Under the pieces are notes generated by a model that saw nothing but the letters and a program-made list of their open reading frames with translations, was not told the origin of the DNA and ran no database searches. Shown one piece after another: positions 1-64,000 of a DNA stretch of 64,000 nt. Source of the stretch: a virus. Taxonomy: Duplodnaviria > Caudoviricetes. Within the stretch, counting starts at the first letter, position 1. Every line of letters starts with the position of its first letter. The DNA lies in the IMG/VR virus record IMGVR_UViG_3300013936_000021, positions 1-64,000 of that record, one strand, 5' to 3'. A program made the position numbers and the translations under genes.

Positions 1-3000
1 TGACAAGCACGTGCGTGCCCGACCGACGGTATGCAGGCATCGTCACGCCACAACCGAGATCCACCGCGTCATACATCGGGAGCGTCACGAGCGCCGTGCT
101 TGCGTTGGTAGGATTGCCGTCTGAAACAAGTGACGGGTCTGCGGTCTGTATCTGCACGCTCTTGATGGTGGACATATCAACGGGCACAAAGAGGGTATTG
201 CCGTCGCCCACCAAGAGGTTGGCGGAAGACTTCTCCAACTCGCCTACCTCATTGGGAGACCACAAGGAGCCGTCCATGCCCACATAGCTTGTGCTGTCCG
301 TGATGGCCCCCTGCACGGTGAGGTCGCCTTTGACAGTCGTCTTCTTGGCATCAAGCGTTATGTGCTCGTCCTCCACCGTCATGCCTGCGGTCTTCAAGCC
401 GTTCTTCGTGACGGCCATCTCTATCCTGCCGCCTATCGTGCTGATGCTCGCCTTGATGCTGGCCTCGCTGGCTTCGAGCATCTTGCCGAGCGTGGAGTAG
501 TAGTTGTAGTAAAGGTTCACGTAACTCTCTGACGTAAGGCCGATGTCGGACAGGATGGTGTCCTTGCCGATATTAGCGTCGCTCACGATATCCTGCGTTG
601 CCGACACGAAGTTGTTATAGGCCTTCTTGTACGCCCCGTAGGCCTGCGTGTAGCTAACGGAGCTATCGGTCGTCGGCTCGCTGAAGGAAGAGAACTCCGA
701 CTGCATGTTCTTGAGCGTGATGAGCAGCTGCATCTTCTCCGTCCCTGCGGTGACAACCCCGTCGTCAGCGATGTTCTGCGCCTTGGTGAGGGCTTTCAGC
801 GTGTCGTGGTCGGTATAGTCCTCCCAGGTGTAAGTCGTAAGGCTGTCTTTGGTTGTTGCGACAAAGCGGTAGCAGTGCCCGCCATCACTCTTCGCCGTGT
901 CCGAGCGGTCGAAATAGAGGTCGTCCACGTGCTCGGCCTTCTTGCTGTCCGTCGTCCACTCTACGGCAGGCTCGTTCTCCAGGGAGGGCACCTCGTCACC
1001 ATACCAGATGTCGAAGTGCGTGTCATTCTCGCGTTGAAGGCTTTCCAGCCATTCGAGCAGGTCACGCCCTTGCTCGCCCTCGCTTGTCGCGACAAAAGAC
1101 CCCTTGAAGACATTGCCGTTGTAAGCCACGCGATTGAGACGGTTGTCCTCGGTGATGGTGAAAGAGTTGATGCCTACGTACTGCACCCAGCAAGGAGCTT
1201 CCACGCCCGTGTCGGGCGACTTGTAGGCGGCAATCATCTGAGCGGCCTGTCGTTTCTTGTCTGCGCTACGGCTTCCCCATTGCGCCACGGCATCGCCCAC
1301 CTCCGCTTCCACGGTACACCCGTCGGCCTTCTCTAACGTGCTGACCTCTATCCAGTGGTACAGATGCTTGGTGCCGTTCTCCTCTTCCACACTCTCGGGC
1401 GTATCTCCGCTTGTCGCCGTGACCAACGCCCACCAATACTTGTTGCTTGCGCTGAAGGTCTCACCGACCTTCGCACGGTTGAAATCCATGCTGATGGCCT
1501 GATCGCCCACCTCCCATGTGTTCATGCTTCCCTTGCCGCCATTCTCGGCCAGCCAGTAGAGACGCACCACATTGTTGCCAGCAATCACTCTGTCCACATT
1601 GAACGAGTTGGCCGCAGAGAAGATGTATGTGCCGCCAGCCGCCTTGATCTTGTCTATCACAAGCTCAAAGAAGTGAGCCGAGCCCGATACCGTGAGGTCT
1701 TTCAGGTATGTCTCGCCACCCACGTTGAGGTTGCCGTCAACAGTCGCGTCACCATGCACGCCGAGGTCTTTGCCTACCTCTGCGTTGCCTTCCACGCGCT
1801 CGTCACCACCGACTCTCTCGTCTCCATTGATGTCCGCGTCTCCGTCCGACGTGAGCCCCTGCTCAAACGTGATGCGTCCCTTCGCTGTGTCCGCCTGCTG
1901 CTTGGAGAGGTACATCTTGTCTGCTACACTTGCGTTAAACGAAGAAGAGGAACCTTTGTTCCCGAGCCTGTTTGTTACGCTTTGCGCAACATCGTCTTTT
2001 ACGGCATCCACAATGTTTTTCGCATCGCCTTCCGTTGTTTCTAACGAATTGACAAGCGTCACGCTGACTTCACAAAGAATGTCCTCGTCGGCTTTTACTG
2101 AGTATTCGCTTACAAACAGATTGTGATACAATTCGCTCCCGTCTTCTGCATACTCGCCATCTACATGTACTGACAGCTTTGAGTTTTCGTTCAGTAAATC
2201 CGAAAAATCGGCGTTGTTTTGAAGATATATGCGAGAGAACTTTACGGAGTAATTAAATTGGTCCTCATTGTTCTCGCTCATATACTTAATTAGAGCCTCG
2301 TCGAGACGTTTCTCTGCTGCTGTTATGAGCACCTTTGGCGGCTTGATGCCTGTTAGTACGAACAAGTCTCCTTTTTGAGGTTTGAATCCAGCACTTGCGT
2401 TTGGCATTATCGTGCCAAGTGTAGAATCGTCTTTCTTTACGCAAATCCAAAGTTCTTCTTTCGTGGAGTCTTGGTTTGCAGTTTGTTCTTCTACTAAAGA
2501 ATCTGGAAGTATGTAATCGTTAGCGTCTGTCCTGTATGACTTCAAGTTGCCATCGCCGTCTGTTTGGACATTGTTGTAGCATTTCGCTTTTTGTGAATCC
2601 CAATAACACCCAATCTCGAACGAGCATGCGGGACACCCGTTACTCTTAATAAGGTTTATCTTTGCGCTCTCGCTTGCTAATATATGCTTGAATAAGTCGA
2701 AACCGTAATCACCACTAAACTTGTGTAGTTTGATGTAAAAGTAGGAGTGAACATAATTGTCGTCGCTGTCTTTTACGTCACTATCACCGCTATCAAACGC
2801 AACATCCGCAATCTCACCAAAAAGCTGGCCTAAGCCGTCTTTCCGTATTACATCATTGCGGACACCGTTAATTGTAGGCTTGATGTCGTCAAAAGACACA
2901 CTTCCTTGATGCGGAACGCCCTCTTTGTACTCGTTAGCAAACTTGTAGTATTCGCCACTACCACCTGGCAAAAGATGAGTTCGGTTTAGCGCATAATAGA

Positions 3001-4840
3001 ACCGCTCGGCACCATTACTTGACCGATAGATACTTGGCATGAGGTATTGGCTCGGGAGAATCCAAATCCTGTCGGTAACGTGTATTTTAGCGACGTTATC
3101 GGCATTTTCCTTTTCTATCAGCCAATCAGTTCCATTAAACGAAAAAGAAGTGCTGTTATGCGGCAAATTTTTAATATCGTTAATCTCTATACCACTCTCG
3201 TCATACGGGACACTCTTATCGTTGCCGTAGGTGAAATAATACTCGCTTGATGGCCTGTAAGCGTAAGTAACATTTCCGGAAGCGGTTATGCTGATGCCGT
3301 TCAGTTTCTTTGTGCCTTTAGCTACAGCTATGTTGCTGGCCGTAATACGGCAACCTATAACGATGACAGTTTTGGTCGAAGAGACAAAGCTGCATATCTT
3401 TTCCTCCGACTTGGTGAAGTTTCTTAAACCAACTAAATTATCGCCAAAGCTCCATGCTTTTGAAGCGTTTGCCACACTACCTCCGAAGCTCCCGCTATGT
3501 GAATGATCCTCGTCTGCCTCGTCCTCTTTGCCGGCATTTTTTAGATGCTTGAACGCGGTAGCAATGTCCATGTCGTCCCCAACATAGTAGGAGTACTCGT
3601 AATTGAAAATTAGACCGAATTTATCTTGCCCCTCGTCCTCTGTGGCATTAAACTTTAAATCATCAAGTTTTACAGAACCATTTTGTATGCTGTTAAACGC
3701 AAACAGAAAGTAAGTAACAGCTTCGGATTGCAGCCTGCTTGACGATGAAGTTCCACTCGAGCTGTAAAATTCTCCCATTTTAGCATGGAAAATGACACTC
3801 TTTGCGCCTTCGCCTACTCCACTACCCGTCTCAGAAGTATAAACAGACGCTAAGTATTGAGACAGTCCATATACATTCGCACTGTACTCCTGCTCGCTGT
3901 TTTTCCCAAGAGATAAAATCTCGTTATAGATGTTACTATTCCACCCGAAGACTTTGCCAAGGTTAATGTTTTGAACCAAAGATTTGTCGAAATTCTCTGT
4001 TTCAAAAACGGCTTTTCCATATTCGTCATCGTTTGGATAGTAATACGGAATGTTGTCTGATGAGCCGTGTCCGGTTATCATATCAACAACTTTACTATTG
4101 GCGTTTTCTTTGCTAATGGACAACAATTCATTATTACGACCGTAACTAAGAACATACTTCTTGGCGAAATTTCCGTCTATGCTAAGGTCGCTTTGCTGCT
4201 TGCCAACATGGCACACTTTGCCTATCCAGTAATAGGTAAGGCCGAAAGTTGAGTATATAAGTTGAAGGACATCCGTAATATATTGATCTTCGAACGAGAC
4301 CTCTTTCACATCGTCTGTTCCGTACCCTTCGTCAACAACGACATAATATCCTTTGTCGCTACTACTGGTAGGACGATATATTCCGCAATAAGAAAGCGAA
4401 CTGTTTATCCTGGAGACAAATTCATCTATCGTTCCCCCAAACTTGAAAGAGGTCTGGTTGGAACGATATTTGTCTTCATCTTGCGAACTCGCATCCTCTG
4501 ATACTACATCAAAGAAAAGTGTATTATCGAGGATTTCTCTTTGAGACGTGAATGTAACATCATATTTGTACATCAAGGATGAATTGTCTTTGCTCATGCT
4601 TGGAGTGTAGCTTACATAGAATCTTTCTCCAAGAAATTCCACAAACGCGCCTTTGTTCCAGACAATCGGCTCCATTGAATAGATAGTCGCCGTCAATGTA
4701 GGAGCTCCGCCCATACGCTTACTCTCATAAGTGTACGAGCTGATTTTTAGCGCGCAGCTTTCAGACGGGAATAAAGAAATCTCTTCAAGCCCGTCCTCAT
4801 TCAGCAAAGAATGCTTTATGTACAAATCGCTCTTATTCAT
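1..4840 (-). CDS. Large tail/baseplate-hub/receptor-binding protein, truncated by window edge (>1600 aa)
   Basis: ATG at 4840 overlaps portal stop (MNKSDLYIKHS...YESKRMGGAPTLTAT); same frame is open at the left edge; absent from the ORF track, consistent with running off the window; segments such as YLSKQADTAKGRITFEQGL and FFELVIDKIKAAGG resemble Bacteroidota phage tail proteins. Confidence 0.75.
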   Translation of the reverse strand, partial: MNKSDLYIKHSLLNEDGLEEISLFPSESCALKISSYTYESKRMGGAPTLTATIYSMEPIVWNKGAFVEFLGERFYVSYTPSMSKDNSSLMYKYDVTFTSQREILDNTLFFDVVSEDASSQDEDKYRSNQTSFKFGGTIDEFVSRINSSLSYCGIYRPTSSSDKGYYVVVDEGYGTDDVKEVSFEDQYITDVLQLIYSTFGLTYYWIGKVCHVGKQQSDLSIDGNFAKKYVLSYGRNNELLSISKENANSKVVDMITGHGSSDNIPYYYPNDDEYGKAVFETENFDKSLVQNINLGKVFGWNSNIYNEILSLGKNSEQEYSANVYGLSQYLASVYTSETGSGVGEGAKSVIFHAKMGEFYSSSGTSSSSRLQSEAVTYFLFAFNSIQNGSVKLDDLKFNATEDEGQDKFGLIFNYEYSYYVGDDMDIATAFKHLKNAGKEDEADEDHSHSGSFGGSVANASKAWSFGDNLVGLRNFTKSEEKICSFVSSTKTVIVIGCRITASNIAVAKGTKKLNGISITASGNVTYAYRPSSEYYFTYGNDKSVPYDESGIEINDIKNLPHNSTSFSFNGTDWLIEKENADNVAKIHVTDRIWILPSQYLMPSIYRSSNGAERFYYALNRTHLLPGGSGEYYKFANEYKEGVPHQGSVSFDDIKPTINGVRNDVIRKDGLGQLFGEIADVAFDSGDSDVKDSDDNYVHSYFYIKLHKFSGDYGFDLFKHILASESAKINLIKSNGCPACSFEIGCYWDSQKAKCYNNVQTDGDGNLKSYRTDANDYILPDSLVEEQTANQDSTKEELWICVKKDDSTLGTIMPNASAGFKPQKGDLFVLTGIKPPKVLITAAEKRLDEALIKYMSENNEDQFNYSVKFSRIYLQNNADFSDLLNENSKLSVHVDGEYAEDGSELYHNLFVSEYSVKADEDILCEVSVTLVNSLETTEGDAKNIVDAVKDDVAQSVTNRLGNKGSSSSFNASVADKMYLSKQQADTAKGRITFEQGLTSDGDADINGDERVGGDERVEGNAEVGKDLGVHGDATVDGNLNVGGETYLKDLTVSGSAHFFELVIDKIKAAGGTYIFSAANSFNVDRVIAGNNVVRLYWLAENGGKGSMNTWEVGDQAISMDFNRAKVGETFSASNKYWWALVTATSGDTPESVEEENGTKHLYHWIEVSTLEKADGCTVEAEVGDAVAQWGSRSADKKRQAAQMIAAYKSPDTGVEAPCWVQYVGINSFTITEDNRLNRVAYNGNVFKGSFVATSEGEQGRDLLEWLESLQRENDTHFDIWYGDEVPSLENEPAVEWTTDSKKAEHVDDLYFDRSDTAKSDGGHCYRFVATTKDSLTTYTWEDYTDHDTLKALTKAQNIADDGVVTAGTEKMQLLITLKNMQSEFSSFSEPTTDSSVSYTQAYGAYKKAYNNFVSATQDIVSDANIGKDTILSDIGLTSESYVNLYYNYYSTLGKMLEASEASIKASISTIGGRIEMAVTKNGLKTAGMTVEDEHITLDAKKTTVKGDLTVQGAITDSTSYVGMDGSLWSPNEVGELEKSSANLLVGDGNTLFVPVDMSTIKSVQIQTADPSLVSDGNPTNASTALVTLPMYDAVDLGCGVTMPAYRRSGTHVLV

Positions 4841-6383
4841 TTCCGCTTGAAGTTTGAGGTTGATTATTGCTTGTCAAATTTGCTTCTATCGCCTTCCTCT
4901 CGGCTTCCTCCTGTTCCTTCTGTATTCTAACCTCTTCATCAGGAGCCGATATGGTATTCTTTTCTATTCCAGTCTTTGTGGAAATGAGATTGCTTCCCTT
5001 TAAAGTACACAACATTTGATTCCATGCGCTTTCGTCGAATGGTTGCCACGGCTTTAACGACGTACTGATTTGCATTTGCGCATATTCCGTTATTGCCGTA
5101 GGGTTCTCTCCGCTTGAAACGAGCTGCTTTGCCAAGCCCTCCTTGAACAAACGCGAATGTTTGCTAACGAAATTCTGCCATTCTATCACCTCGTCACAGG
5201 ATTTAATAATATCAAGAGACCGCGTCATTTGTATTGCCAGGCCACTAATATCGCCGCTTGACTTCACGTCCTTAGGGAGAATAAAAGTGGTTCCTACGGC
5301 GATTTCTATCTGGTCAAGAATGGCCTGCATGAAATCTATCATGTTTTGAGGAGAAGGAGGTGTCTTGAAATCGGCAGACCCGCTACCATCAATACTTGTA
5401 TCGTTCAAGATAATAGACCCCGCAATCTTCTTGACGCTTTCATTGAATTTACCCTTGATATACAAAATACCCCATCCGTGTCTCTTCTGAATAACGGCGA
5501 AGAGATTAAAGATAATCTCGAATAGCTCCATCAAGTCCTCACCGCCTTCCCAAGCGACTTTTCCTCGCTTTGTGACAAGTGGGCTTTCGGAAAAACCATG
5601 GACTTCCGAATACTCCAAATTCCAGCCCCTAAGAACTTTGTCGGACTTATTTTTATCATCGTCAACAGATACGGCAAAGTTGTCAGAGAAGTGGTAATGA
5701 TAAGTATCGTCGTAAGCGTCAATGTGCCTCACGTTGTCATCCGTTTGATAATACACGCAATCCATCAACGGCTCTCCGTTGTCATCCTTGTGAGAGATGA
5801 TTTGATAACCGTCCTCATACGAGAACAGGCGAGCTTTAACCTCGTTATTCTCATTCATATAGATGAGCAATCCTACGTCTCCAAACGATTTCTGTATCTT
5901 GATGGCACGATAGCCGATCCCGTCCTGATTTGTGTTCTCCCAATGCCACTTAAAATCGGCAAAGTTCTTCTTTAGCTTGTCTGACGGATTACCGTCGTGT
6001 AGGGTGTGCTGCCTTCGATTGCCACCGAGATAAAGAGACTGCGCCCTTACCGTGCCTTGCTGCATAGGAATGCCAAACCTTTTAAACTCTATCTCTTGAT
6101 AACCACCGTCGTCAGTCTTTATACAAATACTTGGTAGATTTGTGTCGAAGATTACCTTGTGGCAATTAGGGTCAAGCTCCTTGGCAAACCTTTCTTGGCT
6201 CACTATATTGCGCTTTATGTTTGGAAGGAGCGCTTCTCTGCGATTTTGTGTTGCTATCTCACAACCATCGTTGTAATCACTAATGGACGCAGAACTACAG
6301 CCTCTTAAAAATGGCTTTTTTAAGAGCAGCTTTCCAGGGTTCGCCAAAAAGTCGTTTATAATATCTTGCCTCCTTCTACTCAT
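4833..6383 (-). CDS. Portal protein
   Basis: 516 aa downstream of terminase genes; SGxAI motif (DISGLAIQM) and C-terminal IS-KT..E typical of SPP1-like portals. Confidence 0.75.
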   Translation of the reverse strand: MSRRRQDIINDFLANPGKLLLKKPFLRGCSSASISDYNDGCEIATQNRREALLPNIKRNIVSQERFAKELDPNCHKVIFDTNLPSICIKTDDGGYQEIEFKRFGIPMQQGTVRAQSLYLGGNRRQHTLHDGNPSDKLKKNFADFKWHWENTNQDGIGYRAIKIQKSFGDVGLLIYMNENNEVKARLFSYEDGYQIISHKDDNGEPLMDCVYYQTDDNVRHIDAYDDTYHYHFSDNFAVSVDDDKNKSDKVLRGWNLEYSEVHGFSESPLVTKRGKVAWEGGEDLMELFEIIFNLFAVIQKRHGWGILYIKGKFNESVKKIAGSIILNDTSIDGSGSADFKTPPSPQNMIDFMQAILDQIEIAVGTTFILPKDVKSSGDISGLAIQMTRSLDIIKSCDEVIEWQNFVSKHSRLFKEGLAKQLVSSGENPTAITEYAQMQISTSLKPWQPFDESAWNQMLCTLKGSNLISTKTGIEKNTISAPDEEVRIQKEQEEAERKAIEANLTSNNQPQTSSGNE

Positions 6384-6978
6384 CTTTGCTTTCGTTTAAT
6401 GATTTAACATCCTCTTTAAAATCTTGTTTTTCGCCGGAGCTCGCTTCGTTATCCTGCGGATCTATAAGCCCGAAATGCTTAACGCACGCTTTCCGTGTGG
6501 GCCAAAAATTACATTCCCGTCTTGTCATTGGGCACACAATATCATGCTTGCTTGGCACGACTATGATGCGTTTTTGTTTCTGGCTTTCCTCCATTTCAAA
6601 CTTGTCGTTCAGTTTTACACGAAGGTCTCCTTCCAGCTTCAAAGCATCTTTTACCTCCAATCCTCCATTCTCGCCTAACGCTTGAACTCTTGCGAGTAGC
6701 TTTATCAGGTCTCCTTTGTTTTGTTCTTTTGTGATGGAATTACTGTCAATTGATCCTATACCGAATGGCTCCAGGGTATCAAGAAGCTTCTTGAATCTTG
6801 GGGTTTTATAGAAAGCGCCAGCCTCTTTGTCGCTTTTGCGATATGCCAAGCGGTAAGCCAGCGTCTTATCCTCGATGGCATCACAAAGGATAGCGAAAGC
6901 AATATCCTTTTCGCTTGCTTTGTCCCAATCTGCTCTCACAGTTTCGAGGATCATCTTGATATTTTCCTTCTTTAGCAT
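6376..6978 (-). CDS. Conserved phage protein, possible terminase small subunit
   Basis: 200 aa helical protein (AYRLAY) between terL and portal; mainly positional. Confidence 0.45.
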   Translation of the reverse strand: MLKKENIKMILETVRADWDKASEKDIAFAILCDAIEDKTLAYRLAYRKSDKEAGAFYKTPRFKKLLDTLEPFGIGSIDSNSITKEQNKGDLIKLLARVQALGENGGLEVKDALKLEGDLRVKLNDKFEMEESQKQKRIIVVPSKHDIVCPMTRRECNFWPTRKACVKHFGLIDPQDNEASSGEKQDFKEDVKSLNESKDE

Positions 6979-6993
6979 ATCTTTTATTTGTTT

Positions 6994-8607
6994 TTAGTAC
7001 CAAACAGAATCGTCATAAATACTTTCAGCGTTGTTGTTTTTATTTGCGCACTCTTGCTCTTGCGTGGTCTTGAATCCTTCGCGGAGCTCTTCTCCGTACT
7101 CCATGTTCATACAAGGGTACATTCTCATTGCGCAAGGGTCGAGTAAGTCCATAGACCTATCTTTCCCCAAGTTTCTATTCATCTCTTTCTTGCTCTGCAA
7201 CTTTTTCTTTCCGCTCTGTAGCTTATCAAAGCGAACGACGGCACATTCCTCCAGGAACTCGTTTTGTATCGTAACCTTATATTTGAGGTTTTGATGGGTG
7301 TAAGTTGCGTTTGCAACCCTGTCATCAAATGTAAGCTGGCCTCGCTTGATCATGTAACACAACCGCAGGTAACACAGGTCTTTTATACTCATGGCGGACA
7401 GGTAGTAAATCCCCATCGGCTTTGCGGCAGAAATATAAGGAACAGCTTCTTCTATATAGTCGTTGAAATACCTTCCGGCCGTAGCATCATATATGATATG
7501 ACTATCAGCTACCCCTTCTTTGAACGCAAAAGCCTTCGCCCTCTCGGCATTCATCCTCGGTGTCGCGTGCATAATAATCTCGTAATTTACTACATGGAAT
7601 CCATTCCAAGATAGCATTACAGTGTTGTCTTTTCCGTAGTCTGCCAAGTCAATAGTAATCCATTTGTCTCCATTTACGGCAGCGTCGTTAATGAAACAAT
7701 CGCGGGCAGACTGGCTCGGGATTGGAATATCCTCCTCTTCCTCTGGATCCACATTAAAGTTTCCCTCCATAAGGGCTTGCGCCATTCGTCCACCTGAAGC
7801 AGCAACAGAGCCAAGGTAACCCGAATTGTTTTCAAGCATTTTCTTGTTATCTCCGAGCTTTCCTTGGTAGAACACGAAGGATTTTATCATCACCTCGTAG
7901 CTGAAATTTCCGCCAATGGTTTTCAGCTTTCTATCAATATCTATCCTGCATTTGTTGTAAACTTCCTCTTTTGTCGCGCCCCACACAACATCTTTGACTG
8001 TTGGCCCTGCGCAATAGAAGTACCTCACAACGCCATCTCTCGATGGAATAATGAATCCATCGGAGCCGATGTACCAATCAAGGAATATTCTCGTCCAATG
8101 ACTTCTTTTAGGGTTAAGGGTAGCAAAGAATTTTCCTGTAAAAGTCTTGCTCTGCCCTCGGTTACGCGTCATAACATAAGAGAACACCTCCCAGCTCATC
8201 TCTGTCAACTCGTCAATCGCAATCAAGTCGTACTCCCAGCCTTTTGCGCGCTCTCGCAGCTTATCCATATTAGAATCATCCAAATAGGTAAGGTCAACGA
8301 ATGTTCCGTTTGGAAACGTAACACGAGGCGAGTCACTTTCCTTTACCCTTATGTAGTCAGCTCCGAAGATTTGCTTAAACTTCTCCACGAAGCCGCCACC
8401 TGCCTTTTGGTTACCTAACGAGCGGCGAGAAATCATAGCTCGAAAATCGGGGTCGGTCATTAGGGGCTCTGCCATCGCAAGCACAAGAGCGAATGATTTG
8501 CCTCCTCCTAAATTTCCGCCTCCGAAAACCACATCGACATTGCTGCTCGCAAAGGACTCCTGGAAGCCTTCTTGTGGTCTAATCTCTATATCGTTTCTTT
8601 CTGCCAC
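6994..8607 (-). CDS. Terminase large subunit
   Basis: PQEGFQ adenine-binding motif, Walker A GGNLGGGKS, Walker B IAIDE, TLNP motif, RNase H-like nuclease IDLADYGKD. Confidence 0.93.
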   Translation of the reverse strand: MAERNDIEIRPQEGFQESFASSNVDVVFGGGNLGGGKSFALVLAMAEPLMTDPDFRAMISRRSLGNQKAGGGFVEKFKQIFGADYIRVKESDSPRVTFPNGTFVDLTYLDDSNMDKLRERAKGWEYDLIAIDELTEMSWEVFSYVMTRNRGQSKTFTGKFFATLNPKRSHWTRIFLDWYIGSDGFIIPSRDGVVRYFYCAGPTVKDVVWGATKEEVYNKCRIDIDRKLKTIGGNFSYEVMIKSFVFYQGKLGDNKKMLENNSGYLGSVAASGGRMAQALMEGNFNVDPEEEEDIPIPSQSARDCFINDAAVNGDKWITIDLADYGKDNTVMLSWNGFHVVNYEIIMHATPRMNAERAKAFAFKEGVADSHIIYDATAGRYFNDYIEEAVPYISAAKPMGIYYLSAMSIKDLCYLRLCYMIKRGQLTFDDRVANATYTHQNLKYKVTIQNEFLEECAVVRFDKLQSGKKKLQSKKEMNRNLGKDRSMDLLDPCAMRMYPCMNMEYGEELREGFKTTQEQECANKNNNAESIYDDSVWY

Positions 8608-8730
8608 AACACAAAGTTACAATATCAATAATATTTATAGTTCTTGAAAGCCTTTAATATTGGACTGCTATCAAATAGAGCGTGTTATAAACTTTGAATT
8701 AATGATTAGTCTATATATCTTTGCTGAAAA
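8605..8730. promoter_or_regulatory. Divergent promoter region (Bacteroidota -7 boxes)
   Basis: TATCTTTG at 8716-8723 (+) and TAACTTTG on the minus strand near 8612-8619 between divergent operons. Confidence 0.55.
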
Positions 8731-8747
8731 ACATAAACATTTTTAAT

Positions 8748-9383
8748 ATGAAGTTTACTAAAAGCCAGCTTTTAGATGCCCTAAAAGCAAAACTCACTGC
8801 AAATGGAAAACACCTTTCCATCAGTGACAAGACAATCAAAAGTTTGAGTGACTCCCACTTTGACCTTTTGGTTAACGAAGAGACAGAGTTGAATGATATT
8901 GTTGCGAAGCTTCTTCCTCAGTACGTTTCCCTCAATGGTAACTACGAGAAGGACAATGCAGACTTTATCAAGAAGTGGAAGGAAGAGCATCCGGATGACA
9001 AACCAGAACAGGCCAAACAGAACAAAGATGGCGGAGAGCCGTCAGAGGCCGAGAAGAAACTTCTTGCCCGTTTGGAAGCTTTGGAAAAGAAGGATGCGGA
9101 ATATGAAGCTGCTAAGCTCGTCTCTGCAAAGCGTAGTGAACTTATTGCCAAGTTTAAGGAGAATGGTATCAAAGACTCAAAGTGGGTTGACGCTTACATG
9201 AAGAAGCTGAACCTCACAAAGGATTCCGACATTGATCAGGAGTTTTCAGACGCCGAAGAGTTCTATAACCTTGCCCATTCGAAGCAAATACCGCAGACGC
9301 CAGGAGGCGCAGGTGGGGCAGGAGACGGCAAGGTCGATTTCTCTGATGTCGTAAGTATCGTTAATCCAAACGCTGGCAAGTAA
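8748..9383 (+). CDS. Capsid scaffolding protein
   Basis: Charged coiled-coil protein with Gly-rich C-terminus upstream of capsid genes. Confidence 0.6.
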   Translation: MKFTKSQLLDALKAKLTANGKHLSISDKTIKSLSDSHFDLLVNEETELNDIVAKLLPQYVSLNGNYEKDNADFIKKWKEEHPDDKPEQAKQNKDGGEPSEAEKKLLARLEALEKKDAEYEAAKLVSAKRSELIAKFKENGIKDSKWVDAYMKKLNLTKDSDIDQEFSDAEEFYNLAHSKQIPQTPGGAGGAGDGKVDFSDVVSIVNPNAGK

Positions 9384-9416
9384 CAGGATTTATTCACAAA
9401 TTTAACTTACAGAATT

Positions 9417-10190
9417 ATGGCAGCAGCAGATGATTTCTATTTGAAGCACGGCTATGGCGGCTCATTTGGCGGTCGCACGCTGATCCAAGCGCATGGTAAG
9501 ATTGGCGGCCACAGGAGCGTGTTTATCAACCTCGTGAGTGGCAACAAGGATGCGTTTGTTTATCCGCCCTTCGGTGGCGTTATTACAAACCCGTTCAAGG
9601 GACGCGCCAAGGTTTATGCAGGCGACTTGTGCGAGTATGACCCCGACACATACGGCACCAGCAAAGGCCAGACCGTGAAGATTTTAAAGTACTTCGAGTT
9701 GGCAAAGGATGTTTCCGCAACAACCGACACGACCGTCAAGTTTATCCGCGATGGCTATCACCACATCCCCTTCGCTGGCGATATAGTGATGGCGGCTCCA
9801 GCTACCTTCGCCGGGACTGGCACTGGCCTCACTATAACAAGCGTTATTCCTTCGGTTGAAGGAAGCCAAGACGTATGGGAGGTAACTCTCGGTGCAGAGA
9901 TTGGCGCAACCGCGAAGAAAGGCGACATATTCGTAGAAGCGGCAAAGGCTGGTGCGAAGACAACCGCTTTGGTCACAAAGCCTAACGCATGGTTCGACCG
10001 AGACAACGACTTCTTTTACGAGCCAAACCTGAACGCTAACCCTGAAGAGGGCGATGGCGCACGTTATTTCTACACTCCCGCCTTGATCAAGGACTCAAAG
10101 GTTATCTTGAACTTGGCAAAGTGCAATAAACTCCCGCCCGCAGTTCTCGCTATGAATACTCGCACAGAGGCAGGTTGGTTCGGTCTCTAA
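9417..10190 (+). CDS. Head decoration/auxiliary capsid protein
   Basis: Position between scaffold and major capsid; beta-rich composition. Confidence 0.5.
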   Translation: MAAADDFYLKHGYGGSFGGRTLIQAHGKIGGHRSVFINLVSGNKDAFVYPPFGGVITNPFKGRAKVYAGDLCEYDPDTYGTSKGQTVKILKYFELAKDVSATTDTTVKFIRDGYHHIPFAGDIVMAAPATFAGTGTGLTITSVIPSVEGSQDVWEVTLGAEIGATAKKGDIFVEAAKAGAKTTALVTKPNAWFDRDNDFFYEPNLNANPEEGDGARYFYTPALIKDSKVILNLAKCNKLPPAVLAMNTRTEAGWFGL

Positions 10191-10246
10191 GTTCAACATT
10201 CAATAGGATTAAAACAGGATAACATATCATTTAAAGTATTCAGGAT

Positions 10247-11428
10247 ATGCAGCAATTTGATTTCAATAATTCGAGATACGCCAAGCTGTTTTCGAGCAAG
10301 GACAATATTAATTTCTTGCGTACCTTCCTCAATCAGAAGGACTTGCTCTACACAAACTATGGCTGGTATCTCACACAGGGGCACCGCGCTTCCATGCCAA
10401 CCCCGACCGATTATGACGGCGTAGCTTCTTACAGCGTCAAGTCTCGCAAGTTGGAGGCAGCTCCTTTGATGCACCTCCGCGCTCCCCTTGGCGACGCTCC
10501 GGAGATGGACAATGAAGGCGTGGAGATGTACACGGGCACAATCCCCGACTTTATCGGCTACAAATGGTCGGAAAACGCCCGTCAGCGCGAGTACAAAGAA
10601 CAGCTCTTCCAGCAATTCGGAAACGATGCGGACTTGATGGCCGCCTGGGTGCGTGACGTTGTGCAGGTCGGCAAGAACTCGGCAGAGGCTACTCTCTCCA
10701 ACTTAACCGCGCAGCTTATGACAACGGCCAAGATGTCTTGGTTCGGAAAAGGCGAGGGCTTGCAGCAGTTCTTGCAGGGCGTGGGGCCGTTCCCCGCCGA
10801 AAACAAGAAAAAGGCGGGAGCAAAGGTTTGGGCCGACTCCGATTGCAAGATCATCTCGCAGATGCGCAAGATTGAGGACGCATATCGTGACGAGCGTGGT
10901 GGCTACGAGGGGGCTCTTGTGTGGAAGATGACGCGCAAGATGTACCGAGACGTATTCTTGGTGAATGCCGAAGTAAAGGAGTGGTACAAGCGTTGGTGTA
11001 TTGCCCATTTCAAGGCTTACACGGAATCCATGCAGGTGCTTGACACGGACTTCCAACAGACCCTTTCCGACATGACGGGGCTTTCACCTATCGAGATTGT
11101 CGTAGAGAAGGAGCGCAACAAGACTGTCACAACGGACACGTTTGTCAATGGTTGGGACGATAAGTATGTGGTCCTTTGCCCGGCAGGCGACTCCGTGGAG
11201 TACAAGTGGACACCAGTGTATGACCAGACCTTGCAGCAGAAGTATGGCGCAAAGAACATCGATGTATCTTGGGCTTCTATCGCTGATGGTCTTGTTACTG
11301 TCGGAAACTACGCGATGGATAACGGCCAGCTCCGCGAGTGGCAGACGAAGGTGATGATGTCCGCTTGCCCCGTACTCCTCGACTTTATGAACCATACGAT
11401 TATCGACACGTCTACGGCCGGAGAGTAA
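10247..11428 (+). CDS. Major capsid protein
   Basis: 393 aa, position and lambda gpE-like features (KVWADSDCKII, C-terminal ACPVL). Confidence 0.8.
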   Translation: MQQFDFNNSRYAKLFSSKDNINFLRTFLNQKDLLYTNYGWYLTQGHRASMPTPTDYDGVASYSVKSRKLEAAPLMHLRAPLGDAPEMDNEGVEMYTGTIPDFIGYKWSENARQREYKEQLFQQFGNDADLMAAWVRDVVQVGKNSAEATLSNLTAQLMTTAKMSWFGKGEGLQQFLQGVGPFPAENKKKAGAKVWADSDCKIISQMRKIEDAYRDERGGYEGALVWKMTRKMYRDVFLVNAEVKEWYKRWCIAHFKAYTESMQVLDTDFQQTLSDMTGLSPIEIVVEKERNKTVTTDTFVNGWDDKYVVLCPAGDSVEYKWTPVYDQTLQQKYGAKNIDVSWASIADGLVTVGNYAMDNGQLREWQTKVMMSACPVLLDFMNHTIIDTSTAGE

Positions 11429-11478
11429 TCAAGTGGATCTAAGCTTTTCTTACTATAACACAACCCATTTCACTCTCT

Positions 11479-11862
11479 ATGACAGCATCTAAGTTTGACA
11501 TATTGGACTATCTAAGCGGAATGACGAATTTCGTATTCGACAGGTCGGCATTGCAGAATGTTGCCTTAGATTGCGGAGTTGCGGAAGTTGATGTTTATGC
11601 AGACCTGACAGACGAGCAGAAAGACAGATGCAAAATGGCGCTGCTCGAAAAAATCGTCTATGGGGTTTACCAGACGGCATCCACCACAACGCAACATGGT
11701 TCATACACTCTAACAGTCGGTGCCCAAACTATAACTTCGGCAGCGCTGGAGAGTATCAAGTCGGAACTTCGAAGGCTTTACAGGAAGTACAACGAAGAAG
11801 ACAAAATCAGTGTCCTTGACGATGCGTCAGGAGAAGTGAAATGGATTGATGAAACTGATTAA
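11479..11862 (+). CDS. Head-tail connector protein
   Basis: 127 aa after MCP with typical TTQHGSYTLT hairpin. Confidence 0.6.
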   Translation: MTASKFDILDYLSGMTNFVFDRSALQNVALDCGVAEVDVYADLTDEQKDRCKMALLEKIVYGVYQTASTTTQHGSYTLTVGAQTITSAALESIKSELRRLYRKYNEEDKISVLDDASGEVKWIDETD

Positions 11863-11870
11863 CTGGATAA

Positions 11871-12245
11871 ATGTACACGGACAGAAACGCCATAAAGGAA
11901 TACGCCTATCAAGGAGTGTTCTATAAGAAGGAGAGTAACCTCCCGGAAGATGGAGATTTGCTTTCAGAGGGTGATGAGATTGAAACCGTCATCTTGGAGA
12001 CAAAATGCGACATCCAGGAGACTAACAAACTCTTTAATTCCGGCGTAGTGACGATGGGGTACACGATTTATTTTCCTATCCCCTTCAATAGAGATAGCGA
12101 AGAAGAGTATATTCCCAATGGGCTGGAGCCCGGCATACGATTTAGGAGTAATATGTGCGGTATGGACGTGGACGGGATGGTTATAGGCGTATATCCAACG
12201 CAAATGCACGGATGTGTGGCCTACATAAAAGGAACAGATATTTAA
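11871..12245 (+). CDS. Head closure/adaptor protein
   Basis: Position; beta-rich ETKCDIQE...YTIYFP. Confidence 0.55.
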   Translation: MYTDRNAIKEYAYQGVFYKKESNLPEDGDLLSEGDEIETVILETKCDIQETNKLFNSGVVTMGYTIYFPIPFNRDSEEEYIPNGLEPGIRFRSNMCGMDVDGMVIGVYPTQMHGCVAYIKGTDI

Positions 12246-12250
12246 AAGAC

Positions 12251-12649
12251 ATGGCGCAAAGAGCACAACGTAGGCTATCTCGGATAGAGAACTTCTTTTC
12301 GATACTCCTTACCAAAAAGGGTATTTCGGATAATGTTTTCGTCGGTGAGCTTCCGCCTACAACAGATAAGGATTGGGACGATTTCGTCAATGTCGACGTG
12401 GGGCAGCAAACAGACCGCGGCGCATATTCCTCCGGTTATGCAAATATCTACCTTTATGCAAGGCCAAAAGGCACGCCTTTGAGGAAAAACGTCAAACTGC
12501 TTGATAAAATGGAGAGCGTTCTTGATGAAGTGGTTGAAAAGTCAAACGACAATGACTATGTCATTCAGGAGCTATATCGGGATAGCGGCTACGATTCCAA
12601 CAGGCAGTTCCACTTTCAGATGATTTCTGTTTCTGTTATTGTGAGATAG
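12251..12649 (+). CDS. Tail terminator-like protein
   Basis: Precedes tail tube gene; VFVGELP...YLYARP pattern. Confidence 0.55.
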   Translation: MAQRAQRRLSRIENFFSILLTKKGISDNVFVGELPPTTDKDWDDFVNVDVGQQTDRGAYSSGYANIYLYARPKGTPLRKNVKLLDKMESVLDEVVEKSNDNDYVIQELYRDSGYDSNRQFHFQMISVSVIVR

Positions 12650-12699
12650 CGTGTTTAACATAAAATATTTACAGGATAACATTTAAAACTTATAAGATT

Positions 12700-13257
12700 A
12701 TGGCAATGACAAACACAGGCGCAAAGGCAGTGAAGCTGTCTAAGCCAACCCACATTATCGTAACACCTTTCGATGGTAACGCAAAGGGTTCAGAGGTTTA
12801 CGATTTGGACGATGTTGTACGTGACACTGTTAGTATCTCACAGGACGATAACGAGACTACCGATATTGAGCGTGAGACCTCTGACACCCCTATCTTGTCT
12901 ATCGTAACAACTGGCAAATATCAGTTTGCCGCCGAGGTCGCCGATACACAGGCGGATGTATTGAAGGCGTTATGTGGCTTTACCCTTGATACAGACGGCA
13001 AGATTTACGCCCCCTCCACCTATCAGGCAATGTATGCGGAGATCGCCGTGGTTATTCCAAACGGAACGAAGAACGTCGGCTTAATCCTTCCAAAGGTTCA
13101 GCTCAACTCCAAGACCACTATCGAATCTCTGAACACGAATATGGCAAAGGTTGCTTTGGCAGGTACCGGCCAGCTGGTTGAGGTCACTCTTGCCGACAAG
13201 ACAACCAAGCAGAAAGTGCCTTTCTATATCGACCCAGACTACCAGCTTCCGAAGTAA
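12700..13257 (+). CDS. Major tail tube protein
   Basis: 185 aa Thr-rich beta protein followed by a terminator. Confidence 0.7.
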   Translation: MAMTNTGAKAVKLSKPTHIIVTPFDGNAKGSEVYDLDDVVRDTVSISQDDNETTDIERETSDTPILSIVTTGKYQFAAEVADTQADVLKALCGFTLDTDGKIYAPSTYQAMYAEIAVVIPNGTKNVGLILPKVQLNSKTTIESLNTNMAKVALAGTGQLVEVTLADKTTKQKVPFYIDPDYQLPK

Positions 13258-13293
13258 GGCAGGAGTTCTTTAATAATTCTCAACTATACAACC

Positions 13294-13330
13294 AAGGGGG
13301 GCGGCGGCTTTGATGCTGTCCACCCCCTTC
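13294..13330 (+). terminator. Hairpin terminator
   Basis: AAGGGGGGCGGCGGC/GCTGTCCACCCCCTT inverted repeat. Confidence 0.55.
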
Positions 13331-13343
13331 AAGTTTTAAAGAC

Positions 13344-13796
13344 ATGGCGAAGACACTATATGAGCAAGCCTTGCAGATAATCGTTGCAGAATTGGATAAG
13401 GATGCCAAGAACATACTCCGTGAGTGTATTCAAGAAATAACCTACACTCACAGAACAAAGAACTTGTATGATTCATACGGATATGGCATATATGTTCAAA
13501 GCAAACTTGTTAAGACTGGGTTCCTTTCAGCATCGCCACAAGCAACAAAGAGCAAGAAGTGGTATGGCGAAGAAATCAAAGGGCGTGACGAGATAAGAGA
13601 CTACCTAAAGAATGATTATTTGCCAAGAGGCGTTGTTGACTTGGCGGTTGCTGCCGCAATGCCTTATGCAAAGATACTCGAAGAGGGAGGAGGAGGAGGC
13701 TTAAAGCATTCTTATCGTGTCATCTCGATGTCTTTTCAGAAACTACAAGAACTGGCTTACAAGTATAGTGGATCGGTAAAAATCATAAGACAATAG
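13344..13796 (+). CDS. HK97 gp10-like tail completion protein
   Basis: RTKNLYDSY and AAMPYAKILE motifs. Confidence 0.65.
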   Translation: MAKTLYEQALQIIVAELDKDAKNILRECIQEITYTHRTKNLYDSYGYGIYVQSKLVKTGFLSASPQATKSKKWYGEEIKGRDEIRDYLKNDYLPRGVVDLAVAAAMPYAKILEEGGGGGLKHSYRVISMSFQKLQELAYKYSGSVKIIRQ

Positions 13797-13799
13797 GTC

Positions 13800-14354
13800 A
13801 TGGCAGTACATAGAGCAAAGAAAGACACAGCCAAGGCGAAGAAACAGGCCGAGGAGGAAGCAAAAAAGATAAAGCCCAATTCTCCTTTGTCAAACAAGGC
13901 GATGGAACGGCTGGCGCAGATAATGAACGATTCTCCAACTATTGTAAAACTCGAAGGAACCGAATGGGAGGTGAAGGCGTTAAAGCCTGGCACCCAGTGG
14001 ATGATTGCCGAGGAGGCTTGCAAGATGGTAAAGAAGGAGAATCTTTCGATGGGTGATGTTATCAAGGAGTTTTCTGTTAATCTTCCATCCGTGGCAAGGG
14101 TTATCACGCTGGCACTCTTGAACGACAAGGAGCGCATCAAGTCTGACGAGTATCAACAAGTTTATGATCAGCTTCTTTGGGGCGACTACGATATGAAGGA
14201 CTGGGCTACCCTGCTTGTGGAGATACTAAACCTTCTTGACGTGGATTTTTTCTTTGCGAGTACCAATGTGATTCAGACCGTCCGAAGTCAGGCGCTGATG
14301 AGGAAGAAACAAGCAGCCGAATCGTGCCTTCAAGGACAGAATACGGTCAGATGA
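13800..14354 (+). CDS. Tail assembly chaperone (gpG-like)
   Basis: Upstream of tape measure; slippery heptamer T TTT TTC at 14246-14252. Confidence 0.7.
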   Translation: MAVHRAKKDTAKAKKQAEEEAKKIKPNSPLSNKAMERLAQIMNDSPTIVKLEGTEWEVKALKPGTQWMIAEEACKMVKKENLSMGDVIKEFSVNLPSVARVITLALLNDKERIKSDEYQQVYDQLLWGDYDMKDWATLLVEILNLLDVDFFFASTNVIQTVRSQALMRKKQAAESCLQGQNTVR

Positions 14355-14572
14355 TAGACTTTTTGAGGGCAAACACTTGGTGCTCGCAGGAAGAATACAA
14401 GTGGGGAATGACAGTCCCGCAGGTTCGTCTCGCAAGTATGGATTTCACTCATATAGAGTACCTTTCCGACAGCGAGAAGAAGAAGCAGGACGACAAGTTG
14501 AAGAACGCAACGGTAATCAATGGTGCGGAGGACTTAAAGAACCTCAACGACCTTGGAATACCTATTATTTAA
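14246..14572 (+). CDS. Tail assembly chaperone -1 frameshift extension (gpGT-like)
   Basis: -1 frame open from the slippery site (FFLCEYQCDSDRPKS...) into the 14324-14572 ORF. Confidence 0.7.
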   Translation, partial: FFLCEYQCDSDRPKSGADEEETSSRIVPSRTEYGQMIDFLRANTWCSQEEYKWGMTVPQVRLASMDFTHIEYLSDSEKKKQDDKLKNATVINGAEDLKNLNDLGIPII

Positions 14573-14594
14573 CCATTAATAAAAAGTAAGATAT

Positions 14595-17500
14595 ATGGCA
14601 AAGTCAGCTTTAGGTGCCGCGCTCGAAATACCGAAAAGTGCTCTCGCTGCAATAGATGCAGCCGACAAGAAGTTAAAGGATATTCAAGCTACAGCCACAA
14701 ACACAGCCAACAGCGTAAACTCTGCTTTTGGAACTATGACCGCGGGTACAAAGCCTTTTATTGATGCTCTTGACCAAATTATTACCAAGCTTGGTACCAT
14801 CAACGCATCTGCTTCTAATGCGGGGAGCGGATTAGGAAGTCTTGGGCAAGGATTGGGGAATATTGGCAATGGTGCTTCAAAGGCAGTACAAGACTTGAAC
14901 AATCTGGTTAATCAATTGTCCAATGTGGGAGGTAATGGCACAAGTAGCATCATGCAGGCTGTATTTGCATTCAAGCGTCTCCAGGAGTCCGCGAAAGGTG
15001 CAAGTGGAATGAATATTGCGGAGTTAAAAGAAGAAATCCGTTCAATCAACAGCATCCTGAGAGATACCTCCTACAATCTCACAAAAGCAGACCAGGATTC
15101 GTTAAACAAAAGGAAAAAACTTCTTCAAGATGAATTGAAATATCAAGAGCAAATTAACGAGGAGCGTGTTATCTCATTTCAAAAAGCTCTCGATAGGATG
15201 GTTAGTGCGCAAACCGCATACAACAACAAGCAAAAAGCGGCATACAAGGCAACCGCAAACGATTATAAAGCACAGAATTATAGCCAGAACACAACATACC
15301 AAGGAGCTTTGGACTTTTCTTCCAAGGCTAACACCCTGAACCGTCAAGCCAAAGCTATAGAGTATTTAAAAGAGGCTCGCATGAAGCTTTCACAGGCAGA
15401 TTCTGACTATAAGCAAAAACTAACAGCGCTTAATTCTGCGATTGAAAAACATATAAAGAATCTCAAAGAAGCTGGAATGAACTCGCGCACCCTCGGCGAG
15501 CAAACTTCATACCTCGCAGGATATATGTCACGTCTTGCGCAAAGAACCGCCGTTGTGTTTTCTATCAGCGCAGCAAAGAATTTCGTGGAGCAAATTGCCG
15601 AGGTTCGTGGCCAGTTTGAGTTGTCTGAGCGTTCCTTGGAGGCAATCCTCCAAAACAAGCCAAAGGCGGACGAGATTTTCAACAAGACGGTAGAGTTGGC
15701 AGTCAAGTCACCATTTCGCATCAAGGACTTGGTGGACTACACGAGGCAGCTCTCTGCTTATAGAATTGAATCAGATAGACTTTACGACACCACCAAACGG
15801 CTTGCCGACGTCTCTGCGGGTCTTGGCGTTGACATGGGCAGGCTTATCCTTGCCTATGGGCAGGTTAAGGCAGCGGCGTACCTTCGAGGCTCCGAGGTTC
15901 GCCAGTTCACGGAGGCCGGAATCAACATGTACGGGGAGCTGCAGCAATACTTCAAGGAGGTAAAAGGTGAGGCATACACGACCGCTCAAATCGTGGATAT
16001 GATTTCCAAACGCAAGGTTACCTTTGAGGACGTAGAGGCAATCTTTCAGCGTATGACCGACAAGGGCGGCACGTTCTACAACATGCAGGAAATCCAGGCA
16101 GAGACTCTCCAAGGTAAGATTTCTAACTTGAAGGACGCTTTCGATGTGATGCTCAATGATATTGGTAAGGCTAATCAAGGGACTTTCAATAGCATGATTT
16201 CGGCAGGTACATCTTTGCTAAACAATTGGAAAGCCGTAGCGAATGTTGGAGAAGCGTTAATATCTATCCTCGTCACTCTAAAAGCACGGTCATTGTTCTT
16301 GAAGTCTTCTTGGGGTATGGCTTTCTCGCAGGCGGACTCCAAGGGCCTTGTTAGGTATAAAGCGTTATTCACAAACGCTTTTAACAGCATGGGGCAAGCC
16401 ATGAAGTCTTTTGGCACTATCGCAAAAACTTCGCTTGTGGGACTGGGGATCTTCGCAGCGATAGAAGCCGTAACCACTATTATAGAGAAGTACCAAGATT
16501 ACAAGAAAAAGGTTCAAGAAGCAAATGACGAAACTATAAAGGCGCAGGGAGCAATAGGTGCTATCGCTGGCTCGTATGACAAGTTAGCAAGCGCCGCAAA
16601 ATCAGCAAATGAAAATATTGCCGGAGGTGACCTTGAAAAGAATATTGAAGACAGACGTGCCCAATTACAGAAACTGATTGACCTCGCAGCAAAAGACGGG
16701 CTGAATTTCAAGATTAATGTAGATACCATAAACGAAGAAGACCTTGACAAGAAGTTTAAGGACATAAAGGAGAAATATCAAGACTTTGTAGACAGCATCA
16801 ATGCTATTGAGCAACAGTATGCGCATAATAACGCATGGAATACTTGGTTTACTGACGGATTGGACGACGACGCTGGCGACTATAACGAGGTTGTTATTGA
16901 CTTTCTTTCGAAGTCATCTCAAATGGAGCAGGTGATCGCTGTCGTTAATGCTAATTATGACAAGGCGACCAATGCAACCAAGAGGTATTTCGATGAGGTC
17001 CGAGCAGGGCAGAAAGACGGAGAGTCCAACCTCGAATATTGGCAAAGAATGTATATTGCAATCAGCAATATTACGGCAAATGTTCCTGGTGCCTTCGAAT
17101 GGTTCCGTTCCGTTCGCGACGCCTCGTTGGACATGAGCAACGGTATGGCAAAAATCCGAAGAGAAGCCAGCGAACTAACCGCGGAGTTCGATGCCGTCTT
17201 TGGCGATTTGAGGAAGAAATACAACAACGACCCAATACGTATTCAAGCCGCTATTGATCGGACTGCGGCAAAGCATGATTGGAGCCAATACGAGAAAGAA
17301 CTTGCTTATCGCCACTTCGGGATAAATGTCTCTATCAATAAAGATTCAGTAGAGAAGGAGGTAAGCTGGGTCGATGACTATATTCGCGACTATTTCGCAA
17401 AACAAAAGTTCGGAATTAACCTATCCGTTAAGACCATCGACGACGATAAGGCTTTGGATGACTTTATTAGCAAGGGCGATCAAGCCGCTAAGGCTGCCAA

Positions 17501-20333
17501 AAACTGGCAGGAGGTTGAAAAGCGGCTTTCTACTGTCGCCAAGAACGCTAAAGAAATAAAAATAGACGCTTCAATAAGAAAGTTATTCAAGCCGGGGGCG
17601 ATACCAATGGCACAAAAGACCATTAGCGTTTCCAAACTCCGAGCACTTGTCGCCGAATACAAGAAGGCGGCTGCTGATACGGCGAAAAACGCTTACGGCG
17701 TAGATCCGTTCGAAAAACAGAATAAAAAGGAAAATGCAAAGCAAGAGAAGGCTCAGCGAGACCTTTTGCAGGAGCGGATCTCCCTACTGAAGGATATGAA
17801 CTCCAAATACAATGAACTTGTAAAGAGCGAAAGCGAGGAGCGCGCCTTGTCTGAAACCCGCAAATACTTCAAAGAGGCCGCGAGCAATGTAGGATGGAGC
17901 GCAAACGATATTTTTCCTGACGATAAGTCTGTTGCGAAGCGCATTAAGGAGATAGGAGCGCAATACAAGGACTTGTCCAAGAGAGGCGGTGCCTTCAGGG
18001 CATCAGCCGACATCACTCTCAACATATCAAAGAAAGAGTATGATAAGATGAAGGATGAAATCTCGCGCAACGTAGACGACGCCTTCTCAAACTTACAACT
18101 CTATAAGAAGTTGAATAGTGAAGGACTTTCCGACAGGCTCATAAAATCCATGTTTGGAGACATGTCCACTTCATTTAAGGAGGTTGGGGATGCTATCGAC
18201 GACGAGTTTAATAAGTATATCATCAAGGATTATGAGACAAAGTACGGAACCGACATAAACAAATGGGGAGAGAAGGTTATTGAGCAGTATAATAAAGACC
18301 TCTACAACACGGCTGACGTGTTAAAGAAGCGTTTTGGTGATAGCGAAATTTACCAACAGTACCTTGACAAAAAGCAGAAGCTCGATCAACAGGTAAGGCA
18401 AGACACGGTTGAACAGGCGCAGGAGTTGATAAAGGCGTACAAGCAGCAGCTTTCAGACCAGCTCCAGCTTGACAGATGGTATATTGACGAACGGAACAAG
18501 ATCCAAACAAATGCAGATATAGCAAAGAACCCCGAGCTACAGAAGCAACTTCAAGAAAATCTTGACAAGCAGTATCGCCAGAAGACGGATGCTAACACTT
18601 GGAAAGATTTTCAGAACAGCGACATGTACGTCCGGCTATTCGACAATCTCGAGCAAGTGTCATCTAAGGCTCTCGATGCGATGGCCGAGAAGCTTCAATC
18701 GCTCCGCACGAGCTTGAAAGACCTCGACCCTACACAATTGAAAACTATTGTTGACCAAATCAACAAGGTGAATGAGGTTCGCAATTCGCGTAACCCATTC
18801 AAGGCTCTTGTGAGTGGGTATAAAGAGATGATAAAAGCGAGCAAGGCGCTAAAATCGCTTGGTGGAGTAGAAAGATATGTTGAGCTAAACAGTCAACGCT
18901 CCACGTTTAAAGAAGATCTGGAGGCATACAACAGACTTGTCGAAGTTTTAGAAAAGCAGTATGATGAAGAGGTAAAGATAAACGGAGAAGAGAGTGACTT
19001 GGCAAAGTCGTTGTCTTTCCGCCTTTCCGTCAACAAAGGTATTCGCGACAATCTCAAAGCGCAGCTGCATCTCACCGATGAGCAGATTCAGAAAATCGGG
19101 GAGGTAATGACGCAAGAAGAGGCATCTAAGGCTAAATTCGTAAAATCAATAGACGACATCAGCTCAATTGTTTCTTCCATACAGTCAGCTTTCGAAAGTC
19201 TCTCTTCATCCTTTAGCGTGTCTTCGCAAGCTATAAGTAGCGCGTTCACAATTATAGAGGGCACTCTATCTGCGGTAAAAGGCATTAAAAACAAGGATGT
19301 TGCCGGAACCATCTCTGGCATAACGAGCGCATTGAGCGGAATTATCAGCCTATTTGGTAGCGAAAGCGGCATTGATAAGGAGATACAGAGACAGCAGCGC
19401 GCAATCAGCAGGCTTCAAAACGCATACGAGAAGCTAAAAAAGTCTATGGACGACGCTTTTAGTATAGACCGACTGTATGAGTATAACAAGAAGTCTGTTA
19501 ACGCCTTAGAGAAGGAGAAAAAGGCATACGAGGCAATGGTTGAAGCCGAGAAGGGCCGAAAGAATCCCGACGAGGATAAAATAGACGGATGGAATCAGCA
19601 AATCAGTTCCTTGAACGATACTATTCAGGAATTAGAAGAATCTATGACGGAGGCTCTTGGAGGATTTGGTAGTCAATCTAACTACAAGTCGGCTGCAGAA
19701 GCTTTCGCTGAAGCCTGGGTGGATGCTTTTAATGAAGGCAGTGACGCTCTGGACGCACTTAATGACAAGTTTGACGACTACTTCGACAACTTGCTCAAAA
19801 AGCAGAGTGTTCAGCGCGCTTCTGAACGTTTTATTCAACCCATTCTTGAAGCTTTTGATAAAGCCGTTTCAGAAGGGAGCGAAGGCGGAAACAACGGCCT
19901 TGAAGTCACAAAGAATGAGCTTGACAATCTCAAAAAGCTCAAAGATGAAAACCTTGCCGCTTATAACGACTATCTTAAAAAAATGATGGAGATGCTCGGT
20001 GTAAAAGCAACAGGAAGCTCTAACATATCAGCTTTGCAGCAGGGTATTCAATCCGTGACGGAAGGAACGGCACAAGCCCTGGAGAGCATCTTGAACTCCA
20101 TGCGCTACTACCTCGCTACGCAACAAGCAGACGTGAGGATCATTAGAGACACGTTAATCCAACGTCTTAACTCCGTAATAACGCAATCGGGAAGTGACAG
20201 CGGGAACATTATGGTAAGCCTCATGCAGCAGCAGGTGGGTTACCTTCGTCAGATATGCGACAATTGGGATAGCGTCTTGAAAGGAGGCCATAAGCAAGGA
20301 GGAAAGGGACTAAAAGTATTCATTAACGGATGA
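14595..20333 (+). CDS. Tape measure protein
   Basis: 1912 aa helical; tape-measure domain (AVKSPFRIKDL...LILAYGQVKAAAYLRGSEVRQF). Confidence 0.93.
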   Translation: MAKSALGAALEIPKSALAAIDAADKKLKDIQATATNTANSVNSAFGTMTAGTKPFIDALDQIITKLGTINASASNAGSGLGSLGQGLGNIGNGASKAVQDLNNLVNQLSNVGGNGTSSIMQAVFAFKRLQESAKGASGMNIAELKEEIRSINSILRDTSYNLTKADQDSLNKRKKLLQDELKYQEQINEERVISFQKALDRMVSAQTAYNNKQKAAYKATANDYKAQNYSQNTTYQGALDFSSKANTLNRQAKAIEYLKEARMKLSQADSDYKQKLTALNSAIEKHIKNLKEAGMNSRTLGEQTSYLAGYMSRLAQRTAVVFSISAAKNFVEQIAEVRGQFELSERSLEAILQNKPKADEIFNKTVELAVKSPFRIKDLVDYTRQLSAYRIESDRLYDTTKRLADVSAGLGVDMGRLILAYGQVKAAAYLRGSEVRQFTEAGINMYGELQQYFKEVKGEAYTTAQIVDMISKRKVTFEDVEAIFQRMTDKGGTFYNMQEIQAETLQGKISNLKDAFDVMLNDIGKANQGTFNSMISAGTSLLNNWKAVANVGEALISILVTLKARSLFLKSSWGMAFSQADSKGLVRYKALFTNAFNSMGQAMKSFGTIAKTSLVGLGIFAAIEAVTTIIEKYQDYKKKVQEANDETIKAQGAIGAIAGSYDKLASAAKSANENIAGGDLEKNIEDRRAQLQKLIDLAAKDGLNFKINVDTINEEDLDKKFKDIKEKYQDFVDSINAIEQQYAHNNAWNTWFTDGLDDDAGDYNEVVIDFLSKSSQMEQVIAVVNANYDKATNATKRYFDEVRAGQKDGESNLEYWQRMYIAISNITANVPGAFEWFRSVRDASLDMSNGMAKIRREASELTAEFDAVFGDLRKKYNNDPIRIQAAIDRTAAKHDWSQYEKELAYRHFGINVSINKDSVEKEVSWVDDYIRDYFAKQKFGINLSVKTIDDDKALDDFISKGDQAAKAAKNWQEVEKRLSTVAKNAKEIKIDASIRKLFKPGAIPMAQKTISVSKLRALVAEYKKAAADTAKNAYGVDPFEKQNKKENAKQEKAQRDLLQERISLLKDMNSKYNELVKSESEERALSETRKYFKEAASNVGWSANDIFPDDKSVAKRIKEIGAQYKDLSKRGGAFRASADITLNISKKEYDKMKDEISRNVDDAFSNLQLYKKLNSEGLSDRLIKSMFGDMSTSFKEVGDAIDDEFNKYIIKDYETKYGTDINKWGEKVIEQYNKDLYNTADVLKKRFGDSEIYQQYLDKKQKLDQQVRQDTVEQAQELIKAYKQQLSDQLQLDRWYIDERNKIQTNADIAKNPELQKQLQENLDKQYRQKTDANTWKDFQNSDMYVRLFDNLEQVSSKALDAMAEKLQSLRTSLKDLDPTQLKTIVDQINKVNEVRNSRNPFKALVSGYKEMIKASKALKSLGGVERYVELNSQRSTFKEDLEAYNRLVEVLEKQYDEEVKINGEESDLAKSLSFRLSVNKGIRDNLKAQLHLTDEQIQKIGEVMTQEEASKAKFVKSIDDISSIVSSIQSAFESLSSSFSVSSQAISSAFTIIEGTLSAVKGIKNKDVAGTISGITSALSGIISLFGSESGIDKEIQRQQRAISRLQNAYEKLKKSMDDAFSIDRLYEYNKKSVNALEKEKKAYEAMVEAEKGRKNPDEDKIDGWNQQISSLNDTIQELEESMTEALGGFGSQSNYKSAAEAFAEAWVDAFNEGSDALDALNDKFDDYFDNLLKKQSVQRASERFIQPILEAFDKAVSEGSEGGNNGLEVTKNELDNLKKLKDENLAAYNDYLKKMMEMLGVKATGSSNISALQQGIQSVTEGTAQALESILNSMRYYLATQQADVRIIRDTLIQRLNSVITQSGSDSGNIMVSLMQQQVGYLRQICDNWDSVLKGGHKQGGKGLKVFING

Positions 20334-20339
20334 TAAATA

Positions 20340-20507
20340 CTAAGTGCTACGCGAGAACGGTTCATCTGCCGTCTCGCGTAGCGCTATATATACGGGCATG
20401 CCGTTTGCAGCTATTGATTTGTACATAGTCGCAAGTAACGCCATCGTCTTGCCATTCGGTGGGGTGACATTCCGCCATATCCTTCTAATATCCTTGTCTG
20501 TCCTCAT
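20340..20507 (-). CDS. TRD-like mini-gene G (55 aa)
   Basis: Manual translation MRTDKDIRRIWRNVTPPNGKTMALLATMYKSIAANGMPVYIALRE...; shares ATMYK..NG with module F. Confidence 0.65.
   Translation of the reverse strand: MRTDKDIRRIWRNVTPPNGKTMALLATMYKSIAANGMPVYIALRETADEPFSRST
20346..20382. terminator. Bidirectional hairpin between convergent operons
   Basis: GCTACGCGAGA...TCTCGCGTAGC inverted repeat. Confidence 0.6.
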
Positions 20508-20665
20508 AACTTTCAAGAATATACGTTACACCATTGTTGCCACCGCCCTTGTACATGGTAGCGCAAAGGGTAACTGATTTCTCTCGCCCCCCCGATGGAA
20601 CATTCCACCAAAGAGAATGTTCTTAATCCTCCGTTAATCTGTGGATGTACTTGGTATCTTCTCAT
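20485..20665 (-). CDS. TRD-like mini-gene F, frameshifted at G7 run (OFF)
   Basis: MRRYQVHPQINGGLRTFSLVECSIGG / REKSVTLCATMYKGGGNNGVTYILESYE; G6 or G9 at 20587-20593 restores frame. Confidence 0.65.
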
Positions 20666-20846
20666 ATACTTCAAGTAAGTAATTAATCTGCCCGCCCGAC
20701 ATTACGGAACTTGTCTTCTCGTCGGGTCTGCAAGAATAGGCAAGCAGAGTGCATCTTGTGCCATATTTCCGCTCGCCTAAAGAATATTCTTTCCATACCT
20801 TTCTGCCGAGTTCAGTGCGGTATTGGTTAAGTATTTTCCTTCTCAT
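20634..20846 (-). CDS. TRD-like mini-gene E (70 aa)
   Basis: LNQYRTELGRKVWKEY...RPDEKTSSV...YLLEVYE; paralog of module 0. Confidence 0.7.
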   Translation of the reverse strand: MRRKILNQYRTELGRKVWKEYSLGERKYGTRCTLLAYSCRPDEKTSSVMSGGQINYLLEVYEKIPSTSTD

Positions 20847-20990
20847 AAACTTCCAATATTTTTTTTACCGACCCATCGGGAGCGCCTGCCTGAATACATA
20901 TACCCCCCCGTAAATGGAGTAAAACCTATGACGTTGCCGGGTAGTATTACCCCATTCGTGATTTCCGTTAAGTTGTATCGGTCTTCTCAT
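20827..20990 (-). CDS. TRD-like mini-gene D, frameshifted at G7 run (OFF)
   Basis: MRRPIQLNGNHEWGNTTRQRHRFYSIYGG / GICIQAGAPDGSVKKILEVYE; G8 at 20903-20909 restores frame. Confidence 0.65.
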
Positions 20991-21117
20991 TCTCGTAAAA
21001 TTTTAGCAGGCAGTCGCTTTGGGAGTTGTTTCCCGCTCCGTTGGCACCAACACACAAAGCCATCGCCTTGTTCGATTTTATAAGCCAGCCCCTACGGCTG
21101 ATTCTTATTTGTCTCAT
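20968..21117 (-). CDS. TRD-like mini-gene C (49 aa)
   Basis: MRQIRISRRGWLIKSNKAMALCVGANGAGNNSQSDCLLKFYENE. Confidence 0.65.
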   Translation of the reverse strand: MRQIRISRRGWLIKSNKAMALCVGANGAGNNSQSDCLLKFYENEKTDTT

Positions 21118-21122
21118 ATACT

Positions 21123-21284
21123 CTAAATATATACCCAACGATGCGCAGTCTGCAAACATTGAGGCTTTGCAGAAACAAATGATATTGTACCAAATTCCGT
21201 CAGACTTCCTTTGTGTCCGTCATCCTGATATGGTCTTAGGCCGTCTGCTGTTATCTGCACCCCATATAGTCTACGCCTTTTCAT
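21123..21284 (-). CDS. TRD-like mini-gene B (53 aa)
   Basis: MKRRLYGVQITADGLRPYQDDGHKGSLTEFGTISFVSAKPQCLQTAH...; start overlaps YE of module A. Confidence 0.6.
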   Translation of the reverse strand: MKRRRLYGVQITADGLRPYQDDGHKGSLTEFGTISFVSAKPQCLQTAHRWVYI

Positions 21285-21420
21285 ATATTTCTATTATTCC
21301 CGTATGTTGTCTATGGCCTGCATAAAACCACCAACTTAAATATTTCACATTCAAGGCGGTGGATTTAGCAGTTGGTTCTGTTACGCCATTACCCATTTTA
21401 AACGCCCTTTGCTCCCTCAT
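21271..21420 (-). CDS. TRD-like mini-gene A (49 aa)
   Basis: MREQRAFKMGNGVTEPTAKSTALNVKYLSWWFYAGHRQHTGIIEIYEKA; start overlaps MTase 3' end. Confidence 0.6.
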   Translation of the reverse strand: MREQRAFKMGNGVTEPTAKSTALNVKYLSWWFYAGHRQHTGIIEIYEKA

Positions 21421-22648
21421 GATAAATTGACTTCAATCGTTCCATTTCGGACGAATAAGCGATTTCTGCAATTTCGGCCTTTTCTTTGCGCGTAAGGCCG
21501 TCAAACTCTTTTCGCTTGTCCATGTAAGCCACCATGTCGTTAACGCTCACCTGCGGCTCTAAAAGATAACCTACGAGCTTCTTTTTATCCGTCTTGTCAA
21601 TGAGCTGTTTGACCGTGTCATCTTTCAGGTAATACTTCTCGTCCGCTTCGTCCTGGAGAATGTCTTTGATAAACAAATTTCTGTCTTCTGGCTGAGGTAT
21701 ATCAGTCACAACATTAGGCCATGAAAACGGGTCGTCCTCGCCCGCTTCCGAGAATAACTTTTCTTGCTGAATGGTTTTTGTGCGAATATTCGTCCAATAT
21801 ATGCGCCTTCTGTTCTGTGCAGAAACCAAAGCGGAGTTTATGTGAACACCACGCACGCCAATAGCGTGGGAAAGGCATCTCTCCCATTTCTCTAACATCT
21901 TTACATTTTCGAGAAAGAAATAGATGTCCGGGTTGTACTTGCGCAAATCTTCAAGTATTCGCATATACTCCCAAAACAGGTAGCTTTGTCCTTCAAAAGC
22001 AAATCCTTGCGCTTTTAAATCGAGGTATCGTTTGAGCGTAAATACCTCCTCGCCACTCTTCGTGCTCATCCCTTTCATTTTCCCCGAAAATGAAAAACTC
22101 TGACATGGACTTCCTCCAATCACAATGTCTGGTACACCGTATCGTTTAACAAGATCGTCAACGTTCACATCTGTAACGCTTCCCAATTGAACAGTCTTCG
22201 GGAAATTGTGCATCGTGTTTGCGATGGCGTATTTGTCAATTTCGGAGGCTAAATATAAGTCTACCTTGAACCCGAGGCTTTTTAGGGCTATTTGTCCGCC
22301 CGACATTCCGTCAAACAACGACAATACCTTTATGCCTCCCTCTTTCAATCTCTTTGGCAAAAAGCCAAAAATATGCTTTATCGTCTCGATGTTCCATCCG
22401 TTGCCGAGACACTTGTATTGCTGTGTTTCAGAAGTCACAAACTCATAATCTGATGGAACCGTTTGTAGTCTGGAACACTCCGTTGGAGTTAAACGCCTAA
22501 TGGCCGCGAGGTAACTTACTCCCCCCCCCATATTGATTTCTACGCCCTGTTTGTTATCGGGCATTCTTGTCCTGAAACCACGGAGCTGCTCCGCCTTTGC
22601 GTCCGCATAGACTTTTCTTGCGAACTCATGCTTTTCTTTACTTGTCAT
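21398..22648 (-). CDS. C5 cytosine DNA methyltransferase, circularly permuted, no obvious internal TRD
   Basis: Motifs IX/X (RRLTPTECSRLQT; YKCLGNGW) precede I (SLFDGMSG), IV (GGSPCQSFS), VI (LENV), VIII (QNRRRIY); in-frame G9 at 22521-22529. Confidence 0.92.
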   Translation of the reverse strand: MTSKEKHEFARKVYADAKAEQLRGFRTRMPDNKQGVEINMGGGVSYLAAIRRLTPTECSRLQTVPSDYEFVTSETQQYKCLGNGWNIETIKHIFGFLPKRLKEGGIKVLSLFDGMSGGQIALKSLGFKVDLYLASEIDKYAIANTMHNFPKTVQLGSVTDVNVDDLVKRYGVPDIVIGGSPCQSFSFSGKMKGMSTKSGEEVFTLKRYLDLKAQGFAFEGQSYLFWEYMRILEDLRKYNPDIYFFLENVKMLEKWERCLSHAIGVRGVHINSALVSAQNRRRIYWTNIRTKTIQQEKLFSEAGEDDPFSWPNVVTDIPQPEDRNLFIKDILQDEADEKYYLKDDTVKQLIDKTDKKKLVGYLLEPQVSVNDMVAYMDKRKEFDGLTRKEKAEIAEIAYSSEMERLKSIYHEGAKGV

Positions 22649-22662
22649 AATCTCAACTATAA

Positions 22663-22859
22663 TTATATGCCGTATAATTCAAATTCTAAATTGTCGGGAA
22701 CGAAAGTCGTTATACATCCTGATTTAAGGTCTGGCCTCGGTTGGTACGATCTCATATTGCTTCTTTTGCAAATCTCATTTCTTACCCCCCCCCATCATAC
22801 AGTTTCCGGAGTTTTTTCCCGAGGTCATTCCTATACTTGTTAAGCGTTATCACTTTCAT
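22663..22859 (-). CDS. TRD-like mini-gene 0, frameshifted at G9 run (OFF)
   Basis: MKVITLNKYRNDLGKKLRKLYDGGG-stop; G10 (or G7) at 22785-22793 gives ...VRNEICKRSNMRSYQPRPDLKSGCITTFVPDNLEFELYGI. Confidence 0.7.
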
Positions 22860-23385
22860 GGCCTACCCATTTGCTTTTGGTTACATCTTTGCGAAGAACG
22901 GTTCCGCCATAGTTCTTGACAACAATATTATTCCCAGCCCCATACACAAGCAGTTCGACTTTTCCGTTATTCTCTATACGCACGCTACTGCCTCCACATA
23001 TATAAATGCGGCAAACTGCGTGTTCCGGTATCTCAATTTCTATATCATCACAATACCCGATAAGCAGGAGCGTGGATTCCGCGCTTAACACTCCATGCGC
23101 CCCAATATACATTTCGCTGGCGTAACCTTCCTCCTGGCGCCTGTAAAAACCATTCATGAACTCGCCAAACTCTTGCATAAGGTATTCCTTGGATAATCCC
23201 CAACCAAAAGCGATGGCATCGGCCATGAATTCTATGCCATTACTGTCAAGAGCCATGTCAACGAGCTGCTTCTTACTGGCGCACGCATCCCACTTTTCCC
23301 TATACTTTTCGCAGAGCCCCATTAATATAGACTTGCGTTTTAGGTCTACGAGGCTAACCTCTCCGCTTTTACCTTTATTCACCAT
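22840..23385 (-). CDS. Conserved Bacteroidota phage protein (GLC..Y..KW N-terminus, beta-repeat C-terminus)
   Basis: 181 aa ORF in operon. Confidence 0.6.
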   Translation of the reverse strand: MVNKGKSGEVSLVDLKRKSILMGLCEKYREKWDACASKKQLVDMALDSNGIEFMADAIAFGWGLSKEYLMQEFGEFMNGFYRRQEEGYASEMYIGAHGVLSAESTLLLIGYCDDIEIEIPEHAVCRIYICGGSSVRIENNGKVELLVYGAGNNIVVKNYGGTVLRKDVTKSKWVGHESDNA

Positions 23386-23719
23386 ACCATTCTTTTAATT
23401 TTCCATCTATGATGTCACCGATAGTTTTGTACGTATGATCAAACTTTGATAAATTATGGCATTTTCTTACACACCTCATCACGGACTCCCTGTTGCATCC
23501 GCCTCTTTGCGCAATGATAGAGTAAGGAAAGCCGTATCTGTTATGAAGGACATCGAAGACAAAATTCCTCGCAACGGCCTTTGCGAAAGGAATATTTTTC
23601 TTTCCACAATAGATATTCTCAATCGTCACGGCGGAGTTTCCCGTGGCGTGCAGATGCGAATTAACGCACGAGCACACCATTTCTTCAACCTTCAACATCA
23701 CTTCATTGCTTCTGATCAT
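23375..23719 (-). CDS. HTH protein resembling DnaA C-terminal domain
   Basis: AVARNFVFDVLHNRYGFPYSIIAQRGGCNRESVMRCVRK. Confidence 0.55.
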   Translation of the reverse strand: MIRSNEVMLKVEEMVCSCVNSHLHATGNSAVTIENIYCGKKNIPFAKAVARNFVFDVLHNRYGFPYSIIAQRGGCNRESVMRCVRKCHNLSKFDHTYKTIGDIIDGKLKEWYGE

Positions 23720-23735
23720 GCCAACGCTATTTCTA

Positions 23736-24089
23736 TTACATCTTGTCTTTGTCTCTAACTATATATCCAATGGGGTCGCAAGGGTATTTATCGTCAGGAG
23801 AAAGAACCCCTTCGTCAATCATCTTTCTCTTAAAGGCCTCGCTGACGAATGGCCTCAATCTCAAAAGCCGGCCATTGCCGTAAGAGCAAAAGCTCGGTTT
23901 CAGATATTGCGTAGGACATCTGTCTCCAGGACCGCTCCATCGTATTCCGTTTTGCACAAATGGGATAAAGATGCCGTCTCGTTTGTTTCCTTGCGCATCG
24001 GCCATCCTAACTATTCGATAGTCCCTAAATAAGCCGAACTTTAGTAAGGCGTACCACGTCTTACTGTTTGTAACATCGAAATCCGTCAT
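23736..24089 (-). CDS. Hypothetical protein
   Basis: ORF in operon. Confidence 0.5.
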   Translation of the reverse strand: MTDFDVTNSKTWYALLKFGLFRDYRIVRMADAQGNKRDGIFIPFVQNGIRWSGPGDRCPTQYLKPSFCSYGNGRLLRLRPFVSEAFKRKMIDEGVLSPDDKYPCDPIGYIVRDKDKM

Positions 24090-24101
24090 GCTTCGCTTGG
24101 G

Positions 24102-24653
24102 TTACTCCGACAATTGGCCTGCGATTATTGCGCGTTGCCCGTCTTCAAAATTCTTTCTCAAATCCTCTTCCGTCTCCTCTTTAACTTCGGAGTTCATCGC
24201 AGCTTCCAGCTTCTCACTCTGCCCACGCAAGAAATCAAGCCGTTCACTGGCGAACTTGGCAGCTTCGTCAGCATCTACAAAAGCGGAAACGGGATGAAGC
24301 ATATTGGCTTCTGTGATAACAACGGAGAAATCAAGCATATCCTTATTCGTCCTGTCAGTCCCGGGGAAAAGCTCTTCCTCTTTGCCTTTGATACTATTCT
24401 TCATTTCAACCAAGTTAAAAAGCCAGCTGTAAAGCGCAGCGTCAAAGCTGTCTCCTTTTATCCCCATCACCCATCGCTTGCAACGCACCTCGTACCCAAT
24501 ATGAGTGTGATAGATAGCGCCGTCCTTCAGGAGCACGATAAAGAACGAACCGAAATCTGTAACGCTCACTACCTTTTTCTCATCAATACCCTCAATAACA
24601 CGCAGAAGACCTGCATTATTGTTTACTGTCTTTTTCTTTGCAATTCTTGCCAT
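24102..24653 (-). CDS. Hypothetical protein
   Basis: 183 aa ORF in operon. Confidence 0.6.
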   Translation of the reverse strand: MARIAKKKTVNNNAGLLRVIEGIDEKKVVSVTDFGSFFIVLLKDGAIYHTHIGYEVRCKRWVMGIKGDSFDAALYSWLFNLVEMKNSIKGKEEELFPGTDRTNKDMLDFSVVITEANMLHPVSAFVDADEAAKFASERLDFLRGQSEKLEAAMNSEVKEETEEDLRKNFEDGQRAIIAGQLSE

Positions 24654-24804
24654 AACTATACAATTTTATTATTTTTTATTATTTCGTGTAATGAAGTTGT
24701 CGCAGATTTCGTCGTCTGCCTTAACCTCTGTGTAAAGGTCTTGCTCCAGACAGTAGGGGAAGCCGTCGTACTCGAACATCACGCAATCCTTACAATGGAA
24801 TTTC

Positions 24805-25386
24805 TTAGTCTTTGCCATTCTCCAACAGTTTAATCTCGTCCTCGATATAAAAGATGGCTTTACGTAAGTCCTCTACACATTTTTCTGTCTTTGTCTTGTC
24901 GCCGTCAACCTTATCCTTGCGCAAGAGATATTTAAGGCTATTCCCAATATTGAAATCAAGATGTCTGCAAATATCTAATGGCTCTACACCACACAAGTCC
25001 TTTAACCAGGTGTAATGGGAAGGATGGTTGACTTGCTCGTTGTTTTCTATCTTATAGCTGGATTTTTCGCTTAAAGCCATCTCATAAAGACTTGCATCAA
25101 ATTCTAATTTCTCTTCTTGCGAATAGCCACCCCATAAGTCTTCGGCGGGTAATGTTTCGCCATACTCGGAAATACGAGAAATGCCAAGCCGATATTCATT
25201 GTCGTTATTGCCTATTCTCTTGCAAATGCAGACACGTTCACCTGTTCTTATTTCCACAAGCACGTAATCAACAAAATCTTCTATTGCAATATCCTTGTTT
25301 TCGATTCGGTCTGCCACTATAGTGCTTTTATCTGCACGATAAAGTCTAAACATCAGCCCGACCTTAATATCTTTTTCGTCTATCAT
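24805..25386 (-). CDS. DUF3310-like protein
   Basis: VNHPSHY...FNIGNSLKYLLR...EDLRKAIFY. Confidence 0.8.
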   Translation of the reverse strand: MIDEKDIKVGLMFRLYRADKSTIVADRIENKDIAIEDFVDYVLVEIRTGERVCICKRIGNNDNEYRLGISRISEYGETLPAEDLWGGYSQEEKLEFDASLYEMALSEKSSYKIENNEQVNHPSHYTWLKDLCGVEPLDICRHLDFNIGNSLKYLLRKDKVDGDKTKTEKCVEDLRKAIFYIEDEIKLLENGKD

Positions 25387-25389
25387 AAG

Positions 25390-25788
25390 CTATTCCTCCT
25401 TGTCTTTGTCTTTAACTTCGATGAAATCTCCATCACCAAGGCGCGCCCTGTTCACGCACCCCGCTATCCAGCCGAGAAGATACGCGCTCGCCTCGCCCCC
25501 GTGCTCCATTCCTATGGCGTTCTCCATGTCGTCACAGGCGTGCGATGATTCGTGGGCGCAGACGCTCATCCGCATGTCCTTGGCGGACTGAAACGACATG
25601 AGGACACCGATGCTGTTGTCGGACTTCCTCACCACCTCGTCGTAGGTTACGCCGTAGTACTCCTTCTCGGTCTGCTCGACACCCTCAAACTCCGAAGATG
25701 CGACATCGCGCAGGTCGTAGCCGATGTGAACCCACAACTTCCTTGGGTATATGACAGGATCATACTCGTAATATCCTCGTTTCTTCAT
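25390..25788 (-). CDS. HExxH-containing hypothetical protein
   Basis: CAHESSH followed by EASAYL. Confidence 0.55.
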   Translation of the reverse strand: MKKRGYYEYDPVIYPRKLWVHIGYDLRDVASSEFEGVEQTEKEYYGVTYDEVVRKSDNSIGVLMSFQSAKDMRMSVCAHESSHACDDMENAIGMEHGGEASAYLLGWIAGCVNRARLGDGDFIEVKDKDKEE

Positions 25789-25796
25789 ATTCTCAA

Positions 25797-26027
25797 CTAT
25801 TTTTGTTTGTGCAAATGTCCGCAGTGGTACTTGCTGCACAACGGGCAGAAATAAGGCCTGTAGCCCAACGCCTTCAACCTCGGGTTCTGCTGCAAGAACT
25901 CCCAGGCATCATCCTCCGTCTCGTATGCCACCTTCGACTTCCAGCCGTTTGAACTCTTGCGGACCCAGTGACGGGGATCCGGCTTGAAGGGAGGGCGCTT
26001 GTTATGGTAGCTATGTCTTTTGTTCAT
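25797..26027 (-). CDS. Small zinc-finger protein
   Basis: YFCPLCSKYHCGH. Confidence 0.6.
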   Translation of the reverse strand: MNKRHSYHNKRPPFKPDPRHWVRKSSNGWKSKVAYETEDDAWEFLQQNPRLKALGYRPYFCPLCSKYHCGHLHKQK

Positions 26028-26035
26028 TACTAAAC

Positions 26036-27067
26036 TTACGCGTTCTTCGCATTCTTTGTGCGCGCCGCACGAGTAGACTTCTTGGCAGGCTTGCGTTTCT
26101 TTGCCGTAGCGGCCTTCGTGGGCTTCTTTGGCCTGCCTGGCTTGCGCTTCTGCTCTGGCTTCTCGCTCGTGTCCGGAAGTTGGATGGTTTCTATTTCTTC
26201 CTGTTCACCGTCCTCGTTCTCGCAAGCGAACCCTTCCCGAATATCCCTGTCGCCGTCGTGGGCACGCTTCCATTTGCGCTTGGCTATCAATATCTGCTCC
26301 TTGCGGTACTCTTCTGAGGCCTTCCGGAGCTCGTCAAGGTCTATTTCGGGCACGTCAAACTCCCCGGCAACGCTTGCTTGCGGTTCTTTGTGCGCCTGCT
26401 CGTCGGAGGCCTCCATTTCGGAGCGGATCTTGTCTTCTTCTGACAAATATCGAGCATTATCAGCGCCTCTATCATCGCTCCTATGCTCAAACTCGTTCTT
26501 GAAAGCGGCAATCTCTGCTTTTGACGCTCCGTCACGTTTCATGGCCTCCAACTCGATGTTAAAACGGGCGACCTCAACGTCTTTGTAGTTTGTCCCGTCC
26601 AAGTCACTCCCCTCGTTGCGAAGGTTCTGCATCCTTGCAGCCTCGCTTGCGGAAAGCTGCTCATTGATGGCGTTTTTCAGCAACAACTTGTCAAGGTCTT
26701 TCTCGTCTACGCCATCAACATCAATACCTTGCGGATTGTCCCCAAGCAAGTCTTTGTAAAAAGCTCTTTTGGCCTCCAAACCGCCTTTTGGCATGAACTG
26801 CTCCGCATCAAGATACATGTATGGGTGAATGCTTTTTATCCCTGTGATCTGGCTCGGAGTTCCGAAGTCCTGAACGAGCTTCATGTAGCCGTCTTCGTTC
26901 TGCTGGTACAGGCAATAACACTCTTCGAGGTTCCGCTTCTGGACAAGCACTATGGCCTTTATCCAAAACGCATCTTTGCCGTGTTGATAGCGGCCGGGGA
27001 GGCCGAGCTGCTGTAAGCAGGCCGCCTTCAATGCCCTGTCAAGCGAAATGTCTTTCATGCTTCTCAT
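26036..27067 (-). CDS. Hypothetical protein with basic AT-hook-like tail
   Basis: C-terminal KRKPGRPKK and Lys/Ala-rich tail. Confidence 0.6.
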   Translation of the reverse strand: MRSMKDISLDRALKAACLQQLGLPGRYQHGKDAFWIKAIVLVQKRNLEECYCLYQQNEDGYMKLVQDFGTPSQITGIKSIHPYMYLDAEQFMPKGGLEAKRAFYKDLLGDNPQGIDVDGVDEKDLDKLLLKNAINEQLSASEAARMQNLRNEGSDLDGTNYKDVEVARFNIELEAMKRDGASKAEIAAFKNEFEHRSDDRGADNARYLSEEDKIRSEMEASDEQAHKEPQASVAGEFDVPEIDLDELRKASEEYRKEQILIAKRKWKRAHDGDRDIREGFACENEDGEQEEIETIQLPDTSEKPEQKRKPGRPKKPTKAATAKKRKPAKKSTRAARTKNAKNA

Positions 27068-27095
27068 ATCGTTTTCCCTATCTTTCCGTTTTAGG

Positions 27096-27698
27096 CTATA
27101 TCCAACATACTGTTGTGTCTCCTTTGTAGCCCTTCTGCCATACGAACCACGCATAAGACACAGCCGAGCTCTTTAAGTCACCAAACTCCCCGTTTATAGC
27201 GCATAGCACGCGCTTTGTGAACTGATATATACACTTGGGGGGGGTAGACTTGAAAATCTTATCATACCTGCTTTGCCCTTCAAGAAACGTCGTCTTCAAG
27301 AACATGGCGCAATACTGGCCTTCATGGAGTAGCTCCAAGGCATGGAGGACAAACTCTGTCGCATACTTGTATGGAGGGTTGGTGATGATGCAGCAATCTC
27401 CCTTGTATGGCATTTTGTCCGCAGCGAGAAAGTCCTGTACGTAGCCATACCCGCGGTCGATAATGTCGGACGACGTGACTTCGAAGCCGAGATCCTTCAG
27501 CCTTTCTGACAGGTGCCCCTTTCCGCAAGCGCACTCCCAAACGTGGTCCGGAAAGAAATCGCAAGCGGCCATGAGCTTGTTGATGGCCATTGGGTCGGTG
27601 GCGTAGAAGTCGTTCTTCTCACGCTCTTTGCCCGAATGGCTCGACGCGCCAAGGCAGGCAAACGTTGACTTCTTGTTTCCGTCCCAATCCTTAGGCAT
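27096..27698 (-). CDS. Amino (N6A/N4C) DNA methyltransferase
   Basis: DFYATD, WECACGKG SAM-binding, IITNPPY catalytic motif, YAWFVW. Confidence 0.85.
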   Translation of the reverse strand: MPKDWDGNKKSTFACLGASSHSGKEREKNDFYATDPMAINKLMAACDFFPDHVWECACGKGHLSERLKDLGFEVTSSDIIDRGYGYVQDFLAADKMPYKGDCCIITNPPYKYATEFVLHALELLHEGQYCAMFLKTTFLEGQSRYDKIFKSTPPKCIYQFTKRVLCAINGEFGDLKSSAVSYAWFVWQKGYKGDTTVCWI

Positions 27699-28257
27699 TC
27701 GCCAACTCCTTTCCGCCGGCAGCCAGCCAGCTCTCAATCTTGTTAGACGACGACGGATAAGTCTCTCCGAACACGTTCTGAAGTTTCACCTGACACTCCA
27801 GGTATGGAATATCCTTGATGTTGTCTGTACTCGGGCTTATTTCGTCCTGCAACATGAATAACGCCTTGCGCTGCCTGTAATCGTCCTGCCACAGGATAAG
27901 GCCGCCACGGAGGAACTCAACCAGGGCATGCCAATTGTCTTCGGCGGTCTTGATCTGCTCGGTGACGCTCAACGCGGTAGGGCTGCCGGGCGCAAACCCG
28001 AACGACAATACCGTCAGCGTTGACGTGATGGCTTCTTGTGTCGGGGTAGGAGACACAAACACGCGAAGGCTGTCCGCCTCAGCGTAACTCTCCGTGTACA
28101 CGCCCTTCTGCTTGCCAAAGGCGTTGATGCCTGTCATGGACTTGTAACGGCAAAAGCCGAAGTCGTCCTCCAAACTCTTCGTGTCACCATCCTTGGACCA
28201 AACTCCAGAAGTCTCGTCCTTGAGGTATTTCGTCAAATGAAACTTTAGCTCTGCCAT
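27691..28257 (-). CDS. Hypothetical protein, possibly distal tail-like structural protein
   Basis: Beta-rich 188 aa; function is inference only. Confidence 0.4.
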   Translation of the reverse strand: MAELKFHLTKYLKDETSGVWSKDGDTKSLEDDFGFCRYKSMTGINAFGKQKGVYTESYAEADSLRVFVSPTPTQEAITSTLTVLSFGFAPGSPTALSVTEQIKTAEDNWHALVEFLRGGLILWQDDYRQRKALFMLQDEISPSTDNIKDIPYLECQVKLQNVFGETYPSSSNKIESWLAAGGKELANA

Positions 28258-29663
28258 ATATGCGTGTTTTTCGGTTATCAACGGCAAATATAGCCTTTAC
28301 TCCCGACATACGCAAACAGGCTTTTCCCGCCAAATCCCCAGTTTTACCCCAAATAACAACAAATCGAAACAAATACCAACGCAAAAAATGGCTAAACTCC
28401 CAAAAATCAGTTTAAGTATTTTTAACGCTTTATATAATAACACGCGCTATAATTCTGTACCTACACGCGCACCCGTAGTAGGGGCTCAACCCCCAGTATA
28501 GTTATACTATACTTGCCCCCTAAGAGGTAGGGGCTAACGCGGAATAACCGACGCGCAAACCCACAAGGCGGATAATCGGCCGCAAGTCCGCAAGAGGGGC
28601 ATAGCGGAGGATAATTCGGCGCATAAAAGCCGTGATTGTAAACCGAACATGGCAAAACGGACGTTTTAAGGACGGAAACGCCTACTTTTACGCAAAAACG
28701 AAAAAACAAGCAAAATACGCGATTTCAGGCCACAAAAAGACACGCGGAATAAAACTCTACACCCGAACGTCTGGAAAGTGCTCACAGGCCGCAAAAAGCC
28801 CTCAAAAACGAAACAGAAGGCAAGCACCACAAAAGCCGCTACGACAAAACGTAGATAACCAAAGGAGGATAACCCTTCAAAAAGAGCAAAAAGCAAGAGA
28901 TAACCCAAATCAAAAAAAACGACAAAAAATAAAAAAATAAAAAATAAAAAATTTTCGGGAAAGAGCGGGGCGGGGTCGGAGTCGGTGCTCCCCCGGGGGG
29001 TGGGGTCTAAAACCGCTAAAACGTTGGTGTATAGGCCGTTATATGCGGCAAAAACGGCCGTATATACGCAAAAACGGCCTATTTAGGGGCCATTCGAGCG
29101 CCGCCACGGCCCGCATCCAGGCGGAGGAGTAAACAAGTAAAGGAAACGGACAAAAACTCAATAGTATCAAAAGTATACCATTAGAACCCCCTGGCTCCGC
29201 CTTGCTCCTGCCCATTACCCGTGTACCACTCGGATAGTACACCGACACACGAGCAGCGCTGTGGCCCGGTCGTGGTCCGAGTGTAGGCGGGCGTAATTTC
29301 GGCCGCCATGACCCCGTCACTCACGCCTGGTGGGCAACAACACGCCACGGCCCGCGAAAGGCCCGCCACGGCCACGAAATAGGCCAAAAAGGAACACGGC
29401 GCGAGTGTGCGCATATACGCACGCATATACGCGCGCGTGCGTATACGTGCAACGTGCATGCATGGGCACCGCGGGCCATGAGGGCGCGAGTCTGGCGGGG
29501 CAGGCCGCGGAACAGGCATCTAGGTGCCTTAACCCCCTCAAATTGCAAAGTCCACATTACAAAACAATAGGGGCAAAAGTACACTCAATCGGGGAAAGGC
29601 CAAAAAACCACGATTTTTGCCAAAAAAAACCTCAAAATGTTTTGGCGGGCCGGAAAATCGCCG

Positions 29664-29673
29664 TACCTTTGCA
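29664..29673 (+). promoter_or_regulatory. Bacteroidota sigma-A promoter -7 box
   Basis: TACCTTTGCA with TTTG about 20 nt upstream. Confidence 0.65.
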
Positions 29674-30225
29674 ATCGTCAAACAGAGACACGGACACCTC
29701 ACACGGTCCACCACTCTACACGACACGCGGTCATTGACATGCTGACACACTGAGGCCCACGGTAGGCCGTGGAATAGACCTGATCTCACGTGGCGCGTGA
29801 CCCATACGGCTGACGCGCTGCACTGCACTCGCTTACATGAGCGGGCGCATACAGGATCCGTAACGGAAGGCATGAAGATACCCGTAAGTGGCGTGCGGTC
29901 GTAGTAGCAACATTCGGAATGACGGAGGTATAGTGTCCTGGAAGTAGCGAAAAGTTGGAGTAGCGAATGGACCACCTCCTGAAATTGACCCCTACAACAA
30001 ACGATATACGTGCACCGCGAACGGGTGGCGATTGTCCCGGCCGTCTTGATGGATCGAAGCCATCAACGGAACGCATATACAAAAAAGGCCTCCCCGAATT
30101 GTCAAACAGCGGGGAGGCCGGGACCAAAAACGGCGAAAAGGCCGTATCTGGACACCTCACAAGTGCAAAGATACGGCGCGTTTTTGGTCCGGCCAAATTG
30201 ATTAGCAATTTTTAACAATACTATC

Positions 30226-31539
30226 ATGTGCAAATTATCAATTAGCAAGCTCCGCACCGCCTCTTATACAGAGTTCGAGGCGCAAGTGTTGAACTATGTT
30301 GCTGAGAACGTGAACTCCCTCCATGCGGGTGATGAGTTCAAGGGCGTGCCCGGCCACCAACGTTACGGCGTGTCGGAGCAAGTGATGCGTATCAATGACG
30401 TGACGCCGGACTCCTGTAGCGTCCTCTGGGTGAGCAAGAACAAGAACCTTGCCATCACGTTTGCGGATTATGCAAGCGGGCGCGGTGCCACCACCACAAC
30501 AACAACCACAACAACCGCCAAGAAGCCCGCCGCCACTACTACAGGCGGCACGGATGACGTGCTTGCAGCGCTTGGAGGGCTGTTCGCCACACACCGCCAA
30601 CAGGGATATGATGCCGCCAAGCAAGAAGACGCGGCCCGTATCGCCGAACTTGAGCAACGTATCGCCGAACTTGAGCAACAAGTTGAGGCGGCAAAGAAGT
30701 CAACGCCCGGCACGACAATCAACCTGACGATTGACGGCGCGGCACACACACACCACACGCCCGCCGTACTCGATCCGAAGTTTGGCGTGCTCGCGAAGCT
30801 GTTGGCCAGCCATGAAAACATCTACCTATACGGCCCGGCCGGAAGTGGCAAGAACGTGCTGGCTGAGGAGCTCGCAAAAGCACTGGGGGTTGATTTCTAC
30901 TATCAAAACACGATCCTAACAAAGTTCGATATTTCCGGATACAAGAACGCCGGCGGCGAATTTGAGGAAACCGAGTTTTTCAAGGCGTGGACAAAGGGCG
31001 GCTTGTTCATGTTGGATGAGGCCGACAACTCCCAGGCTGAGGCCGTTGTCGCGCTCAACGCTGCACTTGCGAACGGCTACTACACATTCCCCGGTGTCGG
31101 CCGTGTGAAGGCCAACGAGAAGTTCTATTGCTTAGCAGCCGGGAACACGAACGCACAAGGGGCCACTGAAGAGTATTGCGGCCGCTACAAATGGGATGAA
31201 AGCTCCCGTGACCGCTTCTTCTTTGTCAAGATTGATTACAACAAGGAAGTGGAAAAGACTATCGCGGGCGGTCATGAAGACGTGTTGCAGTTCGTTCGCG
31301 CGCTCCGCGCCGCCGCCGCTCAGCTGCAAATCAAGGTCATTTGCGGTTATCGCGCGCTTGGCAAGCTCGCCAAATATCACGACGATCCGGACATGTCACC
31401 CGTTGATCTCGTTTCCGGCTACATCACCCGCGGCATGGGGCGTGACGACATCCACGAGCTTGTCGGTTTGCTTGAAAAGGACGGGCTTTCTGGCAACGTC
31501 TATTTCAAAGCACTAGAAGAGATTGAGGAAAACTCCTGA
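30226..31539 (+). CDS. MoxR/CbbQ-like AAA+ ATPase
   Basis: GPAGSGKN Walker A, FMLDEAD Walker B, AAGNT, RDRF; Thr-rich linker and coiled coil. Confidence 0.85.
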   Translation: MCKLSISKLRTASYTEFEAQVLNYVAENVNSLHAGDEFKGVPGHQRYGVSEQVMRINDVTPDSCSVLWVSKNKNLAITFADYASGRGATTTTTTTTTAKKPAATTTGGTDDVLAALGGLFATHRQQGYDAAKQEDAARIAELEQRIAELEQQVEAAKKSTPGTTINLTIDGAAHTHHTPAVLDPKFGVLAKLLASHENIYLYGPAGSGKNVLAEELAKALGVDFYYQNTILTKFDISGYKNAGGEFEETEFFKAWTKGGLFMLDEADNSQAEAVVALNAALANGYYTFPGVGRVKANEKFYCLAAGNTNAQGATEEYCGRYKWDESSRDRFFFVKIDYNKEVEKTIAGGHEDVLQFVRALRAAAAQLQIKVICGYRALGKLAKYHDDPDMSPVDLVSGYITRGMGRDDIHELVGLLEKDGLSGNVYFKALEEIEENS

Positions 31540-31548
31540 CAATAACCC

Positions 31549-31574
31549 GGCCGCCTACGAAACAGTAGGCGGCC
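31549..31574 (+). terminator. GC-rich hairpin
   Basis: GGCCGCCTAC-GAAACA-GTAGGCGGCC. Confidence 0.5.
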
Positions 31575-31589
31575 ACAAAACAACAAAGA

Positions 31590-32384
31590 ATGAAAGATAT
31601 ATATTTTGAGAAGTTCGAAACGTTGGCTGACTTCTCGCACGCTATCAATACGCGGCCGACCGATTCTTTTTATAAGGATCCGTCTTCAATGTGTAACGAC
31701 TTCGAATTCACGGGCACGCATTCATGGGATGAGGCCGAAAAATTGCTTTTAGAGGGCGATAAAGAGACGGCCGACAAGATAGCCCACGCCTCCAAGATTA
31801 AGCCCGCCACGGCCGCGAAAACGGCCATTACACGCGGCCCGGTTGGGTTCGTGCCAAACGTTCCGGCCTATCTTGCCGGGAACCCTAACAACATGTTAGG
31901 AGTAAGAACCCAAAGCTACAAAAGCACGAAAGTTGTAAACCTTGTCGTTGACCGCGGAATCAGATGCGGCGTACAAGCGAGCGAGATTTTGGAATTCGGC
32001 GCAAAAGTACTTGGTATCGTCAAAAGTCTTGAACAAAGCGGGTACCGGTGCAATTTGTACGTATCGAAAATAAATGAATACAAAAAGACTGCAAACGTTG
32101 GAGTCTTGCTGGTTAAAATAAAGGACAGCGGCAAACCGCTCAATCTCACAAAGGTTGCCTATCCGCTTTGCCACCAGTCATTTCCGCGCCGTCATGGCTT
32201 CCGTTGGGCTGAAACAACAAAACGAACGAAGGATCTGGTTTACGGATATGGATTAGCAGAAGAAGAAGACGCGCGCAAATGTATCGCGGAAAAATTCAAA
32301 CAAAGATTCATCTTCATATCAACAAGGCATCATATATACGACTCCTTCGAAGGGCTTGAAAAGCTTATCAACAACCAGTTGTGA
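31590..32384 (+). CDS. vWA-like partner of the AAA ATPase
   Basis: GFVPNVPAYLAGNPNNM, VKIKDSG..L, YPLCH.SF.RR pattern; adjacent to MoxR-type ATPase. Confidence 0.6.
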   Translation: MKDIYFEKFETLADFSHAINTRPTDSFYKDPSSMCNDFEFTGTHSWDEAEKLLLEGDKETADKIAHASKIKPATAAKTAITRGPVGFVPNVPAYLAGNPNNMLGVRTQSYKSTKVVNLVVDRGIRCGVQASEILEFGAKVLGIVKSLEQSGYRCNLYVSKINEYKKTANVGVLLVKIKDSGKPLNLTKVAYPLCHQSFPRRHGFRWAETTKRTKDLVYGYGLAEEEDARKCIAEKFKQRFIFISTRHHIYDSFEGLEKLINNQL

Positions 32385-32402
32385 CCACTGGCAAATGGCC
32401 AC

Positions 32403-32451
32403 GGGCGCCGGGTCTGAGGCCCGCGGGCGGATCATGACCGCCGCGCCCACT
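32403..32451 (+). ncRNA. Miniature tRNA-like element
   Basis: GGGCGC/GCGCCC acceptor-like stem, one hairpin, 5 bp stem with 7 nt loop. Confidence 0.35.
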
Positions 32452-32476
32452 ATTATAAACCGCAAAGCAATATAAT

Positions 32477-32662
32477 ATGATAAAGAAAATCTTTTACATC
32501 GGTTTCATGGCGTTGTTCGTCGCGCCTGTCTGTTTCCTGATTGAAGTGATCCGCCTGTCCATCAAATGGCATTGTTTGCCGTTGAGTTATGGGACGGGGT
32601 CTCCTGTGGTGTTCACGGCCAGATGTTTTACGCAAGGATTTCGCGAAATGTGGGGAGACTAA
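32477..32662 (+). CDS. Small membrane protein
   Basis: Hydrophobic N-terminus MIKKIFYIGFMALFVAPVCFLIEVI. Confidence 0.5.
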   Translation: MIKKIFYIGFMALFVAPVCFLIEVIRLSIKWHCLPLSYGTGSPVVFTARCFTQGFREMWGD

Positions 32663-32809
32663 AATAACCACGCGTGCGCCCCTGTTTTGCGTGCGGCGTG
32701 TACTTATACCACCACGCAATTTCAAGGCCGTAAATCGAAAGAAAATGCGGTTATACGCAAAGTATAGACAGCGCGCCCGCCGCGCTGCAAACTTAAAAGC
32801 AAAAATGTT

Positions 32810-32899
32810 ATGATATATTTCGTATCAGTCGCCCTTCTGGCCGCTTATGTGGCCGGGATATATGTCGGGCGCAATTGGGACAAGCTGACCGCGGAGTAA
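32810..32899 (+). CDS. 29 aa membrane peptide
   Basis: MIYFVSVALLAAYVAGIYVGRNWDKLTAE, A-rich upstream. Confidence 0.45.
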   Translation: MIYFVSVALLAAYVAGIYVGRNWDKLTAE

Positions 32900-32979
32900 A
32901 GCCGCTGGGGCAAAGGCGAACCGAAAGGGGCCGCCGAATTGTCGTTTAAATTAATAACTAATAACAAGGGGCAAAAACC

Positions 32980-33195
32980 ATGAAGAAAGTTAGATTATTC
33001 AACCATTACAACAATGGCAATGACAGCAGGGTCAACGTTTATTTTGAGGACGGCACGGAATGGCATAGAACGGTCACGGCGTATGATGTGACACGCCTTG
33101 CCCGCGAAGGCGTGCCGTACCTCTTGGCGTTAATGGAAAAATACAAGAAGCCGCAAGGAGTAAGATTCGTAAACGGGCGCAGAATAATCTTTTAG
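32980..33195 (+). CDS. Hypothetical protein
   Basis: 71 aa with A-rich leader. Confidence 0.55.
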   Translation: MKKVRLFNHYNNGNDSRVNVYFEDGTEWHRTVTAYDVTRLAREGVPYLLALMEKYKKPQGVRFVNGRRIIF

Positions 33196-33297
33196 ATAGA
33201 TGCGCCCAACTTGGATAAACCCGCTTGCTTGGGGCGACGGTTTAAGGCCGGGTGCGGGTTCAACTCCCGCACGTCCACTAACCGAAAAAATATAGCT

Positions 33298-34230
33298 ATG
33301 AGCATTTCTGATTTCTTATCCGCCAAAGTGTATTGTGGCACTTATGGCAAGTACAACCGCGGATCATTGGATGGCGGTTGGTTAACGTTGGCTGACTATA
33401 AGACCAACGAGGAGTTTTTGAATGCGTGCGCCAAGCTACACTCCGACGAGCGCGAACCGGAATTCATGTTCCAGGACACAGATTGCTTGCCCGAAGAGTT
33501 TTACTCCGAAAGTTGCATCTATCCCGAAGTGTTCATGACCATGCGAGAAATAGAGGGTATGAGCAGAGACGAGAGAGGGGCCTTTCAGAAGTATTGCGAC
33601 GAGAAAGAAGCCATCCCAGACATGTATGATGTGGACGAGTTCAAACTGTCCTACAAACCTGGTAACAATGGCAAAGGCGAAAAGAACAAGGACAGCGGGC
33701 AAAGCGCCTTGGAGGAGTTGCTCGATTTAATCAAGCAGAATTGTGGCTCCGACTACAAGGGTTATTATATTGACGCGATGAAGTTTAGAGACGGCTTTCT
33801 AAAGTTCAGAAAACAGGAGTTGCGAAAATCGTTTTGTTGGGGTTATTCCGACTTTCAAGGAAGACCAGAAGAAGAGGCGAACGATTTGCGCAATAACTTT
33901 GGCGAGCGCGAGTTCAAGAAAGAGAACCTGGCGGACTTCGACAGAAAATACAGAGGCACACTTGAGCAGCTTGACAGATACAAAGACGTGACACTCCGAA
34001 GATGTGACGAGTTTCGCGGAATCGTTACGTATTGCATTTGCTCGGAATTCTGCCCGCCAGATCCCGAGCATGATGTGACGCTGAAGGACAAAGAGGCGGA
34101 TGAGTTCAGAGAGGAGTACAAAACCATTGTTGCAAGAGCCCGCAAAGCTTTTGAGAAGCGAATAGACTCCTACCTGAAGCGTTACGGGTTAACCAAAATC
34201 CGCAAATGGACATATTGGGCCGACGAGTAA
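33298..34230 (+). CDS. ardA: ArdA-like antirestriction protein fused to an extra C-terminal domain
   Basis: VYCGTYGKYNRGSLDGGWLTLADY...LHSDEREPEFMFQD matches the ArdA N-terminus. Confidence 0.8.
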   Translation: MSISDFLSAKVYCGTYGKYNRGSLDGGWLTLADYKTNEEFLNACAKLHSDEREPEFMFQDTDCLPEEFYSESCIYPEVFMTMREIEGMSRDERGAFQKYCDEKEAIPDMYDVDEFKLSYKPGNNGKGEKNKDSGQSALEELLDLIKQNCGSDYKGYYIDAMKFRDGFLKFRKQELRKSFCWGYSDFQGRPEEEANDLRNNFGEREFKKENLADFDRKYRGTLEQLDRYKDVTLRRCDEFRGIVTYCICSEFCPPDPEHDVTLKDKEADEFREEYKTIVARARKAFEKRIDSYLKRYGLTKIRKWTYWADE

Positions 34231-34535
34231 AAATTGCACATGATAGCCCGAAAGGGTGGATGATGACAGGAACCGGAAGGAAAGCTGGCAGCCGTGTGCG
34301 AGCCACGGCCATCAACAAAGCGGGCCATTTCCCGCATGAGTAGTCTTACAGATTTTCGGAGCAAGCACCTTTGAGCCGTTTCCTACTCCAAAGCAAAGAA
34401 AGGACTGAAAGTGGGCGGCGAGCACGCGAGAAAGCCGTTGTTTACCCGTTTCGGCGATACTGCAAAACGGGCCACGTTGGGCGATAACGTAAAGCGCATT
34501 TTCTTTGAGTATAAACAATAAAAACAAGACAAGAT

Positions 34536-34811
34536 ATGAGCAAAAAGGAAATCGAAAAGTTGTTGAATGCTGTAAGGTATGCCACTCCTGCAAATAATCA
34601 GGTGGTGGTTGTGTTCAACGGAGCCGAGTACACATTCGGAGATAGAAGACAGCCTTTCACTGAAAAGACGAGAGAGAAGTGGCTGGAGTGGATAAAAGCA
34701 CGGATCGCCATTTCATCAAGAAAAAACGCATTCACGGAAAAAGCAAGACATTTGGCTTGTAATAGGATGTGCGAATACTCCAGTCAGGTCTTTTCTGCTT
34801 CTCTCGATTAG
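34536..34811 (+). CDS. Hypothetical protein
   Basis: 91 aa ORF. Confidence 0.55.
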   Translation: MSKKEIEKLLNAVRYATPANNQVVVVFNGAEYTFGDRRQPFTEKTREKWLEWIKARIAISSRKNAFTEKARHLACNRMCEYSSQVFSASLD

Positions 34812-34865
34812 CTAATAAGCATTATGAACGAATCACAAATTAAGCAATTTAAGCAATAGCAAAAT

Positions 34866-35174
34866 ATGAAAGAAACATTGATAACGATGTTGCGCAAATC
34901 CATGGCGGACATGCGCAACTTCAAGGGCAAACATCCGGACAGGATTGCCCTTTGGAGAAAGGGCGAGTATGATTACGCATTTGGCGACGATGCCATCAAG
35001 GTCGGAGCTATTCTTGGGATGCCGGTTGAGACGGCAATAGACCGAGAGACAGGCGAGGAGTACAAGTACCTTTCGTTTTCTTGCTACTTCCTTGATACGT
35101 ATCTTCCCAAACTTGTAAAGGCCGCGGTCAATGATGCTGGCGGCTTAAATTTCAAGATTGCGATTTTAGAGTAG
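34866..35174 (+). CDS. Stand-alone MutS domain I-like protein
   Basis: KHPDRIALWRKGEYDYAFGDDAIKVGAILG...LDTYLPKLVKA. Confidence 0.75.
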   Translation: MKETLITMLRKSMADMRNFKGKHPDRIALWRKGEYDYAFGDDAIKVGAILGMPVETAIDRETGEEYKYLSFSCYFLDTYLPKLVKAAVNDAGGLNFKIAILE

Positions 35175-35244
35175 CTTTCAGAAAAATTAATGTGTGTCTG
35201 TCACAATAACACGCAGATGATAACGTTTTTTAATCGGAAACAAA

Positions 35245-36303
35245 ATGGAACAAATAACAAGAATGAATCAAGGTGGGCATCTGGAAGTTTACGACAAGGT
35301 GCTCCCGTCGTGCAACAAATGCGTCTATCATATAGTGATCAACGGGAGCACCTGCTGCGGTGCTGACAAAACCTGCCACGTGAAAGACGAGCTGGCAGCC
35401 AAGGAGTCAGGGCCAAAGGTCATCATATACAGCCGCGTGTCGACCGAGAAGCAGACCTTTGAGCAACAGGAACGCACCGTGAACGAATGGCTGGCAGCAC
35501 ACGGCATGAAAGCCACCGATGAGGTGAGCGATGAGGGCGTAAGCGGAGGAGTAAGCTACAAGGACAGAAACCTTGGAAAGGTTGTGCTTCCCATGCTCCG
35601 CAAAGGCGACACCTTGATAGTGTCAGAGGTAAGCCGAATAGGCCGATCCATGAGCGACATTAACAAGTTTGTTAACGACGAGCTGAAGCCCCGCGGGGTT
35701 CGCCTGGTCATCGTTCAGATGGGGATCGACCTTGATTGCAGCAGGCTCAAAGCAATTGACGAAATGCTCCTTTTCTCTTTTTCCTTTGCTGCGCAGATGG
35801 AAAAGGAGTTGATCCAGGAACGCACGCAAAGCGCATTGGATGTGCGCAAGAAGAAGTTGGAAGAGGAAGGACAATTCGTAAGCAAGGCCGGCAACGTTGT
35901 CAAGAAGCTTGGAAGGCCGAAGAAATGCGACCTATCCAACGCACAGGCAGCCGCGTCCGCAAAGCGTAAAAAACAAGCAGCTGAAAAGCCGTGCAACAAG
36001 GCTATCTGGGCGGTTGTCAAGCAGGCGACCAACGACTTTCAGGAGCTGACGCAAGACAACTTCCTGAAAGCTTCTATCACGTTGCAACAGATGGGAGTCT
36101 ACTCCTCGACGGGAAAAATTCTCACCCTGGAACGGGTTCGAGCCGCTTATTACAACCTGCGATGCGTCTATGACGATGTTGTGTTGTTCAGACGAAGAAG
36201 TGCCGACTATCGTATACTGAAAGAACGCGGAATGAGCGACGACGAGATAAGGGAGTACTTCAAAGAACTTAGTAAGCAGAGAAAGGAGGAGAAGAAGGCA
36301 TGA
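35245..36303 (+). CDS. Serine recombinase (resolvase/invertase family)
   Basis: YSRVSTEKQ, DEGVSG, VSEVSRIGRS, AQMEKELIQERT, LGRP. Confidence 0.9.
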   Translation: MEQITRMNQGGHLEVYDKVLPSCNKCVYHIVINGSTCCGADKTCHVKDELAAKESGPKVIIYSRVSTEKQTFEQQERTVNEWLAAHGMKATDEVSDEGVSGGVSYKDRNLGKVVLPMLRKGDTLIVSEVSRIGRSMSDINKFVNDELKPRGVRLVIVQMGIDLDCSRLKAIDEMLLFSFSFAAQMEKELIQERTQSALDVRKKKLEEEGQFVSKAGNVVKKLGRPKKCDLSNAQAAASAKRKKQAAEKPCNKAIWAVVKQATNDFQELTQDNFLKASITLQQMGVYSSTGKILTLERVRAAYYNLRCVYDDVVLFRRRSADYRILKERGMSDDEIREYFKELSKQRKEEKKA

Positions 36304-36429
36304 TGACATTTCTAATCGCCGCTTGGCTCATCGGCACGTTGTTCGACTGCGCTATGGGCCGCGGAAAGTGAACAGACGGAAACAAAAATTAACCATTCAG
36401 CCCTCGACATCACGGTTAAGTCAGGAACT

Positions 36430-36888
36430 ATGAAGAAAATAGAATTTGTAGGAGGCGTTGCACCCGAGCTGGCGCAAGTAATCGAAGATAACAATATTGT
36501 TGCCACGTGTGTTGACGGGAACGTTTGCGGGATAAGCGACGAGGATTATTCCAAGTTGAAGCATGTGGCTCCTGCTGCATGGGACGGCAACGACATCGTA
36601 GATGTAGACGTGTTCACTGTCTATTACAACAACAACGTTGAGGTTTTCAAGATTAAAGAGTTTCCAACGCTTGAAGAAGCCAAGGCTTATTGTGACGACG
36701 AGACGAGAGGCTACGACGAAGTGGCCGACGGTGACAACGACTACGAAGGCCGCAGCAACAATTTCCGCTATGAGGTTTACGATGGTGAGCCTATAGAGGA
36801 GTTCTTTGATGAGGACGGGGAAGTGGACGACGAGAAGACCGTCTTCAAGGAACCCGTGTATCAGACGAAGCAGTATTATTGCGACTAA
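36430..36888 (+). CDS. Highly acidic protein (possible DNA mimic)
   Basis: Very D/E/Y-rich 152 aa. Confidence 0.55.
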   Translation: MKKIEFVGGVAPELAQVIEDNNIVATCVDGNVCGISDEDYSKLKHVAPAAWDGNDIVDVDVFTVYYNNNVEVFKIKEFPTLEEAKAYCDDETRGYDEVADGDNDYEGRSNNFRYEVYDGEPIEEFFDEDGEVDDEKTVFKEPVYQTKQYYCD

Positions 36889-37030
36889 GCCCCGATTTAA
36901 GCTTTCTGACGGCCTTTTGCGGGCGGTGTGGATAAGTTGTCCACATGGCGAGTGGGAGGCCGTTAAATCGAAAATAACGCCGTTTTTCGGCATTTTTAAA
37001 TATAACTCATTAAAAACACATTCAAGAATT

Positions 37031-37273
37031 ATGAAAAAGTACAATTTGGTCAAAGTTGAGAATGGCAAGGAAGAAGTCGTGTTGGAGAACGTTTCTATTG
37101 AACTTGCAATTGCCTACGTTAATGTGCGCAAGGCAGACGGCCTTGTGAGCGTCAACAGCCTTGACATCGTTCAGCAGATGGACGTCGAGAAAGAGGGCAA
37201 CGTCGTAGTCTTCAAGGCGTACGATGCAGAGCCGGCATGGGAAGACAAGCTGACGAAGAAGCCGCAAGAGTAA
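37031..37273 (+). CDS. Hypothetical protein
   Basis: MKKYNLVKVENG...; followed by terminator. Confidence 0.55.
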   Translation: MKKYNLVKVENGKEEVVLENVSIELAIAYVNVRKADGLVSVNSLDIVQQMDVEKEGNVVVFKAYDAEPAWEDKLTKKPQE

Positions 37274-37288
37274 GCTCTCGTCATCACC

Positions 37289-37330
37289 GCACCCCGCTCG
37301 CCTTAGTTGGTTGAGCGGGGTGTCTTTTCC
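37289..37330 (+). terminator. Rho-independent terminator
   Basis: CACCCCGCTC/GAGCGGGGTG stem then T-rich tail. Confidence 0.65.
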
Positions 37331-37454
37331 ATTCCTTTCGCAAAAGAGGGGGCTTTTGGGGGGGGAGTTCCTGTAAGAAAAAAATCATGTCACTCTTTTA
37401 GAGCATGTTCAACTCTTTTTGAGGTTATGGCGAATTTTTCGGAGCGTCATCGAA

Positions 37455-37685
37455 TTGAGAGAAATGAGAGAGAAATGAGAAAACGAGAAAAAAGAACCAA
37501 AAAAGAGTAAAAGAGAAAAGAGAGAAGCAAAGAGAGGCAAACAAAAAGAAAAAGAAGCAAAAAGAAAATATATATAATAATTATAATAAATATATTAAAT
37601 AAATATAATTATAATAATATATATATTAAATATAATATACTATCAGTTGCGTAAGCTAATACGCGTGTGCGCACGTGCGAGAGGA
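37455..37685. repeat. A/G-rich then almost pure AT low-complexity tract
   Basis: GAGAAA repeats, ~70 nt of A/T only, then alternating CGCGTGTGCGCACGTGCG. Confidence 0.7.
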
Positions 37686-37790
37686 AAAGTTTTTGGTATT
37701 GTCAATATTTGCGAATATTTTTTTGCCCGATTTTGAAATTTTGCCGAGCGATTTTTTGCGTTTTCGTTTGGCCAGAACTGAAATCTTTCG

Positions 37791-37980
37791 TATCTTTGCA
37801 GCGTTCAACATTTCAGCGGTATGGTTGCCGCATCTTCCACAAAGGAAGGTGCGATTATTGTACCAACACTTTTGAGATTTAAGTAATCAAATAATGAATT
37901 ACTGCGCCGTGTCTGGGGATAGGAAACTACTCCAGGGGTTTGCTGAAAGCCTTGAACAACACGTAGCGCAGTTTTTTTAG
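37791..37980 (+). promoter_or_regulatory. Promoter plus structured leader/attenuator of BRO gene
   Basis: TATCTTTGCA; hairpin ACTGCG...CGCAGT plus T7; 5' leader complementary to hairpin loop. Confidence 0.6.
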
Positions 37981-37998
37981 TTCTAAATATTTCAGTAA

Positions 37999-38835
37999 AT
38001 GGACGCATTAAAGATTTTCAGCAACCCGAAGTTCGGGCAGGTTCGCATCATTACAGATGATGCAAGTGGCGAATTATTGTTCTGTGCCAACGACATCACG
38101 CAAGCACTTGGTTACGCAAATGGAAGAAAAGCGGTTGCAGACCATGTGGAAGAGGGGGATGTAACGAAACGTGACATGGGGGTGGTTACAGGAAAGAAAG
38201 CAGACGGAACAGATGCTTTTCAGATTGTCAGCACGACCTACATTACAGAGAGTGGTGTTTATGCGCTCATCTTTGGAAGCAAGCAGGAACGTGCCAAGGA
38301 GTTCAAGCATTGGGTAACAAGCGAGGTTCTTCCTTCCATCCGCAAGACAGGTCAGTACAGCGCTAATCAACCACAAACAACCTTGCAGGAGCAAGTGAGC
38401 GCAAAGATAGCCTTTGCCGATTGGAGCGCAAAGTTCCTCAACCTCAACGATGCAAGCAAGCTGGGGATTGCGCAGAAGATTGGCAAGATGGTTGGCTTGG
38501 ACGACGCACTGCCCAAAGCGGTGAACGCAGGAACGGAGCTTTCAGTCACTCACGCTGCCACAGACCTCCTGAAAGAGCACAACGTTGGTATTTCCGCACA
38601 AGCCTTTAACCGAATGTTGGAGATTAAGGGCATTGTGAAGAAAGCCACTCGCCCTGGCAAGCAAGGAAAGGTTCACAAGTGGTACGTGATCACTCCTGCT
38701 TTCGGCAAGTACGGTGAAAACCAGCAAGACCCGAACCACCAGCAGCAGACGCAGATACGATGGTACGACGCACTCTTTTGCGAGTTGCTCAACATCGTTG
38801 GCTTCAACAAGCAAGCACTGCTGAGCATAAAGTAG
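37999..38835 (+). CDS. BRO-N antirepressor-family protein
   Basis: FSNPKFGQVR, FCANDITQALGY, ITESGVYALIFGS, WVTSEVLPSIRKTG. Confidence 0.9.
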   Translation: MDALKIFSNPKFGQVRIITDDASGELLFCANDITQALGYANGRKAVADHVEEGDVTKRDMGVVTGKKADGTDAFQIVSTTYITESGVYALIFGSKQERAKEFKHWVTSEVLPSIRKTGQYSANQPQTTLQEQVSAKIAFADWSAKFLNLNDASKLGIAQKIGKMVGLDDALPKAVNAGTELSVTHAATDLLKEHNVGISAQAFNRMLEIKGIVKKATRPGKQGKVHKWYVITPAFGKYGENQQDPNHQQQTQIRWYDALFCELLNIVGFNKQALLSIK

Positions 38836-38995
38836 ATACTTTTTTGCGCTTATTGTAAGTTTGTGGTTTCCCAATGTTAATTAATCACAAAAAGACAAAT
38901 TGGTATTTTTAGTTATCAACAGATGTCCACAGATACCAACAGATGCCATCATTTAACACTTGTTTGCGGTATTTGGAAGAATGGCTGCGGTGGCT

Positions 38996-39135
38996 TACTT
39001 TTGCAATCGCTTTAGAAGTCACGCGCTAAAAGCACGAACGGAGAATTATCCTGGCGCAAGCCATTCAGATAAATTCAGTTAAGCCCTATCCGAAGTTTGG
39101 AGCGTGACCCAAGCGGACGATAGGGCTTAACGCTT
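38996..39135 (+). promoter_or_regulatory. Promoter plus structured leader of KilA-N gene
   Basis: TACTTTTGCA; 13 bp stem GTTAAGCCCTATC/GATAGGGCTTAAC. Confidence 0.6.
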
Positions 39136-39138
39136 TTC

Positions 39139-39771
39139 ATGATGCAGATGAAAACAAACCAAGTAATGAAACGACCAATGGGTAACTTTTTGGTCGAGCA
39201 GAGAACGAAGGATAGTGTGTTCAATGCTACAAACTTGCTCAAACAGTGGAATGACTTTGTTGAGCACAATGATAATACCCAGAAAATTGGGTATGTAAGA
39301 AAGAAAGACCTTGACGATTTCTTTAGCAACAAAGGCATCAAAGAATTTATAGAAGCATTGATGGTAGAAGAGAATTTACATACCCAAAATTCTGCGTATG
39401 TAAAATCTAAGGCAAGAGCAGATAGGGGAGGTGGCACTTGGATGCACCCGATATTGTTTGTTAAATTTGCTATGTGGCTCAATCCTCGTTTTGAGGTGCA
39501 GGTTATCAAGTTTGTGTACGACCAGATGTTGAAGTACAGAAACGATGCAGGGGACGCATACAGAGAGCTTGGTACAGCAGTGCAAAAGATAGTAAGCAAG
39601 AAGTTTATGCCAGTGGCTATGTGTAAAATAGCACAGGCAATAAACTATGTAGTGTTCGGACAACACGAACACGAAATGCGCAATAAGCAAGGAGAAGAAA
39701 GTAAGCAATACGAATTGTTCAATATGGAACGACAGGTTGCTATGCTTATTAATGATAGAAATAACCATTAA
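39139..39771 (+). CDS. KilA-N domain protein
   Basis: QRTKDSVFNATNLLKQWN...GGTWMHPILFVKFAMWLNP. Confidence 0.88.
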   Translation: MMQMKTNQVMKRPMGNFLVEQRTKDSVFNATNLLKQWNDFVEHNDNTQKIGYVRKKDLDDFFSNKGIKEFIEALMVEENLHTQNSAYVKSKARADRGGGTWMHPILFVKFAMWLNPRFEVQVIKFVYDQMLKYRNDAGDAYRELGTAVQKIVSKKFMPVAMCKIAQAINYVVFGQHEHEMRNKQGEESKQYELFNMERQVAMLINDRNNH

Positions 39772-39787
39772 TTAATTTATTCATATC

Positions 39788-40531
39788 ATGAGGTACATGG
39801 GAAGTAAGAGACGCATAGCTGGCGACATATTGCCAATTATGCTCGAGAGCAGCGATAGCAAAGTATTTGTCGACGTTTTCTGCGGTGGATGCAGCGTTAT
39901 TGAGAACGTTCCTTCTTCATACAAGAGGATAGCGATAGATTCCAATAAATATCTTATTTCCATGTGGCGCGAGCTGGTTTATCCAAAGCCGCATGTCTAT
40001 GACGCACTCCCGGAACACATTACAAAGGAAATGTACGAAAAGGCGAAGAGACAAACAGGCGACTGCCCGCTTGGCGAATACTGCGAGTTTGATGTCGGCT
40101 GGATAGGCTTCATGGCCAGTTTTAACGGCAGATTCTTTAATGGGTACACTGGGCACAATGTTGTCGGGAAGGACGGCAGGCGCCGCGACTATATTGCAGA
40201 ATACATAGCGAACGTCAAGAAGGACATCCCGCTTCTTAAAGGAGTCGAATTTGTGGCATCGAGCTATGACGGCTTCGATTACCCAGAAGGTTGTATCATA
40301 TATTGCGACCCGCCTTATTCTCGTTCTACTGGGTATAAGTGTACAGGAAAGTTTAACCGCGAGAATTTCTATATGTGGTGTATGGAAATGAGCCTTCGCG
40401 GCCACAAGGTTTTCGTCAGCGAATATGATATGCCGTCAGAGTTTACATGTATATGGGAAAAGGAGCTTGTTAACTCCCTGAGTCCCACGCGAACAAAGAT
40501 GCCTTTAGAACGCTTGTTTACGATTCGATGA
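39788..40531 (+). CDS. Dam-like (D12 class) adenine DNA methyltransferase
   Basis: MRYMGSK, FVDVFCGGCSV, YCDPPY. Confidence 0.88.
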   Translation: MRYMGSKRRIAGDILPIMLESSDSKVFVDVFCGGCSVIENVPSSYKRIAIDSNKYLISMWRELVYPKPHVYDALPEHITKEMYEKAKRQTGDCPLGEYCEFDVGWIGFMASFNGRFFNGYTGHNVVGKDGRRRDYIAEYIANVKKDIPLLKGVEFVASSYDGFDYPEGCIIYCDPPYSRSTGYKCTGKFNRENFYMWCMEMSLRGHKVFVSEYDMPSEFTCIWEKELVNSLSPTRTKMPLERLFTIR

Positions 40532-40565
40532 AAACAAACAATCAATCATCAAAATAACTATTATT

Positions 40566-40958
40566 ATGGAAGAGACAAAGAAAACAATGACAAGAGACGA
40601 GTTCTTTGTGGAAGCTGAGAAACTTTGCACTGACTTTTTTGCGAAGAGAAGAGAGCTTGCCGTGAGTTATGCTACTCAATGTATCGCACCAATCAAGGTT
40701 GGCGACACCATATCCGTGAGAGTTGGCGAAAATGGAAGAGTCATGCGCTATCGCGTTGAGTTCTTTAAACTTGTTGACTTCTATGCGTTGAGCACAACCT
40801 GTGTCCCGTACCTTGAAATTCAAGGAATCGGAATTGGTGAAGACGGGAATCCGCTTGACTGGATGCCTGGTGTCTTGCCAATCAATCCGTGGCTTGTTAT
40901 TTCCGTGAATGGAACTCCCGTGGAATACGATGTTGAAAACAAAAAAATCGTAATGTAA
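40566..40958 (+). CDS. Hypothetical protein
   Basis: 130 aa ORF. Confidence 0.55.
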   Translation: MEETKKTMTRDEFFVEAEKLCTDFFAKRRELAVSYATQCIAPIKVGDTISVRVGENGRVMRYRVEFFKLVDFYALSTTCVPYLEIQGIGIGEDGNPLDWMPGVLPINPWLVISVNGTPVEYDVENKKIVM

Positions 40959-40969
40959 TCTTACGTGCC

Positions 40970-41389
40970 ATGAAAATCAATAAACTGCAACGCCCATCTT
41001 TCGTATGCCTGGTCATAGCAGTTTTGGGAGTATTGTTTTGCCTATTATCTGATAGGCTCGAATGTGCCATCATCTGGTGTGCAGCGGTTATCGCATGGGC
41101 GAATTGCCTCAAGGCGGAAAAGGATAACGAAATCCTTAGAACTCGCATTGACATCGACGTGAAAATGTCGATGGATAAAAACGACCTCATACGTTCTCTC
41201 GAATGTCAGCTAATTGCCATGGAGCTGAAAAACCAGGTCGCTGAGAAAATCTTGCTTAAAAAGACATACGAGACGGAATATCTCCGAGGCAATATGCCGC
41301 AGGAGGAGTATGAAAGAAAAGGCAAGAAGCTCCACGATGAATGCAAATACATAATGGACAGGGTCGAAAAGATCGTGAACGGGAAATGA
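40970..41389 (+). CDS. Membrane-anchored coiled-coil protein
   Basis: Two N-terminal hydrophobic segments. Confidence 0.55.
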   Translation: MKINKLQRPSFVCLVIAVLGVLFCLLSDRLECAIIWCAAVIAWANCLKAEKDNEILRTRIDIDVKMSMDKNDLIRSLECQLIAMELKNQVAEKILLKKTYETEYLRGNMPQEEYERKGKKLHDECKYIMDRVEKIVNGK

Positions 41390-41402
41390 GTACAGGTTCT
41401 GA

Positions 41403-41431
41403 AAGGGGAGGCTTGACGGCCTCCCCTTTTT
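41403..41431. terminator. Bidirectional terminator
   Basis: AAAGGGGAGGC-TTGACG-GCCTCCCCTTTTT between convergent genes. Confidence 0.75.
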
Positions 41432-41456
41432 GTTATCAAAAAGTGCACAAAATACA

Positions 41457-42662
41457 CTATACTCCTTTCTCTTCGGTATCAGCGTTCACGTAGTCGATGA
41501 CTTTTCTGTTTGCTTCGTCAATCTTCTTGTAGTCGAAAGAGATGTATAGATCCGTTGTCGTATTATCCCATTCGCTATGCCCAAGTGCCTTGCCAATTGT
41601 TTCCTTTGGTATGTCAAGCTCGGCTGCTATTGTAGCCCAGCTTCTTCTTGCAGTGTACCACACTATATCTTTATGTAGTGGGGTGATAGCCTTCTTGATT
41701 AATGCTCCTTTCTTGTTCTTCTCCATCTTGGTCGGGCCAATTCTCTTCAGATAGTCTCCGAGTGTTCTTCTGAAGCTGGCCTCTTTTGTCTGGTCGCCAT
41801 CCAAAATGTAGAGAAGATGCTTTTCACCCTTGTATTTCTTTATTATTTCCATGGCTTCCGGCTCAACCTTGATGTCGTAAAGCCTTCCAGTCTTGTTTCG
41901 CCTATACAGGAGCCGCCCATTCTTGATGCAGTCCGCAGGAAGTTCAAGAAGATCCGACAGGTTTATCCCAATGAGGTAGAAGCCGAGAACGAAAAGGTCG
42001 CGATATTTCTCCATGAAAGGCTCAACGGGAAAATTTTTATACTCTCGCATCTCTTTCGCGTTAAGGAACAAATATCTTTGACGTTCCGTCTTGATTTGGA
42101 ATTTTCTGAATGGGTATTTCGTCGTGACTTCGTTGTCTATCGCCCAATTAAACACGGTTCTTATGTTTCTAAGGTCTATGCCTATACCATTGACGAGCCT
42201 TCCTTTGAGCAGCTCTGATGTTTGATAGCGTTCGAGCCACCCGCGATCTATGGTGTCAAAAGTCGCATGAGCGTCGAAACGTTCAATTCTTTTCTTCGTC
42301 GTCATGAAAACTTGCTTGGTACTTTCCTTCGCTTTAGTCTTCACATATTCGTCAAAATAGAACAAGATATTCCTCTCTGCCTCCGATGCCGCTCCTCCAC
42401 TGACAATAGCTTTTAGGTGCGCTTTCATTAGCGGAACGGCCTCTCTGTCGTGATTAATCATGTACTCCTCGGCGGCAGAATAGAGCTTTGTTAGCTTGAA
42501 AGTCTTCGCCCGATGATTAGGGACGGAAGAAGGAAAAACGAGCCCGTCAAACTTTTCTGAACTCTTCAAGCCGGTGAAGACTTGAAACCTCTTCTTGTTG
42601 TAAGACACGATGAAGTAGACGTATGTCGTCTTGCTTTCAACGTAAGTTTTAATACTGTTCAT
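41457..42662 (-). CDS. int: Tyrosine integrase
   Basis: SAM-like domain, YRRNKTGR, YTARRSWAT, ALGH, catalytic Y in TTDLYI. Confidence 0.92.
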   Translation of the reverse strand: MNSIKTYVESKTTYVYFIVSYNKKRFQVFTGLKSSEKFDGLVFPSSVPNHRAKTFKLTKLYSAAEEYMINHDREAVPLMKAHLKAIVSGGAASEAERNILFYFDEYVKTKAKESTKQVFMTTKKRIERFDAHATFDTIDRGWLERYQTSELLKGRLVNGIGIDLRNIRTVFNWAIDNEVTTKYPFRKFQIKTERQRYLFLNAKEMREYKNFPVEPFMEKYRDLFVLGFYLIGINLSDLLELPADCIKNGRLLYRRNKTGRLYDIKVEPEAMEIIKKYKGEKHLLYILDGDQTKEASFRRTLGDYLKRIGPTKMEKNKKGALIKKAITPLHKDIVWYTARRSWATIAAELDIPKETIGKALGHSEWDNTTTDLYISFDYKKIDEANRKVIDYVNADTEEKGV

Positions 42663-42669
42663 TGTTGTT

Positions 42670-42973
42670 TACTCACACGTTTTGCGAGTACTCACACTTT
42701 ACTCACACATTTACTCACACACTTACCATCAAATTTCAACAGATTTAAACAATTTTTCCCATAAATCAAGCATGAGACTCGAATTAAATGGGGCTATTGA
42801 AAAGTGGTTTTGAAGTGTAAGTTGCTGATTTTTAGAGATTTACACAAGGGAGCGGAATACGGGAATCGAACCCGCCTCCCAGGCTTGGGAAAATCGCGAT
42901 GTGATTTCGTAACGTATTTGTACTCTTGTTTTTACGATTTTTTTATTTTCTATACTCACACGGTTACTCACAA
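42670..42973. mobile_element. attP: tRNA-Gly(CCC) 3' half core (42851-42892, minus strand) with integrase arm sites
   Basis: Reverse complement TTCCCAAGCCTGGGAGGCGGGTTCGATTCCCGTATTCCGCT; TACTCACA repeats at 42670, 42689, 42700, 42712, 42953, 42965. Confidence 0.85.
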
Positions 42974-43036
42974 ATGAGCCTACGTAGGCCTGTGCGTAAC
43001 CTTTGTCAATGAGGTTTTTGCCACATAAAAATGCCC

Positions 43037-43693
43037 TTACATCGTCTTCAGCGCGCCTATGACCTTGAAGACCTTGCGGATGGCCGACTTGGCTATCTCC
43101 TGGTCGTCATAGTCCTCGTTGTAGGCGTGCAGGACGAAGTGGTCGTTGTCACTTCCGCCCTTGACCACCTTCACCGTGCGCATGTCGTTCGTGGTCATGA
43201 TGGCATAGACTTCGTTGAGCGGAAGGAAGCTTTGCCAGTCGTTCACTTCCTTTAGGGCTATGATGTCCCCGTTGCTGATGAACGGCTTCATGCTGTCGCC
43301 TGACGTGCGGCACCAGAAGTCGGCCTTTTCATAGCCGGGGATAGAGATGTACTTTGACGGCACGTTTGGCTCGTCGTTGTACATCGCATCGTACCCCAAC
43401 GCAAAATCAACGTCGTAGAACGGCTTCCCGTCCGCCGTGGCGCTTTGCCCGGCATCACATGGCTCAATCGCCCGTGCCTTGGCCATCATCTCGCCAAGGC
43501 CAAATTCCAACCATTCTTTACTTATCCCCGTCGCCTTCTCTATCAAAAGGAAGTCGCGCTTGGTGAAAGGCTGCGTGCCCTTCATCTTTTTGCTGAAATT
43601 CCCTGGGTCGATGTTAACAGCTTTTGCGAACCCACTAATACTTAACCCCTGTCTGTTTAAAACCGACAAAATTCTTTCCGTTACGCTATTCAT
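43037..43693 (-). CDS. CI-like repressor (HTH + S24 peptidase)
   Basis: N-terminal HTH, WLEFGLGEM, SGDSMKP catalytic Ser, TVKV Lys. Confidence 0.9.
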   Translation of the reverse strand: MNSVTERILSVLNRQGLSISGFAKAVNIDPGNFSKKMKGTQPFTKRDFLLIEKATGISKEWLEFGLGEMMAKARAIEPCDAGQSATADGKPFYDVDFALGYDAMYNDEPNVPSKYISIPGYEKADFWCRTSGDSMKPFISNGDIIALKEVNDWQSFLPLNEVYAIMTTNDMRTVKVVKGGSDNDHFVLHAYNEDYDDQEIAKSAIRKVFKVIGALKTM

Positions 43694-43756
43694 AAGCAAA
43701 AAAGTGTTTAGCTTTATCCTTTTTGCCCATTACAATGTGAACAATCGTTAAAACAT

Positions 43757-43892
43757 TGTAATTACATTTGTAAATACTTTGTAGTTACAATTGTTTCCAT
43801 TACCTTTGCACTTGTCAATCAGTAAAAACAGAAAGACAAAGTAAGGAGGGCCGAGAATAATCGCGGTCTACATATCTGAACAATGCAAAGAT
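43757..43892. promoter_or_regulatory. Lysis/lysogeny switch: operators and opposing promoters
   Basis: TGTAnnTAC(A/T) at 43757, 43769, 43780; TACCTTTGCA (+) at 43801; TATCTTTGCA (-) near 43883-43892. Confidence 0.65.
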
Positions 43893-43959
43893 AGTGGTTG
43901 TTCTTGGCTTCTCCAAACTTTTAATGTTAATAATAAGTAAAAACAAAGTATTTACCAAA

Positions 43960-44196
43960 ATGAAGGCAAGTAAAATACAGGTGAGCGACATCCGAAATAT
44001 CGGTGCAGGCGGTTCGATCACAGTTGAACTTCCGAGCTATCTTGCATGTATCTCTGCCAAGAATACGGTTAGTTATGTGAAAAAGGCTTATCCGAGAACG
44101 GACGGAAACGTCTACTATTGCCGCATTGATGGTTCAACTATTACCATCGGTGTAGCAGAGCCTGATAAGATAAACAGAAGGAAACAGACGATATGA
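43960..44196 (+). CDS. Small early protein (Cro position)
   Basis: First gene divergent from repressor. Confidence 0.5.
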   Translation: MKASKIQVSDIRNIGAGGSITVELPSYLACISAKNTVSYVKKAYPRTDGNVYYCRIDGSTITIGVAEPDKINRRKQTI

Positions 44197-44948
44197 GCGA
44201 AATCGTTTTTCGCGGTGCCGACAACCAAGCAATAACAAGTAGCTTGTTGGTTGCTGAAAAGTTCGGGAAAGAGCACAAGCATGTGTTAGAGGCAGTAAGA
44301 AACCTCATTAAGGGGAGTGCCGAAAATTCGGCCGTCCTCAAAATGTTCGAAGAAACGACCTACACAAACGAGCAGAACAAAGAGCAACCGATGTTCCTCA
44401 TGAACCGAGACGGCTTCACCCTGCTGGCGATGGGCTTCACGGGAAAGAAGGCGATGCAATTCAAGCTGGACTACATCAACGCCTTCAACAAGATGGAGCA
44501 GGTTATCAAGGAGCAGGCTAAGCCGAAGTCGCAACTCGAAGTGCTCCAGATGTCCATCAATCAACTTGTGGAGCAAGAGCATCGTCTTTCAAGCGTTGAG
44601 CGCGATGTCGCTGACGTAAGGAAGTGGATTGACGAAACGAAGCAGGAACGAATTGAAAACGGAAGATTGCTTCTGCAAGCCGAGATTTCCGACAACAAGG
44701 TGCCTGAGGTCACGATGCGGAACAAGATCCGCAGGCTTGTCAACCAATATGCGGCAGCGACAAACACTGCGCAAAGGGATGTCTGGCACGACATCTACAA
44801 CAACCTCTACTACGCCTACGGCATCAGCATCAAGCAGTACAAGGACGCAGATTGCAAAAGCAAATTGGATGTGGCAGAGAAGCATGGGTTCCTTGGAAAG
44901 ATGTTTGATATTGTGTCAATGCTCGTTGGCTCAAAGAAAGGAGAGTGA
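44193..44948 (+). CDS. Rha-family regulator
   Basis: TSSLLVAEKFGKEHKHVL...MNRDGFTLLAMGFTGKKA. Confidence 0.9.
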   Translation: MSEIVFRGADNQAITSSLLVAEKFGKEHKHVLEAVRNLIKGSAENSAVLKMFEETTYTNEQNKEQPMFLMNRDGFTLLAMGFTGKKAMQFKLDYINAFNKMEQVIKEQAKPKSQLEVLQMSINQLVEQEHRLSSVERDVADVRKWIDETKQERIENGRLLLQAEISDNKVPEVTMRNKIRRLVNQYAAATNTAQRDVWHDIYNNLYYAYGISIKQYKDADCKSKLDVAEKHGFLGKMFDIVSMLVGSKKGE

Positions 44949-44954
44949 TGCGCT

Positions 44955-45161
44955 ATGGTAAAAGAAATAGGAAGCGTCTGCAATACTAACGTTAGCGTAA
45001 TAGGTGCGACTTGCTGCCACGAAGGTGTATGCGAAAAAATAATAACGCTTACGGCATACGACGGATGCGACAAGGAGATTGAGGTTCTGTTATCGCAAAG
45101 CGATTGCATTGAGCTCATTGGCGAGTTATCTAAAGCATATTTTTGCCAAGACACTAAATAA
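44955..45161 (+). CDS. Hypothetical protein
   Basis: 68 aa ORF in operon. Confidence 0.45.
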   Translation: MVKEIGSVCNTNVSVIGATCCHEGVCEKIITLTAYDGCDKEIEVLLSQSDCIELIGELSKAYFCQDTK

Positions 45162-45170
45162 TACATCACC

Positions 45171-45398
45171 ATGGCACAGGTACGCATCGAAGTGATAGAG
45201 AAGGTGGTGACGATGAAGGAAGTCGGGCAGGCGTTCCTTACGACAAAGTCGCTCATGGCCTATCTCGGAGGAGTGAGCAGGTACTTCCTGAAGGACTTGC
45301 GAGAGACGGGCGAGCTGCCTTACTACAAGGTGCGTGGCACAATCCTGTACAAGGTGAGCGACGTGGACAAGCTCCTCAAGAGAAACAAGATTACATGA
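45171..45398 (+). CDS. Excisionase-like HTH protein
   Basis: FLTTKSLMAYLG...GELPYYKVRGTILYKVSDV. Confidence 0.8.
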   Translation: MAQVRIEVIEKVVTMKEVGQAFLTTKSLMAYLGGVSRYFLKDLRETGELPYYKVRGTILYKVSDVDKLLKRNKIT

Positions 45399-45582
45399 TC
45401 ATTGGTAAATTGTGATATTATACTTGCTAAGAAGCGACTAAGTAGTACGTGAACATTTTATCTTCATGCGTTGTATGTTACGAGTTGATTAGTTCTCTAA
45501 AACAAAGTGAAGTTATTTTACCTTAGTCGCAACCCAAGAGTGGGTAGCGGGGTGTGGTTGAGACAGCCAGTCATCCCGAAAA

Positions 45583-45651
45583 GCCTCCAAGCGAAAGGCG
45601 CATGGTCTACGAGGGGTAGGGGAGCCACGGGTTCGATTCCCGATGGGGGCA
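45583..45651 (+). ncRNA. Degenerate tRNA-like element
   Basis: 7 bp acceptor GCCTCCA/TGGGGGC, T-arm CGGG-TTCGATT-CCCG; no canonical anticodon arm. Confidence 0.5.
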
Positions 45652-46078
45652 CAAGAGAATGAGAGGAAGAGAGTTCTTTGCTTATTGGTGACAAAATGGA
45701 TGGCTTGTAAAAAAGTATCGGCGAGCGACCTCATCGTTGCCGTGACCCGAGAAAAGGACGCATGACCATCGAAAGACCTTCCTAAGGCATGAGTAGGGAC
45801 AAGCGACGGCTAACTACCATCAGACGTTAACGATGGCAAGAGAAGCGTAACCGAAGTATGCAGAAGGCTGCCAGTCGGCTCTCACCGACAGGCAAAGACG
45901 ATATGAGCAAAGAAACGTCTTACATAAAGCATAATTACTTGCACATGATAAGTGGCGAGTGGTGTCAACAGATGCACGCAGAGGCGAATACATGAGGGTA
46001 AGTCGCACAGAGGTGAGGTTCCGAAACCTCCTCGCTACCACATAACAACACATCATTATTAATTTCAAAAACAAACGA

Positions 46079-46363
46079 GTGAAGATAATAAGAAGCGTCA
46101 AGGTATGGCGCAAGAGCATAGATGAACTGAAAAGCCTCGGCTGTTTCGAGTTCGTGAAGGCTGACGAGAATGACCCCCGACAGGTGACGTGCCGTTTCAA
46201 GCACGGTGCGACAAAGGGCGCTCCTGTAGCCCACACTGGCGACTATATCGTGCAGTACGAGACGGGGCTATGGCAGAGAATGGGCGCGGCCGTGTACAAG
46301 GAACTCAGCTTCTCGCCCAACGCCAACATCAAAGGCTACACTTCAAGGAGCAAATCATGGTAA
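46079..46363 (+). CDS. Hypothetical protein
   Basis: 94 aa, GDYIVQ motif common in phage proteins. Confidence 0.55.
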   Translation: MKIIRSVKVWRKSIDELKSLGCFEFVKADENDPRQVTCRFKHGATKGAPVAHTGDYIVQYETGLWQRMGAAVYKELSFSPNANIKGYTSRSKSW

Positions 46364-46824
46364 GGGTGATGCAACACAAGTACACCGACCGCAACGGAAC
46401 GGAGTACGACAGCAGGGAAGAGTACCTGTACCATCAGATACTCCTCGCGGACAACAGGGTCAGCTGCATCCACAGACAAGCGAAGCTGCAAATTTTCAAG
46501 TCTATCTATATGTATGTGCCAAGGCAACTGAAAACAAAGGTCCGGTACGACAGGAGATTGATGGTGAGTGGCCATAGCTACAAACCCGACTTCATCTTCT
46601 GGGAAGACGGAAAGCTGGTCGTGTGCGACGTGAAAAGCAAATACACCCACGGACTAAGGGAGTTCCGCATCACGGCAAAGGGCATCATCGCAAAGATAGT
46701 GGCGCACAACAGGAAAAGGCATCCAGGCAGCCCGTTGATGATATTCCGCGAGGCTATCCACATCAAGAAGAACGAGTGGAAAATCATAGACTACCCGCCT
46801 GACAATTGCCGAATAATACAATAA
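46357..46824 (+). CDS. DUF1064-like PD-(D/E)xK nuclease
   Basis: YDSREE...YKPDFIF...VCDVKS. Confidence 0.75.
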   Translation: MVRVMQHKYTDRNGTEYDSREEYLYHQILLADNRVSCIHRQAKLQIFKSIYMYVPRQLKTKVRYDRRLMVSGHSYKPDFIFWEDGKLVVCDVKSKYTHGLREFRITAKGIIAKIVAHNRKRHPGSPLMIFREAIHIKKNEWKIIDYPPDNCRIIQ

Positions 46825-46832
46825 CATCGAAA

Positions 46833-47702
46833 ATGAAGAACGAACAAACCATTTCGCCGGAACGGCAAAAAGACTTGCAGAAACTTGCAAACGCTATCTC
46901 GTCGCTCGTTAAGACCGTGCTTGGCGTGGCCAACAACGCCGCGTGGATGGCGTGCCTGGAAGCGCTCGACAAGGCGAAGATGCACCCGAGGTACCGCAAA
47001 CGCTCACGAGACGGCAAGCCAATCAAGTGGCTCTTCAAACGGGCGGTGGAAGCACACAAGGCTTACGAGAGGGCACTTCTGTATGGCGGACCGCCATACT
47101 TCTTTAGGCTGAATGACCTGCCTCCAGCCGCAAGGAAGGCGTTTGGCGACATCAGCGACGCTGACTATTACGACCTGTGGACAGCGATAGGAGCTAAGAC
47201 ATACGAGAAGTCAAGGACGTTCGTCACGTGCCTTGCCAACAAGTTCAGGGTGAGCATGGAGCAACACGGCATAGAAAACGCGGATATTTGCTCATGGGTC
47301 ACCACTGCCACAACCTGCCTGAAGATTGCCCTCCAGGTATATGAGTCGGCATTGAGAAGCGCTGGAAAGGTGGCATGCAACATGACTATAAGCGACCTCG
47401 ACAAGGTGTTTCACCCGTTCTCTCTTGATGTTGTCCTCAAATTGTGGATGGAAGCGGAGTTCGCGCTTGAACCAGCTATCGACATAGACATCGACGACCC
47501 GGTCGAAAAGAAAAACTTGCAGTTGAGCATTCAGCAGGTGGAAGAGCAGTGGATGAGCTTCGAGTCGATGTATGGTTCCGCTGCCGAGGTGTTCGACCAA
47601 TACGATGACGTGTGGCGCACACCAGGCGAGCAGAAGAAGTCCATCAGCAACGTCTTGGAACTCATGAGAAACTGCGAAGAGGAAGGCGAAAGAAGACTTT
47701 AA
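46833..47702 (+). CDS. Hypothetical protein
   Basis: 289 aa ORF. Confidence 0.65.
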   Translation: MKNEQTISPERQKDLQKLANAISSLVKTVLGVANNAAWMACLEALDKAKMHPRYRKRSRDGKPIKWLFKRAVEAHKAYERALLYGGPPYFFRLNDLPPAARKAFGDISDADYYDLWTAIGAKTYEKSRTFVTCLANKFRVSMEQHGIENADICSWVTTATTCLKIALQVYESALRSAGKVACNMTISDLDKVFHPFSLDVVLKLWMEAEFALEPAIDIDIDDPVEKKNLQLSIQQVEEQWMSFESMYGSAAEVFDQYDDVWRTPGEQKKSISNVLELMRNCEEEGERRL

Positions 47703-48698
47703 GACTTGATCCCACAAGGTGTTTTACCATTTTTGCACCTTGCACGGTGCCGCGAACGAGCTCACTGGGAAGGAGCAGGCTTTTGGGGTCCGAAGAGGCA
47801 GGGCGTGACAGCCATCTGCCAAATCGGCTGATTGTGGCTCTCGGTATCGGAGCGGCACCATTTTTAGAGACATACGTGCTTTCATCTTGCGCATGGGCAC
47901 GCTCTTCATGGTTGATTTGATAGTTTAAGTTTGTTAGACAATGGGCGGCGGTCGGCATCAGCGCAAGGGGTGCCACGGATTAAAAGCGTCGGAGACCGTC
48001 GCCCTGTTTCCGCAAAACCAGACCAGGCATGAAAAGGAGAATACATAAGGACTGCCCGTTCACGGCAGACGAGATAGACGGGTTTTACACAGCCCTGTAC
48101 AACGTCAACACATCGTTCAGATGCTGCAACCCAGCCCCTGTCATTTGGGCGGCAGGATGGCAACGCAACGAGTGCAGGAAGTGATTGCCATGACACTTGG
48201 CCGACGGTGCGGGTGGCTAAACAACGGCAAGGTGTTTAAAAGTGAATAGTTAACAACATAATGATTCGAGTTTTTATTGCTTTGGGCTTTACGCCTTCAC
48301 CCGCACCTCTTTTGATTTTTTATTCATAGTTCTATATAAATTGGTTCAAGGGGGCGCTTTGTCCAATGCGAGACGGCTGTCAGTAAGCCCCGCTGACGAT
48401 AAGGGGAACACTCCGTGAGGAGTAGCCCTGAAAGTTTGGCGAGCCGTCTCGCCCATGGGGTTGCGGTGCGGGCAACAGGTGAGCCGCACAGACCTACAAA
48501 CGAGGAGCACGCCTTGCTATGTTTTGCTCCGTCTATTTGTGGCGTGTGTACCAAGTCACTGGGAGGTCACAACCGAGCACGGTCCGAATCCGTGCAACCT
48601 CGCAACACTCAAGATGTTTTTTGGGGACAGCGTCGCGAGACGCTCCATGGTTTCTTTTTTTGTTTTTTGTGAAACAAAGAGGGCAGCGGCCCTCAACT

Positions 48699-48780
48699 CC
48701 AGGCGATAGCGTGCTAATCGGATAGGCACGAAGCGAGAAATCGCGTAGGACATTAGAAGGTTCGACACCTTCCGTCTGGG
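48699..48780 (+). ncRNA. tRNA-like RNA 1 (GAAA tetraloop instead of anticodon)
   Basis: Acceptor CCAGGCG/CGTCTGG, D stem CGTGC/GCACG, T-arm GAAGG-TTCGACA-CCTTC. Confidence 0.65.
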
Positions 48781-48782
48781 CA

Positions 48783-48910
48783 GGCAGACAGACACGGATA
48801 GCGCGCTAATCGGATAGGCGTGGAGTTTTAGACAGCAGTGGCGCATGCTCCACTGTTTCATAGGGACCTCGCACATTAGGCGGTTCGACCCCGCCACGTG
48901 TTGTCTGCCA
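48783..48910 (+). ncRNA. tRNA-like RNA 2 (extended acceptor, long insert)
   Basis: GGCAGACAGACACG/CGTGTTGTCTGCC-A, same D loop, T-arm GGCGG-TTCGACC-CCGCC. Confidence 0.65.
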
Positions 48911-48913
48911 AAA

Positions 48914-49036
48914 GCCGCATATAGGGTGTTAAACGGATAGGCACCGGCCTATGATACACTTCTGTTATTTGTTCGTTCACGCAGAAGGCGCTTACGGGTA
49001 TTAGGGCATTACACGGTTCGACTCCGTGATGCGGCA
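48914..49036 (+). ncRNA. tRNA-like RNA 3 (long insert)
   Basis: Acceptor GCCGCAT/ATGCGGC, D stem GGTGT/GCACC, T-arm CACGG-TTCGACT-CCGTG. Confidence 0.65.
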
Positions 49037-49040
49037 CTAT

Positions 49041-49166
49041 ATGAAGAGAATTTTTTACCTAATTTACTTGATTTGCTTAGTCTTCTTGGTCGTGCTCGTT
49101 GAGGTGGTAAACTTCACCTCGCGGGCACTGACAGGGAAGCGGGCTATTAATCGTTTTCAGTTATGA
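49041..49166 (+). CDS. 41 aa membrane peptide
   Basis: MKRIFYLIYLICLVFLVVLVEVVNFTSRALTGKRAINRFQL. Confidence 0.5.
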   Translation: MKRIFYLIYLICLVFLVVLVEVVNFTSRALTGKRAINRFQL

Positions 49167-49262
49167 CTATCATCGTATTCGCTTGCGCAACAACATTCGT
49201 GTGCGCTATCGTCGGAGCATGGCTCGGCGATTGTGTCGCTCGCTTCCTCGGACTTGTTAAGG

Positions 49263-49478
49263 ATGAAGACAACGAAGATGAAGAGTAACGACGCGCCAGA
49301 CATCAACGAGCACGACAGGGCGCTCATCGACAGGGCGCGCAGCCAAGAGTGCTATCGTGACTTCGGAAAGGTCCACGCCCTCATGAGAGAGGCGGAAACA
49401 GAGAAGGGGAAAGAAATCCTGCACGGCATAGCAAGCGACTATTACCACGCAGAGGAATGGTCGTGCGGGATGCTTTAA
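49263..49478 (+). CDS. Hypothetical protein
   Basis: YHAEE C-terminal motif. Confidence 0.5.
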   Translation: MKTTKMKSNDAPDINEHDRALIDRARSQECYRDFGKVHALMREAETEKGKEILHGIASDYYHAEEWSCGML

Positions 49479-49507
49479 CCGCTAATTCACTAAAAAAATC
49501 AAACAAT

Positions 49508-49957
49508 ATGGAAAACTTAAAATCACACACAGGAAAGTTCTATGAGGTGACAGCAAAGATGGCCGAAACGCAGGAGGATGGCGCAACGAAAGATGTCAAG
49601 CGCACCATTGCCGTTGAAGCGGAATCGTTTGGCGACGCAGAGAGCAAGGCTCTTGAAGAGTTCGTCGGAACAGACGTAGACGTGACGAACATCAATGTCG
49701 CAAAGTACAAGGAGGTGTTCCTCTCTGACAACGTCAACGACGAGAACTTCTACAAGGCAAAGCTGTCGTTCATTGTCTTGGACGAGAAGACGGAGAAGGA
49801 GAAGCGTTCAAATGTCGTCTATCTCGTTCAGGCGAAGACGCTCAACACAGCCCTCAAATACATTGATGACGTTATGAGCAGGACAATGATGGACTACGAG
49901 AGCGTCGGTGTCGTGGGAACGGGCATCGAAGAGTTTTATCTCCGTGAACAATCGTGA
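49508..49957 (+). CDS. DUF4494-like protein
   Basis: VEAESFGDAE, FYKAKLSFIVLDEKTEKEKRS, YLVQA. Confidence 0.8.
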   Translation: MENLKSHTGKFYEVTAKMAETQEDGATKDVKRTIAVEAESFGDAESKALEEFVGTDVDVTNINVAKYKEVFLSDNVNDENFYKAKLSFIVLDEKTEKEKRSNVVYLVQAKTLNTALKYIDDVMSRTMMDYESVGVVGTGIEEFYLREQS

Positions 49958-50136
49958 AGCCTATGGAAAACAAGAAGATTGAATCATTAAGGCAGCTTCA
50001 CGACTGCCTTCTCTTTATCCCACGCAAAGAGGCGATCGAACTGCAAAAGTTCGCCTTGTGGCTTAATTACCGCGATGGCGTTGGACGGAAGCTCGACAGG
50101 GAAACGTTGACTTTCAAGAACAGGCCGGAGTTTTAA
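49954..50136 (+). CDS. Hypothetical protein
   Basis: Small coupled ORF. Confidence 0.45.
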   Translation: MKPMENKKIESLRQLHDCLLFIPRKEAIELQKFALWLNYRDGVGRKLDRETLTFKNRPEF

Positions 50137-50187
50137 CAGACATCCGGCATAAATTAGCTACAAATCCAGTAAAACTATAAAGAAAGA

Positions 50188-51024
50188 ATGACAACACAGG
50201 TTACAACAACACAGAATACAAGCATGTCGCTTGGCGAGCTTATGCACTCGCCTGCCGTGGTTGGAAAACTCAACGAGGTGTGGAATAGCCCACAGATGGC
50301 AAACAGTTTTATGAGCTCGGTTATCAGTGTGGCTAACGGCAACCCACAGCTCCGACGCGCTGAACCCATGAGCATCATTGGCGCAGCGATGGTTGCGGCA
50401 ACAATGCAGTTGCAGGTTATCCCAACGCTTGGTCAGTGCTACATCATCCCCTATGGAAGCAAGGCCCAATTTCAAATTGGCTACCTCGGCCTGCTCCAAT
50501 TATGCCAGAGAAGCGGCCAGTTCAAGAAGATTCTTGCCGCACCTGTACATGAAGGCGAGTATGTGTCAGGTGACGAGTTCGATGAAGATTATGTTTTCGA
50601 CAAGAAACAGAAGAAGTCTGACAAAGTTATTGGCTACATGGCCAAGTTCGAGCTTCTGAACGGCTTTACAAAGGTCGCCTATTGGGATATAGACAAGGTG
50701 AAAGCGCATGCACAGAAGTTCTCGCAAGCATACAGAAACGGCTATAACTCGCCATGGAAGTCGGACTTTGACGCTATGGCGCAAAAGACGGTTCTCAAAT
50801 CTATATTGAAATATGCGCCTAAGTCTATTGAGATGCAAAATGCCGTCACCTTCGACCAAGCGGTTGTAAACACCAATGTTTCCGATGTCCAAGACTTGGA
50901 TATAGACGCTTTCGCTCCTGAGTATGTTGACAACCTCGAAAGCGAGAAGAAGGAAAATCTCGCCGCCAAAGCTGCTGAGGCAACAAAACAGGAAGCCGCC
51001 GCTAAGAAGGAAGAGAAGAAATGA
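50188..51024 (+). CDS. recT: RecT-family ssDNA annealing protein
   Basis: LGQCYIIPY, AQFQIGYLGLLQL, WKSDFDAMAQKTVLK, YAPKSIEM. Confidence 0.92.
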   Translation: MTTQVTTTQNTSMSLGELMHSPAVVGKLNEVWNSPQMANSFMSSVISVANGNPQLRRAEPMSIIGAAMVAATMQLQVIPTLGQCYIIPYGSKAQFQIGYLGLLQLCQRSGQFKKILAAPVHEGEYVSGDEFDEDYVFDKKQKKSDKVIGYMAKFELLNGFTKVAYWDIDKVKAHAQKFSQAYRNGYNSPWKSDFDAMAQKTVLKSILKYAPKSIEMQNAVTFDQAVVNTNVSDVQDLDIDAFAPEYVDNLESEKKENLAAKAAEATKQEAAAKKEEKK

Positions 51025-51656
51025 TCACCAATCAGATAATGAAACGTCCGCTCGCCAACTTTACGGTTGAACAGCGGACAAAGGACGGGTATTTTAATAG
51101 TACCGAACTTTTGAAGTCTTGGAACGCCGCAAATTCTTCCAATAAGGAATTGAAGGATTATCTATCCAACAAGACTACGCAAGAATTTATAAAAGCCCTT
51201 TGTGAAGAAGAAAATCTAAATGGGGAGAAAAGTCCCTATTTGGCTTCGAGAGGTAAGAACGGTGGTACTTGGATGCATCCTCTTCTTTTTATCGACTTTG
51301 CGATGTGGCTCAATCCAACTTTCAAGGTGAAAGTGTTGCGGTTTGTTTATGACCAGATGCTGACATATCGCAACGAGGCAGGAGACGCTTACAAGGAGTT
51401 AGCATCTGCCATGAGCAAAATTTGCACTCCGCACCAAATGAAACGTTACATGCCAATTCTTGGGAAAGGGATAAACTACATCGTGACAGGTAAGCATGAA
51501 CAACAGCTCAGAAACGAGTATGGTACGGAAGAGACGCAAAAGGAATACTTCGAACTCGAAAAGCAGGTTGCCATGCTCATTAATGAGGGGTTCTTGAAAA
51601 CTCCAGAAGAAGTTGCGAATTACCTTCGCCGCAAGTTTCAAAAGAAATACTTTTAG
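51021..51656 (+). CDS. KilA-N domain protein (paralog of 39139-39771)
   Basis: QRTKDGYFNSTELL...GGTWMHPLLFIDFAMWLNP. Confidence 0.88.
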   Translation: MITNQIMKRPLANFTVEQRTKDGYFNSTELLKSWNAANSSNKELKDYLSNKTTQEFIKALCEEENLNGEKSPYLASRGKNGGTWMHPLLFIDFAMWLNPTFKVKVLRFVYDQMLTYRNEAGDAYKELASAMSKICTPHQMKRYMPILGKGINYIVTGKHEQQLRNEYGTEETQKEYFELEKQVAMLINEGFLKTPEEVANYLRRKFQKKYF

Positions 51657-51659
51657 CCT

Positions 51660-52364
51660 ATGATCACCGACAACATCGAACAACGCTCCTTGGATTGGTA
51701 CCGTTCACGCATGGGCAACATCTGCGGGAGCAAGGTCGCTGACATCATGAAGACTGGAAGGAGAAGAGACGAGAAGTTTGGCGACACCGCAAAGAGTTAC
51801 ATCTTGCAGGTGGCCGCCGAACGCCTCTTCAACCAAGACTTCCTCAACGATAACGATGTCTTCCAAGACTACCTCGACCAGACGAACTACACCACCAAGG
51901 CCATGCAGTGGGGCGTTGAGCAAGAGGAAGCGGCCAAGTCGCTCTTCCTGTCCATGAACAACGACAGCGGCAATGAGCTTGTCTATGCCGAGCTTTCGTC
52001 GTGCAAGCATGACATCATCCCGCACTTTGCGGCAAGCCCTGACGGACTTGTCTATCGACGCGGAGAAGAAGGCCAGTACACGCTTGAAGTCAAATGCCCC
52101 AACCTCAACACTTACATGAAGTACCGCACGTTCATACATGATGCGCCTTCGCTGAAAGAGGTTGAGCAGAAGTACTATTGGCAAGTGCTGGCCGAGATGA
52201 GCTGCACGGGTGCCGTGGGCGCATATTTCATCGCTTACTGCCCGTGGCTCACAAAGCCGATACACTGGATCAGCATCGAGCGAGAGGATGTGATGGGCGA
52301 CATCAAGCTCTTAGAGGAGCGTGTGGTTCTTGCTAACCACATGATAGACGAAATCATCAAATAA
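51660..52364 (+). CDS. YqaJ/lambda-exonuclease family
   Basis: QRSLDWYRSRMG, MQWGVEQE, ASPDGL, EVKCP, YYWQV. Confidence 0.9.
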   Translation: MITDNIEQRSLDWYRSRMGNICGSKVADIMKTGRRRDEKFGDTAKSYILQVAAERLFNQDFLNDNDVFQDYLDQTNYTTKAMQWGVEQEEAAKSLFLSMNNDSGNELVYAELSSCKHDIIPHFAASPDGLVYRRGEEGQYTLEVKCPNLNTYMKYRTFIHDAPSLKEVEQKYYWQVLAEMSCTGAVGAYFIAYCPWLTKPIHWISIEREDVMGDIKLLEERVVLANHMIDEIIK

Positions 52365-52383
52365 CAATAACAGCAAAACGACA

Positions 52384-52818
52384 ATGAATTTACAGGTAAC
52401 AGGAGTAGTAACGAAGATACTCCCAAAAGCAGAAGGCGTTTCAGGCTCCGGCAATCAGTGGGCCAAACAGGAGTTCATCCTCACCACACAGGAGCAATAT
52501 CCGAAGACTATTTGCTTCACTCTGTTCGGGCAGGATAAGATAGACCAGTTCGCCCTGAATGTCAACGAGCAAGTGACAGTCAGTTTCGACATTAAGTCTC
52601 GTGAGTACAATGGCCGTTGGTTCACGGATGTCAACGTATGGAACATTGCGCGGCCAGGCGGTCAGCAACAGCAGTACCAGCAACAGTCGCCATTGGCCGC
52701 TCAGCAACAGGCCAACAACGGACAGATGAATCAGATGCAGCAAGCGTCGGGGGGCGACCCATTTCAGCAGGCCGCTAACCAAGGAGGAGGCAAGAAGGAC
52801 GATGGCTTGCCTTTCTGA
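52384..52818 (+). CDS. DUF3127-type single-stranded DNA-binding protein
   Basis: WAKQEF, YPKTICF, SREYNGRWFT, acidic DDGLPF tail. Confidence 0.85.
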   Translation: MNLQVTGVVTKILPKAEGVSGSGNQWAKQEFILTTQEQYPKTICFTLFGQDKIDQFALNVNEQVTVSFDIKSREYNGRWFTDVNVWNIARPGGQQQQYQQQSPLAAQQQANNGQMNQMQQASGGDPFQQAANQGGGKKDDGLPF

Positions 52819-52957
52819 CAAGGCAAAGGATGGTGTGAGGCTCCTTCTTGAAGCCTTCCCAAACTCGCAAGTCATGTTAATTGAATAAATAAGGATGAAG
52901 CCCCGTGATACGCACTCTATAAGGCGTTGAGCGGGGTTTCTTTACAATGCGAAAAGA

Positions 52958-53629
52958 ATGTTTATACATGATGCCCTTTTTGACAAGGTGGGAGACCAGA
53001 TAGTGATGAATGTTCTTTTCTATCTTGTTAGGATAGCTGATGAAAATGGCAATGTGCACGAAAGCTATTCTGACATAGGAAAAGCGGTCGGTTATTCCAA
53101 ATCTACCACCTATAGGTGCGTGAAAAAACTACTCAACATCGATGCCCTAAAACTATTAACAGATATTAACAGAAACGACACTGAAACGCTCGTGAAACGC
53201 TCGCGAAACGAAAAATGCGTTATAAGCGTCTGTAATATAGCAGCTTACAAAAGGGGCGAAACGCTCGTGAAACGCTCGCGAAACGATACTGAAACGATTT
53301 CGCAAGAAAAACAAGCCCGAAATCATGAGCAAAACAAGGGCGAAATATTCTTCGAAGACGAAACAATGAACGAAGCCATAAAGAAATGGCTAAAGTATAA
53401 AAAAGAGAGGAAACAGACATATAAGCCGATGGGGTTGGCCGTGCTAAAGACAAAACTTCTAAAGCTGTCTCATAACGATGGTGAAACAATGATGAAGATT
53501 GTTGAACAGTCAATAGCAAACAATTATCTCGGCCTCTTCCCCCTAAAAGAAGAATTGAGTACGCCATCTAACATAGGAGTGGTACTACACAACTCAAAAG
53601 ATAAAGATTATACTAAAGGACTTTGGTGA
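52958..53629 (+). CDS. Replication initiator (HTH, internal iterons)
   Basis: N-terminal HTH, repeated ETLVKRSRN, C-terminal WLKYK...QSIANNYLGLF. Confidence 0.8.
   Translation: MFIHDALFDKVGDQIVMNVLFYLVRIADENGNVHESYSDIGKAVGYSKSTTYRCVKKLLNIDALKLLTDINRNDTETLVKRSRNEKCVISVCNIAAYKRGETLVKRSRNDTETISQEKQARNHEQNKGEIFFEDETMNEAIKKWLKYKKERKQTYKPMGLAVLKTKLLKLSHNDGETMMKIVEQSIANNYLGLFPLKEELSTPSNIGVVLHNSKDKDYTKGLW
53172..53297 (+). repeat. Iterons / probable origin
   Basis: GAAACGCTCGTGAAACGCTCGCGAAACGA twice (53183, 53258) plus further GAAACG copies. Confidence 0.75.
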
Positions 53630-53630
53630 T

Positions 53631-54236
53631 ATGGATATTGATTTTAAGAATATTGTAGAAAGATTCCAGGATGGAGCAAGTATTCCGCTCCCGGATGTTG
53701 TAAACTTGCGCATACCGAACGCGGAAAAACGCCTTCGGGCTGGACTTGACTATTTCGTCAGAGTGTTTTCAAGGGGCGGAGTCAAGTGCGCTGCATGGAA
53801 CGAGAATAACTATAGGCCAATCGTCGATTGGATGTCAGACAATAAAGGAAGAGGCTTGCTGATGATCGGAAATTGCGGACTTGGCAAAACGCTTATCGGG
53901 AAATACATACTACCATATCTCATGCGCGACTCTTGCGGAAGAATATTGAATGTGTTTAATGCACAAGAACTCAACACAAGGCCTGATGAAATCATGCGCT
54001 ATCACCTTATTTATATTGACGATATAGGAACAGAGGACGTATCAAACATCTACGGCAATAAACGAATCCCGTTTATGGAACTTTGCGATGCAGTTGAGCA
54101 AAAAGGCAAATTGCTCATTTGCTCCACAAACTTAACTCTTGATGAGCTCTCTCGGAAATACGGTGACAGAACAATAGATAGATTAAAGGCTACAACTAAG
54201 GTGGTCCCGTTTGTCGGTTGCTCTCTAAGAAAGTGA
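53631..54236 (+). CDS. DnaC-like helicase loader ATPase
   Basis: GNCGLGKT, IDDIGTE, STNL, YGDRTIDRL. Confidence 0.88.
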   Translation: MDIDFKNIVERFQDGASIPLPDVVNLRIPNAEKRLRAGLDYFVRVFSRGGVKCAAWNENNYRPIVDWMSDNKGRGLLMIGNCGLGKTLIGKYILPYLMRDSCGRILNVFNAQELNTRPDEIMRYHLIYIDDIGTEDVSNIYGNKRIPFMELCDAVEQKGKLLICSTNLTLDELSRKYGDRTIDRLKATTKVVPFVGCSLRK

Positions 54237-54375
54237 TGCTTATGGCAAACGTTAACGAACAGGCCGAGAAGTGGGCGAGCAGCCACCCCGAAGCCACTAC
54301 GAAAGAAGCATATCTCGCCGGCTATTGGCAATCTACCGAAAACTGGTGCAATAGAAAAAGATAACAACAAACACA

Positions 54376-54675
54376 TTGACTATGAAACAGACATCAACAA
54401 TCGACTTCACAACGAACGTCACGACAAGCGAGGCGTTTGTGTACATCGGACGGTTCGCAGCCGTCATCTTCAAGAACATGTTCAACGGCATAGATAAGGC
54501 CGCTCATCGTTGGCCGTGGGCGTTCATCATGCCCATCATCATCGCTTCTGTCGTCACATGCTTTGTCCTCGTGGCCCAGGCGCGTGCCGAGCGTGACCAC
54601 TACAATCAGCTCAACGCTCACCTCCAACAACAGGTGGACAGCTACAAGGCCGCATTTGGCGAGGAAGGGGGGTGA
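54376..54675 (+). CDS. Membrane protein
   Basis: One TM segment then coiled coil. Confidence 0.5.
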   Translation: MTMKQTSTIDFTTNVTTSEAFVYIGRFAAVIFKNMFNGIDKAAHRWPWAFIMPIIIASVVTCFVLVAQARAERDHYNQLNAHLQQQVDSYKAAFGEEGG

Positions 54676-54678
54676 GAA

Positions 54679-55056
54679 ATGAGTAATCCGAAATATATCC
54701 CTGGGGATTTGGTGATGTATGATGGTAAAATCTGCAAAGTTGAAGAGATAAAGAATAATTATCTATTTAAGACGAAGAACTATACTTTGCAATTCCCTAA
54801 TAGTAATTCATATAGTGTTGAAGAAAAAGATATTACTTCAATACCTATTACACCAGAGATTCTTGAAAAGAATGGATGGAAGAAAGAAAATGTAGGATAT
54901 TCGCCTAAAAACCAAGACCCCATCTTCCTTTATAAGGATAATGGCGGAGGTTGGGCTGTAGAGATTGGTGATGAATTTATATCGGTTATCTCTTTTGTTC
55001 ATCAACTCCAGCAACTTCTCTTTATTCTTGGCTTAGATAGCAATATGATTGTTTAG
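54679..55056 (+). CDS. Hypothetical protein (IPITPEILEKNGW family)
   Basis: Motif common in Bacteroidota phages. Confidence 0.6.
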   Translation: MSNPKYIPGDLVMYDGKICKVEEIKNNYLFKTKNYTLQFPNSNSYSVEEKDITSIPITPEILEKNGWKKENVGYSPKNQDPIFLYKDNGGGWAVEIGDEFISVISFVHQLQQLLFILGLDSNMIV

Positions 55057-55105
55057 CAGCCTTCGGGCTTAAATAGTAGTGATAAATTAACTAAATAATA
55101 GAATT

Positions 55106-55396
55106 ATGTATAAAGACATTTTAGGTAAGAAGTGCATCGTGAGAAGCTATGATGCTGGTGTTTATTTCGGTACAGTAACTAATGTTGAAGGTGAGACTGT
55201 ACGAGTGGAGAAAGTACGTAACATCTGGCAATGGGAAGGCGCTTCTTGTCTTTCTCAGATTGCTAATGGTGGCATCCGTGATGGCAAGGTTAGCCCCGTA
55301 GTTGGGTCAATGGTGCTAAATCGTTGCTGTCAGATTATCCCTTGCACGGACAAGGCAATTACTAACTTGGAAGGACAGAAAGAATGGAAGTATTAA
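55106..55396 (+). CDS. Small Sm-like phage protein
   Basis: IVRSYDAGVYFG...WQWEGASCLSQIA; commonly paired with Gly-repeat genes. Confidence 0.7.
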   Translation: MYKDILGKKCIVRSYDAGVYFGTVTNVEGETVRVEKVRNIWQWEGASCLSQIANGGIRDGKVSPVVGSMVLNRCCQIIPCTDKAITNLEGQKEWKY

Positions 55397-56181
55397 CAGA
55401 TGAGAAAATCAGAGCATTTCTCGCTTTAGATATTGGCAATGGCAATGGCGATGGCAATGGCGATGGCAATGGCGATGGCAATGGTAATGGCTATGGCAAT
55501 GGCGATGGCGATGGCGATGGCTATGGCGATGGCAATGGCTATGGCAATGGCTATGGCAATGGCGATGGCAATGGCTATGGCTATGGCAATGGCAATGGCT
55601 ATGGCTATGGCGATGGCTATGGCAATGGCTATGGCAATGGCTATGGCTATGGCGATGGCTATGGCGATGGCGATGGCTATGGCAATGGCGATGGCTATGG
55701 CAATGGCAAAGGAGTAAAAGAAATCAATGGTAGTACTGTCTATAATATAGATGATACTAATACGATAATTACATCTATTCGTGGTAATGTTGCACAAGGA
55801 TTTATCATTGAGAAGAATACTAAGCTCGCCCCTTGCTTCATTGTTAAAGAGAACAACACATTTGCTCATGGCAATACCCTGAGAGATGCTTTTACATCTT
55901 TGCAAGAAAAGTTGTATGATGATAGCACAGAAGAAGAACGCATTGAAGCTTTCACGAAGAAGTTCCCTTCATACGATACCAAGTATGACAACAGAGACCT
56001 GTTTGCTTACCACCACGTCCTCACTGGTAGTTGCCGTATGGGCAGAGAATCCTTTGTTAGTAGCAAGGGTTTGTCTCTTGATGATAAGACATCAGTCAGA
56101 GAATTTGTAGAGTTAACGAAGAATGCCTATGGCAGTGATATTATCAAGAAGCTTCCTAAAGCATACGGAGTGACAGATTAA
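55384..56181 (+). CDS. Gly-X (GN/GD/GY) repeat protein
   Basis: Long GX tract then FAHGNTLRDA and HHVLTGSCRMGR domain. Confidence 0.8.
   Translation: MEVLTDEKIRAFLALDIGNGNGDGNGDGNGDGNGNGYGNGDGDGDGYGDGNGYGNGYGNGDGNGYGYGNGNGYGYGDGYGNGYGNGYGYGDGYGDGDGYGNGDGYGNGKGVKEINGSTVYNIDDTNTIITSIRGNVAQGFIIEKNTKLAPCFIVKENNTFAHGNTLRDAFTSLQEKLYDDSTEEERIEAFTKKFPSYDTKYDNRDLFAYHHVLTGSCRMGRESFVSSKGLSLDDKTSVREFVELTKNAYGSDIIKKLPKAYGVTD
55435..55707 (+). repeat. Hexamer tandem repeat GGC(A/G/T)AT
   Basis: About 45 copies encoding GN/GD/GY. Confidence 0.95.
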
Positions 56182-56404
56182 CTAACCACCTCTCCTTGGT
56201 GACAGCAGGGAGAGGGTTAAAAGATTGAAGAAAGATGAATTTAATAGAGTTACGGAAAGAAATTTCCGCTATGATAGCAAAGCATGGCGGTAACACAATA
56301 GTCGTCAGACAAGACAGTCAATCTTGGATAAAAGACATCAATCGTTTGCAATATGCAAATATTGATGGCAAAGAAATGGTTATTATTAATTAAAAGATAA
56401 AAAT

Positions 56405-56788
56405 ATGACACGTGAGGAAGCAGCTAAGTTATTGCCAATCTTGCAAGCGTTTGCGGAAGGTAGGCAGATTGAAGGTATTTATAAAGGTCTTAAATCACCT
56501 TGGATGAGCATAGAAAATCTGGAGTTAAATGAAGGTATGGAATTTCGCGTCAAGCCAGAGCCAACCTACAGACCCTTTGCCAACGCAGAGGAGTGCTGGA
56601 AGGAAATGCAGAAGCATCAGCCGTTTGGGTGGATGAAAGTGCAAGGCCAGTACAGATTAATAGTGCGGCTGGTTGACGGTATCTTCCAAATTGATAAAGC
56701 AGACTCCGTAACGAGTTTCAAGGAAGCCATGAGATATTGCAAATTCGCAGACGGTACGCCCTTCGGCATCAAAGAAGAGGAGGAATAA
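56405..56788 (+). CDS. Hypothetical protein
   Basis: YRPFANAEECWKEMQKHQPFGW...FADGTPFG. Confidence 0.65.
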   Translation: MTREEAAKLLPILQAFAEGRQIEGIYKGLKSPWMSIENLELNEGMEFRVKPEPTYRPFANAEECWKEMQKHQPFGWMKVQGQYRLIVRLVDGIFQIDKADSVTSFKEAMRYCKFADGTPFGIKEEEE

Positions 56789-56791
56789 ACC

Positions 56792-57022
56792 ATGAGCCAC
56801 ACTGCACCAAAATGCGAGCAATGCCTGCTCTACGACCAAATCAAGTGCGGTTGCAAGGAGCAAGCATCTCCAAACTACGGCGGTCAAATATCACCGTTCA
56901 CGCCTGCTTGCGGCTGCTTCATGTCAACACATGGAGTTTATAGCCGGAAGAACAAACCGAAGAAATGGCGCAAGGTACGCACTCTTGACGATATGTGCGA
57001 CCCAACAGCAAGATTAATCTAA
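56792..57022 (+). CDS. Cys-rich small protein
   Basis: CEQC...CGC...ACGC. Confidence 0.5.
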   Translation: MSHTAPKCEQCLLYDQIKCGCKEQASPNYGGQISPFTPACGCFMSTHGVYSRKNKPKKWRKVRTLDDMCDPTARLI

Positions 57023-57053
57023 CCAAATATCACGAATAAAACCATCAAAACAA

Positions 57054-57860
57054 ATGAAATCCATCAACGATGATGTCATACGCATCGAGCGGTTCTCGAA
57101 GAACCGTTATGAAGCCTACAAGAAGAAAGGAACTCCTTTCCATGTTGTTTGCGGCAATGGTCGCCTATGTGAAGTCAAGGCTTTCGATTGTGGCAAGAAC
57201 AAAGACCAGGTGTTTGTCGAATACTTCTATAAGTATTGTGGCCGGGACCACATAGGCGGATACTACGCCAATCAAAAGACTGGCTGCACCGAAGACAAGG
57301 ATCAAGACAGCAAGCTATTCATATACCTCGGCCCGTGGTTCAAGAAAGGTGACCTCGTTGTGCGAACAACAGACGGAACAAAGGGGCGTACCATTTTCTT
57401 CTGGCATGGCATCATGCCGAAGGAGAATATGCGTCTTGAAGGCTTGGCCATGTATTCTCAACATGACGATATGCACGGCTCGCAATTCTCACGACACACA
57501 ACGGGTTACCCGATGAAAAGAGATGGCCGGGACAGTGAACTCCTAATTCAGCGCTTCCGCCTCGCTACCGACAAGGATGTCACCGACTACCGCAAGGAAC
57601 TACGCGAGCACCGCTTCACGTGGGAAGACGACGGGCGCATCTACCATTACCCACATGTGGGTGACCACTATTTTGAAATCTTCTTCAACCATGGCGTGGC
57701 CGACTTCCGCGAGCGTGTCATGGATAGCGAAGACAACCGTCCCGAAATATCACGTCTCATCATGGAGTGCGACATGACTTTTGACAGCGAGTTTCGCGAA
57801 AGGCACGTCCGAGAACGAGTGGAAAAAATCAACAAGGCTCTCGGGCTTGCAAGCGAATAA
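57054..57860 (+). CDS. Hypothetical protein
   Basis: 268 aa ORF. Confidence 0.6.
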   Translation: MKSINDDVIRIERFSKNRYEAYKKKGTPFHVVCGNGRLCEVKAFDCGKNKDQVFVEYFYKYCGRDHIGGYYANQKTGCTEDKDQDSKLFIYLGPWFKKGDLVVRTTDGTKGRTIFFWHGIMPKENMRLEGLAMYSQHDDMHGSQFSRHTTGYPMKRDGRDSELLIQRFRLATDKDVTDYRKELREHRFTWEDDGRIYHYPHVGDHYFEIFFNHGVADFRERVMDSEDNRPEISRLIMECDMTFDSEFRERHVRERVEKINKALGLASE

Positions 57861-57918
57861 GCGCACGCAAACTACGAGCGAGATACTAAGAGATTATATT
57901 GGATAAACATCAAATATC

Positions 57919-58212
57919 ATGAAGGACTTTTTCAAACGCCTGCGCACTGCATGGGCGGTGCTCAGAGGAGATTACAAGTGGGTGGCAGATAACGCTGACG
58001 ATCTTTCCGCTATTATCAACGGCCGTCGCGTAGACAAGAGTTTCCCTGCTACAGAAGAGGAGGACGCAAGATTAACATCGGCAGGGCAAATACTTTCAAA
58101 GAATATTCCATTCATCGCAATATGGAAGCTTTTAGGAAATTGTTATGTATCCTACTGCGGAACAGAACAAGAGCTTGAAGAGCTAAAGAACCAAGAAATA
58201 ACGATTGATTAA
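57919..58212 (+). CDS. Hypothetical protein
   Basis: 97 aa ORF. Confidence 0.5.
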   Translation: MKDFFKRLRTAWAVLRGDYKWVADNADDLSAIINGRRVDKSFPATEEEDARLTSAGQILSKNIPFIAIWKLLGNCYVSYCGTEQELEELKNQEITID

Positions 58213-58213
58213 C

Positions 58214-58813
58214 ATGGAGAACAAAGACAACAAACAGGAGAGAAGAGTTGAGGTCAGGCGCATCACCGCATGGCAAGAGGTGTTGAATGCCGCTCGCTTC
58301 ACCCAACGTAAGGCCCCGCTTGACAAGGAACCGAGCGATGAGTTTAAGTTGAAGATCATTCGTGCCGAGCACTCGCCACTTCGGGCGTTGATGTTCACGA
58401 TTGATTTCTACGACATTCCTTATTACGTGAGTGTTCACCTCTGCCGACACGTTCACGCACAACCTTTCGTAAGCACGTCGCGGCCCGACATCGACGGCAA
58501 CATGAAACCGCGAGAGGAGCAGAAGAAGACGGACAGGGTTAACATGCGCCTACTGGTTAACGCCCAGGAGATAATCAATATCTCCCGTGTGCGCTTGTGT
58601 AACAAGGCCGAGAGTGAGACACATCTTTGGTGGCGCGAGGCCATGAGAGAACTGATGAAGACCGAACCACTTCTTGTGCGTGCTTGCGTGCCTAACTGCA
58701 CGTATCGCGGCTTCTGCCCAGAGCTGAAACCTTGCGGACTGGCCGAAGGAAAGATATTCGAGGTCAAGCACGACATTTACATTTACAATCTAAAACACGT
58801 AAGCCATGATTGA
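58214..58813 (+). CDS. thyX: FAD-dependent thymidylate synthase-like protein
   Basis: AEHSPLR, VSVHLCRH, STSR, RLCNKAESE, PNCTYRGFCPE. Confidence 0.75.
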   Translation: MENKDNKQERRVEVRRITAWQEVLNAARFTQRKAPLDKEPSDEFKLKIIRAEHSPLRALMFTIDFYDIPYYVSVHLCRHVHAQPFVSTSRPDIDGNMKPREEQKKTDRVNMRLLVNAQEIINISRVRLCNKAESETHLWWREAMRELMKTEPLLVRACVPNCTYRGFCPELKPCGLAEGKIFEVKHDIYIYNLKHVSHD

Positions 58814-59189
58814 CAAAGGAAAAATCGCATCTGTTGTCGGCAAATATGCAGACGATTACAATCTCGGCTTAGTAGCCGTTGATACTCCAAACGAGCAGAT
58901 TGCATCGCTTGTACAGACGCTGCGCAATTCGCTTGAACAAGGGATTTACCTTGGACAAGAGATGTTTCTCAAATCCCTTTGGCACACAGCAGGCGAACAG
59001 CCGGACGTTAAGCTCGAAGGGCATGTAATCTGCGAGACAAACGAAAAAGGAGAAGCAAGCCTTGCAATGGTGGCAAATATTAATGCGGAGACATGGAAAG
59101 CCTATGTTAGTATTAACAAAGTCGCCTTTTGGTTTTACTTAGACGACTTAATATATAAGAATGAGGAAGACAGCGATGAGGGAGTATAA
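58806..59189 (+). CDS. Hypothetical protein
   Basis: LWH..E.P...W.YL.DL family, similar to 60574-60912. Confidence 0.55.
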   Translation: MIDKGKIASVVGKYADDYNLGLVAVDTPNEQIASLVQTLRNSLEQGIYLGQEMFLKSLWHTAGEQPDVKLEGHVICETNEKGEASLAMVANINAETWKAYVSINKVAFWFYLDDLIYKNEEDSDEGV

Positions 59190-59352
59190 GGTTGGCGAGC
59201 GTATCGTGATTGAAGTTGTAGAGGGCAATAAGTGTGAAGAGTGCTTCTTTGCAACAAGTACAGGAGCTTGCATTGCATATAGCAATTATCCATGCGCTGC
59301 ACGAAGTCGCAAAGACCACAAAAATGTAATTTATAAACAAGTAGAATAAAAA

Positions 59353-59589
59353 ATGGACGAAGGAACATCCAACAAAGTTATTGAGCTGAACGACAAGCTC
59401 AGCGAGCTGGAAACGCTACAATCAGCGTTGACCACCGCATCGCTCGAACTGCGTCTTCCGACGGGCGCATTGTTCAAGATGAGCAAGAGGACCTACATGC
59501 AGAACTTGCTCGACCGCTACACGGTGATGGTGCAAAAGGACGTAGAGGAAGAAATCAACGCAATCAAAAAGCAGATTGAAGCACTATGA
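59353..59589 (+). CDS. Hypothetical coiled-coil protein
   Basis: 78 aa ORF. Confidence 0.5.
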   Translation: MDEGTSNKVIELNDKLSELETLQSALTTASLELRLPTGALFKMSKRTYMQNLLDRYTVMVQKDVEEEINAIKKQIEAL

Positions 59590-59801
59590 TAGAGAACATC
59601 ATCAAGAAGATGCTGCGCAAGTGGTTGAAGAAGAAGCTCTACACCAGCGGAGACAAATTGAGCCTTAACATAGATAGATTTAACTGGGTTTTCGGCTCGC
59701 CACTCCACAAGTGGAAAGGCCGTATTTGGGTCGTCAAGAACAACCCTTATGCGAGCAAGGACTTCTGTAAGCAAGTGTACAAAGAGTATCTTAACAAATA
59801 G
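59586..59801 (+). CDS. Hypothetical protein
   Basis: Coupled ORF. Confidence 0.5.
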   Translation: MIENIIKKMLRKWLKKKLYTSGDKLSLNIDRFNWVFGSPLHKWKGRIWVVKNNPYASKDFCKQVYKEYLNK

Positions 59802-59803
59802 CT

Positions 59804-60571
59804 ATGGAAGGAAAAAGAATTAACATTGCGGATATTCTCCGCTACGTGCCGAAAGGCACACGGCTGTATTCGCCCGTCTGCGGATATGTGGAGCTATTGG
59901 AAATAGACAAGTTTGACCGGATAGCTTGCAACCCTCCTGAAGTGAGAACCCCAAAGCCTACTTTTCTGTTCAATGCCGACGGCACGGCCTATCTTGGCGA
60001 GTGCGAGGTAAAGATGAAAGGCGAGTGCATGTTGTTCCCATCTCATATCTGCCGCAGCTGGAACGCCTTTTATTTCCGTAGCGGCGAGTACGTCTCCATT
60101 GATTTCTACTATTCGTATGGCGAAAAGCTGACGTATGTCATCCTCTATCGGGAGTCTTATGCGTCTATCCGTATCGATGCGTATGCCGCGCTGAACGTGA
60201 ACGGCAAGACTTTTAGGACTGACTGGCAGAGCGACTTTCTTCCCATGGCCTTTGAGGAAAGGGAAATGGTAGTGCGCCCAGCTTCGGATGACGAGATTAA
60301 GATGTTCAATGGGGCGATGGACAAAGCGGGATATGTGTGGAATGCCGAGACTAAGGAACTGTCCAAGCATTCACGTTTCAAGCCTTTCGACAAGGTAGTA
60401 GCACGTGATAACTATGACCATAAATGGCAATGTGATTTCTTTAGTCACTTTGATAAGGATTCAGACGATGCTGATTGCGTTATATGTGTTGGTGGATTGT
60501 ATTATGAAGTCCTTCCTTATAACGAGGAGACTGCTAAACTGGTTGGTACAACTGATAATTGGGAGTGTTAG
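59804..60571 (+). CDS. Hypothetical protein
   Basis: PKGTRLYSPVCG and FKPFDKVVARD...PYNEETAKLVGTT motifs of Prevotella/Bacteroides phage proteins. Confidence 0.65.
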   Translation: MEGKRINIADILRYVPKGTRLYSPVCGYVELLEIDKFDRIACNPPEVRTPKPTFLFNADGTAYLGECEVKMKGECMLFPSHICRSWNAFYFRSGEYVSIDFYYSYGEKLTYVILYRESYASIRIDAYAALNVNGKTFRTDWQSDFLPMAFEEREMVVRPASDDEIKMFNGAMDKAGYVWNAETKELSKHSRFKPFDKVVARDNYDHKWQCDFFSHFDKDSDDADCVICVGGLYYEVLPYNEETAKLVGTTDNWEC

Positions 60572-60573
60572 TT

Positions 60574-60912
60574 ATGGACGAAAAGAAGATAGAAGAAGCA
60601 AAGAAAGCTTTTATTGCCGACAAGAAAATTCTAGGCATCGAGGCAATGAATGATTTGGCTTGTGGCTTCAAGGCAGGTGCTCACTGGGCAATCGAGCAGT
60701 TCTTGAAAGACCTGTGGCATAATGCCGAGGAAGAGCCAGACAAGGGTAAGGTTCTTATCATTCGTTTTGATGCCGGCTATGCTTATTTTGGATTCAAGGT
60801 CTCAATGGCTTGGCGAGAAGAACCTTGGGAGCATTCAATTAGCAGATGCAAAATCAATCAGTGGGCTTATCTGTCAGATATTCTTCCAAAGCAGGAAGGA
60901 GGTGACGAATGA
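60574..60912 (+). CDS. Hypothetical protein
   Basis: FKAGAHW...LWHNAEEEP...WAYLSDILP. Confidence 0.6.
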   Translation: MDEKKIEEAKKAFIADKKILGIEAMNDLACGFKAGAHWAIEQFLKDLWHNAEEEPDKGKVLIIRFDAGYAYFGFKVSMAWREEPWEHSISRCKINQWAYLSDILPKQEGGDE

Positions 60913-61412
60913 TTAAGCTATCTCTTGATCGCCACGATTTTGTGGCAGCCGTGGAAGGCTTCGCACGCGGTTCTCACCTCCGCCAGCACGTATGGCGAGA
61001 AATCGTGTTCAAGTCCATTCCGCAGATGAGCGAGGATGAGATGGACTTCTTCTGGTTCATCTTTAGACGTAACCTTTGGGACTGTTACTTCGGAGGGTTT
61101 GCCAATAGAGTAGGCGCAGAAGACTACCTTCATGTGCTTGCCGCCTTACACCGAGGAAACCGCTCGTATGTGCGCTTCAAGCCGAGAGGTGACGGAAAGA
61201 AGTACAATGCTCTCTGCTACACGTTCATGGGCAAGCTGCGCCCACTGTACTTTAATGGTGAAACGGAGTTACAATGCTTTGACGACTTTGTTCCTGGCGA
61301 GTGGGTGCTAAAACAGAAGCAGCTCCCCATGCCAGAGAACAAGTACGTACAAGACTCCATGCTGGAGCTGTGGCATGATTTGTCAATCTATAACAAAGAG
61401 GATTTAGTATGA
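60909..61412 (+). CDS. Hypothetical protein
   Basis: 167 aa coupled ORF. Confidence 0.6.
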   Translation: MIKLSLDRHDFVAAVEGFARGSHLRQHVWREIVFKSIPQMSEDEMDFFWFIFRRNLWDCYFGGFANRVGAEDYLHVLAALHRGNRSYVRFKPRGDGKKYNALCYTFMGKLRPLYFNGETELQCFDDFVPGEWVLKQKQLPMPENKYVQDSMLELWHDLSIYNKEDLV

Positions 61413-61591
61413 AAAAGAAAATCAAAGTTTACATGCTGGCAACACAATCGCCAGGCAGCTTCGGTGTCTACACGTTGGACAAAGTGTATTGCTTCCCTAC
61501 TCATGAGGAACGGCGTGATTTTATGGAAAAAACAATCGGAAGAGATTTTGTGTGCGACTGCTTTGATGATGAAATGGAGGTGGATATATGA
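61409..61591 (+). CDS. Hypothetical protein
   Basis: Coupled ORF. Confidence 0.5.
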   Translation: MKKKIKVYMLATQSPGSFGVYTLDKVYCFPTHEERRDFMEKTIGRDFVCDCFDDEMEVDI

Positions 61592-61717
61592 AAATCAGAC
61601 TTGCTAAGAAGATTGCGCTTACTCCTATCAATAGGCTTGCTCCAAAATGGCTCGCCGCTGCCTTCGTGGGGGGCAAAGATGGAAGAATTGCTATCGCACT
61701 AAGAAAAGCAGAAAAAT

Positions 61718-62041
61718 ATGGAAGAAAACACTAAAGTAGGCAACACCTACTACATCGGCCACATCTCTTGTGACACGAAAAACGCCATGATGAAGGAGAT
61801 TGCCGACTTCATCAATGACTACGAGTACACGCTCCTTCATGCCGAAGCAAGCGAGTTCTTTAACTCGGTCAAGGCCAGCATTGACGATATATGCGCCAAG
61901 CACAAGCGATGCAAGCCTGTGCAACTGCAAATGTCAACAGGCTTCTTTTGCGTCAACATCTACGCTCGCAAGCCTGGCTCCGATACATCTATCATCAGCA
62001 TCACGTTGAACGAGGTGCTGAGAGTGCTAAAAATAAAATAA
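61718..62041 (+). CDS. Hypothetical protein
   Basis: 107 aa ORF. Confidence 0.55.
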   Translation: MEENTKVGNTYYIGHISCDTKNAMMKEIADFINDYEYTLLHAEASEFFNSVKASIDDICAKHKRCKPVQLQMSTGFFCVNIYARKPGSDTSIISITLNEVLRVLKIK

Positions 62042-62061
62042 CATGAAATTTATATGCAATT

Positions 62062-62535
62062 ATGAAAGTAAGATTTAAGAGACTACACCCTAACGCCGTC
62101 ATCCCGACAAAGGCGCACGATGACGACTACTGCTACGACTGCTATGCGGTCAGCGAAGAGGAGATCGCGCCTAACGTGTGGAAGTACGGACTTGGCTTCG
62201 CCTTGCAAGCGGTCACGGACGACGAAGAGAATGACCCGGATGATTACTGGATCAATCATTGTCTTACCCTATGCTTCACTGGTCGGCCGCGTTCTTCGAT
62301 ATGGGAGACGGGAATGATTCTGTCAAACTGCCTCGGCACGATAGACAAAGGCTACACGGGCGAGATTTCTATGGTGTTCTACCATGTCATGCCTAATATG
62401 CCACGCTATAAGGTTGGCGACAAGATTTGCCAACTTCACAAAGACGTGGCCGAACGTCTCGAATTTATTGAAGTAGACGAGCTCCATAAGACCGACAGAG
62501 GCTCAGGAGCGTATGGCTCAACAGGTAGAAGATGA
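62062..62535 (+). CDS. dut: dUTPase
   Basis: RPRSSI, GTIDKGYTGEI, GDKICQL, RGSGAYGSTG. Confidence 0.92.
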   Translation: MKVRFKRLHPNAVIPTKAHDDDYCYDCYAVSEEEIAPNVWKYGLGFALQAVTDDEENDPDDYWINHCLTLCFTGRPRSSIWETGMILSNCLGTIDKGYTGEISMVFYHVMPNMPRYKVGDKICQLHKDVAERLEFIEVDELHKTDRGSGAYGSTGRR

Positions 62536-63164
62536 CGGCATTTCAAAAGACCCCGAAGGAAGTCGAAGACTACGTCGTTGCGCATATCAACGACCGCCCA
62601 AGGGCGAAGGTCGCTAAAGACTGCGGCGTTTGCATGTCAACGCTATATCGCATCATCCGGCAACACGGAGGCGAGTTAAGGCATGATCTTTCAACCAAGC
62701 ACGAGAACATAGAGGAAACGATACGCGAACTGTGGCCGACAATGACCGCAAGTGAAATATCTAAAGCTACTGGCATCAGTAGGTCTGTTGTGATACGTTG
62801 GAAGGGTAGGCTCGGCTTGAAACATTCGTCTGAAACGGAAAGCCGGATAAAAGAACAGAGAGCCGAGAAGTTCCGCCTTGCTAAGCTGACGATGGATCGG
62901 TCAAAGATGGCCGCATCATGGATGCACACAAGACGCATGGACGAATGGCGCGCCCTGGGAGGCATGAAGCAGAAGACGAAGTTCAAGATAAAGGTCGTAC
63001 CAAACAAGACATACCGTGTCATGTGGTACCTCTCGAAGAAGTATAACTACTTCTTTGAGAACGACAAGACTACCGTCTACTTCGATTCAATGACAGCAAG
63101 GACGAAGAATGAGAAATACTTCATCGAGAAGTATGGCATCCGCTTTGAGGAAGTGGACGGCTGA
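62532..63164 (+). CDS. Double-HTH DNA-binding protein
   Basis: VAKDCGVCMSTLYRII and ISKATGISRSVV. Confidence 0.7.
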   Translation: MTAFQKTPKEVEDYVVAHINDRPRAKVAKDCGVCMSTLYRIIRQHGGELRHDLSTKHENIEETIRELWPTMTASEISKATGISRSVVIRWKGRLGLKHSSETESRIKEQRAEKFRLAKLTMDRSKMAASWMHTRRMDEWRALGGMKQKTKFKIKVVPNKTYRVMWYLSKKYNYFFENDKTTVYFDSMTARTKNEKYFIEKYGIRFEEVDG

Positions 63165-63171
63165 AGCTAAA

Positions 63172-63211
63172 GAAGGGGCGGCTACTCGGCAATGGGTGGT
63201 CGCCCCTTTTT
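63172..63211. terminator. Bidirectional terminator
   Basis: AAGGGGCGGCTACT/GGTGGTCGCCCCTTTTT. Confidence 0.7.
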
Positions 63212-63215
63212 GCGT

Positions 63216-63647
63216 TTATGGGTTCAAGTCACGGAACACGTCTCCTCCGTTTCCGAGAAACGCTTGGCACTCGTCAAATATCTTGTCGTTGAAGTCATCG
63301 CTTGTCATGTGCGGGAACCACTTGCGGATTTTCTTTCCGTGCCGTCTTTCCATCTCACCCCAAAGCACAAGCCAGTCATGCAGCGTCACTCTTTGCTGCG
63401 ACTTGTTTAGTTTCCAATAACGTTCCGCCTTGTCTTTGGAGCGCTGGAAACCGATAAGAGCAAGATGAAACCCTGATAGAAAACCATCATAGTGGCTTCC
63501 AGAAACCTCCGACTGGACTTGCTTCATCATCAGTAGGCGTTGATTTCCGCCCATGTCAACATCTGCTCTCTCAGCCATGATGGCTACAACATTCTTGATG
63601 GCGTTGATGTCGTCACTTGCCATTACTTTTCTTAGCGTCTCGTTCAT
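63216..63647 (-). CDS. Hypothetical protein
   Basis: 143 aa ORF convergent on terminator. Confidence 0.55.
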   Translation of the reverse strand: MNETLRKVMASDDINAIKNVVAIMAERADVDMGGNQRLLMMKQVQSEVSGSHYDGFLSGFHLALIGFQRSKDKAERYWKLNKSQQRVTLHDWLVLWGEMERRHGKKIRKWFPHMTSDDFNDKIFDECQAFLGNGGDVFRDLNP

Positions 63648-64000
63648 AATTAATTATGCTTGTTTATGGTTTGCTGTTACAGGATTTACCCTCCCACCGC
63701 AAGTCATTCCGTGAGCAACGACTTTAGCTCTGCGAAACCGTCCGTGGTTATGTTTATGCTCCTCTTGTATCTGCCATATCCATGATACACAATCTTTTCT
63801 TGTTTTACCTTTTGTTGAACTAACTCTATTGTAACGTTACGGGCACAAAATTAGCGAGTTACGACCACAAAGGCCATAACTCGCTCACACATTCTGTTTC
63901 TCGCTGATAACAAGAGAGATAAGGTGAAAGGAGGGAGGCTCATGTTTGAGCATGTAGAAACAAAAAGCCTACCTCGATGTGAGGTAGGCCGAAATATTTA

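What the first reader, a model, noticed from the sequence alone, without database searches (positions are those of the whole stretch)
20340..22859. TRD-less C5 methyltransferase flanked by eight stand-alone target-recognition mini-genes
Seen: the MTase (21398-22648) has all catalytic motifs, but because it is permuted the variable region falls at the protein ends and no TRD is recognisable. One mini-ORF upstream (0) and seven downstream (A-G), 49-70 aa each and mostly missed by the ORF track, form an overlapping chain. They share a K-x-x-x-L/I/V core (KSGCITT, KSTALNV, KPQCLQT, KAMALCV, KTSSVMS, KSVTLCA, KTMALLA) and most end in hydrophobic-E-x-YE; 0/E and F/G are paralog pairs. Known: Bacillus phage multispecific MTases (M.SPR, M.phi3TI, M.H2I) carry ~40-60 aa tandem TRDs inside one polypeptide, and split C5 MTases (M.AquI, M.EcoHK31I) complement in trans. 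Inference: each TRD is a separate peptide that plugs into one shared catalytic core, giving exchangeable specificities to pre-methylate phage DNA against many host restriction systems. I know of no description of this arrangement.
Basis: partly seen in the sequence, partly recalled or inferred. Interest (0 to 1): 0.93.

Follow-up and report, generated by a model that had tools for sequence, protein, structure and literature searches.

The report
Phage methyltransferase with switchable detachable specificity mini-genes
A gut phage carries a DNA cytosine methyltransferase whose sequence-recognition modules seem to be split off as a row of tiny separate genes, several with slippery G-runs that switch them on or off, which would let the phage vary which DNA motifs it methylates.

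Summary
A circularly permuted C5 methyltransferase (21398-22648, minus strand) is flanked by eight mini-ORFs. Their ends carry a shared hhEhYE motif, and the next ATG sits inside the YE codons in the +1 frame. The same arrangement occurs in all 17 related IMG/VR loci and in a MAG contig.

The units are under purifying selection (dN/dS 0.04-0.46 where computable). Several unit types match the variable region of ordinary one-chain C5 methyltransferases, or occur fused to permuted ones. A complex model puts unit E in the TRD position of the core (score 0.76, best control 0.00).

This finding's text did not mention the homopolymer tracts. Four of the genome's six G/C runs of 7 or more lie in this locus. 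They hold the only indels among contigs of four public runs that are otherwise nearly identical to the window. Across 18 loci, 60 tracts are 16 ON and 44 OFF, and the same unit is ON in one phage and OFF in another.

In the window, the core and units A, C, E and G are ON. Units 0, D and F are OFF, and B is truncated. Trans-acting, phase-variable TRD subunits are the best reading (about 0.65). No methylation has been measured. Five literature searches found no description.

The parts
22663..22859 (-). Unit 0, an E-type TRD mini-gene upstream of the core. OFF: frameshift at its G9 tract.
   Evidence: Orthologues are intact in L003, L006, L007, L012, L017 and L076. It would be in frame at tract length 3n+1. 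Lengths 9 (window, X1) and 5 (X2-X4) were seen.
22785..22793 (-). Homopolymer tract (C9 on the + strand, G9 in the gene) inside unit 0
   Evidence: It is 4 bases shorter in X2, X3 and X4.
21398..22648 (-). Circularly permuted C5 DNA methyltransferase core. Order: N-terminal helix and hairpin, IX, X, I, IV, VI, VIII, then a C-terminal helical region. ON in the window.
   Evidence: PF00145, E 1.3e-39. Permutation shown by blastp. Both ends are conserved in 12 relatives.
22521..22529 (-). G9 tract in codons 41-43 of the core (on/off switch of the enzyme)
   Evidence: It is 1 base shorter in X1 and X2 and 2 shorter in X3 and X4, both out of frame.
21271..21420 (-). Unit A (49 aa), intact, no tract. 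Its ATG lies 23 nt before the core's stop.
   Evidence: dN/dS 0.16-0.46 where computable. Orthologues carry a C tract that is ON in L004 and L005 and OFF in L003, L014 and L017.
21123..21284 (-). Unit B (53 aa ORF), which stops before the docking motif. The tract present in relatives is interrupted here.
   Evidence: The B-type profile hits a tandem TRD module of the L081 enzyme (E 4.6e-10).
20968..21117 (-). Unit C (49 aa from the junction ATG), intact
   Evidence: No match to long methyltransferases.
20827..20990 (-). Unit D. OFF: frameshift at its G7 tract.
   Evidence: Intact without a tract in L006 and L007; ON in L012 and L076.
20903..20909 (-). G7 tract of unit D
   Evidence: It is 2 bases longer in X3 and X4, and X2's contigs break here.
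20634..20846 (-). Unit E (70 aa), intact. This unit was used for the complex model.
   Evidence: dN/dS 0.04-0.11.
20485..20665 (-). Unit F. OFF at its G7 tract. It is a chimera of the 5' half of one unit type and the 3' half of another.
   Evidence: L076 holds the two parent units and one more between them.
20587..20593 (-). G7 tract of unit F
   Evidence: It is 1 base longer in X3.
20340..20507 (-). Unit G (55 aa from the junction ATG), intact
   Evidence: The G-type profile hits residues 338-368 of the 426-aa normal-order enzyme of L078 (E 3e-11).
20343..20385 (.). Inverted repeat (14-nt arms) at the end of the array, where it meets the converging tape-measure gene. A possible terminator.
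   Evidence: repeat I4. Its function is inferred.

Best explanation
The locus encodes a multi-part C5 DNA methyltransferase.

One constant, circularly permuted catalytic core carries all ten motifs but lacks the variable recognition module. A row of separately translated 45-70 aa proteins are each one target-recognition module. Each module ends in a conserved beta-strand (hhEhYE). That strand is predicted to pair with the strand just before motif IX at the core's N-terminus, placing the module beside the catalytic loop, where a TRD sits in one-chain enzymes. One module would bind at a time, each giving the core its own target motif.

The genes are chained by overlapping stop and start signals: the ATG lies inside the YE codons, in the +1 frame. 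This suggests translational coupling.

G or C runs of 6-10 bases inside many modules, and inside the core gene, change length by slippage. Each module and the whole enzyme therefore flip between in-frame and out-of-frame. The phage population would then carry a mixture of methylation patterns, a bet-hedge against hosts with different restriction systems, including methylation-dependent ones.

Shown here: the anatomy, its conservation, the homology to TRDs, and tract-length polymorphism.
Inferred: translation, binding, the specificity of each module, the switching rate and the benefit.
For: Anatomy and conservation. Arrays of such units follow the permuted core in 17 of 17 IMG/VR relatives and in MAG contig L076. 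The cores are 59-73% identical to the window's, with conserved ends, while the set of units differs by whole units.

The units are coding. In 31 unit comparisons dS was saturated in 25. In the other 6, dN/dS was 0.04-0.46. For 58 of 60 tracts, the frame beyond the tract stays open to the shared end motif.

The units are TRDs. The E/0 profile gave 51 hits, 34 of them 100 aa or shorter. Ten of 17 longer hits were checked and all 10 are PF00145, with the unit either before motif IX or fused N-terminally to permuted forms. Natural in-frame fusions of a unit to the core exist in L009-L011. In local profile searches against 621 long ORFs, the hit counts were: E/0 53, G 37, AVRGR 29, D 8, B 2, QVHPQ 1, TLTAFY 1. 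The L081 and L082 enzymes hold such modules in tandem before motif IX.

Docking. The model of core plus unit E scored 0.76 (runs 0.73, 0.79, 0.76). The best of 3 controls scored 0.00. In the tool's calibration the mark was reached by 58 of 80 solved complexes and 2 of 110 mismatched pairs. The runs agree in at least 78% of contacts, and the partner's pLDDT is 55-62. Unit residues 54-64 pair with core residues 44-53, and the unit also touches core residues 182-183, 249 and 273-280.

Switches. Four of the six G/C runs of 7 or more in the 79,361-base genome lie in this 2.5-kb locus. In contigs of four runs of one study, every indel in the 2.6 kb lies at one of these four tracts. The main contigs of X1 and X2 have no substitutions at all. 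G/C runs of 6 or more number 60 in 55 kb of array span, 0 in 66.6 kb of the same loci's upstream flanks, and 0 in 158 kb of the same span in 52 normal-order loci. Orthologous units are ON in some loci and OFF in others, 16 ON and 44 OFF of 60.
Against: - No experiment shows translation, binding or methylation.
- The complex model can pass by likeness to the domain contacts inside solved one-chain C5 methyltransferases. It shows where a TRD would sit, not that this peptide binds. My own shallow alignments were used, so the calibration counts hold only roughly.
- Unit types A, C, ANDYKG and MTAHQ gave no match to long methyltransferases.
- The core keeps a conserved TRD-like remnant and might work alone.
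- An ON share of 27% is close to the one third expected if tract length were neutral.
- In the window's own lineage, units 0, D and F were OFF at every length seen, and the core was out of frame in all four runs.
- The core gene is broken in 6 of 17 IMG/VR loci, four of them by non-tract indels. The system may therefore be dispensable or decaying in places, or some assemblies may carry errors.
- The runs were laid as contigs, which hide within-sample variation.
Confidence: 0.65

Rival explanations
1. The units are made as proteins but act in cis. Ribosomal frameshifting at the stereotyped overlaps, or RNA polymerase slippage at the tracts, joins them to the core or to each other. The result would be a one-chain multispecific enzyme like those of Bacillus phages.
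For: The overlaps are uniform and always +1. Natural in-frame fusions of a unit to the core exist (L009-L011; the P0041 cluster). One-chain tandem forms exist in relatives. G runs of 7-9 could cause transcript slippage (general knowledge).
Against: Each unit has its own ATG at a fixed place. Joining all eight would take about seven separate shifts. Gene callers found the E/0 type as stand-alone genes in many assemblies (34 of 51 hits are 100 aa or shorter). The model docks a free unit well. The DNA-level length changes are real, so slippage at the RNA level is not needed.
Confidence: 0.1
2. The units are silent cassettes. They are donors for recombination into an expressed site, or simply substrates for shuffling, and are not themselves translated.
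For: Direct repeats lie at every junction (family D1). Relatives differ by whole units. The window's unit F arose by a deletion between two tracts.
Against: Silent cassettes would not need start codons or frame-preserving tract alleles. The constraint on the units' own N-termini also argues against it. No expression site with a variable module exists in the core, whose ends are conserved. No recombinase gene was noticed next to the array, but I made no dedicated search.
Confidence: 0.08
3. The array is the decaying remnant of a multispecific methyltransferase. The tract differences are sequencing or assembly noise at homopolymers.
For: The ON share of 27% is near the neutral one third. The core is broken in 6 of 17 loci. 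Unit B and the chimeric unit F in the window look degenerate. All data come from metagenome assemblies.
Against: dN/dS is well below 1. For 58 of 60 tracts the distal frame is still open. Tract lengths are reproducible between runs that share SNPs: X3 and X4 agree at three tracts, and X1 and X2 agree at one. The differences reach -4 and +2. The A/T run of 8 in the same stretch shows no indel. Tracts are absent from the flanks and from normal-order loci of the same collections.
Confidence: 0.07
4. The mini-proteins bind the core but regulate or inhibit it, or act as DNA-mimicking or decoy anti-restriction peptides, rather than supplying specificity.
For: The core keeps a TRD-like remnant and could have its own specificity. 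Unit types A and C show no TRD homology.
Against: Seven of 11 unit types match modules that lie before motif IX in active-looking enzymes. The great diversity of types fits recognition rather than a common regulatory role.
Confidence: 0.07

Closest known systems
Multispecific C5 methyltransferases of Bacillus phages (M.SPRI, M.Phi3TI, M.H2I, M.Rho11sI). Recalled from knowledge, not from any call.
   Same: One catalytic core serves several short TRD modules of about 40-60 aa, each with its own target. They are phage-borne and presumed to protect against host restriction. Relatives of this locus (L078, L081, L082) hold homologous modules in tandem in one chain.
   Different: Here the modules are separate ORFs in shifting frames, each with its own start. 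The core is circularly permuted, and many modules carry hypermutable tracts.
Two-subunit C5 methyltransferases M.AquI and M.EcoHK31I (passage read in PMC3404938)
   Same: A C5 methyltransferase assembled from more than one polypeptide. Part of the variable region can lie on a second chain.
   Different: In those enzymes the conserved motifs are divided between two fixed subunits. Here all motifs are in one chain, and the extra chains are many, small, interchangeable, and hold only the recognition module.
Circularly permuted C5 methyltransferase M.BssHII (recalled). Engineered permuted M.SssI and M.MpeI (PMC5944983, title and abstract start seen in the listing).
   Same: The motif order has IX and X before I-VIII.
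   Different: Those are self-contained enzymes with their own TRD, as I recall. No detached modules are known for them.
Type I restriction-modification specificity subunits (HsdS), including phase-variable hsdS loci (listing; general knowledge)
   Same: The logic is the same: a constant methylase plus separate, exchangeable, switchable specificity proteins.
   Different: The chemistry is unrelated (N6-adenine), the fold differs, and the switch is by inversion or repeats in hsdS. No sequence relation was found: the units hit no Pfam family with significance.
Phage contingency loci: polyG tracts in Campylobacter Fletchervirus receptor-binding genes, T2/T4 contingency loci, and a polyG tract in a methylase gene of a Bordetella phage (passages of preprint 10.1101/2025.10.21.683753; Sorensen 2021 seen only as a cited reference)
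   Same: Homopolymer tracts in phage genes produce reversible frameshifts and mixed populations.
   Different: Those cases are single genes. Here up to nine tracts sit in one array and control both the enzyme and its individual specificity modules.
Bacterial phasevarions (phase-variable Mod and other methyltransferases; listings)
   Same: A repeat-driven ON/OFF switch of a DNA methyltransferase.
   Different: Those are host-encoded, with one switch per enzyme. Their TRD alleles differ between strains rather than being switched within one genome.

Membership tests
C5 cytosine DNA methyltransferase (Pfam PF00145) | Significant match to the family profile | tested here: met
   E 1.3e-39, 137 bits against a cut-off of 22. 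Also phrog_116, DNA methyltransferase.
C5 cytosine DNA methyltransferase (Pfam PF00145) | Catalytic motifs I (FxGxG), IV (PCQ), VI (ENV), VIII (QxRxR), IX and X are present | tested here: met
   Read in the translation: FDGMSGG, GSPCQ, LENV, QNRRR, RRLTPTE, GNGW. The motif names are recalled.
Circularly permuted C5 methyltransferases | Motifs IX-X lie N-terminal to I-VIII | tested here: met
   Two blastp segments in swapped order against a normal-order enzyme.
Multispecific phage C5 methyltransferases | Several TRD modules in tandem within one polypeptide, between motifs VIII and IX | tested here: not met
   The window's modules are separate ORFs in different frames, outside the core ORF. Related one-chain forms do meet this feature.
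Multispecific phage C5 methyltransferases | Each module confers its own target sequence | not testable with these tools
   This needs methylome readout.
Two-subunit C5 methyltransferases (M.AquI / M.EcoHK31I type) | Conserved catalytic motifs are divided between two polypeptides | tested here: not met
   All motifs lie in the 416-aa core.
TRD modules of C5 methyltransferases | Homology to the variable region between motifs VIII and IX of bona fide enzymes | tested here: met
   Met for types E/0, G, B, AVRGR and TLTAFY. Weak for D and QVHPQ. Not met for A, C, ANDYKG and MTAHQ.
Contingency (simple-sequence-repeat phase-variable) loci | Repeat tract inside the reading frame, with length variants that shift the frame | tested here: met
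Contingency (simple-sequence-repeat phase-variable) loci | Tract-length polymorphism among otherwise near-identical genomes | tested here: met
   the indels lie only at the four tracts, and the main contigs of X1 and X2 have 0 substitutions. Also.
Contingency (simple-sequence-repeat phase-variable) loci | High-rate reversible switching within a clonal population | not testable with these tools
   Only contigs were available, not raw reads of a clonal lysate.
Type I HsdS specificity subunits | Sequence membership (Methylase_S profile) | tested here: not met
   The units hit no Pfam family with significance even at E up to 1. One chance-level hit to an unrelated family was seen.

The most novel reading that the evidence does not exclude
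This is a new architecture for DNA C5 methyltransferases. A constant permuted core uses a library of free, interchangeable specificity subunits of about 6 kDa, docked by a common beta-strand. Each subunit, and the core itself, is under its own hypermutable on/off switch. A single phage genotype would then generate up to 2^n methylation repertoires and bet-hedge between methylation-sensitive and methylation-dependent host restriction.
Probability: 0.5. Interest if true: 0.93.

Novelty: new variant of a known kind. Interest (0 to 1): 0.87.

Why it matters
If the modules work in trans, three things follow.

1. C5 methyltransferases, long treated as self-contained monomers, could use detachable specificity subunits as Type I systems do. 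That bears on the old open question of how multispecific phage enzymes present several TRDs to one active site.
2. The system would be a natural toolkit of tiny plug-in DNA-recognition modules with a defined docking strand, useful for targeted methylation.
3. Gut phages would be shown to use multi-switch contingency loci for epigenetic counter-defence. That would affect how host range and phage-host matching in Bacteroidales are understood, and how metagenomic 'frameshifted' genes are annotated.

All of this can be tested with standard co-expression and methylome sequencing.

Tried and rejected
Steps that led nowhere:
- Sequence search of the E/0 unit profile against PDB chains gave only chance-level hits to a mitoribosomal protein (E 0.7).
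- The AlphaFold2 model of the core from my 12-row alignment was poor (mean pLDDT 61, pTM 0.48). I did not use it and ran no fold search.
- Word-index searches for longer proteins holding A-type or G-type units found none. The tool itself calls this weak evidence, and local profiles did find G-type modules in long enzymes.
- tblastn of unit E against 50,697 cultured phage records gave no match. Only this one unit type was tried.
- None of 238 cultured-phage records matching the core is collinear over 80% or more of it. One record was inspected (BC669P3, L073): it has an ordinary 368-aa enzyme and no array.
- PHROGs gave no family for 0 of 4 intact units. Pfam gave none for 7 units.
- My junction-motif regex is loose, with a background of 0.4-1.1 per kb against 2.3 per kb in arrays. 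I do not use it as a detector, only to show the geometry.
- The first clustering of frame segments was confounded by overlapping frames and was dropped.
- No RNA holder was listed for the stretch, so nothing can be said on expression.
- The sigma-70 promoter scan was not run, because Bacteroidales promoters are of another type.

Considered and rejected:
- An alternative genetic code. The 1,912-aa tape-measure ORF and the core are open under table 11, and the breaks sit at homopolymers.
- A diversity-generating retroelement. No template/variable repeat pair was seen.

Literature: five searches found no description of stand-alone TRD genes for a C5 methyltransferase, nor of switchable TRD arrays in phages. 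Supplements were not opened. The supplementary gene lists of preprint 10.1101/2025.10.21.683753 might list methyltransferase genes among phage contingency loci.


Full report
WHAT IS THERE

The window is the first 64 kb of a 79,361-base IMG/VR virus record. Just past the end of the 1,912-aa tape-measure gene, and converging on it, the minus strand carries a 416-aa ORF (21398-22648). It matches the C5 DNA methylase family (PF00145, E 1.3e-39).

The enzyme is circularly permuted. Against a normal-order 426-aa enzyme from a Prevotella isolate genome (L078), residues 106-357 align with residues 1-234 (63% identity). Residues 14-97 align with residues 340-420 (51%). About 105 residues of the normal enzyme (235-339) have no counterpart in the window's core. 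By eye that stretch holds recognisable recognition modules.

Both ends of the core are conserved among 12 relatives. The core therefore has no hypervariable part. It does keep a conserved remnant, a helix plus a hairpin, that aligns with the last module of the normal enzyme.

THE MINI-GENES

Eight units lie on the same strand, one upstream (0) and seven downstream (A-G).
- Each ends in a hydrophobic-hydrophobic-E-hydrophobic-Y-E type motif.
- The next unit's ATG lies inside the Y-E codons in the +1 frame. This also explains why units begin with M followed by K or R.
- The overlaps are 11-35 nt.

Four units are intact: A, C, E and G. Units 0, D and F are split by a frameshift exactly at a G run. 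Unit B stops before the shared end motif, because the tract that relatives have at that place is interrupted here. Unit F is a chimera. The close relative L076 holds the two parent unit types with a third unit between them, so the window's version looks like a deletion between two G tracts.

CONSERVATION

A scan of viral contigs found 71 loci. Seventeen of them (L002-L018) have the permuted core, 59-73% identical to the window's. All 17 show chains of the same kinds of units after the core, and usually one before it. The arrays range from about four units to about twelve. I distinguished roughly a dozen unit types by eye.

Among five closely related loci (87-94% identical over the array), the arrays differ by whole units and by tract lengths. 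A scan of genome contigs added further permuted loci, all in metagenome bins. One of them, L076 (labelled Prevotella), holds a fuller version of the window's array.

Cultured phage records hold the normal-order enzyme only. None of 238 matching records is collinear with the window's core over 80% of it. Unit E finds nothing in them.

THE UNITS ARE CODING

Of 31 comparisons of the window's intact units with orthologues, 25 had saturated synonymous divergence, with dN of about 0.2-0.6. The six computable ratios were 0.04, 0.05, 0.11, 0.16, 0.16 and 0.46.

THE UNITS ARE RECOGNITION MODULES

A profile of the E/0 type was searched against 1.84 billion representative proteins and found 51 hits.
- 34 are 100 aa or shorter, that is, stand-alone.
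- Of the 17 longer ones I checked 10, and all 10 are PF00145 enzymes.
- In those, the unit lies either at the TRD position (for example residues 322-375 of a 469-aa normal-order enzyme) or at the N-terminus of permuted or split forms.

In L009-L011 a unit is fused in frame to the core's N-terminus. This natural fusion argues that unit and core work together.

Local profiles of 11 unit types were searched against 621 long ORFs from the normal-order loci. Seven types gave hits: E/0 53, G 37, AVRGR 29, D 8 (weak), B 2, QVHPQ 1 (weak) and TLTAFY 1. Types A, C, ANDYKG and MTAHQ gave none.

Two Muribaculaceae bin contigs (L081, L082) encode normal-order enzymes with B-like, AVRGR-like and E/0-like modules in tandem before motif IX. 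This is the one-chain multispecific layout known from Bacillus phages (recalled). The array thus looks like a multispecific enzyme whose modules have been separated into genes of their own.

DOCKING MODEL

A complex prediction of the core with unit E, using my own alignments of 12 and 8 rows, scored 0.76 (runs 0.73, 0.79, 0.76). The best of three controls scored 0.00.

In the tool's calibration this mark was reached by 58 of 80 solved complexes and 2 of 110 mismatched pairs. Those counts hold only roughly for my own alignments. The runs agree in at least 78% of contacts, and the partner's pLDDT is 55-62.

The unit's C-terminal residues 54-64, which are the shared motif, pair with core residues 44-53, the strand just before motif IX. 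Other parts of the unit touch residues 182-183 (the catalytic PCQ), 249, 273-280 (motif VIII) and the region after motif VIII.

This gives the conserved end motif a role as a common docking strand. The model supports binding but does not show it. It may pass by likeness to the domain contacts inside solved one-chain enzymes.

THE SWITCHES

The genome has six G/C runs of 7 or more. Four lie in this locus, including both runs of 9.

Contigs of four public runs from one study were laid on 20300-22900. All indels lie at those four tracts:

| Tract | Length change seen |
|---|---|
| Unit F tract | +1 in X3 |
| Unit D tract | +2 in X3 and X4 |
| Core tract | -1 in X1 and X2; -2 in X3 and X4 |
| Unit 0 tract | -4 in X2, X3 and X4 |

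The main contigs of X1 and X2 have no substitution at all. X3 and X4, which share three SNPs, also share three tract lengths. The differences are therefore heritable and not random noise.

In 18 loci, G/C runs of 6 or more number 60 in 55 kb of array span, against 0 in 66.6 kb of the upstream flanks. In 52 normal-order loci they number 0 in 158 kb and 3 in 192 kb.

I varied each tract in silico to find the in-frame length. Sixteen of 60 tracts are ON and 44 are OFF. For 58 of 60, a one-base change restores an ORF that runs to the shared end motif.

Orthologous units are ON in one locus and OFF in another:

| Unit or gene | ON | OFF |
|---|---|---|
| A type | L004, L005 | L003, L014, L017 |
| TLTAFY type | L002, L004, L005, L015 | L003, L012, L017 |
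| E type | L003 | L004 |
| Core | L003, L005 | L012, L014 |

In L006-L008 the same units lack tracts and are intact. In-frame alleles differ by one Gly or Pro.

RESULTS AGAINST THE READING

- The ON share (27%) is what neutral drift of tract length would give.
- In the window's own lineage, units 0, D and F were OFF at every length seen. The core is in frame only in the window's version, not in any of the four runs.
- The core ORF is broken in 6 of 17 IMG/VR loci, two at the G tract and four by other small indels.
- Unit types A and C have no demonstrated TRD homology.
- Everything rests on metagenome assemblies and on contigs, which hide within-sample variants.
- No expression data were available.

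These points keep my confidence at about 0.65 for the full mechanism. The tract hypervariability itself I rate at about 0.9.

COMPARISON AND NOVELTY

The nearest known systems are:
- the multispecific Bacillus-phage enzymes (same logic, but one chain);
- the two-subunit M.AquI and M.EcoHK31I (split, but fixed, with catalytic motifs divided; passage in PMC3404938);
- permuted M.BssHII (recalled);
- Type I HsdS subunits (same logic, unrelated proteins);
- phage contingency loci (Fletchervirus polyG tracts, T2/T4, and a Bordetella phage methylase; passages in 10.1101/2025.10.21.683753).

None combines a constant C5 core, free interchangeable modules and a separate switch for each module. Five full-text searches found no such description.

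I class it as a new variant of a known kind, because every component is known and the mechanism is still inferred. If the trans action is confirmed, it would be a new architecture for this enzyme class.

Only their titles were shown. My searches test them independently.

Noticed in passing
window 27096-27737 (-), tract 27237-27244: A second DNA methyltransferase gene (phrog_799, E 8.5e-64; NPPY motif, so amino-methyltransferase type) carries an in-frame C8 run (codons S-T-P-P-K). It is one of only two G/C runs of 7 or more outside the C5 locus, and may be another switchable methylase. The profile match starts at position 186 of 458, so its N-terminal part may lie in a separate ORF.
   Followed up: partly
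window 37358-37365: A G8 run in a stretch without a clear ORF, between ORF 36806-37273 and an Ant-like anti-repressor gene at 37999-38835 (phrog_130).
   Followed up: partly
window 20485-20665 versus L076:5717-6158: The window's unit F looks like a deletion between the G tracts of two different units, removing the unit between them. The tracts may therefore also serve as recombination points that reshape the array.
   Followed up: partly
L009:5326-5523, L010, L011:5338-5676, L018: In one sub-lineage a small protein with two CxxC pairs (zinc-ribbon-like) sits inside the chain of units, using the same overlapping junction. In L011 it is fused in frame to a TLTAFY-type unit.
   Followed up: no
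L020-L023, L027, L030 and others (about 4001-6100): Normal-order relatives often carry two C5 methyltransferase genes back to back (about 380-470 aa, then about 275 aa) with overlapping stop and start.
   Followed up: no
L015:4717, L018:4520, L016:4335, L006:4065: Core genes are inactivated by non-tract indels: a 4-nt TTTC repeat gain, a 5-nt loss and two 1-nt changes. Loss of the enzyme seems frequent in natural populations, or these assemblies carry errors.
   Followed up: partly
L078/L079:5151-5636 and 6135-6599: The Prevotella isolate prophage copies carry ORFs made of long runs of a 9-residue repeat and of GSG/GYG repeats, downstream of the normal-order methyltransferase.
   Followed up: no
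L081:3492-5218, L082:3477-5125: The multispecific normal-order enzymes in two Muribaculaceae bins are split into two or three frames in the assemblies. I did not check whether these breaks are real.
   Followed up: no
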